This document shows, piece by piece, positions 1 to 32,000 of a DNA stretch of 32,000 bases. The notes under the pieces are model-generated. The model was not told the DNA's origin and did not search any database. It saw nothing but the letters and a program-made list of their open reading frames with translations. Both the position numbers and the translations under genes were made by a program. The stretch is from the NCBI GenBank assembly GCA_021498095.1, contig JAIZWK010000001.1, positions 210,001 to 242,000 on the forward strand. The letters are read 5' to 3'. Numbering within the stretch: the stretch's first letter is position 1; every line of letters begins with the position of its first letter. Origin of the DNA: Candidatus Harpocratesius repetitus. GTDB taxonomy: Archaea; Asgardarchaeota; Lokiarchaeia; Sigyniarchaeales; Promethearchaeaceae.

Positions 1-1282
1 CTTTTTGAATTTTAATTTTTCTTATGTATTCATTTCCGAATGATTCAGAAGCTCCTACTAATATCTGATAAGTATCAATAATATCCCAAGAATTAGTATA
101 ATCAGGAACTTTACTTGCTTTTTGAAGAATTCCCTTAACTTCTATAATATCGCCTACTCGGTAAAATCCTATAAATTCATGCTCATAAACCATTAAACGT
201 TTTACTTGTTTTGCAATTTTTTCTAGATTTGGGGAAGTGTGAAGTACTTTCTTAACTTCTACAGAAAAAAGACCGGGATAATCAAAACCCCATTCATCTG
301 ATTCAACCTTAAGCTGAATTCTACACATTCCAAGTGATTTAAAGTGCGAAGAAGGAAGAAATAAAGGACATTTTGGCAGATTCTGAAGGCTGGGAGCAAA
401 TGTAATTGAAATTTTTCTATCTCGATAAAAAAATAGATATGGTTTATATAATATTTGTTCAAAGCATTCTTCCATGGAGAGTCCAGATTTCAAACTTAAT
501 TTTTGCGCGATTGGAAGGATTTCCATTTTATTATATCTTCTAAGATATGAATGTTCAATTTTTTGAGCATTTTGATCATTTCCATCTAAAGAAGAATATT
601 CTTGATATGAAAAATCGAGGATCTTTCGACTATTTTCATGACCATAAATCATCAAATCTATATCTGATTCAGAATGATGTCCTTTCCATAATAGAGAACC
701 TGTCACCCCTATATTAGAAAGCGAAATATTAAAAATATCGCTGATACAGATTGATACTTCAATACATTCCCGTTCTAAAGAATCGAATGTTCGTAATTTT
801 TCTAATTGTTCCGATAATCTTCCTTCAAACCAATCTGTCAATTCATGTAAACGTTGATTTGGAATCCAATGTATAGTAATATCCTTTTTAGGAACCATAA
901 TCATATTTCTTTGAAATATGGTTGAAAATGAAGCATATCTATTTTCAGCAATATTATTTTTTGCAGAAATGGATGAATAATTTGGAAGTATACGATAAAA
1001 TTGATCTCCAGTATCCTTTTGAATCCAGATACGAAATTTGTGAGGTGATACTTCTTCAAGTGGATTAATTGGAATAGAAACATTCTGTTGGATTTTTATT
1101 AAATCAAATTCTGATAATCCTTCATTTTTTTTTGATGGATTAGTTAAAAACTCTGATTTTTCCAGACGATGATATTTCTCAAGAGCAAAAACACGATCTG
1201 ACAGATGAATTGAACCAAGAACTTGATAAAGATCCCCATGAACATCTTGAAAATAATCCCGATCTCGAAATATCATCTTCAT
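1..1282 (-). CDS. Archaeal predicted nucleotidyltransferase (COG1665-like, Pol-beta superfamily) with C-terminal OB-like region; runs off the left edge of the window
   Basis: Not in the ORF track. I translated it manually as one open frame from ATG at 1282 (MKMIFRDRDYFQDVHGDLYQVLG...) to position 1 with no stop. It carries the NTase motif GVTGSLLWKGHHSESDIDLMIYG (GS...DxD) and a C-terminal GDIIEVKG...YQILVG...GNEYI segment typical of this family. Confidence 0.8.
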   Translation of the reverse strand, partial: MKMIFRDRDYFQDVHGDLYQVLGSIHLSDRVFALEKYHRLEKSEFLTNPSKKNEGLSEFDLIKIQQNVSIPINPLEEVSPHKFRIWIQKDTGDQFYRILPNYSSISAKNNIAENRYASFSTIFQRNMIMVPKKDITIHWIPNQRLHELTDWFEGRLSEQLEKLRTFDSLERECIEVSICISDIFNISLSNIGVTGSLLWKGHHSESDIDLMIYGHENSRKILDFSYQEYSSLDGNDQNAQKIEHSYLRRYNKMEILPIAQKLSLKSGLSMEECFEQILYKPYLFFYRDRKISITFAPSLQNLPKCPLFLPSSHFKSLGMCRIQLKVESDEWGFDYPGLFSVEVKKVLHTSPNLEKIAKQVKRLMVYEHEFIGFYRVGDIIEVKGILQKASKVPDYTNSWDIIDTYQILVGASESFGNEYIRKIKIQK

Positions 1283-1607
1283 CGCTGCTATTTATTCTGA
1301 ATATCTATTTGTTATTTTTTAAAAAATGTTTTTATTACTCTTATTGTCATTCTTGCTGATATCACAAAAATCTTGGTATGTTCTTTTTATAATTTAGTTA
1401 TTCATCACCATATTGCTCTATAATAAATAAATAATACTTCATTCCTTCAACTGTGAAGATCATAGTATTTTCGTCCTAATTCATTGAATGATATTTCATA
1501 ATAACTTAAAAAAATATCTTAAAATAAATTCTTAGAGTTATTTTCAGCAAAAAATCTAAGATAATTAGTGTTATTTAATTATAAATAAGATAAAAAAAAG
1601 ATTTTTG

Positions 1608-2999
1608 TTATAAATTAGAAAGATTGATAATTATTTTGTCAATTTCATCATGGAGCTTCTCAAATAAAGTAGACGGCAAGCGCATTCCACCAGCTAACCC
1701 ATGTCCACCACCATTTCCTCCTAATTTTTGAGTGATTTTTCGAATCACATGGACTGCACCCTTATTATCGTGTTGCTTCATGAATTCAGGAGTGCACCGA
1801 ACTGAAAGTTTGTATTCTCCTGTATCAGTCAAACCACCAATAAAAAGCATTTTGGAACTGTCATAGATATGATTTACAGAAGCAAAACTGCCTGTATCAC
1901 TCCATTGATTGATTGGTACTTGATTAGTCAGATCAACAAAAATTGCGTAATTTGTAATAATTTTCGGAATTTGAACAAATGCTGTTAAATTATGAACCAG
2001 AGATCCAATATAATTATTATATTCTTGCTTGGCACCTTGAGTTATTTGAGGTTTTCCAACCATTAAGCGCGCACTTTCTGGATGCTCATGACCTAAAATA
2101 GATAGAAGTTGTGCATGTTCAAATGAGTGATGTAATATCCCTTTCTTGGTTGGATATATTAAAAAATCGCCAATTATCTTAATATCCGAAAAATTGCCAG
2201 CTAAAATTTCAACATCTTGCTCAGAACAATCTTCTACCTTTTTACTTGGATCAATAGAAAGATTCTGTAATATCTGCTTGGCTTTTTTTCGAGATCCTTC
2301 CACTGCAGGCAAATATGGAAAGATTGAAAAAGCCATTGCACTATCTAAACGAAGATGCTGCCCTCCATAAAGACAAATTCCTTTTTTAATCTGGACTTGT
2401 TCTAAATCTAAAGCTCTTTCAATAACAATTCGATTATAAGATTGATAATCGTCAATATGTGCCAAAGTATCACCTGCAATACCAATAGTGGCAATCCAAG
2501 CGTATTTTGACATTGATTCATCCACAGCAACGGAAAACAGATAATTCAATGCAGAACCAACAATTTCTTTAAGACCATGAAGACCAAAAAGTGTAGGATT
2601 TGCATTATAGACATTCTTTGGAGGTGTTATTTTTTGAGGCCATGCAAATCTGTGATGATCTAAAATGTAAAAATCAGCTTTTTGAAATTTAATGGCATAC
2701 TGATAAAGTAATTCTCCAGAAGGACAGAGATCTGAGAAAATGACAGCAGTTTTTTCATCAGATATAAGGTTAATTTGAGAAAGATAAATCTCCCATGGAT
2801 GAGTTAAATTAATGCATGTTGATTTGAATGGTTTGCGCAATTTTGATAAAAGTTTCTCAATTATTAATCCAGAACATATTCCATCTGCATCAGAATGATA
2901 GAGGAGGTGAATTTTATCATATTTTTCAATATTTTCTAAGAATTCTAATGCAATAGTTTCAAGATTGGTGTCAAAGTTTGATTTATTCATTGTGATCAA
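1608..2999 (-). CDS. DHH-family phosphoesterase, archaeal RecJ/Cdc45(GAN)-like, with DHHA1 domain
   Basis: Motifs HSDADG, FSDL, ILDHH, GIAGD and C-terminal GGGHGLAGG are present, plus a central SIFPYLPAVEG...ILQNLSID insert as in archaeal RecJ-like proteins. The start is probably ATG at 2990. Confidence 0.85.
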   Translation of the reverse strand: MITMNKSNFDTNLETIALEFLENIEKYDKIHLLYHSDADGICSGLIIEKLLSKLRKPFKSTCINLTHPWEIYLSQINLISDEKTAVIFSDLCPSGELLYQYAIKFQKADFYILDHHRFAWPQKITPPKNVYNANPTLFGLHGLKEIVGSALNYLFSVAVDESMSKYAWIATIGIAGDTLAHIDDYQSYNRIVIERALDLEQVQIKKGICLYGGQHLRLDSAMAFSIFPYLPAVEGSRKKAKQILQNLSIDPSKKVEDCSEQDVEILAGNFSDIKIIGDFLIYPTKKGILHHSFEHAQLLSILGHEHPESARLMVGKPQITQGAKQEYNNYIGSLVHNLTAFVQIPKIITNYAIFVDLTNQVPINQWSDTGSFASVNHIYDSSKMLFIGGLTDTGEYKLSVRCTPEFMKQHDNKGAVHVIRKITQKLGGNGGGHGLAGGMRLPSTLFEKLHDEIDKIIINLSNL

Positions 3000-3164
3000 G
3001 CTGAAGTTAAATTTTTTCTTCTTTTTATAAAATTAACAAGAGTAATTAAGATTCATCAATGCTTTACCTATTTAATATATGAACCATATTATTTTTTTTA
3101 AAGTTAAAATTTTTGAGTACAATTGCATAAAATGAATTGCGATAAAATCAATCAATGATGAGTT

Positions 3165-4955
3165 ATGAAGAAATATACCAAATCACTCTTTTCTCTTTCA
3201 GTTTCTTTACTGTTTGCATTTTCCTTAATCACCCAAGCATTAATACTTGATCTGCACTCACAGACAAACCCCACAGCCTCAGTAATGATGGCAGGGGATC
3301 CATTCAATGCATCTTATTATAATGAATCAAATTCTTCGCACCCAATTCAACCTGTTGAATTAAAAGAAGACCAAATGAACGATTTAGGTCAAATTGAGAT
3401 ATATGGTTTTTCCGTACGTGAGGAACTTCGACCAACTGCATTTTTCAGGGAGGATATACAAAATATTCACTATGATCATGACGTTGAAACTGTAAATCCT
3501 AAATTCGATTCAACTACTCGAGTTGCAAGCGCAGTTCATGCTTCTGGAAATACAGATAGTAGAAATAGTTCTGTGGAAATACTATTAAATGAAACAGTAA
3601 AATGGACATATACAGAAAATACTACATCTTTTGTTGTCGGATTTGCACCTTACGTGCAACCTGCTACATTTTTCGCCATGTATTTGAACGGAACTAAATT
3701 AGATTCGACAAACTACAGCGTTGAAGAGCAATTCTTAGATGGTATTTACTACAACTGGTTTTATTATAATTTTACCACTTTATTTAATGCCTATTCCTCA
3801 GCTGAATTTTTAATTAAATATCAATATACAGTTGAAATTCCAATATCAAATTGGAAAGTAATTAATCAACCAATTTTACCGGATGAAAATGAAGAATCAA
3901 GTGAATACCAAAATCCTTTCCAATATATCACTGGAATAAAGAACAATGTTACAATGCCTTATGTATATAATGTTACTTTTGGAAGAGAAGGTTGGTTATT
4001 TAATGTTACCGCCAAATTCTTAATAACACTTCCAGATCCTGATGATATTTTTGCTGCTGAATTAAAAAGTTATTCCAATCAAGTTATTGATGAATTACCT
4101 TATACTTTAGAGAATAATAGCATAAAACTGAATATTTGGACATTTCTAGATCAACGAGAAACACTAAGTACAGAATTTAAAGCTAATTTTACTGTTGAAA
4201 TTTTGGAAAGTATCGATGGAGAACAATTCTGGTGCGAAGATCGGTTAGTGGATGGTACTCGTAACCGAGAACGAGATTATAAATTGACTGTTTCTGAAGG
4301 CCCTGCAGATTTAATGGTAGCTATGTTTGGAATAAATGATACAAGTATCTATTTTGATGATTTAAATGAAGATCGAAACGATCGAATAGAAAGTGCTCTT
4401 AATCGTGAAGTAGTAATAATAGATATGAATCGCTCTGAAGGACAACCTTCTGGAACAATCATTTCTGGAAATCAAACTTTGGAGTATGTTGATGGAATTT
4501 CAATGCTAATTTCAGGAGAATCATATTTAACACCATATGCTTTGTTCAAAGGTGAAGTGGATATTATCACAGTAAAATATCGTGCAACGAGGAATCTAAA
4601 TTTAATTATAACAGATAATACAAAGACACCTGTTGCTGGCATAAAAGTGGATATTTATTTTGCTAGTCAACCATTTGGATCAAAAATTAGTCTATATGAC
4701 AGTCTTCCTTATCCTGTTAAAACTTCTGACAATGAAGGTAGAATTGTTATTTATGGGGTTCCAATTGGAGATTATACTATAGAAATACTCGATAATTCAG
4801 GACAACACCTCCAAAATCTTACGGCTTCTTCATTAATTGATGAAAATTTAATAATTACTAATATTCCTCACTTTCCTTTAGTAATTATTATTTTTGGAGT
4901 AATTAGTGCAGTATTTATTGTAACTGGTTTAATAATCTACAAGAAGAATCAATAA
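3165..4955 (+). CDS. Secreted, C-terminally membrane-anchored surface glycoprotein with a carboxypeptidase-regulatory-like beta domain near the C-terminus
   Basis: N-terminal basic plus hydrophobic signal, many N-x-S/T sequons, a TPVAGIKVDIY...TSDNEGRIVIYGVPIGDYTIEI segment, and a C-terminal NIPHF + TM + KKNQ. Confidence 0.7.
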   Translation: MKKYTKSLFSLSVSLLFAFSLITQALILDLHSQTNPTASVMMAGDPFNASYYNESNSSHPIQPVELKEDQMNDLGQIEIYGFSVREELRPTAFFREDIQNIHYDHDVETVNPKFDSTTRVASAVHASGNTDSRNSSVEILLNETVKWTYTENTTSFVVGFAPYVQPATFFAMYLNGTKLDSTNYSVEEQFLDGIYYNWFYYNFTTLFNAYSSAEFLIKYQYTVEIPISNWKVINQPILPDENEESSEYQNPFQYITGIKNNVTMPYVYNVTFGREGWLFNVTAKFLITLPDPDDIFAAELKSYSNQVIDELPYTLENNSIKLNIWTFLDQRETLSTEFKANFTVEILESIDGEQFWCEDRLVDGTRNRERDYKLTVSEGPADLMVAMFGINDTSIYFDDLNEDRNDRIESALNREVVIIDMNRSEGQPSGTIISGNQTLEYVDGISMLISGESYLTPYALFKGEVDIITVKYRATRNLNLIITDNTKTPVAGIKVDIYFASQPFGSKISLYDSLPYPVKTSDNEGRIVIYGVPIGDYTIEILDNSGQHLQNLTASSLIDENLIITNIPHFPLVIIIFGVISAVFIVTGLIIYKKNQ

Positions 4956-5225
4956 ACATAAAATTAGCATCAACATTCAATTCAAGATCATTCACAAATT
5001 TTTTTCTAATATAATCTTTATTTCTATTTTTTTTCTACTTCTATTCATTCTTTATTTCTGTTATTATTTCAACATTTATTCCATCTTTAGTACCATCTAA
5101 TTTTCACCCATATCTAATTACGCTATTTCTTATTAGCTTCGCTTCTTTTTTGCAAAAGGAGTATTTTTATTTTGAAAAATCGTACTAGCATCATAGAAGA
5201 AAATAGAAGGAAATGATCATTTTCC

Positions 5226-5549
5226 ATGATAATTTTTCAATATGATGTATTGGAACAATTTTTAAATAAATTACCCCGTAATATCTCGACTGAAGTATTT
5301 GTTCAATATTTAGAGCCGAATCATTCAATGTCAATGCCTGAAAGCGACACTCATCAAATTATTTTACAGTTTTTAGGCCATCCTGATGATAACAATCCGC
5401 ATTTAAATGTTCTGCATCAATGTGTAATTGAACTAAAATCTAAGAAAGAACGGGAAGAAATCATAAAAAAAATCGAAAGTGCTTTTGATACTCTGAAGAA
5501 TTATAAAATTGTCAGGGGAAAAATCTCAGAAGTGGTTCACTCTTACTAA
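5226..5549 (+). CDS. Hypothetical protein (107 aa)
   Basis: Standalone ORF with protein-like composition filling a gap between real genes; no family recognised. Confidence 0.6.
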   Translation: MIIFQYDVLEQFLNKLPRNISTEVFVQYLEPNHSMSMPESDTHQIILQFLGHPDDNNPHLNVLHQCVIELKSKKEREEIIKKIESAFDTLKNYKIVRGKISEVVHSY

Positions 5550-5659
5550 ATTTGCCCGATTCTTCCCTATCAATATCATTTTTATCAAAATAAAAAGATC
5601 GAGAAATATTTCAAACATTTTATTAATGATCTGTTTTTTCAAAGAGTATTTAATCAAGA

Positions 5660-5998
5660 TTATGATGATTGATTCCATTCCTTTTTATCATCAGGAATAT
5701 ACTGCTCTTTAATAAATATCAATTTAGCAACTTGATTGGTTTTATTCTTTAATCCATGTGGTTCATTTGGATTCAGACGAATCGCAGTTCCTTTGGGGAT
5801 GTCGATTTCTTCATCCTTCAATACAAATGTGATGGTTCCCTCGATTGTATAAAAGGTTTCAGCCAATTTTTCATGATAATGAGCACTTTTTGTTTCTCCA
5901 GGATTTAAAGTAATCGTTCCCCAATCAATTGTGGGACCACGAATCATGTAGCGTACCCCACCTTTATTCAGCTGTTCTTGTTCATGAACAATTTGCAT
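5660..5998 (-). CDS. Cupin-domain protein
   Basis: Cupin motifs HYHEKLAETFYTIEG and GTAIRLNPNEPHGLKN. Confidence 0.9.
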   Translation of the reverse strand: MQIVHEQEQLNKGGVRYMIRGPTIDWGTITLNPGETKSAHYHEKLAETFYTIEGTITFVLKDEEIDIPKGTAIRLNPNEPHGLKNKTNQVAKLIFIKEQYIPDDKKEWNQSS

Positions 5999-6110
5999 TC
6001 ATTTTCCTCCTATTTCGATTATTTTCTTTTGTTTTATTGCTTTTCATACTTATTATATTTGAGTTATTATAAAAAAAATAAAATCATTACTTAAATTCAT
6101 GTATATATGA

Positions 6111-7541
6111 TTACCACGCATTTTCTAATAAATGACCAATTTCTTCTGCAGTAGGTTTTCTTGGATTCGAATTTACCGAACCACCTTTGGTATTCTCCAC
6201 AATCCAATTAAAATCGTCCTTCAAAATTCCTAAATCACGTAGTCTAATTGGGATCTGAACTTGTGCAAAAAGTTCTTTGATCATTCCTGCCAATCGGCGC
6301 GCATTTTCAAAATCACTGCAACTGGCTTCATATTTTGTAAATAGATCCAATTGATTTATCACTTGTGCAATTTTAACATATTTTATTGGGTTCTTTTCTG
6401 CATTGTATTCAATCACGTAAGGTAGCAATGCTGCACATATCTTTCCATGAGAAATTTGATATTTATAACCAATTGGGTGGGCTAATCCATGAACTAAGCC
6501 CAATCCAACATTAGAAAATGCCACACCTGCAAAAAATGAGCCCAACATCATTTCAGCACGCGCCGCATAATCTTGCCCATTTTCCACTACTCTGCGTAAA
6601 TTCGGTGCGATGAGCATAATTGCTTGCATGGCATAAATGTCGGCAATTGGATGGCTTCTCTTAGAAACATAAGCTTCAATTGCTTGCACTAAAGCATCAG
6701 CTCCACTTGCAGCTGACACTTCTGGAGGACATGATAAGGTTAATTCAGGATCAAGCAGGATATATTTTGAAACAATTTGATTCCCTCTAATACTACGCTT
6801 AAACCCACGTAAAGGATCAATTAAGACAGAATTATTTGTTATCTCAGAACCGGTTCCTGCTGTTGTGGGAATTGCAATAAAAGGAAGTCCAGGAACTTCA
6901 AAGGGTTTTCCATCATGATAATCCTCAACTAAACCTCCATTTGTTGCAATACCTGCAATTGCTTTGGCTACATCCAAAACTGATCCTCCACCTAATCCAA
7001 CAATGTAGTGGGGCTTGTTTTCTAATGCTAATTTTACTCCTTTATTAACCATATCAACTGTTGGTTCACCCTTTCCAATACTATAAACAAAAGTTTCAAT
7101 TGCATTATTTTTACATGAATCAATTATCTGATCAAGGGCTCCATTTTCCTTTACAGATGAATTTCCAACAACAATCATGGTCTTTGGTTGAGAAATTTCT
7201 GCTTTTTTAATATATGGTAACATTGGATCAAGCAATTCAAAAATAGCTTGAGGTACCTCTTTAGAAATTCCCTTACCAAATCGTATTTTAGGTGCTGGAA
7301 AAGAGAACTTAACATCCTTCCATTTAGTATGGACAATTAATGGTTTTCCAATAAATCCCGAAAGTAAATCGATGGGTTTCTCTTCATCAATGAATTCCTT
7401 AGATTTCCCTTTTTCAGAATGATTTCCCTTAGATTGTTTTTCTCCAATAATCTTTTCAGATTCTGGAGAAGAATCTTGATCAGTTGCCCCTTCTTCTTCT
7501 TTTCTTAAAGATTCGGAAGGAGTTTTTTCATCAGAATCCAT
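6111..7541 (-). CDS. Iron-containing alcohol dehydrogenase family protein with an acidic N-terminal extension
   Basis: GLGGGSVLDVAKA, IPTTAGTGSEIT, LDPELT, DALVQAIEAY, HGLAH and SHG motifs. Confidence 0.92.
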   Translation of the reverse strand: MDSDEKTPSESLRKEEEGATDQDSSPESEKIIGEKQSKGNHSEKGKSKEFIDEEKPIDLLSGFIGKPLIVHTKWKDVKFSFPAPKIRFGKGISKEVPQAIFELLDPMLPYIKKAEISQPKTMIVVGNSSVKENGALDQIIDSCKNNAIETFVYSIGKGEPTVDMVNKGVKLALENKPHYIVGLGGGSVLDVAKAIAGIATNGGLVEDYHDGKPFEVPGLPFIAIPTTAGTGSEITNNSVLIDPLRGFKRSIRGNQIVSKYILLDPELTLSCPPEVSAASGADALVQAIEAYVSKRSHPIADIYAMQAIMLIAPNLRRVVENGQDYAARAEMMLGSFFAGVAFSNVGLGLVHGLAHPIGYKYQISHGKICAALLPYVIEYNAEKNPIKYVKIAQVINQLDLFTKYEASCSDFENARRLAGMIKELFAQVQIPIRLRDLGILKDDFNWIVENTKGGSVNSNPRKPTAEEIGHLLENAW

Positions 7542-7566
7542 CTCATTACTTAATACACTGAGATGG
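7538..7566. promoter_or_regulatory. 8-bp inverted repeat (CCATCTCA-N13-TGAGATGG) overlapping the ADH start codon
   Basis: Read directly from the sequence; the start codon (7539-7541) lies within one arm. Confidence 0.3.
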
Positions 7567-7794
7567 CTTTTATTTATTACGGGATCTAATACATTTTCGC
7601 AGAAGAAATATCAGAAAATGTCTTCATTTAAAATCCTTTATCTAAGATATATTTAAAATAAAACACATTGATGAATTTTGTTAATTCTTAATTATCATTA
7701 AAGATAAAAGTAAGAACCCATATAATATATAGTCTATAATTTAACTTCATTTACATTTGCAAAATTTTAATAAAATCTATAATAAGAATTTTCT

Positions 7795-9405
7795 TTACCA
7801 ATAATAAAAGAAATGCTTCTGAACAAGCTTTTTCGTAGGATAAAACACAGTTTGATCAGTTATCTCCTGATGCAATGCTTCTTCAAAAAAATCACCGAAT
7901 TCTTTTAGAAATTCTTGCATCTTTTGACGAATTTTAGACAATTCAAGCTGTGTAAACACTACCATTAACACGTTTTGATATTCTTCAATTAAAATGCTCA
8001 TTTCTTCACGTTTAATAACTTTTAAAGACTTTCGGGAATTTACAATTTCATCTAAAATAGAAGAAACAGTCACTAAAGTCCCACTGAGAAGTTCTTCCTT
8101 TGTTTCAGAGATTGAATTTTCATGTTCTTGGTCTTTCGTACTTGAATTAGGAATTTGGCGTATATTTTGGGAATATATTGGAATCCCAGATTTATATAAT
8201 ATAGAAATACGCTGAATTGCATCCTTCCATTCTAATTCTTCCTTTTTTGGCAATGTCTCCTCAATTTGGCTGGTAGTTATTGTAGCCAGTAAAAAAAGAA
8301 AGAGTAACACGACTGTTAAATAAATCGGGTCTGATAAATATAGAGATTCTAATACAAAACCCAATAGAATACCACCTAACATTCCTATCGCCGAAAAAAT
8401 GTAATATACCATCATATAAGCTCGAATATAGCGCTTGTCAGTAAATTCTAAAAAGATTAAAGAATTGCTGGTTAAAAAGAACGTTGTTCCAACACCTAAA
8501 ATCATGGGAAAAATTATTCCTAATATTGAGTCTCTAATTGAAATTATTAAGGCAAAAAAGGCAAAGGAAAGAACGCCAATTCCAAATAGCATTACCTTCT
8601 TTCGCCCCCAAACATCAAGTAAAATTCCATTTAAAATTGATCCGATTGCAATTACAAAAAAGAAAATCAAATAAAATTGAGGTAAACTCCACTCAAAGCC
8701 TCCATGGATAATTAAATTTATTGCGGCATAAAACGGATTGGTTAAAAAGAAACCCCAAAAGAACGCCATTAAAAGTTTACTCCCAGATTGAGGTTGAACT
8801 GAAAATAATTTTGTTTTAAATGGTTGTTGTTTAGGAAATTCATTATGTCCACGGCTGCTTAAACCCATGGTAATTATTCCTATAATGTTCAAAACAAGTA
8901 AAATGATAAGTATGATTGGTGATTTCAAAAAAATTACTATTCCAAAGACTAAAATAATAAAATTCATTGCCATATATCCCAATCCATTTACACGCCCATT
9001 ATATTTTGGATCAGGAAAAGCAGGAGACAATTGAGTGAACATAACTCCGAAAAAACTGCTTCCAGTTAAACCTATTCCGCCTAAACATATTAAAATCAGC
9101 CAAGAACTATTGGTCAATTGAAGAGCAATTTGAAGGGTTATCTGAAAAATTCCAAACAGTGCAATTGAAATAAAAAACATCAAATAATGTGGTATTTTTT
9201 GAAAAATTGTCAGTGCAAATACTCCACCAATAATACACCCCAAATAGGATATTGCAACGCTCCAAAGGGGAAGTTCACTGTTAATAACTGCCATAAATTC
9301 AAAAATAAAATGACTTCCCCAAAGAATAGTTGCAGCTAGAAAACATGAAATTATCGAAAACCAACCTTTACGGGTGAAAATATCTTTTGGGGGAATTATG
9401 CGCAT
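7795..9405 (-). CDS. MFS transporter fused to a C-terminal longin-like cytoplasmic domain
   Basis: About 12 hydrophobic segments and MFS motif A (GILLDVWGRKK). The ~150-aa soluble tail ISILYKSGIPIY...LLSG...ILDEI...LKVIK...SILIE...RQKMQEFLKEF follows the longin beta-beta-alpha-beta-beta-beta-alpha-alpha pattern. Confidence 0.75.
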   Translation of the reverse strand: MRIIPPKDIFTRKGWFSIISCFLAATILWGSHFIFEFMAVINSELPLWSVAISYLGCIIGGVFALTIFQKIPHYLMFFISIALFGIFQITLQIALQLTNSSWLILICLGGIGLTGSSFFGVMFTQLSPAFPDPKYNGRVNGLGYMAMNFIILVFGIVIFLKSPIILIILLVLNIIGIITMGLSSRGHNEFPKQQPFKTKLFSVQPQSGSKLLMAFFWGFFLTNPFYAAINLIIHGGFEWSLPQFYLIFFFVIAIGSILNGILLDVWGRKKVMLFGIGVLSFAFFALIISIRDSILGIIFPMILGVGTTFFLTSNSLIFLEFTDKRYIRAYMMVYYIFSAIGMLGGILLGFVLESLYLSDPIYLTVVLLFLFLLATITTSQIEETLPKKEELEWKDAIQRISILYKSGIPIYSQNIRQIPNSSTKDQEHENSISETKEELLSGTLVTVSSILDEIVNSRKSLKVIKREEMSILIEEYQNVLMVVFTQLELSKIRQKMQEFLKEFGDFFEEALHQEITDQTVFYPTKKLVQKHFFYYW

Positions 9406-9536
9406 ACTTAAAAAATTATTAGATCAAAGATTAAAATATTTTCGCTAATTTGAAAGGATGCCTTTTGTGCTTTTTTTTCTTAAAAATATTCTTTAAATTT
9501 AGTGAAGTAATTCTAAATTATTGAAGGAAAATATTC

Positions 9537-10349
9537 ATGCTCACAGAAAATCCAAATGAAAATTCAAAGAGAGAAACTTCAGAAAAAATAAAAAATTGTC
9601 ACAACACTCTTTTAACCAAAGCTGCAAGATGGTTACTTAACGCATCTGAGGCTTCTGCTTTTACCGGAGCAGGCATTTCAGTTGAAAGTGGAATCCCACC
9701 GTTCAGAGGACCAACAGGAATCTGGAGTAAATTTGATCCATCCATTCTGGATATCAATAGGTATTTTAGAGAACCTGAAAATGTATGGCCAGTTATAAAA
9801 AAAATATTTTATGATCACTGGGGAAAAGCAGAACCAAATCAAGCTCATTATAATTTAGCAAAAATGCAAGAAATGGGAATTATTAAAGACATAATCACAC
9901 AAAATATAGATAATCTTCATCAAAAAGCAGGTAGCAAAAATGTTTGGGAATTTCATGGAACCTTAACTAGTTTTACATGCCAAACATGTCACTTTCATAA
10001 AGAATGGAATCAAGAATTGTTATACGACAAACCGCCAATCTGTCCATCCTGTAACTCCATATTGAAACCTGATTTCGTTTTTTTCGGTGAAGGAATCCCT
10101 CCAGTTGCTTTAAAAGAATCATTACGAGTAGCGGAACAAGCGGATATTCTTCTAATTATTGGCACAACTGGAGAAATAATGCCTGCAAGCCAAATTCCAT
10201 TTTTAGCTAAAAAAAATGGGGCAAAAATAATAGAGATTAACATTAATCCTTCTAATTATACAAATCTAATTACAGATGTCTTTCTTCAAGGAAAAGCAAG
10301 CGAAATTATGACAAAACTCGTCGAACTTATGCTAAAATTAAAGCAATAA
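9537..10349 (+). CDS. cobB: NAD-dependent protein deacylase, sirtuin (CobB/Sir2) family
   Basis: GAGISVESGIPPFRG, TQNIDNLH, catalytic HG, Zn ribbon CQTC...CPSC, KPDFVFFGE and GTTGEIMPA motifs. Confidence 0.93.
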   Translation: MLTENPNENSKRETSEKIKNCHNTLLTKAARWLLNASEASAFTGAGISVESGIPPFRGPTGIWSKFDPSILDINRYFREPENVWPVIKKIFYDHWGKAEPNQAHYNLAKMQEMGIIKDIITQNIDNLHQKAGSKNVWEFHGTLTSFTCQTCHFHKEWNQELLYDKPPICPSCNSILKPDFVFFGEGIPPVALKESLRVAEQADILLIIGTTGEIMPASQIPFLAKKNGAKIIEININPSNYTNLITDVFLQGKASEIMTKLVELMLKLKQ

Positions 10350-10393
10350 AGTAAAAGAAAAGAGATGTAGATAAAATATCAAAAAAAAATGGA

Positions 10394-10912
10394 TTAATTC
10401 ATAGCATACTTCTTAGTCCATTCTTTAGCCTTGCTCTCAAATTTCGAATAATTATGCAATGCTTGGTCACCTGCTTCAAAATTTAATGGATCAGCAGGAT
10501 TAAAGAAAGGAGGTTCACAATGAATCTGCCCTTTCAGCGCTTCTATTACATTTGTCAGAGTCTTCGATGGGGTCCAGCCACTAGCTCCAGATTTAACATC
10601 AACCTTTCCGACAAGTTCTGGATTGATTAAATCAAGACAAATGTTGATTTTACCTGGTGGGATAGAACTATCAATGTTCGGATGCCAAATCAATGTGTGG
10701 CAATAAACGTAGCAAGGTTCAAATGGATAGTTATCACCCATCTTAATTTCAAACATAAAACTTCCACCTTCATAAGGAGTATTTGGTAATCCTTTGATTG
10801 TTAACCGTAGATGGTCGTAACTCATACCCCAAGGTTCCAGTTTGATTGTATCATCATTTTTGAAGGCTTCAACGGCTTCTGAATAATCGACTTCTTCTCT
10901 AATTTTAAACAC
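10394..10912 (-). CDS. Ubiquitin-conjugating enzyme E2 (UBC fold), eukaryote-like
   Basis: GLPNTPYEGG, YPFEP, WHPNI, catalytic ICLD (Cys codon 10637-10639), WTP, and NPADPLN...AKEWTKKYA. GTG start. Confidence 0.95.
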   Translation of the reverse strand: MFKIREEVDYSEAVEAFKNDDTIKLEPWGMSYDHLRLTIKGLPNTPYEGGSFMFEIKMGDNYPFEPCYVYCHTLIWHPNIDSSIPPGKINICLDLINPELVGKVDVKSGASGWTPSKTLTNVIEALKGQIHCEPPFFNPADPLNFEAGDQALHNYSKFESKAKEWTKKYAMN

Positions 10913-11435
10913 CTTCTCATCATGCCAAAATTTGACACTCAGATGTTGATTCGTTTAGATTACTTAATATCAAATAGTAATACTACTTACTAAATCTTTG
11001 AACTATTAAAATAATTACCTTTACCATATTTTATCAAGCGAAAAATTTTTAGGTGAGAGTTAAAAACGAATAAAAAATAAGGGTCTTTTTGCAATGTATA
11101 AGAAGGTTTTTTATTTATCTAGATGATTATTTAATAAAAAATAACTTGTCTATACTCTAATGATAAGACTTTAATTTTTTCAGATGTTCCAAAATTTTTA
11201 AAGAATTTATATTTTGAATTCTCTTTTAATTCATTTTCAATAGATGAGCGCATTTATTCAATTAGTTCTATATCCTCTCCTGTGAAAACTTCTTTACAAC
11301 GATTTGACTACTTAATGATAAAGAGAGCAAAATTAACCTGGCAATTCAACCATTCAATGATAATGATAATTTTTTACAGATCAAACTCCTATTTTTTATA
11401 ATAGAATTAAGGAAGCTGAATGTTATAAAAGAATT

Positions 11436-12815
11436 TTGTTAAAAGAATTTAAGAAAAAAGTGATGCTTAAAAAGTTGAAAAAGCCAACAATATCAAAAAA
11501 TCATAAAAAAAGAAGTAAAGATAGGAGTGAATTTATTAAAGATGGAAATTATATCACTGAATTTAATAAAGATAGAAAGGAAAATGGTAAAGAGAACCGA
11601 ATTAATACTATAGATATCTTGCGCGGATTTTCAATTATGCTAATGATTATTGCCCATGTAGGTAATTACTGGTTAATTCCCAGTGATCGATGGGCAGTGG
11701 CATTATTTTTTTTAGTGGTAAATGTCCAGGGAACAAACGGGTTTACTTATGTGGCAGGTATGGCATTTGGGTATGCATGGAAAAGAAATCAAAATTTTTG
11801 GAAGATAAATCAAAAAGAAAAACATCAAAATACGAAAAATAGAACCCGACCATTGAAGCATACCATTATCTTGCTTGGATTAAGTGTTATATTTAATATT
11901 TTTGCAGCTTTTTTTCGTAAAGATTCACTCTGGTTTGAATACATTTGGTATTGGAACATCCTTCAAACAATTTCGGTTAGTCGGTTATTAGGAGAGCTAA
12001 TAATGCGTTGGTCAAAATACATACGTGGAGCATTTGCTGTAGCATTGATTTTCAGTGGTTCGTTTCTAATTCGTTGGATCGCACCTAACATGAATCCACC
12101 TGATTTAGTCTCTCCTATATCAGCAGAAAATCTTTCCATTCGACAACTAATATATTTAATTTTTTATAACCCTCTATATTCTAATGGAATAATAACTTTC
12201 TTTCCCTATTTTATCGTTGGCACAATTTTTGGTGAATTTATTTACACTTATCAGAAAATAACCTCTTTTCATATAACTGCCGAGAATCAACCTTACAAGC
12301 GGAAGTTGTATTTTTCATGCAGTTATGGAATTGGTGTGATATTGTTCAGTTTTGGGATATTATTTGGTCTTCAAACTGTTCCAAATGATTATGGTTGGCA
12401 CTTACTTGATCAAATTAATCTTCATCCTGCGATAGAATGGAAAGGATTGCCATTATTCTTAATTGCTAATACATGGCAGTGGCAGCTATACAGTATTGGA
12501 TTCGAGATTCTCTTCACAACATCATTATTAAGTCAAATTGATTTTCTTAATTTTAAACGGATGAATACATCAAAAAGAAAAAGGAAAATCTCAATTTGGC
12601 ATTTATGGCGAAATTATGGAAGATACAGCCTTTCAATTTATTTTTGGCATTATATTTTTCTATTTATGCCGTGGTTTCAAACTAAATTTCCTGCTACATG
12701 GATTGGAATTCCTTTATTATTCTTTTTAGTGATAATTTCAGGTTTTGTAAAGCTGTTTTCAACTAAAAAAGGAAGAAAAATGTCAATAGAATATTGGATT
12801 TCAAGAATTCATTGA
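11436..12815 (+). CDS. DUF1624 / HGSNAT-like transmembrane acyltransferase
   Basis: RINTIDILRGFSIMLMIIAH signature, WNILQTI, multiple TM segments, and GRYSLSIYFWH near the C-terminus. The start may be ATG at 11463. Confidence 0.75.
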   Translation: MLKEFKKKVMLKKLKKPTISKNHKKRSKDRSEFIKDGNYITEFNKDRKENGKENRINTIDILRGFSIMLMIIAHVGNYWLIPSDRWAVALFFLVVNVQGTNGFTYVAGMAFGYAWKRNQNFWKINQKEKHQNTKNRTRPLKHTIILLGLSVIFNIFAAFFRKDSLWFEYIWYWNILQTISVSRLLGELIMRWSKYIRGAFAVALIFSGSFLIRWIAPNMNPPDLVSPISAENLSIRQLIYLIFYNPLYSNGIITFFPYFIVGTIFGEFIYTYQKITSFHITAENQPYKRKLYFSCSYGIGVILFSFGILFGLQTVPNDYGWHLLDQINLHPAIEWKGLPLFLIANTWQWQLYSIGFEILFTTSLLSQIDFLNFKRMNTSKRKRKISIWHLWRNYGRYSLSIYFWHYIFLFMPWFQTKFPATWIGIPLLFFLVIISGFVKLFSTKKGRKMSIEYWISRIH

Positions 12816-12891
12816 AAATCATTGGAGAAAAATGTCAAATTAATAAAAATAGTAGAATGAATAATAAGAATGATTAATTATATCTTTTTTA

Positions 12892-13164
12892 TTAATGCGA
12901 CTTTTGCTTTTCCAACTGTTCGATTTCATGTAATATTTTTTGTTCTTCTTCAGTACTTAAAGAGCCTTCCATCACTCGACGTTCTAATATTGCAATTTTC
13001 TTATCTATCTGAGCAACATTGACAGAATGATGGGATTTAGAACGGCGTTTACTTGATTCATGAAAATTTCTTTTTCCCTTTTTTTTATTAGGATTTTTAG
13101 GAGAATCATTAAAAAGCGCCCGTGCTTCTTCAAGAGACATTTTTTTACGTTTCTGTGGAGCCAT
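12892..13164 (-). CDS. Small basic hypothetical protein with a C-terminal helical hairpin or coiled coil
   Basis: ATG-initiated ORF between genes; Lys/Arg-rich N-terminal half and amphipathic C-terminal half. Confidence 0.65.
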   Translation of the reverse strand: MAPQKRKKMSLEEARALFNDSPKNPNKKKGKRNFHESSKRRSKSHHSVNVAQIDKKIAILERRVMEGSLSTEEEQKILHEIEQLEKQKSH

Positions 13165-13310
13165 GATTACTGAGCTTTCCGTTAAAGATAAGGAAACTAA
13201 CCTTACAAAATTTAAAAAAATTCCTCTTTCTTATGGAATAAGTTGAAATATTGCAAATATTGCAAAAATTATTATTTATATGAGTACTTTCTTTAAGTTG
13301 AGCAGAACTC

Positions 13311-15782
13311 ATGAAATTCTCTTTTGCTAAATATTTAATTGGAATTGGCATTCTTTTTCTGATAAGTACCGTTGGAGCTTTAACAATTTTTCGTGAAGGA
13401 TATCTCCGGTTGGAAGATCAAATCGATTCATCTGCTCAATATATAGATGATCCTACAATTTATTCTATGAAAAAAGACGGTGATATGCTTTTTGTTGTAG
13501 AAGGATCAATGGGATTAGAGATATTAAATATTTCAAGTTATGATCAACCAAAAAAAATATCTCATTTTTCATATGATCGTGGTTTTAATTTCTTAGCGGT
13601 TAATGATACATATCTATATTTAATTAATGATTTAAATCAGATAGTTATTTTAAATGCATCAAATCCAAAAAATCCTGAATATATTACTACTTATTCTCCA
13701 TTATTTACGTCGTTTGATCGTATTTATATTTCAGGTGAAAATGGAATTGCTTTAACTGACAAAGGAACAATAGTAATAATAGATTTTTCGGATTTTTCAT
13801 CTATAACTGAACATAATTTCTTAAAAACTAGCGAAAAATTTGATGAAATAGTGATTTTGAATAATTTATTAATTGGATTACAAGAAGAAGCAGGGATTTC
13901 AATATTTAATATTAGTTCTTTTGATTCTGTTCAAAAACTAAGTGAAATCAATGGAACCTTTTCAAATTTCAAAGAACTAGTTGGACTACCAAAAGAGAAT
14001 TTACTTTGTCTTTGTGTAGATACGGATTTTCTGATATACAATTTGAAAGATCCTATAAATTCTCAATTAATCTTTAATATATCTAATTCTGATGATTTAT
14101 CCATTTTCTCGCAGATTCAGGCGACTTCTAACAAAATTTTCTTTGTTAATCAATCTGATGGTGGAATTTGGAGTGCAAACATTACAGATTTACTGAACGA
14201 AAAAGAGAAATCATTCTTTAGATTCTATGCTCATATTCCAATTGAAAAAAATAGTATTCAATTCTTTGAAAATTTGTTAATTTTTTACAATCCAAAAGAA
14301 ATGAGTATCGATCTTATATCATTTGATGAAGATTTCCCTTTTAATTTTCAACATTATAATTCAATTTATTTAGGATTTGGTCAAGTAAATGATATTTTTT
14401 TATCAAATTCTTTAATAGTTTATTCAGAAGGAAATAAAGGAATTAAAATTGCCAATTTTTCTGATGAAACTTCATTAAAAGAAATAAGTAATTTTACAAA
14501 TTTAGGTTTTTATACTCAGCTTTTTCAATATGATAATTATATTTTTGCTCAAAATTCTTATAATACTTTAGAAATTATTGATATTTCAAATATATCTCAC
14601 CCAATTCTCAAGCAAACAATTACGATTCCAGCAGATAAAATAATAGATATTGTCTTTTTTCAATCATGGGCTTTTTTTTCTACAGGTTATGATGGAATTT
14701 TTATTTATAACATATCAATTCCTGAATCACCTCAATTATGGCGCAATATTAGCACAATAGGTGCAATTTTTGATTTAGAGATTGAAAAAAACTATCTTTT
14801 TGCTGCAGCTGGGGATTTAGGCATAAAAATATTTGAGATAAAAAGTATTAATAACATTTCTCAAGTTGCGGTTTATACTGATAATAATTGTAAAAAAGGA
14901 GTTACTAATCTGCTACTAGTGAATAATTATATTTTTGCTTATGGTACGTTTTCAGGAATAATTATCATTGATGTAAATCACCCTATAAATCCTGTATATC
15001 TGAATTATTACGATCCAGGATATGGATATGTTTCTTGTATTTCAGTTGAAAAAGGATCAGCTTACATTGGATATGAGACAGGGAATGTAGAATTCGTGAA
15101 TATAACAATGATTAATGATATCCATTCCATAAAAGTTTTTAAAACAAAAGATCATGTCTTATCTGTTTTAATATTACCAGATTATATTATAGTAGCGAAT
15201 AATTACCATGGATTATTACTTCTTCGAAGATCTTTTACTTATTCTCCTTCTCTAATTGGAAGTATTATAATTTCAATCACATTTAGTATTGGAATGATCA
15301 TGATGTCAATTGGAATGTTTATTCTCTACCGAACTCGGGATTTGCGCTTCAAGTTAGATGAATTAATGAAAAACTATCGATATTCTCTTCATGGAATTCC
15401 TCGTGAACGTTTACTAGAAGTATGCCGTATTATTATTCCATTTCTGGATAAATTTGAATTCACGAAATATAGTATGGATATAATTATGGAAATTGATCAA
15501 ATTATTCAAGGTGGAGTTATTGAAGAAGAAAACAACCCAGATCTTAGTGAAAAATTAGATAATTTATACAGATATTATGAAGATTCCACTTTATTATTGG
15601 CTAGTCAAATTTGTCAGGGAAAAGATTTATCTGAAAAGGAAATGGAAAGGATTTTACATGAAGGTAGTTTTCAAGAGCGCCAAATCTTGGAGAATGTACT
15701 CCCATCCCATCATTTTTTGATTTATGGTTTGAATCGAAAATTAAAAATAACAAATCGCGAAGGTTTTGACATTTTTCGCTAA
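13311..15782 (+). CDS. LVIVD-repeat (beta-propeller) single-pass membrane protein with a ~150-aa cytoplasmic tail
   Basis: N-terminal signal, recurring GLEILNISS..P / LEIIDISNISHP / GIIIIDVNHPINP units, a TM at about aa 650-675, then a helical tail. Confidence 0.8.
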   Translation: MKFSFAKYLIGIGILFLISTVGALTIFREGYLRLEDQIDSSAQYIDDPTIYSMKKDGDMLFVVEGSMGLEILNISSYDQPKKISHFSYDRGFNFLAVNDTYLYLINDLNQIVILNASNPKNPEYITTYSPLFTSFDRIYISGENGIALTDKGTIVIIDFSDFSSITEHNFLKTSEKFDEIVILNNLLIGLQEEAGISIFNISSFDSVQKLSEINGTFSNFKELVGLPKENLLCLCVDTDFLIYNLKDPINSQLIFNISNSDDLSIFSQIQATSNKIFFVNQSDGGIWSANITDLLNEKEKSFFRFYAHIPIEKNSIQFFENLLIFYNPKEMSIDLISFDEDFPFNFQHYNSIYLGFGQVNDIFLSNSLIVYSEGNKGIKIANFSDETSLKEISNFTNLGFYTQLFQYDNYIFAQNSYNTLEIIDISNISHPILKQTITIPADKIIDIVFFQSWAFFSTGYDGIFIYNISIPESPQLWRNISTIGAIFDLEIEKNYLFAAAGDLGIKIFEIKSINNISQVAVYTDNNCKKGVTNLLLVNNYIFAYGTFSGIIIIDVNHPINPVYLNYYDPGYGYVSCISVEKGSAYIGYETGNVEFVNITMINDIHSIKVFKTKDHVLSVLILPDYIIVANNYHGLLLLRRSFTYSPSLIGSIIISITFSIGMIMMSIGMFILYRTRDLRFKLDELMKNYRYSLHGIPRERLLEVCRIIIPFLDKFEFTKYSMDIIMEIDQIIQGGVIEEENNPDLSEKLDNLYRYYEDSTLLLASQICQGKDLSEKEMERILHEGSFQERQILENVLPSHHFLIYGLNRKLKITNREGFDIFR

Positions 15783-15913
15783 TCTTAAGCATATTTGGAA
15801 TTAAAACATGAATTTTTATTTAGAAAAATAAACAATATTTGATTAGAATAAAAAATTATTTGATATAATTAGTCAGATAATTAACATTTTACTAGTATAT
15901 AACATGAATTCAC

Positions 15914-15919
15914 AGGTGA
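15914..15919 (+). promoter_or_regulatory. Shine-Dalgarno-like AGGTGA
   Basis: Archaeal-type SD sequence 5 nt upstream of the ATG at 15925. Confidence 0.6.
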
Positions 15920-15924
15920 AATAA

Positions 15925-17625
15925 ATGGAAGTGAAACGCTCCAATCGATTTGCAACAATTGATTTCTTACGCGGTATCGCCATTTGGATGATGCTTCTAC
16001 TTCATCTATTAATGAGGGTCTATGATAGATCATGGGTCGATGATCCAGCTCAAATGGCGCAAGCGCGCGTAATAGTCATTGTAATTTTAGTTTTTGCATT
16101 ATATTTAGGCGGATGGTGTGGATTTTTTTTACTTATTTCGTCCATTGGAAATATGATCTCTATGCAGAAGCAACTAGCTCGGGGTAAAACAGTAAGTGAA
16201 CTGGTGCTCAAACAAGTAATTGGTGGTTTTATTCTTTTAATTTTTGCATTTTTAACTGAATCCATAATTGGTTATCATGCTTGGTTAGGAGAATTACCTT
16301 GGGGGACAGAACCTTTGGTTGATCATCTTCATAGAGCGTTTCATATGGAAACCATTCATACAGTTGCATGGTGTGTTATAATTAATGGAATCGTTCAAGG
16401 TTTACTTTCGATAAATGGAGGTTATAAGAAGATTAAGCGTAATATGATTATTTACGGTATTTTATCAATTATAATCATTGTAGTTACTCCTTTAGTATGG
16501 GATTTCGCTGCTCAAGTCATTCCGGGATATCCATTTGCGCAACCAGATGGACGACCATATATAGTCCAATATCCTGTAATTGGACAGAGTACGTTAGGAG
16601 AATATATTAAATTATTCTTCTTATTACCATTGGCGGGTCATCCAGAACCAATTTTTCCATTTTTATCAGTTTCTTTTATTGGTAGTATTATTGGGCTATT
16701 GTTAACAGAAGAACATCCTTCGGTGAAAATGTTATATTATGGTATGATAATAAGTGGATCGGCAGTCTTAATTGGACTTGGAGGCACAGGTTATGCAATA
16801 GCTATGGGACAACAAGGAATAGGTAATTTTCTCGGCAATACATGGAATATCCCAGGGTTAGATTCATGGTTTTGGTGGTTTTTAACTTTGACCGGAAGTC
16901 AAGTTTTTAGCACGTTGATAATTCTCCGGATGATAGAATTTCGAGGGAAAGCAGTTCCTTTTGCAAAGAAAACAACATATTTCCGTAGATTTGGCTTAAT
17001 TGCATTTTCTGTATATAATTTTCAATTTATTGATTTTATCCCACGATATATACTCACTAAAATAACTGGAATTGATGCATTACATTCTAGAGTTAATGGA
17101 AACTTAAGTTTGATTTTAATGGTTGGTGTTTTTCTAACTTGGGCTGTAGTAATGTGGTTATGGGAAAAAGTAAATTATATTGGTGGTATGGAATGGATGA
17201 TTTCAGTAATTGCAAAATTAATATTACCTAAAAAAGAAAAAACAAAAATTATCAAAGCTTCTTTAGAAACTGATGGAGAAATTAACTCAAAAAATCAAAA
17301 GAAAGTCAGTAAAACACCATGGTGGAAAACTGATAGAATCAACATACAAGGAACTTTATACGATGCAAATTTTATAAACATTATCCCACCAGAAAAAGTT
17401 GATCATAAAAATTTGAAGGATTCGAAATTAGCATTTCAAATTTCGCTTCTCAGCCCTTTTCTTTTGATTGGGAGTATTTTTGCCTTAGATATTGCGATTG
17501 AATCTATTGCCGTAGAAGGTAAAAATAAGTATAATAAATGGGCGATCGGATTATCTATCTTAGGTATTATAATTTTTATTGCAGGGTTCATTTTTCTAAC
17601 GTTCATGTCTGGATTGGCTCTATAG
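15925..17625 (+). CDS. Second DUF1624 / HGSNAT-like transmembrane acyltransferase, with a C-terminal two-TM (DUF4190-like) extension
   Basis: RFATIDFLRGIAIWMMLLLH signature, HMETIHTVAW, PIFPFLS and FGLIAFSVYNFQ; C-terminal SIFALDIAIESIAVEGKNKYNKWAIGLSILGII. Confidence 0.72.
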   Translation: MEVKRSNRFATIDFLRGIAIWMMLLLHLLMRVYDRSWVDDPAQMAQARVIVIVILVFALYLGGWCGFFLLISSIGNMISMQKQLARGKTVSELVLKQVIGGFILLIFAFLTESIIGYHAWLGELPWGTEPLVDHLHRAFHMETIHTVAWCVIINGIVQGLLSINGGYKKIKRNMIIYGILSIIIIVVTPLVWDFAAQVIPGYPFAQPDGRPYIVQYPVIGQSTLGEYIKLFFLLPLAGHPEPIFPFLSVSFIGSIIGLLLTEEHPSVKMLYYGMIISGSAVLIGLGGTGYAIAMGQQGIGNFLGNTWNIPGLDSWFWWFLTLTGSQVFSTLIILRMIEFRGKAVPFAKKTTYFRRFGLIAFSVYNFQFIDFIPRYILTKITGIDALHSRVNGNLSLILMVGVFLTWAVVMWLWEKVNYIGGMEWMISVIAKLILPKKEKTKIIKASLETDGEINSKNQKKVSKTPWWKTDRINIQGTLYDANFINIIPPEKVDHKNLKDSKLAFQISLLSPFLLIGSIFALDIAIESIAVEGKNKYNKWAIGLSILGIIIFIAGFIFLTFMSGLAL

Positions 17626-17801
17626 TTATAGAATCTTAAATAAAGAGAATTACAATTTTTTATGCTTTTTTTTCTATAATAATAACTTTTTGAACTTTCC
17701 ATACTATATTCTTTTTATTAATCATTTCTTTGAAAGGATTTAATGAAAATAAATAGGTGTTGGGTTAATTGCGGGACAGTTGTGAAAAAACAATTAATTT
17801 A

Positions 17802-19070
17802 ATGAAGTATCGAGTAATAGTATGCAAATATAATGAATTAGGCTTGAAATCTTCAACATATCAAACCCAACTGCTCAATATATTGATGGATTCAATTAAA
17901 AAGATATGTAAAAGAGAACATCTTACATTACAATCAATAATTAGTTTACCCGGTAGAATTTTATGTTTTTTTCCTTCTCAAGAGATTATTAAAGCATTAT
18001 TAATATTTAAATATATTATTGGAATTCAAGTATTTGCTCCAGCTATCACTTCACCTCGAAAATTGGAGATACTTTCGCAAAAATGTGTAGATTATCTTTC
18101 ATTATTATATCAAATTCATCCCTTTTCGAGTGTTACTTTAGTACTTAAAGGAAATAAAAATCTTATCAACGAATACAACTCATTTTCAACTGAATTGAAA
18201 CAGATTATTGATATTAATTGTCAAAATGCCAAACTACCTATCAATTTTACAGAAAGTTCCCCAGATATTACCTTAAGAGTAGAATTTAGGAAAAAAGGTA
18301 CATATCTGTATCACCTTGAATATCCAACGCATTTTGCAGGATTTCCCATTGAATCAAAAAAAGTATTTCTTTTACCATGGACGAATTCTCCGGATGAATT
18401 TCTCGCAGGTATGTTAATGGTAAGAAGGGGTTCAATTGTTATTCCAATTTCAATCATTCAGACAGATAATTACTCTGATAATAAAAGTAAAAAAAAAGAT
18501 TTAAAAAATGAAAGAAATTTATTAACTGAAATTGCGAAATATTATGCTGATCCTTTACCTTGGATAAAAATATCTCAAAATGAATTAAATAATATCAGTA
18601 ATGACTTTGCTCAATCAAGAAACGAAGTGTGGCTGAAAGTTTTGGAAAAATTGTGCATTCTAAGTATAGAACGCGCCTTTATCCATATGGGAAACCGTAA
18701 GCTTCATTTTAAGGGAATAATAGTGCCGAATTCTTTTGAATCAAGAATATTCAGAAAAGAAAATTTGAAGATCCCAGTTTTCTATCCTTTAATAGGCTTT
18801 TCTTTTGGATTTATTCAAAGAATAATGGAGGAATATGAACATGATCCATGGAATTTTTCATTTCATAGATTTATTTCACAAAAATCTTGGGAATCACCAT
18901 CTTTTCTATTGAGGGAAAATAAAAAATTAATAAATCCACAAAAAAAAGCCGAATTACAGTTTTCTGCTCAAAAATCTAATGTAGAAATAAATGATTCAAT
19001 AATTTTAAAAATTAAATCAAATTTGAGGGTTAATTTCATTATTGAGGAGATATTGGAAAGCTTTAATTGA
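17802..19070 (+). CDS. THUMP-domain ThiI-like protein with a degenerate PP-loop (probable pseudoenzyme)
   Basis: N-terminal VIVCKYNELGLKS (ThiI consensus IVRYGEIGLKG), a THUMP region, GFP...LMVRRG and PVFYPLIG, but SGGxDS is replaced by TNSPDE. ATG at 17802 is in frame with the track ORF starting at 17769. Confidence 0.7.
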   Translation: MKYRVIVCKYNELGLKSSTYQTQLLNILMDSIKKICKREHLTLQSIISLPGRILCFFPSQEIIKALLIFKYIIGIQVFAPAITSPRKLEILSQKCVDYLSLLYQIHPFSSVTLVLKGNKNLINEYNSFSTELKQIIDINCQNAKLPINFTESSPDITLRVEFRKKGTYLYHLEYPTHFAGFPIESKKVFLLPWTNSPDEFLAGMLMVRRGSIVIPISIIQTDNYSDNKSKKKDLKNERNLLTEIAKYYADPLPWIKISQNELNNISNDFAQSRNEVWLKVLEKLCILSIERAFIHMGNRKLHFKGIIVPNSFESRIFRKENLKIPVFYPLIGFSFGFIQRIMEEYEHDPWNFSFHRFISQKSWESPSFLLRENKKLINPQKKAELQFSAQKSNVEINDSIILKIKSNLRVNFIIEEILESFN

Positions 19071-19342
19071 TGATAAATTGATGCAAGAGGTTTTTTGAAT
19101 AATTATACAATATCTATTTACTATCTATAAATTTTACTTTCTATTAAAAACCTAAGAAATTTTGTATCTTTTTTCATTGATAGTCAAGATATCCGAAATT
19201 TCCACCATTCTTCTAAAGAATAGAAACTATTTTATATTTTCAATTATTATTACTAAAGATTCACTTTTGGGCCAAACAAGCATTTATAGGTTAGAATCTT
19301 TGATAGTCTTCTTGACCTTTTTTGGGTTATGGAGTTGAAAAA

Positions 19343-22300
19343 ATGAAGCGAAGAAATTTATCTCTTCTATTAGGATTTGTTCTTTCCTTTTCGATGTTCT
19401 TCATCGGAACACCAATTCCGCTGGGTAATGGTATGGTTAATTCAACAACTGATTCTTCTCCAGCGAGTAGTTCTAGTATTTCAAACATTGGTGTAGTAGA
19501 AGGAGATGTCATTTATTATCACTTTATGAATGAATATAGTGATCCTAATGAGGAACAATATGATCATGACTCTGATAATGGTATAGTCAGAGTTGAGGTT
19601 AGAGAAATTAATGCCAGCGAAAATAAAATCTATTATGATTTTTATTTTGTAAATAAAACAGAGTCATCTGTAGAATGGAATTGGGACTATGTGAATGATG
19701 AAATGGGAAATGATTCAGCCCGCTGGCTAGAAGATGATTTTACTCATGAAGTCTTTAATCATTCAATCGTGTTTCCTAACAATATTACTGATATGCAAGC
19801 AGCAAATGCTAGTGAAAACTTAGATCAATTGATAATGGATTCCTTTAATGCATCCTTGATATACTCTGAATATTCAGATGCTGGAAGTGAATGGAATACG
19901 GTCTATTTTGAAGTTTATCCAGATGATGGCGATGAAATATTTTCAGTATTAGTCTATGTAAATAAAACAACAGGATTAATGACTTACTATGAAGAAACAC
20001 AAGGAAACCATACATTTATCCTCGAACTAGCAGGATTTGATCTTTTAAACTATAATTTTGAAATTCCAGATAGTTTTGGTGTTGTTCCAGGTGATTGGAT
20101 TGATCGATTTTCACCTGTCTCAAGAGGTGGATCAAGTGGTGAAGATGATGATAAATGGGGATATTATCCCGATTGGTTAGAACCAAATGATTACTTTGAA
20201 GACGCAACAGATTTAAATGCAGAATTTGGTGCGGGACCAGGGACATGGCATGAATTAAATACATATGAAAATGACGATTATTATCAATTTTATGCCAATA
20301 ATGGTGATACAATTCAAGTCTATGTTAATTATGAACCAAGTGCAGATGTAGTCCTATATACTATTGATTCATTAAATGGAGCTGTAATAGAACAGACAAT
20401 TGGAGAACAAGATCCCGGATGGGAAAGTCTTAGTTGGACTGCTACTTATGACGGAATGTATTATATTAAAATTAATGGCTCAGATGGATTCTGGGGCGAT
20501 AAGTATGAATTTGGAATTAGTATAAATGGAGACTGGGGTCCAGATTATTGGCCAGATGAAGGTTCTGAAGACGATCATAATGATGGTGGTTTTTATATTC
20601 ATGAATATGTAGAATTTGTGTTTACTAATCCTTACACGCAAGAAGATGTGCTTATTATCGATCAAAGTGAATATAAATTCCCTACTATGTTACCAGAAGA
20701 TTGCATAGGAATCCAACCAATGCGTGTTGTATCACGTGTACCTGTAGATAATCCAAACATACAATTAGGAGAAGCTTGGTTCCACAAAGACATTGATTTT
20801 ACTACAACTGATTTTCTAGATTGGTTTGATCTTAATTTCATACAAAATGGTGAATTTAACTTCTCTACATATTCAATAGATTCTGATACAGATTGGGTTA
20901 AATTTGTTGGAATAATTGATGGAACAACAGATAAGTTATATTTCTTTGCTCAAAAACTACCCGGTATAGGAACAGTTCAGTTCTATACTACATATATTGA
21001 ATCTGACGATGATCCAGAACGTAAATACCAAGATATGATCATGACTATTGATTGTTCTGTTCCTGGAGTAATAAAAGAATCAGATCCAACTTTAGGAGTT
21101 TCTGAAGGTGATTGGTGGACATATGTTGTGCAGAGTGAAGAGCGATATGACGAATGGGGTTCAGATAATGATTATCACTATTATGATGAAAGTGTATTGA
21201 TGGCCACATTTACAGTAACGCATATCTTTGCATTAAACCTCACTACTATGGGTGTTGTTGGAAGCATGGAGGTACAGATCATTCATAATGATGGATCGAT
21301 TGATCCTGAAAAACACGTTGAAAATTTCGCACCGTTATTAGTTTACGACACAAATGATCCTGTATCCTTTATTACAATGGGTGGTTTAGGTGATTTAGAA
21401 GGCCCACCAGTATTACTACCTATGGTTGCTGATTGGACTACTCAAGAAACAGCCATGCTCAACTTGTTTAATTCCATGCCAAATGGTCCAGGTTCGCCCA
21501 TTGCATATAAATTCCAGACTAGTACAATTAGATTCCGCTTTGATGGAAGATTTGATGACAGTTGGCCTCAAGATGGCGGAACAGTTTACGCCCATAGAGA
21601 TTGGCAACAAGATATTACTTTGGATGTAAATGATTATGGAATGACTACATATCTAAATCAACGCCAACATGAACATGAAGATTGGTCATTTGTAAATGGA
21701 GGAGAAACTATTAACGGTGGTCGAGATAAAGAAGAAAGATTCGTAGCCTTCATGGTAAATGGTTCAAAAGGATGTGAATATGAAACAGATATTGCTTCAA
21801 TAACTGCGTTAAATTCTCTAGACTCATTGATTTGGGAACGTAGTGAATCACGACCTGCAGGAGAATGGGGTTCTGATGATCCAGGAAGCGACCCAGCAGA
21901 TAAAAGTTTTGAAAAAGTAATTATTGGAAATGTTGTTTCTACATGTGATAATTACGTTGTCTTCTTGGGCGCTCAATTCTGGAAAGGCCCTAATGATACA
22001 GACTTCCATCCTCATGAATGGCACTTAAACACTTCAGAAGAGGAAATTATAGGAAATTACTGGTATTTAGGTTCTATTCGTAAAAATGATATATGGACAT
22101 GGATAGAATCTCAAATCTTCGATATGAGTATAACAGATTTTGCTCCATTAGTCAGTGATATTGTAGAACTCTTAAATTATGCATTCGCTCCAAAAATGCA
22201 CATTACTACCGCGGATATAACTACAAATGGAAGATCCTTTACTATTAGCGCCATGAATGGAACAATTAAACATGAATTTCGATTGGCAGTTAATAGCAAG

Positions 22301-22672
22301 GGAATAATGCAAGATCTGTTTTCGGGTGAATATGATACTTCCACTGATACATGGATTCGTTGGGAACGAAATGTTCTTGTAGAAGCCCCAAGTGGATATG
22401 AAGTGGGAGAATTCTTCATGGACGATATTCCACCAAATTATGTTCCATCATCAGCTTATAATCCTCCTGTTAATACAACAACGGATGATACAACCACAGA
22501 TGATACAACCACAGATGACACAGCAACTGACGATACAGCAACAGATGACACAGCAACTGATGATACCGCTCCAACAAATCCATTCGAAAACATTCCAGGA
22601 TACACAACTAGTGCAGTTCTAATTTTCTCATTAATCGGTGTTGTGGCACTTACTTTGAGAAAACGGCGATAA
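19343..22672 (+). CDS. Large acidic cell-surface protein with repeated GVxxGD modules, a PPC-like domain, a Thr/Asp linker and a C-terminal IPGY-TM-RKRR sorting signal (PGF-/Loki-CTERM-like)
   Basis: Signal peptide MKRRNLSLLLG; GVVEGD at 19490, GVVPGD at 20078 and GVSEGD at 21095; PPC-like EPNDYFEDA...NDDYYQF...YYIKING; C-terminal NIPGYTTSAVLIFSLIGVVALTLRKRR. The likely start is ATG 19343, preceded by GGAG. Confidence 0.8.
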   Translation: MKRRNLSLLLGFVLSFSMFFIGTPIPLGNGMVNSTTDSSPASSSSISNIGVVEGDVIYYHFMNEYSDPNEEQYDHDSDNGIVRVEVREINASENKIYYDFYFVNKTESSVEWNWDYVNDEMGNDSARWLEDDFTHEVFNHSIVFPNNITDMQAANASENLDQLIMDSFNASLIYSEYSDAGSEWNTVYFEVYPDDGDEIFSVLVYVNKTTGLMTYYEETQGNHTFILELAGFDLLNYNFEIPDSFGVVPGDWIDRFSPVSRGGSSGEDDDKWGYYPDWLEPNDYFEDATDLNAEFGAGPGTWHELNTYENDDYYQFYANNGDTIQVYVNYEPSADVVLYTIDSLNGAVIEQTIGEQDPGWESLSWTATYDGMYYIKINGSDGFWGDKYEFGISINGDWGPDYWPDEGSEDDHNDGGFYIHEYVEFVFTNPYTQEDVLIIDQSEYKFPTMLPEDCIGIQPMRVVSRVPVDNPNIQLGEAWFHKDIDFTTTDFLDWFDLNFIQNGEFNFSTYSIDSDTDWVKFVGIIDGTTDKLYFFAQKLPGIGTVQFYTTYIESDDDPERKYQDMIMTIDCSVPGVIKESDPTLGVSEGDWWTYVVQSEERYDEWGSDNDYHYYDESVLMATFTVTHIFALNLTTMGVVGSMEVQIIHNDGSIDPEKHVENFAPLLVYDTNDPVSFITMGGLGDLEGPPVLLPMVADWTTQETAMLNLFNSMPNGPGSPIAYKFQTSTIRFRFDGRFDDSWPQDGGTVYAHRDWQQDITLDVNDYGMTTYLNQRQHEHEDWSFVNGGETINGGRDKEERFVAFMVNGSKGCEYETDIASITALNSLDSLIWERSESRPAGEWGSDDPGSDPADKSFEKVIIGNVVSTCDNYVVFLGAQFWKGPNDTDFHPHEWHLNTSEEEIIGNYWYLGSIRKNDIWTWIESQIFDMSITDFAPLVSDIVELLNYAFAPKMHITTADITTNGRSFTISAMNGTIKHEFRLAVNSKGIMQDLFSGEYDTSTDTWIRWERNVLVEAPSGYEVGEFFMDDIPPNYVPSSAYNPPVNTTTDDTTTDDTTTDDTATDDTATDDTATDDTAPTNPFENIPGYTTSAVLIFSLIGVVALTLRKRR
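22481..22570 (+). repeat. Coding tandem repeat, 6 x 15 bp, encoding TDDT(T/A)
   Basis: Units ACGGATGATACAACC, ACAGATGATACAACC, ACAGATGACACAGCA, ACTGACGATACAGCA, ACAGATGACACAGCA and ACTGATGATACCGCT. Confidence 0.95.
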
Positions 22673-22688
22673 ATTTCCAGAAAGGGAA

Positions 22689-22710
22689 TTTTTTTCTTTT
22701 TTATTTTTTC
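22689..22710 (+). terminator. Oligo-T archaeal terminator candidate
   Basis: Long T runs beginning 16 nt after the stop codon at 22672. Confidence 0.5.
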
Positions 22711-22951
22711 AATAATTTATCTTTTTCTAATAATTTTGCATTTTTATTATTATATTCACATTAATTACAATTATTTGAAGATGAGATATTTATGTGTAAG
22801 TTATTATTCATTATATGACATTTTTCCGTCATTCTGTGCTCTTTTTTTGCGATCTCACGACGCATTACAAATATTTAATTATCATTTTGCATTTATTCAT
22901 TTGAAATTTTTTTTAATAATTATTCATAAGCTGTAAATTTTCAAGGCTAAG

Positions 22952-24304
22952 GTGAAAAAAATGAAAGAAACAGATGTTCTTGTAGTAGGCGGTGGTCCTG
23001 CGGCTGTGATCACTTCAGTGGTTGCAGCTCAAATGCATCCAGATAAGAAAATAACAACTGTTCGAAATTTTCCCACAGTTCCCATTCCTTGTGCAATTCC
23101 ATACAGTTTTGGACAGCTTCAAGGGATTGACAACAATTTAATGCCAGATAAAGGCTATCATGCCAATAATATTGAGTTGATCATCGATGAAGCCATAAAC
23201 GGTGATCGAAATGAAAAAGTAATTGAATTGAAATCGGGTGAAAAGATTAAATACGATAAGTTGGTTCTTGCAACTGGTTCAAAACCAATCATTCCGACTT
23301 TTATTCCAGGATATGACAAACCTCATGTATTCATTGTTTCTAAAGATAATGAATATTTGAAAGAAGTCTATAAAGCCAGCGAAACGGCAAATAAAATTGT
23401 AATAATCGGAGCAGGATTTATTGGAATGGAATTTGCAGATGAATTCCTTCGACTAAATAAAGATATCACTATTGTTGAAATGCTTGATCATGTTCTCGGC
23501 AATTCATTTGATATGGAATTTAGTAATCAAGTTGCTGAGAAATTTACTGAAGCTGGAGTAAAATTATTAACTGGAAAGAAAGTAATCGCAATTGATGATG
23601 ATTATGTCCAATTAGAATCTGGCGAAAAAATTAATGCAGACATGGTATTAGTTGCAATTGGAGCAGTACCGAATACAGATTTAGCATCAAAGCTTGGCTT
23701 GAAACTAGAGGGAAAAGGAATCTGGGTTGATGAATATTTACGAACTTCTGATGATGACATCTTAGCCGTAGGAGATTGCGCTTCAAAAATCGATTTTTTC
23801 ACCAGAAGACCCACATATGTAATGTTGGCATCAACTGCTTGTGCAGAAGCACGGATAGCAGGCGCAAATCTTTTTGGATTGCAAGTTGTTCGTGAAAACA
23901 AAGGCACAATAGGTGTTTTCTCGACCAATCTTCAAGGTCTTACATTAGCTACAGCCGGTCTCACAGAAAATATTGCGAGAAAATCTGGTTTTGAAGTAAT
24001 TACAGCAACAACGACTTCACCTAATCGGCATCCTGGGAAATTTGCCGATACCTCAAAAATTACAGTTAAGTTGATCTTTGCAAAAACATGCGGTAATTTA
24101 CTTGGAGGACAGATAATTTCGGGTGGAAAATCAGTAGCAGAAATGATTAATGCGATTGCAGTAGCAATTCAACAGAAAATGACAGTTACTGAATTGTTTA
24201 CCCTTCAATTTGGAACACATCCATTAGTCACATCGGCACCAACAACTTATCCTTTGATTACTGCCGCCCAAGCTGTTCTCATGAAGTTAAAGCACGAAAA
24301 ATGA
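22952..24304 (+). CDS. FAD-dependent pyridine nucleotide-disulfide oxidoreductase, CoA-disulfide reductase / NADH oxidase family
   Basis: GGGPAA FAD motif, single redox Cys in IPCAIPY, ATGS, GAGFIGMEFA, AVGDCA and a C-terminal dimerisation domain. Confidence 0.9.
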   Translation: MKKMKETDVLVVGGGPAAVITSVVAAQMHPDKKITTVRNFPTVPIPCAIPYSFGQLQGIDNNLMPDKGYHANNIELIIDEAINGDRNEKVIELKSGEKIKYDKLVLATGSKPIIPTFIPGYDKPHVFIVSKDNEYLKEVYKASETANKIVIIGAGFIGMEFADEFLRLNKDITIVEMLDHVLGNSFDMEFSNQVAEKFTEAGVKLLTGKKVIAIDDDYVQLESGEKINADMVLVAIGAVPNTDLASKLGLKLEGKGIWVDEYLRTSDDDILAVGDCASKIDFFTRRPTYVMLASTACAEARIAGANLFGLQVVRENKGTIGVFSTNLQGLTLATAGLTENIARKSGFEVITATTTSPNRHPGKFADTSKITVKLIFAKTCGNLLGGQIISGGKSVAEMINAIAVAIQQKMTVTELFTLQFGTHPLVTSAPTTYPLITAAQAVLMKLKHEK

Positions 24305-24340
24305 GAAAAAAAAGCAATTTTTTTACAAAACATAAATACT

Positions 24341-24844
24341 TTATTTTTTTTCCTTATTCTTTGAATTTTTCTTATTTTCATAATATATTATCTTAAAGAT
24401 TTTGGTAAATTTTATTACCTTAAGCGGACGTCTTATTTTTAATTTACCATGCAATAATGCTTTGACAGGGTTGACTTTTCCTACAGAAAGTTTTAAGAAG
24501 GTGGTTATATCTGTGGTGATACGCGCTTTTATTTTTCTTTTTATGGGTTTAAGTTCCTCTGGTTTATTTTTCACCTGTTCTACAAATATTTCCCCATTTT
24601 TTATTCGAACTATTGCAGAGCGTCTATCATCAACAGCAATTAACAATACATTTAATTGCTGATTTCCAAATTCTTGCTTAAATTTTTCTGAATTATTAAG
24701 TATTTTGACTTGATTCCAGATGATTGAGGGAAATCCCCTTAATTTTTTCTTTTTTCCCTCTTTAACTGTTGATCTTTCATCTTTATTTATCTTTTGAGAA
24801 GAAATTTTTGAAGATACATTTGAATTACTCACATTTGGTTCCAT
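24341..24844 (-). CDS. SCP2 sterol/lipid-binding domain protein
   Basis: IVRIKNGEIFV...ARITTDITTFLKLSVGKVNPVKALLHGKLKI matches the SCP2 pattern. Confidence 0.85.
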   Translation of the reverse strand: MEPNVSNSNVSSKISSQKINKDERSTVKEGKKKKLRGFPSIIWNQVKILNNSEKFKQEFGNQQLNVLLIAVDDRRSAIVRIKNGEIFVEQVKNKPEELKPIKRKIKARITTDITTFLKLSVGKVNPVKALLHGKLKIRRPLKVIKFTKIFKIIYYENKKNSKNKEKK

Positions 24845-24936
24845 AAAAAAAAGAATTGATTGAACTAAATAAAATTTCTTAAAGATTTACTATTTACTAA
24901 TAATTAAAATAAAATATCTTTTGAAAATAAAAATTA

Positions 24937-25725
24937 TTGACAAATTTATTTACAAAGGAAATGTATAAAGATAATTTAATGAGAGATATTTATCAAATTG
25001 AGAATTATGAAGAAAATAATCCACCAGATATCTCAATAGATGAATTTTTACCTCTTCTTGAACTTCCAATCCCTTATATGCTATATCCAAAAATTCCAGG
25101 AATCTCTCTCAACCAAGTATTTTTCAACCTTTCTGATTATCAGATGCAGAATGTTGCTCTTGAAATCCGTCAATTCTTAGATTTTTTCCATTCCCCTGAA
25201 TTTTATCGCGTTTTTCAATCAAACTTTCCGCAACATTTATCTTTTTCACAATATAGATATTTCCATTTTTGGGAAAAAAAATATGAATACATACGAGAAA
25301 AGATATATCCTATTCTATTAAATGAAGAAAAATCATGGTTATCGCATCTCTTTGAAGATTTCTTGAATCACACCGAGTATTTTAAATTTCATCCGACAAT
25401 AACTCATAACGATTTCGACTCCAGTAATATTCTTATTTCGCAAGATTTCGCACATATATCGGGGATTATAGATTTTGAAGAATGCGCAGTTGGAGATCTT
25501 GCTGTAGATCTACTTTTTTATAGAGAAGGAAAAAGCTTTCAAGAAATTATCAGGAGGGGAAGCAGTAGCGTTAAATATGATCCTTATTTAGAAAAACGCT
25601 GTAATTTCCTTTACTACCGCACTTGCATCCCTTATTTAGAATGGGGGTTGAAGCACGAAAGAACATCAATGATAAATTACGGTAAAAGAAGATTACATTT
25701 TCTTATGAACAAATTGTATATATAA
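24937..25725 (+). CDS. APH/choline-kinase-like phosphotransferase, apparently with a shortened N-lobe
   Basis: Brenner motif ITHNDFDSSNILI, metal-binding GIIDFEE, GDLAVDL and hinge YMLYPKIPG. Confidence 0.8.
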   Translation: MTNLFTKEMYKDNLMRDIYQIENYEENNPPDISIDEFLPLLELPIPYMLYPKIPGISLNQVFFNLSDYQMQNVALEIRQFLDFFHSPEFYRVFQSNFPQHLSFSQYRYFHFWEKKYEYIREKIYPILLNEEKSWLSHLFEDFLNHTEYFKFHPTITHNDFDSSNILISQDFAHISGIIDFEECAVGDLAVDLLFYREGKSFQEIIRRGSSSVKYDPYLEKRCNFLYYRTCIPYLEWGLKHERTSMINYGKRRLHFLMNKLYI

Positions 25726-25801
25726 ATTTCAATTTATGGCAAAATTTTAAATTATTAAATTATCACAATGAAATTAATGAAAGTATAAAAAACAGAAAAT
25801 A

Positions 25802-26335
25802 ATGAGACAAATGGCATTTCAATTCAACCTTCAGCGACCTTACAAACGAGATAAGCCCCCTCAGAAACAACTTGAAAATAATGATTTCTTTCATGCTTTT
25901 AAAAGAGGATTTCAAAAGAAGAACCAAAAAAAGGAATTTTTAATAGTTTCACTAGTTGTAACCATAATATTTTGGATTATGATGAATATCTTTTTTCCTA
26001 ATTTCTGGAACTCTCACTCAGAATTTAATGTCGTTTTTCTAGTATATATTGCTGTTTTATCCTTTATGATTATTCTGGTGTATTATTCAGAACTAAGCAA
26101 AGAGCACAAGAACACAATGTTTTATTCCGTTCTGGAACGACAATATTCATCTCAATTAATTGATACAAATCAAAATGCTTTACACATATCTTCTGCACAA
26201 CAATTGCAATCTTTTCCTAATTTTTGCCCACATTGTGGAACCCAAATAAGCAATTATATATATTCGGAAAATCCAGATGAATCACCAAAATTTTGTCCTT
26301 TTTGTGGTGAATCTCTTTATTATTCATTATTATGA
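25802..26335 (+). CDS. Two-TM membrane protein with a C-terminal double zinc ribbon
   Basis: Two hydrophobic helices followed by FCPHCG and FCPFCG. Confidence 0.8.
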   Translation: MRQMAFQFNLQRPYKRDKPPQKQLENNDFFHAFKRGFQKKNQKKEFLIVSLVVTIIFWIMMNIFFPNFWNSHSEFNVVFLVYIAVLSFMIILVYYSELSKEHKNTMFYSVLERQYSSQLIDTNQNALHISSAQQLQSFPNFCPHCGTQISNYIYSENPDESPKFCPFCGESLYYSLL

Positions 26336-26442
26336 GATAAATAAAAGTGCTTTACAGAGAATTTTTATGGGTCATCCGGTATCTATTATATACAGAAGTT
26401 AGAATAGAGAATATAGAGAAAAAGAATGCAAAAGGTGTGTTT

Positions 26443-28077
26443 ATGAAATCACTTAAATCATTAAATTTAACAAATTTACCAGAATGGCAGGATTTGCAAA
26501 AACATTATGAACAAATCAAAGATTTACATTTACGTTATTTATTCGCCCAAGATTCAAAACGAGCTCAAAAATTTTCCATTCGTGCAGGAGACTTATTGGT
26601 AGATTTTTCCAAACATCGTATTACAGAAGAAACAATTAAATTACTCTTGAAATTAGCAGATCGATGTAATTTAAAACAAGAAATCGAAAAAATGTTTACA
26701 GGAGAAAAAATAAATTGCACAGAAAATCGTGCAGTGTTGCATGTTGCTCTCCGAAATTTGGCAGGAAACCCAATTTTTGTTGATGGCAAGGATGTGATGC
26801 CTGAAGTTAAACGAGTTTTGAATCAGATGAAACACTTTGCGACACAAATTCGTTCTGGTGAATGGAAAGGTTTTTCTGGAAAATCAATACGCAATATAGT
26901 AAATATCGGTATAGGAGGCTCAGATCTTGGTCCAAAGATGGTAACTAAAGCGTTAACACCATATCATCAGCGTTCTCTTCAATTTTATTTCGTTTCTAAT
27001 GTAGATGGAACCCACATTTCCGAAACACTACGCAACTTAAATCCAGAAGAAACATTATTCATCATTGCCTCAAAATCTTTCACAACTCAAGAAACAATGA
27101 CAAATGCAAATACAGCAAAAGACTGGATTGTAAATTATTTCAATAATAATGAAGCAGTAGCCAAACATTTTGTGGCAATTTCTACAAATTTATCAGGTGT
27201 TTCAGAATTTGGTATTAATCCCGAGAATATGTTCGAATTTTGGGATTGGGTCGGTGGTCGCTATTCGTTGACATCTGCTATCGGTCTTTCCATTATGATT
27301 GCCATTGGACCTGAGAATCATCACAAATTGTTAGAAGGTTTTCATGCAATGGATCAACACTTTCGCACAACATCATTTGATCGCAATATTCCTGTAATAT
27401 TAGCCCTTTTGGGTATTTGGTATAATAACTTTTTTCATGCAGAAACGCATGCAATTTTACCTTATTCCCAATATTTGGAAGATTTCCCTCGCTATTTCCA
27501 GCAAGGAGATATGGAATCAAATGGAAAATCGGTGGACAGAGAAGGCAATTATATAAATTACCAAACTGGGCCGATAATTTGGGGAGAACCAGGTACCAAT
27601 GGACAACATGCATTTTATCAGTTGATTCATCAAGGGACCAAATTAATCCCTTGTGATTTTATTGGATTTGCAAATTCCCACAACCCAATAGGTGATCATC
27701 ACATAAAATTGATGGCAAACTTCTTTGCCCAACCTGAAGCCTTAGCATTCGGCAAGACTGCAGAAGAATTGACCAAAGAAGGAATTCCTCAAGATTTAAT
27801 TCCACATAAATCTTTTAAAGGAAACCGCCCAACAACATCTATTTTGGCGCCAAAACTAACCCCATACGTTTTAGGACAGCTGATTGCGATGTATGAACAT
27901 AAAATTTTCGTACAAGGAGTGATTTGGAACATCTTTTCGTTCGATCAATGGGGTGTTCAGTTAGGAAAAGTTTTAGCCAAACAAATTTTACCAGAATTAA
28001 CCTCAACAGACCCACCATCGCATGATAGTTCCACCAATCAGCTAATTGAACATTTCCGAAAGTTTTTTCAAATTTAA
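26443..28077 (+). CDS. pgi: Glucose-6-phosphate isomerase, long bacterial/eukaryotic type
   Basis: [56 protein letters not shown] and [10 protein letters not shown] motifs. The start is probably ATG 26443, preceded by AGGTG. Confidence 0.97.
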
Positions 28078-28080
28078 AAC

Positions 28081-28104
28081 GAAATTGGATAGATTCCCAA
28101 TTTC
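28081..28104 (+). terminator. Stem-loop directly after pgi (GAAATTGG-N8-CCAATTTC)
   Basis: Perfect 8-bp inverted repeat 3 nt after the pgi stop; the following T-tract is weak. Confidence 0.35.
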
Positions 28105-28128
28105 CAAATTTTATTCGAGGCAAAAAAA

Positions 28129-29067
28129 TTGTATATCGGAGTAAAAGATCAAAAAATTGTGTTTATGCAGATGGAATTGGGGGATTTTTTTAACAAAACC
28201 ACTAAAAAAATATTTGATCTAAAAAACCCTAAGGAAAATCGAAAAGCATCTATAGTTTTGAAGCCAAAAGGATTAGCCAGATTCAATAAAAGACGAAAAA
28301 GAGAATTGAGGGCCAAAATTAAAGAGCAATTTCAACCCCGTTTTATCACAGTGGTAAATAATGAAAATCCAACTATCACCATTACTAAGAATTCAAATAT
28401 AGAAATTGAACAAAAAAGCAAACCAAAGAAGCGAAATAAGAAAAGAGAAAGAAAGAAAAAGAAAATAAAAAAAACTAATCACAGTTCCCAATTTTCTCCT
28501 CAATTATCAGAAAATCATCTATTAAGTGCTCAAACAACTGCTCAATCAAATAACCAAGATGATAGATCTAATTCACAATATCGAGATCTTTTAGCCTTTT
28601 CTTCTTCAAGATCAGTATCAGTTGATTCTTATCAGCCATCACCTCTGCCCACTTCGCAAGAAATTAACAAAAAGAAGGCGAAATCAACCCAAGTATCTCA
28701 AAAAGAAATAGAAGAACAAAAAAAGCCGCTAAAACTTTCATCTCCCATTGAATATACAATACCAGATAATATAACTAGAAAATTTGGTCACACAGGAGAC
28801 ATTCCTATTCCATGTCCCTATTGTAATGAAGAAATTTGGTTCTTTCCTGAAGATCTAGATAGTGTTCATTTCCATTCTACCAGACTTTGTGATTGTGGAG
28901 CAATTGTGCGAATTTCTACGAGAGAATATTATAATAAAATATTCTCAAATCTTTTTAATAAAGATAAATCTCAAGAAAAAAATTTAGACATTGAAATTCT
29001 AGCCACAGCATTGCATGATAATGAAGGAAATACAATATACAGTTATGGATTCAAACCAATAGAATGA
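28129..29067 (+). CDS. Hypothetical protein with a Lys-rich, Ser/Gln low-complexity middle and a C-terminal Zn-ribbon-like domain
   Basis: Long ORF containing KSKPKKRNKKRERKKKKIKK and CPYC...CDC. Confidence 0.65.
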   Translation: MYIGVKDQKIVFMQMELGDFFNKTTKKIFDLKNPKENRKASIVLKPKGLARFNKRRKRELRAKIKEQFQPRFITVVNNENPTITITKNSNIEIEQKSKPKKRNKKRERKKKKIKKTNHSSQFSPQLSENHLLSAQTTAQSNNQDDRSNSQYRDLLAFSSSRSVSVDSYQPSPLPTSQEINKKKAKSTQVSQKEIEEQKKPLKLSSPIEYTIPDNITRKFGHTGDIPIPCPYCNEEIWFFPEDLDSVHFHSTRLCDCGAIVRISTREYYNKIFSNLFNKDKSQEKNLDIEILATALHDNEGNTIYSYGFKPIE

Positions 29068-29097
29068 ATTCATGCATATACATTTCAAAACTGAATT

Positions 29098-29553
29098 TTA
29101 AAGCCATCCTTGGATAGACCAAGTAAATTTTTCAGCCAAAGTCATCCGAATTTCAACTTTATTCGCAAGAGTAAACCCTGTGATAAGAGAATGAGCACGG
29201 TTATCTTTTAATTTTTCATGATTTTTTATGGGTTGATGAATAACATCTAAAGGTTGAACAGAACGAACCTGAAAAACCTCGCTCTGAATAACACCGTAAT
29301 TTGTTGATTCTTTTTTACCACGTTTAAGGGTTTCTTCAGCTGTTGAATAACGATCCCAATCTACAGAAACACCATCCCATTTTGCAAGATATTCTTCTTT
29401 CCAAGATTTTTGAGGTTCATTGAAAACATTTTGAGGTACTTTTTGCATATTGGGGAATTCTGAATCATTTATAACAAAATTCTTGTGGATTCTTCGAAAA
29501 ATAAAATCATCATCTGGAATTATCTCAATTTCCCATTCTTCACAATTATTCAT
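29098..29553 (-). CDS. Putative ADP-ribosyltransferase-fold toxin with an R-S-H pattern (third gene of the cassette)
   Basis: DDDFIFRRIH (R20), GVSVDW (S63), YGV, VIHQP and NRAHSLITG (H121); SD-like GGGGA precedes the ATG. The CDS is well supported, but the function is inferred. Confidence 0.55.
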   Translation of the reverse strand: MNNCEEWEIEIIPDDDFIFRRIHKNFVINDSEFPNMQKVPQNVFNEPQKSWKEEYLAKWDGVSVDWDRYSTAEETLKRGKKESTNYGVIQSEVFQVRSVQPLDVIHQPIKNHEKLKDNRAHSLITGFTLANKVEIRMTLAEKFTWSIQGWL

Positions 29554-29571
29554 CAGTAAATCCCCAAAAAT

Positions 29572-30183
29572 TTAATTAGAATTGTCAAAAACTTTAAAGA
29601 TCCAATTAATAATTGAACTTTCAATAGCACTTTCAGATTCAATTTTTAAAATGCTTTTAAGAAAAGGGCTTTTTCCTACGGCAATAATAGGGTCAGATGA
29701 TGATACATGAATTACCAAAAATATGCTAGAATTTCGCCAAGTAATGTCAATTGTGCCATCTGAAATAGGAAGAAGTGAAGGAATTGGAAGAAAACTTAAT
29801 AAAGGCATTAAATTTTTCTTAATTATTCCATTATAAACATTATTGATAATCTTTTCTGATAACATGAGAATTTCTGATTCAAATGCTGGTGCGCCTTGTT
29901 CATCCCAATTTTTTTTTAGTTGTCTGAGATTTTCAATATTATTCGAAATATGTCGATAAATTTCAATAAGACGATGATTATAGTAATTAATATTTTCTTG
30001 AGAATCAGAAATATCATTTGACTGCTCCCAAGAGGGAAAAAATAGATAATAAGTATAAGGATCAAAATAATAATCAGGACTAGAATCATTATATTGCATA
30101 TCAAACCAATTTATCTTTTTATAGGAAATAAAATTATCTTGATTCTTTCTTAGATAAACATTTTTTTTAAGATCAAGCATCAT
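29572..30183 (-). CDS. Uncharacterised protein with an LxxNWDxxGA...PxxDGxIxxxW domain; putative antitoxin (second gene of the cassette)
   Basis: LRQLKKNWDEQGAPAF and LLPISDGTIDITW; its start overlaps the upstream gene's stop by 11 nt. Confidence 0.6.
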   Translation of the reverse strand: MMLDLKKNVYLRKNQDNFISYKKINWFDMQYNDSSPDYYFDPYTYYLFFPSWEQSNDISDSQENINYYNHRLIEIYRHISNNIENLRQLKKNWDEQGAPAFESEILMLSEKIINNVYNGIIKKNLMPLLSFLPIPSLLPISDGTIDITWRNSSIFLVIHVSSSDPIIAVGKSPFLKSILKIESESAIESSIINWIFKVFDNSN

Positions 30184-30952
30184 ATTTCATCTCAACACGT
30201 AAATTATTAGTTATAAGTGATTCAAATTCATTAATTATATTTGCATGTAATATTTCAAGCATTTTTTCAAATAAATTTGGTTGGATTTTTATCACAAATG
30301 AGTCAAAATCAAGGAAAAATAAATCAAATTGCTGTTTATCAGGTCTGCTATATTGAAATGCATATTGAATTGTTAAAATTGTATTATCTGTACATTTTTT
30401 TCGTATTCGAATTCGATTTTCGACTAATTCTTCGATGGGATATTTTTTTATGTTAAAAATTGGAATAAAAAACCTTTCAAAAGATGAACTGCTAATATTA
30501 TCAATAAATTCCTTTTTATTTATATATCTCAACCCAATTCTCTCAAATCGAGGAATTCGCCATATTTTCTTAAAATTATCTATTAATCTGATTATTTTTG
30601 ATTTAAATCCAATTCTGTTTTGATGATTTTTCCATGAATGGTAATTGGATATTTTTAAAGTGATTTTATTTGAAAAAATACTTACTTCATCTTCATCATC
30701 ATTTGAAAACCGCCAAATTATTTCAGATTCAAGAGGATTAGTTTCAAAACCGTCAGAATCACTTTTTCCTTGAAATAGAAGGATTTGTGAAATGAATTCT
30801 TTATGAGCATATGGATATTGATCTTGGATTCTTTCCTGAAATTGTGCAATTTTATTATTTATATTCAATATCAAAGGATAACGAGCTTCAAAAATAACTT
30901 CATGCAAAATTGATTTTTGATAAACACGATTTGATTCATTGCTCATAATCAT
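30173..30952 (-). CDS. TIGR04255-family protein (first gene of the cassette)
   Basis: YQKSILHEVIFEARYP, FQERIQDQYP, RIGLRYIN, FLDFDSF and LHANIINEFESLIT follow the family pattern as I recall it. The start is more likely ATG 30952 or 30946 than the track's 31042. Confidence 0.75.
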   Translation of the reverse strand: MIMSNESNRVYQKSILHEVIFEARYPLILNINNKIAQFQERIQDQYPYAHKEFISQILLFQGKSDSDGFETNPLESEIIWRFSNDDEDEVSIFSNKITLKISNYHSWKNHQNRIGFKSKIIRLIDNFKKIWRIPRFERIGLRYINKKEFIDNISSSSFERFFIPIFNIKKYPIEELVENRIRIRKKCTDNTILTIQYAFQYSRPDKQQFDLFFLDFDSFVIKIQPNLFEKMLEILHANIINEFESLITNNLRVEMKYDA

Positions 30953-31362
30953 TATCCTTAATAAAATATATAAAGTGTAGGAAGAAAAAAGTTTTGCATT
31001 ATAATTTTTTAAATGTATTAATATATAAAACTTTATTAACATTTAATAGAGTGATAGAAAATTGGAAATCATGCATAGATTACACATTTACTATTATTCT
31101 ATCCAAATTTGAAACATGTAGATCAGAAATTTAGACCTCTTATTATCAAATTCAACAATTTTTTAACTAAAAATGATCAAAAATCGAACCATAATTATAT
31201 TTTTTTTTGCCAATTGATAATAATTCTTGGATAGATTTGATTATTGTAGGAAAAAGAAAGATAGAAATTGTAATTCAGTCAGAAATAAAGAAGTTGATAT
31301 AACTTTATATAATATATTTTTTTAATAATAAAAGAGTTAAAGACTAGTAAAATAAAATAATT

Positions 31363-31460
31363 TGGAGCCAGGTATGAGATTTGCACTCATGTAAAGAGGA
31401 TATCCGCAATACATACACGTATCCTGCAGTCCCCCGCCTTAACTACTTGGCTAACCTGGC
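31363..31460 (-). tRNA. tRNA-Cys(GCA) with a 22-nt intron at the canonical 37/38 position and encoded CCA
   Basis: Acceptor stem GCCAGGT/ACCTGGC, U73 discriminator and CCA; D-stem GCC/GGC; anticodon stem GGGGA/TCCTC; anticodon at 31427-31425; T-stem ATGAG/CTCAT. 98 nt minus the 22-nt intron gives 76 nt. Confidence 0.95.
31402..31423 (-). other. tRNA intron (GATACGTGTATGTATTGCGGAT) forming a bulge-helix-bulge-like splice structure
   Basis: C32-U33-G34-C35 pairs with intron GCGG, flanked by 3-nt bulges; intron hairpin AUAC/GUAU. Confidence 0.85.
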
Positions 31461-31532
31461 TTGTAATGAAAAAAGTTTGAAACTCATACTGATACAAAGT
31501 GGCGTGGATTTAAAATTTTATGAATTTGATGC

Positions 31533-31551
31533 TTGATAATAAACTTATCAA
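31533..31551. promoter_or_regulatory. Palindrome TTGATAA-N5-TTATCAA in the tRNA-Cys/cysS divergent promoter region
   Basis: Perfect 7-bp inverted repeat read from the sequence; function unknown. Confidence 0.3.
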
Positions 31552-31605
31552 CACGAATCTTCGCAGAGCGTAAACTTCAATTAAGATATCGTACTAGTCC
31601 ACCTA

Positions 31606-32000
31606 ATGATAACCATCTATGACGATCTCATGAATGATTTTCGGGAATTTCACACAATTCGCAACGGTTTCGTCACTATGTATGTTTGCGGGATTACAGC
31701 TTACGATTCTCCCCATATTGGGCATGCTAGGTCTGCTGTAGCATTTGATATAATTCGTCGATATTTGGAATTCCATGGTTATGAAGTGAAGTATGTGATG
31801 AATTATACAGATGTGGACGATAAAATGATTCAACGAGCAAACGAAGCTGGAACAACTATTTATGAAATTGCTGAAAAATACATTCAAGAATATGAACGCA
31901 TGCAAAAAGCACTTAGAATAAAGACACCTACAGTTCGACCCCGTGCCACACAAGAAATTCCTGACATGATAAAAATGATCCAAACTTTAGAAGAAAAAGG
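31606..32000 (+). CDS. cysS: Cysteinyl-tRNA synthetase (class I), N-terminal part; runs off the right edge
   Basis: Not in the ORF track. Manual translation gives MITIYDDLMNDFREF...MYVCGITAYDSPHIGHARSAVAFDIIRRYL...NYTDVDDKMI...PRATQEIPDMIKMI, with the HIGH motif and the Zn-ligand Cys in CG. Confidence 0.97.
   Translation, partial: MITIYDDLMNDFREFHTIRNGFVTMYVCGITAYDSPHIGHARSAVAFDIIRRYLEFHGYEVKYVMNYTDVDDKMIQRANEAGTTIYEIAEKYIQEYERMQKALRIKTPTVRPRATQEIPDMIKMIQTLEEK

Follow-up and report, generated by a model that had tools for sequence, protein, structure and literature searches.

Some known membrane proteins of transporter fold signal through a cytoplasmic extension. SLC38A9 has the APC fold, and its tail, which is no longin, binds Rag-Ragulator, a separate roadblock platform. 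The yeast glucose sensors Snf3 and Rgt2 have the MFS fold, and their tails are not longins either. The protein described here is likewise a membrane protein of transporter fold with a cytoplasmic extension, but no homology to these proteins is claimed, and the comparison with SLC38A9 is an analogy only.

The longin is a fold on which eukaryotes dock Rab switches. Its nearest known representatives are those of TRAPP (Bet5/TRAPPC1 with Trs23/TRAPPC4; 3CUE, 2J3T, 7B6D), Mon1-Ccz1 (5LDD) and CPLANE (7Q3D), where they form soluble heterodimers within larger complexes. The present protein shares with them the longin fold (Z 11-12.7), small residues on helix alpha1 and a predicted dimer-plus-Rab geometry, but its longin forms the C-terminal end of a membrane chain with 12 helices, identity to the eukaryotic domains is 8-16%, and no extra GEF subunits were identified. 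It also belongs with the expanded longin and roadblock proteins of Asgard archaea, whose fusions to other domains, including GTPases and two-component domains, are already published (10.1101/2020.10.19.343400; PMC10933270). Term searches in the running text of these two papers yielded neither an MFS nor a membrane-integral longin fusion, and a literature search that covered subscription journals incompletely turned up no description of an MFS-longin fusion and none of an Asgard transceptor.

The body of the protein resembles DHA1-type carriers (NorA, LmrP, TIGR00880) in its 12-helix fold, motif A triad and G-x3-G, and the best sequence match in the PDB is NorA (E 1.6e-19). It differs from them in the added longin tail and in having its signature motifs in the second half, a half that is more like the first half of a canonical carrier.

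The gene, its distribution and its neighbors

The window, i.e., the whole stretch of 32,000 nucleotides of Candidatus Harpocratesius repetitus, a Loki-type Asgard archaeon, that was analyzed, encodes the 536-amino-acid protein in one uninterrupted ORF, 7795-9405 on the minus strand. The closest named NCBI protein, 93% identical, is annotated "MFS transporter [Ca. Harpocratesius sp.]", and all fusion-related NCBI records examined are called either "MFS transporter" or hypothetical protein. The AlphaFold2 model of the full-length protein (53-sequence alignment; mean pLDDT 89.7, pTM 0.87) has 12 membrane helices followed by a compact alpha/beta domain. The main parts are as follows.

7795..9405, minus strand: gene for the MFS-longin fusion protein (intact ORF; 93% identical NCBI protein)
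8269..9372, minus strand: 12-helix MFS body, residues 12-379 (AlphaFold2 helices, MFS_1, Foldseek matches to VMAT2/SV2A/GLUT)
8218..8268, minus strand: linker from TM12 to the longin, residues 380-396 (Q-x2-E-T-L-P-x-K-x-E-L-E-W; mean identity 66% vs 29-43% elsewhere)
7807..8217, minus strand: longin domain, residues 397-533 (family profile, AlphaFold2 model, structural matches)

The single ORF, the 12 modeled helices and the longin-fold tail bear out the preliminary description of an MFS body and a soluble C-terminal domain on one chain. The soluble domain, which had been placed at about 7795-8270, resolves into a longin proper (7807-8217) and a conserved linker ahead of it (8218-8268). That an MFS fold, a longin fold and a conserved motif A triad occur together beside a highly conserved linker, as sequence or model shows, is close to certain.

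The preliminary description had also considered that relatives might lack the fusion, but a survey of 268 Asgard genomes, with five candidates scored per genome, shows it to be widespread. The full-length profile matches in 89 genomes at E<=1e-45, and in about 83 a stop-free match runs across both parts; these belong to nine families, three of them outside the class. Related sequences occur in the cultured P. syntrophicum MK-D1, in one Thorarchaeota genome and in one Hodarchaeota genome. The orthologue in the cultured Lokiarchaeum ossiferum, NEF87_001272, is 45% identical; no expression record for it was found in two supplement sets, at least one of which was covered partly. The host genome itself has a paralogue (C1:4125608-4127227), MFS-longin genes form tandem pairs in many genomes, and relatives without the tail exist.

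In one genome of the same genus (G094, L012:2730-2845) the gene is broken by a stop within a variable loop of the longin, which leaves a partial longin ORF of 102 amino acids. This break, either true or an assembly error, is what one would cite for the view that assembly or gene calling fused two separate genes. The end-to-end stop-free matches in some 83 genomes from nine families, closed genomes among them, contradict that view; because the fusion recurs across the survey genomes, an artefact is excluded, to the point where its probability is negligible.

In the region 9537-10912 of the window, a sirtuin lies between the fusion gene and a gene for a ubiquitin-conjugating enzyme (E2); the 93%-identical relative has no sirtuin there, and its E2 gene lies immediately upstream of the fusion. 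On the other side, at 6111-7541 on the minus strand, is an iron-containing alcohol dehydrogenase extended at its N-terminus by about 105 residues, found directly downstream of the fusion in close relatives. Upstream of one orthologue, at a single locus (L061:1117-6930), runs a cluster on the same strand that looks like one for inositol catabolism (KduI, TPP enzyme, isomerase/epimerase, GFO/IDH, transaldolase). The attempt to read a substrate from gene context was given up, as the synteny with the dehydrogenase and a cupin is confined to close relatives and is different in L. ossiferum and MK-D1. Elsewhere in the window are a three-gene cassette (29098-31042, minus strand) that is headed by a TIGR04255 family protein (E 9.7e-27) and looks to be of the toxin-antitoxin type, and a weak ThiI homologue (17769-19070, plus strand; 53.6 vs 264.5 bits for the family cut-off). 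A promoter and terminator scan was set aside, since its sigma-70 model is unsuited to archaea.

The MFS body and its second-half motifs

The modeled body consists of two six-helix bundles, its residues 13-386 match the MFS row of a structure atlas (TM 0.75), and Pfam MFS_1 scores above its cut-off (E 5.9e-15, 55.5 vs 33.4 bits). TIGR00880 (DHA1) misses its cut-off by far (25.9 vs 131 bits). Motif A, a conserved acid and G-x3-G are normally found at TM2-3, TM4 and TM5, respectively (PMC11568325; PMC9650428), and the DHA1 layout agrees on the place of motif A and has motif C on TM5. The fusion protein departs from this layout, having its motifs at TM8-9 and TM11, the latter carrying G-x3-G. The motif A seen at first inspection is thus present, but in the second half of the protein instead of at the usual TM2-3. 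The residues concerned are these.

8599..8628, minus strand: motif A, residues 260-269 (G260, D264, G267, R268), in the TM8-9 loop; D264, G267 and R268 invariant in 53 homologues
8446..8448, minus strand: E320, end of TM10, by analogy the third residue of the charge-relay triad; invariant in 36 core homologues
8992..8997, minus strand: G137-R138, where TM5 begins; on grounds of symmetry, probably the partner of motif A at TM8-9; G137 invariant, R138 78%
9298..9321, minus strand: W29-x2-H32-F-x2-E36 on TM1, candidate ligand or proton site; H32 97%, E36 85% in 36 core homologues
8728..8742, minus strand: T222-N223-x2-Y226 on TM7, candidate cavity residues; Y226 92%, T222 69%

A charge-relay triad has been described for AmpG (PMC11568325). 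Its counterpart, D264/R268/E320, is complete, in the second half only. The first half is strongly diverged, with no Pfam MFS match, no motif A and 29% identity. In 35 of 36 cases the second halves of the family give the higher score with ordinary first halves, and the first halves weakly prefer ordinary second halves (23 of 35, by about 4 bits); in distant MFS-longin proteins a motif-A-like Asp is retained in both halves. A circular permutation of the halves was left as suggestive, since decay of the first half accounts for these results equally well. Two more MFS proteins of the host (G000:C1:2242103-2243632 and 2867399-2868889) match the motif-A half of the fusion family with their second half, not their first.

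Does the body still work as a transporter? The conserved latch suggests that it cycles, and the polar residues conserved within the membrane, W29, H32 and E36 on TM1, H/S53 on TM2, and T222, N223 and Y226 on TM7, would make up a putative ligand site. Alternatively, the body might bind a ligand without transporting it and signal through some partner other than a small GTPase. The much diverged N-terminal half devoid of motif A fits such a pure receptor, as does what is apparently a proline (P300) at the position of the motif-B arginine, and there is a precedent for other partners in the NPRL2-like longins fused to two-component domains (Liu et al., 10.1101/2020.10.19.343400). Yet the core family keeps D264, R268 and E320 without exception, and motif B is missing from some active carriers too, such as SotB (PMC9650428), so we regard a pure receptor as improbable.

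The linker is the most conserved segment of the protein (66% identity, followed by the longin at 43%, the second MFS half at 38% and the first half at 29%), and the motif A latch is retained only in the half that adjoins the tail. Perhaps, then, the cytoplasmic latch and the longin are mechanically connected through the linker.

The longin tail and its predicted GTPase interface

Folded alone (115 homologues; pLDDT 84.9), the tail shows the element order of a longin. When it was compared with 48,161 representative chains, the top structural match was Trs23 (3cue_A; Z 12.7, rmsd 2.9, 126 residues aligned), and further matches include the Drosophila TRAPP core (7b6d_C, Z 12.1), CPLANE (12.0), and VAMP7 and Mon1-Ccz1 (11.3). 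Ranks 1-23 of the VIA ranking are all longin-bearing complexes (Z 12.7-10.1); the first roadblock match, at Z 10.1, ends at model residue 124, short of the last helix. This ranking puts the tail nearer the longins than the roadblocks; in Foldseek the matches to both folds are intermixed. The longin-like domain first supposed from strand and helix patterning is a longin by AlphaFold2 model and structure comparison alike.

At the level of sequence, the kinship emerged from alignment-based searches only, the Pfam search with the single tail sequence giving nothing useful. The tail family profile finds Trs23 (E 5e-5) and TRAPPC1 (E 0.019), and 32 of 115 family members match Pfam Sybindin weakly. 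Scores stay below the Pfam cut-offs of Sybindin/TRAPPC4, Fuz_longin_1 and Intu_longin_1 (14.4 vs 23.7 bits for the tail with Intu_longin_1; best E of other members 5.7e-5). The tail is a longin fold outside every curated Pfam longin family. Four of its elements matter for what follows.

8179..8190, minus strand: beta1-beta2 hairpin containing the invariant G407, part of the predicted GTPase interface
8095..8166, minus strand: variable polar loop, residues 414-437, of low model confidence; 24 amino acids here, 9-16 in most homologues
8041..8094, minus strand: helix alpha1 (L439, G442, T446, S449, E453), main predicted GTPase-docking face
7849..7866, minus strand: alpha2-alpha3 loop, residues 514-519, which touches GTPase beta1 in the model

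The loop at 414-437 had been taken for a low-complexity insert. Its complexity is not unusually low, as 20% of random 24-mers from the host proteome show lower entropy; it is polar and variable in length. G407 is conserved in 100% of the family, G442 in 85% and E453 in 86%, and residue 446 is G or A in 87%. The small-residue pattern of alpha1 is common to most longins of the host genome and could serve dimer packing.

A link between transport and small GTPases, proposed earlier from the eukaryotic parallels, fares better by structure prediction than by gene order. Two tails co-folded with a Rab-like GTPase of the host gave ipSAE values of 0.74, 0.71 and 0.74, and the best of three controls, none with another GTPase, gave 0.02. 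The runs agree in at least 91% of contacts, with partner pLDDT of at least 81. The mark attained is reached by 58 of 80 solved pairs and 2 of 110 mismatched pairs, counts that apply only roughly here. In the predicted interface, alpha1 (438-453) of both tails, the G407 hairpin and loop 514-519 face beta1, switch I, the interswitch and switch II of the GTPase. TRAPP-Ypt1 and Mon1-Ccz1-Ypt7 use the same alpha1 face in the same arrangement (PMC5216073; PMC3747258), and mutation of Mon1 G250/T254 or Ccz1 G106/G110 abolishes GEF activity (PMC5216073); to judge from the pattern, G-x3-small in the tail may be equivalent to these residues. Conservation is somewhat higher for residues of the predicted interface than at the remaining non-hydrophobic positions, a weak difference (permutation p 0.04). 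Since similar complexes have already been solved (3CUE, 5LDD, 9LOL), the co-fold pass may reflect memory of them, and we read it as indicating that the tail is compatible with the role of a GTPase platform rather than as proof that the tested pair binds.

The GTPase in question (C1:2851705-2852277, minus strand; co-folded as G000:C1:2851708-2852268) was chosen as the host genome's best BLAST match, at 35% identity, to a Rab that occurs fused to a longin in another record. It was not retained as an orthologue of the fused Rab, the tree giving no supported grouping or partner. It is conserved in relatives and has no C-terminal cysteine; Asgard Rabs lack the C-terminal cysteines that anchor eukaryotic Rabs to the membrane (PMC10933270). 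In two proteins, P0111 (L083:936-1913) and P0156 (L088:8001-8915), a longin from the clade of the MFS tails follows a Rab-like GTPase. Their longins nest within that clade (97% support), beside the MFS tails P0018 and P0026 (98%); P0111 and P0018 come from one metagenome assembly, and their tails are 46% identical. Such fusions are rare, none having been found in 201 sampled genomes, and the argument from them is weaker because the same tail clade also joins TPR and beta-helix surface proteins.

Gene order offers nothing comparable. The nearest small-GTPase gene is about 94 kb away, none is conserved beside homologues, and an operon link was dropped when a GTPase gene appeared at 5 of about 22 homologue loci, near the 16% baseline of random 16-kb windows in the host genome. 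According to Tran et al. (PMC10933270), GTPase-regulator pairs in Asgard archaea are hard to predict from gene order. Support for the proposed link is computational: it comes from the passed co-fold, from the Rabs fused to longins of the tail clade and from the conserved small residues of alpha1, in spite of there being no GTPase gene nearby.

The longin might, on the other hand, be a portable pairing tag with no GTPase role, dimerizing the transporter or linking it to other longin-tailed proteins. The promiscuous fusion of the tail clade, the tandem MFS-longin pairs and the lack of a conserved GTPase neighbor are what one would expect of such a tag, and some longins have non-GTPase roles (PMC10933270). 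Against it stand the co-fold, which passed on the canonical face, the presence of Rab-longin fusions in the tail's own clade and, weakly, the conservation of the interface. We consider a mere pairing tag rather unlikely, and the docking of a Rab-like GTPase remains the preferred reading.

The tail as an exchangeable module

Longin-like matches occur in 46 ORFs of the host genome, about 13 of which have at least two membrane helices. In a FastTree longin tree built on few alignment columns, the clade of the tail comprises 70 rows (97% local support) and also holds tails of 6-7TM, TPR and surface proteins, the last with beta-helices. Longins are found as well on single-pass surface proteins and on CBS proteins. 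One of these, a CBS-pair plus longin-like protein of the host (G000:C1:4285463-4286308, minus strand), has on a similar tail what may be a nucleotide-sensing input. A Hodarchaeota record, P0069, has a short N-terminal domain, ubiquitin-like by eye, joined to a longin of the MFS-tail clade.

The tail can also be replaced. A sister family has the same MFS body with an eight-cysteine RING-like finger at its end, which gives weak matches to zf-C3HC4_3 (E 7.5e-4) and RBBP6 (E 0.01).

L021/L022 (G279, G195), P0038, P0042, P0043, P0046, P0063 and L063-L082: rows with the RING-like finger

The RING-tailed forms are nested among longin-tailed MFS proteins, at least two changes being required on well-supported branches. 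Both tails recur on 6-7TM proteins, many of which are capped by the finger. In one Loki family the finger is a promiscuous C-terminal module, on MFS and 6-7TM proteins, with up to 16 matches per genome; it was not found in the host genome. The swap for a RING-like finger, the recurrence on 6-7TM proteins and the surface and CBS fusions look like an architecture of input plus output, and a membrane scaffold with alternative cytoplasmic modules, shared by receptor-shaped proteins, is the pattern we would expect of sensors with outputs.

The flow of information might also be inside-out: the protein would be a working transporter, and a GTPase or partner longin on its tail would set its activity or its position in the membrane, which would make the protein an effector rather than a sensor. 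The intact motif A triad and the conserved polar residues of the cavity favor a working transporter, tail-less members persist, the co-fold gives no direction, and the neighboring metabolic genes (one relative's gene directly after the inositol-catabolism-like cluster, the dehydrogenase downstream in close relatives) would suit a carrier. But this metabolic synteny is limited to close relatives, the same tails appear on 6-7TM, CBS and single-pass surface proteins that resemble sensors, not carriers, and the exchange of the longin for a RING-like finger is in keeping with an output role. Control from inside is accordingly judged unlikely, slightly more so than the pairing tag.

On the most likely reading, still a tentative one, the fusion protein serves as a longin platform embedded in the membrane, to which a Rab-like GTPase docks and which reacts to the state of its MFS body. 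The tail would probably pair with a second longin, its own or that of a paralogue, to form a surface of two alpha1 helices. As modeled, and by likeness to TRAPP-Ypt1, this surface may well bind a Rab-like GTPase through switch I, the interswitch and switch II, recruiting it with no need of a lipid anchor. Given such binding, it is fairly likely that the rocker switch is moved by a ligand at the TM1/TM7 site and that the linker relays the shift to the docking or nucleotide state of the GTPase, which would make the protein a transceptor. A wider generalization is more speculative and, on present evidence, doubtful: that Asgard archaea possess a family of integral-membrane sensors (MFS, 6-7TM and single-pass) whose paired longin tails, depending on ligand, bind unprenylated Rab-like GTPases at the cell membrane. 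The MFS-longin protein would then be a nutrient transceptor in one chain as well as a GEF/GAP platform, and the sisters with RING tails would pass the same input on to ubiquitin-type signaling.

Asgard genomes encode dozens of Rab-like GTPases and longins, the role of which was described as unknown by Tran et al. (PMC10933270). The structure model yields a link between a membrane transporter and GTPase signaling that is unproven but testable. The proposed pair of fusion protein and GTPase can be tested now, because the closed genomes of the cultured MK-D1 and L. ossiferum contain both the fusion and genes closely matching the candidate GTPase. A longin within a membrane carrier may offer GTPases that lack an anchor a route to the membrane, one that is tied to a signal from outside the cell.

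Follow-up and report, generated by a model that had tools for sequence, protein, structure and literature searches.

Where does an archaeal ubiquitin-conjugating enzyme (E2) acquire a loop as long as that of Cdc34, and which modifier does such an enzyme serve? The question is raised by a gene in the window, by which we mean the whole stretch of 32,000 nucleotides of Candidatus Harpocratesius repetitus that was analysed, and for which the initial annotation had proposed either an archaeal precursor or a convergent version of the loop of the family-3 E2s (Cdc34/UBE2R and Ubc7/UBE2G1/G2). Databases already list this protein as an E2, and both Asgard E2s and archaeal cascades have been published (PMC9192718, PMC5654768, 10.1101/2023.07.25.550441). 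In the open-access literature we found no paper on the family described below as class A, on its loops, or on its pairing with a separate E1 and tag.

A conserved enzyme with three inserts

A survey of 251 Asgard genomes sorted their E2s into three groups. Class A, at least 66% identical to the E2 of the source genome (G000), was detected in 54 of the 61 genomes of the taxonomic class Lokiarchaeia and in no other genome of the survey; a few class A proteins bear non-Loki labels in databases. Class B, about 40-50% identical to the source E2, has spacings of 14 residues from HPN to Cys and +15 from Cys to Trp, and occurs in Loki as well as in several other lineages, while class C gathers the canonical Asgard E2s, with spacings of 6-8 and +8. 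Homologues of the source E2 are labelled Promethearchaeota, Lokiarchaeota or Helarchaeota in databases, and the matching cluster of the ESM Atlas has 198 members, mainly Promethearchaeota. The class A gene of the window has the following features.

10394-10912, minus strand: E2 gene (UBC-fold), class A, 172 amino acids as called from GTG
10910-10915, minus strand: Shine-Dalgarno-like AAGGTG, containing the GTG picked by the ORF caller
10901-10903, minus strand: probable true start codon ATT, giving 169 amino acids, the usual orthologue length
10676-10684, minus strand: HPN motif, residues 77-79, invariant in 47 orthologues
10640-10675, minus strand: insert 1, the 12-residue HPN-to-Cys segment (7 in canonical and family-3 E2s, 14 in class B)
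10637-10639, minus strand: Cys92, invariant in 47 orthologues, its catalytic function predicted from the E2 family
10577-10636, minus strand: insert 2, the post-Cys loop, residues 93-112
10586-10603, minus strand: six residues, 104-109, by alignment the excess of class A over the +15 Asgard loop, which make the spacing +21
10574-10576, minus strand: conserved Trp113, invariant in 47 orthologues
10502-10522, minus strand: insert 3 after the crossover helix, residues 131-137, common to class B and absent from family 3

The reading of this frame as an E2 stands. Its 172-residue translation matches UQ_con of Pfam far over the curated cut-off (E 2e-23; 82.9 bits vs 27), His77, Pro78, Asn79, Cys92 and Trp113 do not vary among the 47 orthologues, and Asp141, the equivalent of Asp117 of E2s, is kept in 42 of them. 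A structure search with the AlphaFold2 model (pLDDT 94.4; 81 over residues 101-110) returned the UBC fold, with Z 20.5 and rmsd 1.7 over 146 residues aligned to UBE2E2 and UbcH5b. By its motifs and predicted fold the protein is a genuine, catalytically intact conjugating enzyme of the ubiquitin type, for which thioester formation is predicted.

Its translation probably starts at the ATT at 10903 rather than at the GTG at 10912, because a set of codons is conserved at the former site (ATT 10, ATC 9, ATG 9 and TTG 3 across 31 loci) and the GTG lies within a GGTG-type ribosome-binding site, which in most of the 31 loci stands 6-8 nt upstream of the homologous start codon. Alternation of ATG, TTG, ATT and ATC at a single homologous position runs through the class A loci (L062-L091), and gene callers truncate or extend class A E2 genes. 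Short ORFs of 101-120 residues at some orthologue loci were considered as broken genes, an idea that we dropped since the frame reads through from an ATT or ATC start.

The spacings first reported, with the tryptophan at +21 and an HPN-to-Cys segment five residues over the canonical one, agree with our measurements (12 residues vs 7 from HPN to Cys, and +21 from Cys92 to Trp113), as do the values with which they had been compared, 7 and +8 in the loop-less E2s that we fetched, 7 and +21 in 88 family-3 loops fetched by motif. The third insert, residues 131-137, is a feature beyond these two spacings, and the Asp141-Pro-Leu motif, of the canonical type, comes after it. Both spacings are fixed in this E2 family and are therefore not chance: among 63 close homologues with the motif, that from HPN to Cys is 12 in all 63 and that from Cys to Trp is +21 in 61, so that variable loop length among Asgard orthologues, which would have spoken against the initial annotation, is not what is found. 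The nearest paralogues do vary (+5, +15, +19 and +30), and because members of the same long-loop clade show these lengths the site tolerates insertions. The loop of the source E2 is neutral, as first described, with a net charge of 0 and two acidic residues, and the Asp of its CLD motif is kept, Asp94 being invariant in 47/47 orthologues. Past CLDL, six further residues (Asn97, Pro98, Asp105, Ala110, Ser111 and Gly112) are invariant in 47 sequences, and for that reason the class A loop is to be seen, from its alignment, as being under strong constraint. In the AlphaFold2 model it takes the shape of two helical turns plus a small hairpin that closes between residues 104 and 111.

The loop beside that of Cdc34 and Ube2G

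Class A has the post-Cys insertion of 12-13 residues, with Trp at +21, that serves to recognize family 3, and it has 12 residues between HPN and Cys where family 3 has 7. In the model, the loop appears to sit at the same structural site (loop 7) as the family-3 loop. The model aligned to Ube2G2, yeast Cdc34 and UBE2R2 over 158-159 residues, as against 143-153 for other top-ranked E2s, yet at a higher rmsd (2.6-3.3), a lower Z (13.6-18.0) and 17-20% identity, figures that come from a model as query and with no residue-level alignment. No Cdc34 or Ube2G chain stood among the best 50-60 matches of Foldseek, of the VIA re-ranking or of phmmer; a wider structure search listed them. The best PDB matches in sequence and fold are UBE2T, UBE2K, UBE2D/E and UBE2F (E about 1e-15, Z about 20, identity 31-34%), which, unlike class A, have no HPN-to-Cys insert and place Trp at +8 to +14, and the 87-sequence tree described below displayed no orthology of class A to any of them. 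When a profile of the long-loop clade was run against 1.84 billion proteins, Asgard-type E2s came first, followed by UBE2T-, UBE2D/E- and UBE2K-type sequences, and the family-3 spacing was seen in none of the best 150 matches.

The family-3 sequences came from metagenomes, where they were picked out by their flanking motif, and only the loop interior therefore offers an unbiased comparison. There, class A has 0.92 identities in 16 positions with the 88 family-3 loops, where shuffled columns have 1.05. The family-3 consensus alternates acidic and hydrophobic residues and ends in ERW (PMC3399832); net charge is -0.6 in class A vs -3 in family 3, with 1.9 acidic residues vs 4.5. In the published S73/S97/loop feature of family 3 (PMC3080790), the position of S97 is occupied by Asp94 in 47/47 class A sequences, and that of S73 by Glu65 in the source E2, by Ser in 18/47 orthologues and by Ser in 11/54 of the family-3 set; this second position varies in family 3 itself, and we did not retain it as a distinguishing mark. 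The ESP-type serine motif that follows the crossover helix in family 3 is absent, and an Asp-Pro-type motif is present instead. As judged from these alignments, the class A loop matches the Cdc34 loop in position and length alone, and the sequences are unrelated: Trp at +21 and an insertion at what appears to be the same structural site make the two families alike, whereas family 3 is set apart by its acidic loop, its Ser97, two fewer inserts and its place in a separate clade. Of the convergent version put forward at first, position and length thus survive, the structural alignment with Ube2G2 and Cdc34 being about 10 residues longer than that with the majority of loop-less E2s; class A lacks the acidic residues, Ser97 and the serine motif beyond the helix that mark family 3.

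Convergence might still have gone as far as function, the +21 loop working as the loop of Cdc34 and Ube2G does and driving linkage-specific chains on Lys53 of the ubiquitin-like tag described in the next section. The common site and the length of the structural alignment, the six invariant loop residues and the invariance of Lys53 in 11 tag sequences would all agree with such a role, as would the modification in vitro of Caldiarchaeum ubiquitin at a Lys48-like lysine (PMC5654768), although the E2 used there has no such loop described. It is harder to reconcile with about two acidic residues in place of 4.5, with a loop modelled as an ordered hairpin whereas that of family 3 is described as flexible (PMC3399832), and with an Asp at the Ser97 position alongside the loop, when S97D alone leaves Cdc34 incapable of supporting yeast growth (PMC3080790). 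We consider this community of function unlikely.

Candidate partners of the enzyme

Profile searches of the source genome gave one UQ_con match, one ubiquitin-family match (PF00240) and five to ThiF; a single one of these five is an E1 of the eukaryotic type, with UBA1-type proteins as its best PDB matches. This places two candidate partners on contig C1.

G000:C1 about 3322492-3324144 (3.322 Mb): eukaryote-type E1, about 550 amino acids, profile match
G000:C1:1085316-1085567: ubiquitin-like tag, 83 amino acids, ending in QAGG plus a cap, PF00240 match

Neither lies in the window, where, as first stated, Pfam scans of 28 ORFs revealed no ubiquitin, E1, RING or JAB gene, and where the neighbours of the E2 gene are a sirtuin and a membrane acyltransferase-like gene. 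Three long window ORFs on the plus strand (15925-17625, 17769-19070 and 19322-22672; 566, 433 and 1116 amino acids) have no Pfam match. To call the E2 an orphan is correct within these limits, and fails on a wider view: in 40 of the 52 genomes that hold both genes, an E1 of 530-550 amino acids lies at most 12 kb from the E2 (median 1.5 kb; 38 convergent). All 40 belong to one family, and because kin share gene order we count the linkage as one conserved arrangement and not as 40 independent events; in the source genome the two genes are 3.1 Mb apart. The tag gene never adjoins E2 or E1 in the loci read. Orthologues of the E2, the E1 and the tag were found, among the 251 Asgard genomes, only in the 61 of Lokiarchaeia (in 54, 57 and 51 respectively, with all three in 44), a co-distribution within one class that represents a single evolutionary event and not a statistic. 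Compared with the E1 of class B, the class A E1 (L009:7493-9145) has an insert of about 80 residues ahead of its zinc-binding CxxC, and the copy of the source genome (L009 about 7493) seems to begin without ATG, GTG or TTG.

Orthologues of the tag are 72-92% identical and keep Ile-Phe-x-Gly-Lys; Lys53, invariant in 11 sequences, is the equivalent of Lys48 of ubiquitin. Eukaryotic modifiers owe their E1 specificity to position 72. The tag carries Thr and Ala in place of the Arg72 and Arg74 of ubiquitin, and canonical Asgard ubiquitins keep Arg72; in simulations, the two arginines of ubiquitin contact the acidic loop of Cdc34 (PMC3399832). A domain like the QAGG tag is found inserted within divergent E2s derived from class A (31% identity, E 4e-10), which keep the class A HPN-to-Cys insert and have lost the post-Cys loop. 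A complex prediction for the E2 and the QAGG tag scored 0.00, which weighs neither for nor against binding. E2s with an inserted ubiquitin-like domain were observed as P0085, P0086, P0089 and L270:939-1646, P0085 being directly upstream of a gene for a DNA methyltransferase of 1330 amino acids, and domains related to the QAGG tag occur within large open frames of 450-1600 amino acids in G138 (C32, C43, C48, C70, C117, C155) and in G186:C234.

We can therefore understand class A, as far as sequences allow, as what is likely to be the catalytically intact E2 of a Lokiarchaeia-specific ubiquitin-like system with dispersed genes, predicted to pair with its own E1 and tag; the pairing of E2 and tag is argued from exclusion, from co-distribution in one class and from the fusion. 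Against this pairing stand other genes of the source genome, namely those of further Gly-Gly proteins, an operon of JAB and ThiF genes near 432 kb and an E2-E1 fusion in a CBASS locus. Might the E2 and E1 use a SAMP/MoaD-type or HxGG-ending protein, with the QAGG protein working apart? Several other short ORFs of this genome do end in Gly-Gly, and the QAGG gene is unlinked to E1 or E2. Yet other E1-like genes are available to those candidates (three short ThiF proteins, one of them in the JAB operon), whereas the QAGG family is distributed as the class A E1 and E2 are and is inserted in related E2s, and we hold the exchange of modifier to be quite unlikely.

The CBASS locus with its E2-E1 fusion and the JAB-ThiF operon are separate systems. 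The former, of type II-like organization (L010:7072-13139; G000:C1 about 2.40-2.41 Mb), comprises two nucleotidyltransferases (SMODS, DncV-like), an HNH-SAVED effector, a Cap2-type ThiF fusion and a JAB gene. The latter has four genes, including JAB and ThiF (L291:3026-6455; G000:C1 431-434 kb); E2 likeness of its gene of 274 amino acids was not confirmed by Pfam or hhalign, and a pair of related Gly-Gly-type ORFs is found at 926990 and 4123746. Outside CBASS, the source genome also has two genes with a JAMM motif, and it has candidates for RING-like proteins at G000:C1 745057, 1626800 and 3892256.

The canonical E2 and ubiquitin were not found in the 64 genomes of the source order, G000 included, and are present in all 7 other genomes of the class. 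To say that class A simply replaced canonical ubiquitin would be too strong, as G237 holds both. Canonical archaeal E2s (Caldiarchaeum subterraneum, PMC5654768; Helarchaeia, 10.1101/2023.07.25.550441) have HPN, the catalytic Cys and Trp-x-Pro in common with class A, and E1-E2-RING chemistry, with JAMM maturation of a capped tag, is expected to be alike in both cascades. Canonical Asgard E2s differ from class A by their short spacings (6-8/+8) and by their operon, whose ubiquitin retains the equivalent of Arg72; class A, with long loops and no operon, departs from the canonical arrangement, in which ubiquitin, E1, a small RING and an E2 with a short loop share one operon. An E2 match was obtained in only 1/59 genomes of one Asgard family (f8), in agreement with reports that Thorarchaeota lack ubiquitin.

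Class B (e.g. L042:1997-2524) is the sister clade, at 34-45% identity, and shares with class A each of the three inserts as well as the post-Cys loop in its first half; unlike class A, it has spacings of 14/+15 and stays in an operon with an E1 of 410 amino acids and a STAG-ending tag. This operon, which was not found in the source genome, reads tag-E1-E2-JAB, and after it comes a membrane protein whose end is RING-like. Presumably it is the Lokiarchaeal 'Ub region' of PMC9192718. Accessions two apart suggested that a class A E2 might adjoin a class B operon, and the contig, once read, did not show it. The class B tags end in Ala-Gly instead of Gly-Gly and often carry an acidic extension at the N terminus (L042:260-631, L049, L057, L058); two stand in tandem in some genomes (L044), and the Jord/Freyarchaeia version ends in Gly-Gly (L276:4472-4738).

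Descent of the loop and a predicted pathway

In alignment, the class A loop is the class B loop plus six residues, and insert 3 is common to both. The main tree, which is unrooted, holds 87 sequences, 27 of 114 rows having been left out; counter-points to it are its mere 145-171 columns and a background that omits Rad6, Ubc9, Ube2C and NEDD8 E2s. In this tree the long-loop Asgard E2s form one clade (100/96), with +15 branches outside the +21 ones, and the clade persists at 100/95 when the three inserts are removed. It joins class C at 95/92, and at 98/94 without inserts. We define this Asgard long-loop E2 clade by the three inserts and by monophyly without the insert columns; it extends outside Loki to several Asgard lineages, including Jord/Freyarchaeia. 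Because the +21 loop is nested among +15 branches, its phylogenetic placement is that of a loop derived inside Asgard, by growth of six residues from a +15 loop.

The grouping with family 3 that the initial annotation envisaged is contradicted by both trees, with and without inserts, in which family 3 is a separate clade at 100/100 and class A stands apart whether or not the loop columns are included. Forcing the whole long-loop clade together with family 3 was not rejected (p-AU 0.30), and one may imagine on this basis that the clade, ancestrally +15, is sister to family 3 and that +21 was reached twice separately. Its presence in several Asgard lineages beyond Loki would suit so deep a relationship, but both best trees join it to the canonical Asgard E2s, class A is 17-22% identical to family 3 as against 32-37% to the UbcH5, UBE2K and UBE2T types, and family 3 lacks the other two inserts, all of which renders this descent very unlikely. 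That the class A +21 loop is the direct ancestor of the Cdc34/Ube2G acidic loop, as the proposed archaeal precursor would require and as identical spacing and position may suggest, is refuted under the tree model used and can hardly be entertained, given that the +21 group forced with family 3 is rejected (p-AU 0.0016), that the loop sequences resemble each other at shuffle level, and that +21 is nested among +15 branches and confined to one class.

Returning to a Lokiarchaeia-specific system with its own E1 and tag, we may propose how it would operate. A JAMM protease would remove the residue behind the Gly-Gly of the tag, leaving a mature form that ends at Gly82, the E1 of 550 amino acids would adenylate the tag of 83 amino acids, which would pass by thioester to Cys92 and then onto substrate lysines, probably aided by a RING-like protein of the same genome. 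Next to the active site the loop would form a folded flap of nearly neutral charge, turned towards a tag whose tail is not basic. Most likely it would help to favour its own tag, E1 or E3 against their counterparts in the sister system, and this is the least certain step of the scheme. A length equal to that of the Cdc34/Ube2G loop would then be a coincidence at an insertion-tolerant site. A more ambitious picture would have at least three parallel Asgard ubiquitin-like systems, each with its own tag, E1 and E2, the present E2 belonging to a Lokiarchaeia-specific one in an order without canonical ubiquitin, with a loop of Cdc34 length that evolved independently and builds chains on the Lys48 equivalent of the tag; taken as a whole, we find it improbable.

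The first consequence of this analysis is that a false lead disappears: the claim that the K48-chain loop arose in archaea does not stand. A single database name covers all Asgard E2s, yet the class A E2, E1 and tag have the look of a separate system that differs from the ubiquitin cascades reconstituted so far, in Caldiarchaeum and Helarchaeia. This system bears on the existence of parallel, tag-specific cascades in archaea and on the replacement of an acidic loop by a neutral one; if true, parallel Asgard systems would echo the split of ubiquitin, NEDD8 and SUMO in eukaryotes.

What the first reader, a model, noticed from the sequence alone, without database searches (positions are those of the whole stretch)
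29098..30952. Three-gene cassette resembling a reversed toxin-antitoxin-chaperone defence module in an Asgard-like archaeon
Seen in the sequence: three co-oriented ORFs of 260, 203 and 151 aa. The first two overlap by 11 nt (ATGATGCTTGA); the third starts 18 nt later behind GGGGA. The block converges on the gene to its left and lies ~410 bp downstream of a tRNA 3' end. Established knowledge: TIGR04255 is a sporadically distributed family of unknown function; TAC systems such as CmdTAC pair an ADP-ribosyltransferase toxin with an antitoxin and a SecB-like chaperone for anti-phage defence; tRNA 3' ends are common insertion sites. Inference: TIGR04255 acts as a chaperone or sensor (possibly a duplicated SecB-like fold), the NWD protein is the antitoxin, and the R-S-H protein is the effector. 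That would be a chaperone-antitoxin-toxin order, which I do not know to be characterised in Asgard archaea.
Basis: partly seen in the sequence, partly recalled or inferred. Interest (0 to 1): 0.85.

Follow-up and report, generated by a model that had tools for sequence, protein, structure and literature searches.

The report
TIGR04255-led three-gene toxin-antitoxin-like cassette
Three tightly packed genes in an Asgard archaeon form a patchily distributed cassette that looks like a poison-antidote pair (the poison shaped like an ADP-ribosyltransferase toxin) plus a helper protein of unknown role, and I found no paper describing this kind of cassette.

Summary
Three co-oriented minus-strand genes (g1 259 aa, g2 203 aa, g3 151 aa) have an 11-nt overlap and an 18-nt gap. 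They lie 414 nt from the 3' end of an intron-bearing tRNA-Cys.

- **g1** is a TIGR04255 protein (E 6.6e-27). Its model is two tandem beta-alpha-beta4-alpha halves resembling TBP, AdoMetDC and guanidino kinases. No SecB-like match appeared.
- **g3** models confidently (pLDDT 87). Three structure libraries place it among ADP-ribosyltransferase-fold toxins (KptA/Tpt1 Z 6.5, Tse2 Z 6.2, DarT, Rhs toxin tips). It keeps Arg (beta1) and Ser (beta2) but has His where the catalytic Glu sits.
- **g2** carries an "NWD" domain and sits directly upstream of g3 relatives in about 20 of 25 loci from archaea and bacteria, as a cognate antitoxin would.
- **Cassette context:** TIGR04255 heads three-gene cassettes with interchangeable third genes (ART-like, PIN, GNAT, HEPN-like and a "QGD..CDL" family).
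- **Distribution:** g3 occurs in 8 of 301 Asgard genomes and sits at a different locus in a congener.

The ART-fold toxin and antitoxin readings are supported. The SecB-like chaperone and tRNA-targeted insertion readings are not. Function is untested. This scan has noted TIGR04255-led trios on other DNA many times.

The parts
30173..30952 (-). g1: TIGR04255-family protein (259 aa from ATG 30952; probably 257 aa from ATG 30946). It is the conserved first gene of the cassette.
   Evidence: NCBIfam TIGR04255 E 6.6e-27. AF2 model pLDDT 87.6 with two beta-alpha-beta4-alpha halves. AFDB TIGR04255 models match at TM 0.74, E 6e-14. PDB matches are AdoMetDC, TBP, McsB and arginine kinase. Invariant in 24 homologues: P47, Y143, H236. 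Frequent: R24, R142, D215, D217.
29572..30183 (-). g2: 203-aa acidic protein. Its N-terminal ~65 residues are variable and aromatic-rich. Its C-terminal 'NWD' domain has the motifs NWDxxGA ... PxPxIxPxxDG.IDI.W. It is the proposed antitoxin/adaptor.
   Evidence: 47 representative homologues at E<=1e-3 (alignment A1). The only library hit is the C-terminal part of PADLOC candidate PDC-M32A, E 1.3e-5. It lies immediately upstream of g3 relatives in archaea and bacteria. pI 5.2; family median 5.1.
29098..29553 (-). g3: 151-aa protein with an ADP-ribosyltransferase-like (Tse2/KptA-like) fold. It is the proposed toxin/effector.
   Evidence: AF2 pLDDT 87.2, pTM 0.83. In the VIA-align search of PDB representatives, nearly all of the top 50 are ART-superfamily chains: KptA Z 6.5, Tse2 Z 6.2, AvrPphF 5.0, diphtheria toxin 5.0, DarT 4.7. 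AFDB gives a Tse2 ART toxin domain and an RHS tip. ESM Atlas gives RHS tips and PF18648 ADPRTs_Tse2 at TM 0.55. Conserved residues: R20, G61-x-S63-V-D65-W66, R78, R97, H106-x-P108, N118-R-A-H121.
30173..30183 (-). 11-nt overlap (ATGATGCTTGA) between the g1 stop and the g2 start, indicating translational coupling.
   Evidence: Read from the sequence. The same tight junction occurs in other TIGR04255 cassettes.
29554..29571 (-). 18-nt g2-g3 spacer with a GGGGA Shine-Dalgarno-like element.
   Evidence: Read from the sequence.
30967..30974 (-). TTTATATA, a TATA-box-like element about 24 nt upstream of ATG 30946. It is a possible archaeal promoter for a leaderless or short-leader operon transcript.
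   Evidence: Read from the sequence. This is inference only; no transcript data were available.

Best explanation
The block is one copy of a horizontally mobile, three-gene toxin-antitoxin-like (possibly abortive-infection-type defence) cassette. g3 is the effector. It is a small, divergent ART-fold protein of the Tse2/KptA/DarT structural neighbourhood, with an Arg-Ser-His constellation in place of the classical R-S-E. It most likely uses NAD+ to modify or deplete an essential target, either nucleic acid or protein (inferred). g2 is its cognate neutraliser. Its C-terminal NWD domain would bind and block g3, and its variable N-terminal segment may link to g1 (inferred). g1 (TIGR04255) is a conserved accessory component that plugs into many different antitoxin-toxin pairs. 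Its tandem TBP/AdoMetDC/guanidino-kinase-like double domain, with invariant Tyr/His and frequent Arg/Asp, suggests a ligand- or macromolecule-binding sensor or regulator, or an enzyme that controls g2, and not a SecB-type chaperone. What is shown: the gene structure, family membership, folds, co-occurrence and patchy distribution. What is inferred: toxicity, neutralisation, NAD+ use and the role of g1.
For: (1) Operon anatomy: 11-nt overlap and 18-nt spacer. (2) g3 fold: a confident model, with three libraries converging on ART-fold toxins, including the toxin tips of Rhs proteins. (3) The g2-g3 pair is conserved from Asgard archaea to Acidobacteriota, Saprospiraceae and Ca. Versatilivorator, with g2 always directly upstream, about 20 of 25 distinct loci. 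(4) Between the window and the Harpocratesius sp. relative, g3 is 95% identical, g1 81% and g2 75%, the pattern usual for a toxin with a faster-evolving antitoxin. (5) TIGR04255 heads trios whose third gene is swapped. In Asgard these are about 15 'QGD..CDL' proteins, 3 g3-type, 2 HEPN-like and 1 GNAT. In Acidobacteriota they include PIN (Pfam E 1.7e-11), an HTH-bearing middle gene, and 8 trios with a g2-family NWD middle gene. (6) Patchy, mobile distribution: g3 in 8 of 301 and TIGR04255 in 23 of 301 Asgard genomes; neither was found in the congener G089 (92% complete); in congener G094 the cassette sits at another locus, beside a VapBC-like PIN pair.
Against: No experiment or transcript data exist (one search found no RNA runs). 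Structural Z-scores for g3 are modest (at most 6.5). The classical catalytic Glu is absent, and the beta1 Arg is present in only 11 of 15 homologues, so enzymatic activity is unproven. g3 is not basic (pI 5.6). One AFDB neighbour is annotated as an immunity protein (Tle immunity protein 4 C-terminal domain). The g2 fold was not determined. Some bacterial TIGR04255 homologues lie beside housekeeping-type genes and not in trios. The locus is not in a recognisable defence island: its neighbours are cysS, tRNA-Cys and pgi.
Confidence: 0.6

Rival explanations
1. True TAC analogue: g1 is a dedicated chaperone that stabilises an otherwise unstable g2 antitoxin, as SecB-TA or CmdC do, and infection-triggered loss of this protection frees the g3 toxin.
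For: The layout is tripartite, and a conserved third component joins many unrelated antitoxin-toxin pairs, as SecB-like chaperones do in TAC systems (established knowledge). g2 has a variable, aromatic-rich N-terminal extension of about 65 residues outside the NWD domain.
Against: The g1 model is a TBP/AdoMetDC/guanidino-kinase-like double domain, and no SecB or type III chaperone appeared among the top structural matches. g1 has an invariant Tyr/His and frequent Arg/Asp, more like a binding or catalytic site than a chaperone surface. The g2-g3 pair also occurs with a different first gene ('type B', about 225 aa) or with none. g2 length does not track the presence of TIGR04255.
Confidence: 0.15
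2. g1 is the regulator or sensor of the module. Either it is a nucleic-acid-binding autoregulator placed first, as in omega-epsilon-zeta or paaR-paaA-parE, or it is a trigger sensor that recognises a viral cue and releases g3.
For: The gene order, accessory gene then antitoxin then toxin, matches regulator-first tripartite TA modules (established knowledge). The saddle-type double beta-alpha-beta4-alpha fold is shared with TBP, a DNA binder (Z 7.3, 157 residues aligned). Neither g2 nor g3 has a recognisable DNA-binding domain.
Against: The g1 family is not basic (median pI 5.95). Matches to TBP are no better than those to enzymes with the same fold. In some Acidobacteriota trios the middle gene already carries an HTH.
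Confidence: 0.2
3. The cassette is not a toxin system. g3 is a housekeeping-type NAD+- or RNA-modifying enzyme, for example a KptA-like 2'-phosphotransferase acting on RNA, and g1 and g2 are cofactors.
For: The best PDB match for g3 is the NAD+-binding domain of KptA/Tpt1 (Z 6.5). The locus is flanked by housekeeping genes and an intron-bearing tRNA.
Against: g3 lacks the N-terminal RNA-binding lobe of Tpt1; only chain residues 86-180 align. The cassette is in 8 of 301 Asgard genomes and moves between loci. TIGR04255 trios swap g3 for PIN, GNAT and HEPN-like genes. Rhs toxin tips share the fold.
Confidence: 0.07

Closest known systems
CmdTAC and SecB-type toxin-antitoxin-chaperone (TAC) systems (E. 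coli CmdTAC; M. tuberculosis HigB1-HigA1-SecB-TA)
   Same: Three co-transcribed genes. In CmdTAC the toxin has an ART fold. A conserved third component is combined with different TA pairs.
   Different: There is no sequence or detected fold relationship to CmdT, CmdA, CmdC or SecB. g1 is a TIGR04255 double beta-alpha-beta4-alpha protein. The gene order is accessory-antitoxin-toxin. No chaperone-addiction tail was identified.
Tse2-Tsi2 (P. aeruginosa T6SS effector-immunity pair; PDB 5ako; Pfam PF18648 ADPRTs_Tse2)
   Same: g3's model aligns with Tse2 over 114 residues at Z 6.2. Tse2-domain entries appear in AFDB and the ESM Atlas. Both are small ART-fold proteins without the canonical catalytic triad.
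   Different: There was no Pfam hit to PF18648, even at E<=1. g3 is not a secreted T6SS cargo. Its partner gene is upstream and belongs to a different family (NWD).
KptA/Tpt1 RNA 2'-phosphotransferase and DarT of DarTG
   Same: These are nucleic-acid-directed members of the ART superfamily and among the top structural matches: KptA Z 6.5, mouse Tpt1 5.2, DarT 4.7 and 4.5. DarTG is a TA/defence module.
   Different: g3 matches only the NAD+-binding lobe of KptA. It lacks Tpt1's N-terminal lobe. No g2 hit to a macrodomain family (DarG's type) appeared in Pfam.
PADLOC candidate system PDC-M32
   Same: g2 and its bacterial relatives match the C-terminal ~80-100 positions of PDC-M32A (E 1.3e-5 to 1.6e-6), so the NWD domain is shared with a predicted defence gene.
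   Different: Only a domain is shared (profile positions 257-356 of 375). g1 and g3 hit no PADLOC model. PDC-M32 itself is uncharacterised (PMC12429752 only lists it).
Regulator-first tripartite TA modules (omega-epsilon-zeta; paaR-paaA-parE)
   Same: Both have an accessory gene, then an antitoxin, then a toxin, with tight coupling.
   Different: The families are unrelated. No DNA-binding domain was recognised in g1.

Membership tests
TIGR04255 family (g1) | Score above the curated NCBIfam cut-off (30 bits) over the full-length model | tested here: met
   94.9 bits, E 6.6e-27, model positions 2-252 of 252. The AF2 model superposes on AFDB TIGR04255 entries at TM 0.74.
ADP-ribosyltransferase (ART) superfamily (g3) | Split beta-sheet ART core fold | tested here: met
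   Model pLDDT 87. Nearly all of the top 50 PDB representatives are ART-fold chains, with Z 6.5 to 2.4. Tse2, DarT and RHS-tip matches appear in AFDB and the Atlas. The Z values are modest, so this is fold-level support only.
ADP-ribosyltransferase (ART) superfamily (g3) | Catalytic triad R-S-E or H-Y-E on beta1, beta2 and beta5 | tested here: not met
   beta1 R20 is present in 11 of 15 homologues. beta2 S63 is invariant. At the start of beta5 the family has N-R-A-H (H121 in 12 of 13), not [QE]-x-E. The motif-to-strand assignment comes from the model's secondary structure, not from a superposition.
ADP-ribosyltransferase (ART) superfamily (g3) | NAD+ binding and ADP-ribosyl transfer or NADase activity | not testable with these tools
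   This needs biochemistry.
TAC (toxin-antitoxin-chaperone) systems | Third gene encodes a SecB-like chaperone | tested here: inconclusive
   No SecB-like chain appeared in the listed matches from Foldseek against PDB or VIA-align for the g1 model. The best matches are AdoMetDC, TBP, McsB and arginine kinase. Absence from a list does not exclude the fold.
TAC (toxin-antitoxin-chaperone) systems | Antitoxin carries a chaperone-addiction extension bound by the chaperone | tested here: inconclusive
   g2 has a variable N-terminal segment of about 65 residues, but no binding evidence exists. The three-chain complex job gave no verdict.
Type II toxin-antitoxin module (g2-g3) | Adjacent, co-oriented, tightly spaced small genes that co-occur across distant genomes, antitoxin first | tested here: met
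   The gap is 18 nt here. A g2-family gene lies directly upstream of a g3-family gene in about 20 of 25 distinct loci from archaea and bacteria.
Type II toxin-antitoxin module (g2-g3) | Toxin arrests growth and the antitoxin neutralises it by direct binding | not testable with these tools
   This needs expression and rescue assays. The g2-g3 interface was not scored.
PADLOC PDC-M32 candidate system | Both PDC-M32A and PDC-M32B present with full-length matches | tested here: not met
   Only g2 matches, and only PDC-M32A positions 257-329 of 375. g1 and g3 have no PADLOC hit.
tRNA-targeted integrative element | Integrase gene and a direct repeat of the tRNA 3' end flanking the insert | tested here: not met
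   No integrase ORF lies between pgi and cysS. No repeat of the tRNA 3' part flanks the cassette.

The most novel reading that the evidence does not exclude
TIGR04255 proteins define a large, undescribed class of tripartite conflict systems shared by bacteria and archaea. In this class a TBP/guanidino-kinase-like double-domain protein acts as a universal sensor or controller that can be bolted onto almost any antitoxin-toxin pair (ART-like, PIN, HEPN, GNAT, 'QGD..CDL'). The Asgard copy would add a new ART clade that uses an Arg-Ser-His site, neutralised by a new 'NWD' antitoxin domain.
Probability: 0.35. Interest if true: 0.75.

Novelty: new variant of a known kind. Interest (0 to 1): 0.6.

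Why it matters
If the reading is right, three uncharacterised protein families gain a testable role. TIGR04255 is in about 8-9% of the sampled genomes in each of the two phyla searched. The other two families are the NWD domain and a Tse2/KptA-like ART clade with His in place of the catalytic Glu. The modular [quoted passage not shown] architecture would be a new organising principle for tripartite TA or defence systems, parallel to but structurally unrelated to SecB-based TAC. It would also add to the sparse catalogue of conflict systems in Asgard archaea. The effector could be a new NAD+-dependent modifying activity.

Tried and rejected
- **Complex prediction:** g2 + g3 + g1 with g1 as partner gave no verdict (score 0.01; the pass mark is 0.32). 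The controls were not run. This is no evidence either way, and g2-g3 was not scored.
- **Expression:** no RNA holder was listed for the stretch, so expression could not be assessed.
- **Fused forms of g2:** the 'longer' homologue search only covered 539-2000 aa and found nothing. Long NWD proteins (P0017, P0026, L033 474 aa, L038 342 aa) showed no TIGR04255 part. No g1-g2 fusion was found.
- **Acidobacteriota third genes vs g3:** the profile-profile comparison gave only E 0.064. The motifs look collinear, but homology is unproven.
- **Empty-site comparison in congener G089:** the contigs end about 180 nt past the 312-aa ORF and 353 nt past the tRNA, and they do not overlap. The result is undetermined.
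- **Direct or inverted repeats as att sites:** only short AT-rich chance-like matches were found.
- **Sequence searches of PDB** for all three proteins and the g2 profile found nothing significant.
- **Pfam, PHROGs and PADLOC** gave nothing for g3.
- **tblastn** of g3 against plasmids and g2 against phages found no match.
- **Literature:** searches for TIGR04255, CHP04255 and IPR026349 returned 0 papers.
- **SecB-like fold for g1:** not seen among the listed matches.
Full report
**1. Observation**

The window is G000:C1:210001-242000 of a closed 4.36-Mb genome. Database names of near-identical proteins place it in Candidatus Harpocratesius, an Asgard archaeon. One search lists three co-oriented minus-strand ORFs:

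| Gene | Coordinates | Length |
|---|---|---|
| g2 | 29572-30183 | 203 aa |
| g3 | 29098-29553 | 151 aa |

The sequence confirms several details.
- g1 and g2 overlap by 11 nt, ATGATGCTTGA.
- The 18-nt g2-g3 spacer contains GGGGA.
- g3 converges on a 312-aa plus-strand ORF, with 30 nt between the two stops.

A tRNA lies at 31366-31460 on the minus strand (46.8 bits), 414 nt upstream of g1. ARAGORN and the Rfam gathering-mode scan missed it, probably because of its intron. Its anticodon loop reads as Cys(GCA), and it sits next to cysS.

**2. The three proteins**

*g1.* This is a full-length TIGR04255 protein (E 6.6e-27). I folded it with a 24-sequence alignment (A6) and obtained pLDDT 87.6. The model has two tandem beta-alpha-beta4-alpha halves.
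- Foldseek against PDB returns AdoMetDC and TATA-binding proteins (E 2e-4 to 1e-2).
- VIA-align returns the spermine synthase N-domain (Z 8.2), the McsB and arginine/taurocyamine kinase catalytic domains (Z 8.1 and 7.6, 180-185 residues aligned), AdoMetDC (7.7), Med18/20 (7.6) and TBP (7.3).
- AFDB confirms the family, with TIGR04255 models at TM 0.74.
- No SecB-like chain was listed.
- P47, Y143 and H236 are invariant. R24, R142, D215 and D217 are frequent.

*g3.* It has no Pfam, NCBIfam, PADLOC or PHROGs family. I folded it with 15 homologues (A5) and obtained pLDDT 87.2, pTM 0.83.
- Foldseek against PDB gave only weak rows, but the sensible ones were Tpt1/KptA and AvrPphF.
- In the Foldseek-independent VIA-align search, nearly all of the top 50 entries belong to the ART superfamily. 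They include KptA (Z 6.5), Tse2 (6.2), Tpt1 (5.2), AvrPphF (5.0), diphtheria toxin (5.0), VPA0770 (4.7), DarT (4.7 and 4.5), the Rhs toxins TreX and TreTu, scabin, Tne2, NarE, pertussis toxin S1, RES, MbcT and Tse6.
- AFDB clusters and the ESM Atlas agree. Both give a Tse2 ART toxin domain, PF18648 and RHS C-terminal tips, and the Atlas also gives DarT.
- The individual scores are modest, but the consistent result across libraries is persuasive for the fold.
- Mapping conservation onto the model's strands gives beta1 F-R20-R-I-H (R in 11 of 15), beta2 G61-x-S63-V-D65-W66 (invariant), and N118-R-A-H121-S at the start of beta5, where ARTs carry [QE]-x-E.
The canonical catalytic Glu is missing, as it also is in Tse2 and Tpt1 (established knowledge).

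*g2.* It has 47 representative relatives. They share a C-terminal domain with NWDxxGA ... PxPxIxPxxDG.IDI.W (A1). The only library hit is the C-terminal third of the PADLOC candidate PDC-M32A (E 1.3e-5). The family is acidic, with median pI 5.1. I did not determine its fold.

**3. Context elsewhere**

- The trio is syntenic in a close Harpocratesius sp. relative, between cysS/tRNA and pgi (L005, L006).
- It recurs in the congener MAG HM1_B6_4 (G094), where the proteins are 59-65% identical. There it sits at a different locus, between a histone gene and a VapBC-like PIN pair.
- In G094, the region downstream of tRNA-Cys holds a 182-aa zinc-ribbon gene instead.
- Searches of genome and metagenome collections and of 301 Asgard genomes gave about 25 distinct g3-family loci. 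The hosts are Asgard archaea, Ca. Versatilivorator, Acidobacteriota, Saprospiraceae and unassigned metagenomes.
- In about 20 of these loci a g2-family gene lies immediately upstream. Most of the rest are contig edges or decayed copies.
- The gene upstream of g2 varies. It is TIGR04255 in 5 distinct loci, an unrelated "type B" protein of about 225 aa in 5 loci, and absent or different in others.

Conversely, TIGR04255 genes in Asgard genomes (23 of 301) nearly always head a tight trio whose other two genes vary.

| Third gene in Asgard TIGR04255 trios | Loci |
|---|---|
| "QGD..CDL" protein | about 15 |
| g3-type | 3 |
| HEPN-like (Pfam E 0.016 for one of the two; the second had no Pfam hit and groups with it by BLAST similarity) | 2 |
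| GNAT (E 1.3e-6) | 1 |

In Acidobacteriota, 28 of 301 genomes carry TIGR04255, and the same architecture appears.
- Eight trios have a g2-family NWD middle gene (HMM E 1.6e-7 to 7e-4). Their third gene has g3-like motifs, but profile-profile support is only E 0.064.
- Six trios have an HTH-bearing middle gene and a "WRQGDC" protein.
- One trio has a PIN toxin (E 1.7e-11).
- Some bacterial TIGR04255 homologues are not in trios at all.

**4. Distribution**

g3 relatives were found in 8 of 301 Asgard genomes, with up to 3 copies per genome. TIGR04255 was found in 23 of 301. Neither was found in the congener G089, which is 92% complete. This is accessory-gene behaviour, not core-gene behaviour. 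There is no integrase and no att-like repeat. tRNA-targeted insertion is therefore unsupported, and the empty site could not be reconstructed.

**5. Interpretation**

The best-supported reading is a mobile tripartite toxin-antitoxin-like cassette. It has an ART-fold effector (g3), its cognate upstream neutraliser (g2) and a modular accessory protein (g1, TIGR04255). Between the window and the close relative, g3 is 95% identical, g1 81% and g2 75%. That pattern fits a constrained toxin with a faster-evolving antitoxin. What g1 does is open, and I rank the options as follows.
- A sensor, regulator or enzyme acting on g2 seems more likely than a SecB-like chaperone, given its fold and its invariant Tyr/His.
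- A TAC-like logic is not excluded.

The three-chain complex prediction returned no verdict.

**6. Known versus new**

No paper in the searchable library mentions TIGR04255. PDC-M32 is only listed as a candidate. Gerdes 2024 (PMC10865869) describes long three-domain class 8 HicB antitoxins with an unassigned N-terminal part. I did not test that link.

This scan has already recorded TIGR04255-led trios with other toxins many times (471 notes). The architecture is therefore a repeat finding within the scan. What this locus adds is the Asgard host, the NWD/ART-like pair, the fold evidence for g3, and the observation that the g2-g3 pair also travels with a different first gene.

**7. Verdict**

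The cassette is real and patchily distributed, apparently horizontally acquired. It is apparently undescribed and functionally untested.

Noticed in passing
window 31366-31460 (-): This is an intron-bearing tRNA-Cys(GCA) next to cysS. ARAGORN and the Rfam gathering-mode run both missed it, yet it scores 46.8 bits against a gathering score of 29. The orthologous tRNA is 73 nt (no intron) in congener G089 and 105 nt in G094, so the intron is variable within the genus.
   Followed up: partly
window 28129-29067 (+): A 312-aa Lys/Arg/Ser-rich protein with a C-terminal Cys-rich (CPYC...C.C) segment has no family hit. It is conserved directly downstream of pgi in congeners G089 and G094.
   Followed up: partly
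G000:C1:4070568-4070960 (L002:1477-1857, -): A second, truncated TIGR04255 copy lies elsewhere in the same genome. It is a 126-153 aa frame matching model positions 114-249 (38 bits), followed by a 108-aa ORF. It is probably a decayed cassette.
   Followed up: no
L040-L045, L048-L050, L053-L058 (Asgard); L067-L070, L074 (Acidobacteriota): The commonest third gene of TIGR04255 trios is an unannotated family of 170-280 aa with an N-terminal QGD[IF] motif and a later [ST]xxCD[L] motif. Pfam has no hit for it. Its partner middle proteins often end in an acidic tail such as ...EPEE...EED or ...FEE.
   Followed up: partly
L014:3832-4533, L015:3832-4533, L017:3749-4423, L023:881-1543, L024:689-1393: A 'type B' protein family of about 225 aa replaces TIGR04255 as the first gene upstream of g2-g3 pairs in bacteria. 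It has no Pfam, NCBIfam or PADLOC hit and no similarity to TIGR04255 profiles.
   Followed up: partly
L021:2674-3030 and L022:1-480: In two metagenome contigs the g2-g3 pair lies next to a minimal nucleotidyltransferase (MNT-like...GSLAYGKPDADSDIDV...) gene, which is another TA-type neighbour.
   Followed up: no
L033:83-1507, L038:491-1519, L037:1893-2699: Some Asgard g2-family proteins are much longer (474, 342 and more than 268 aa), with unassigned N-terminal regions that match neither TIGR04255 nor type B.
   Followed up: partly
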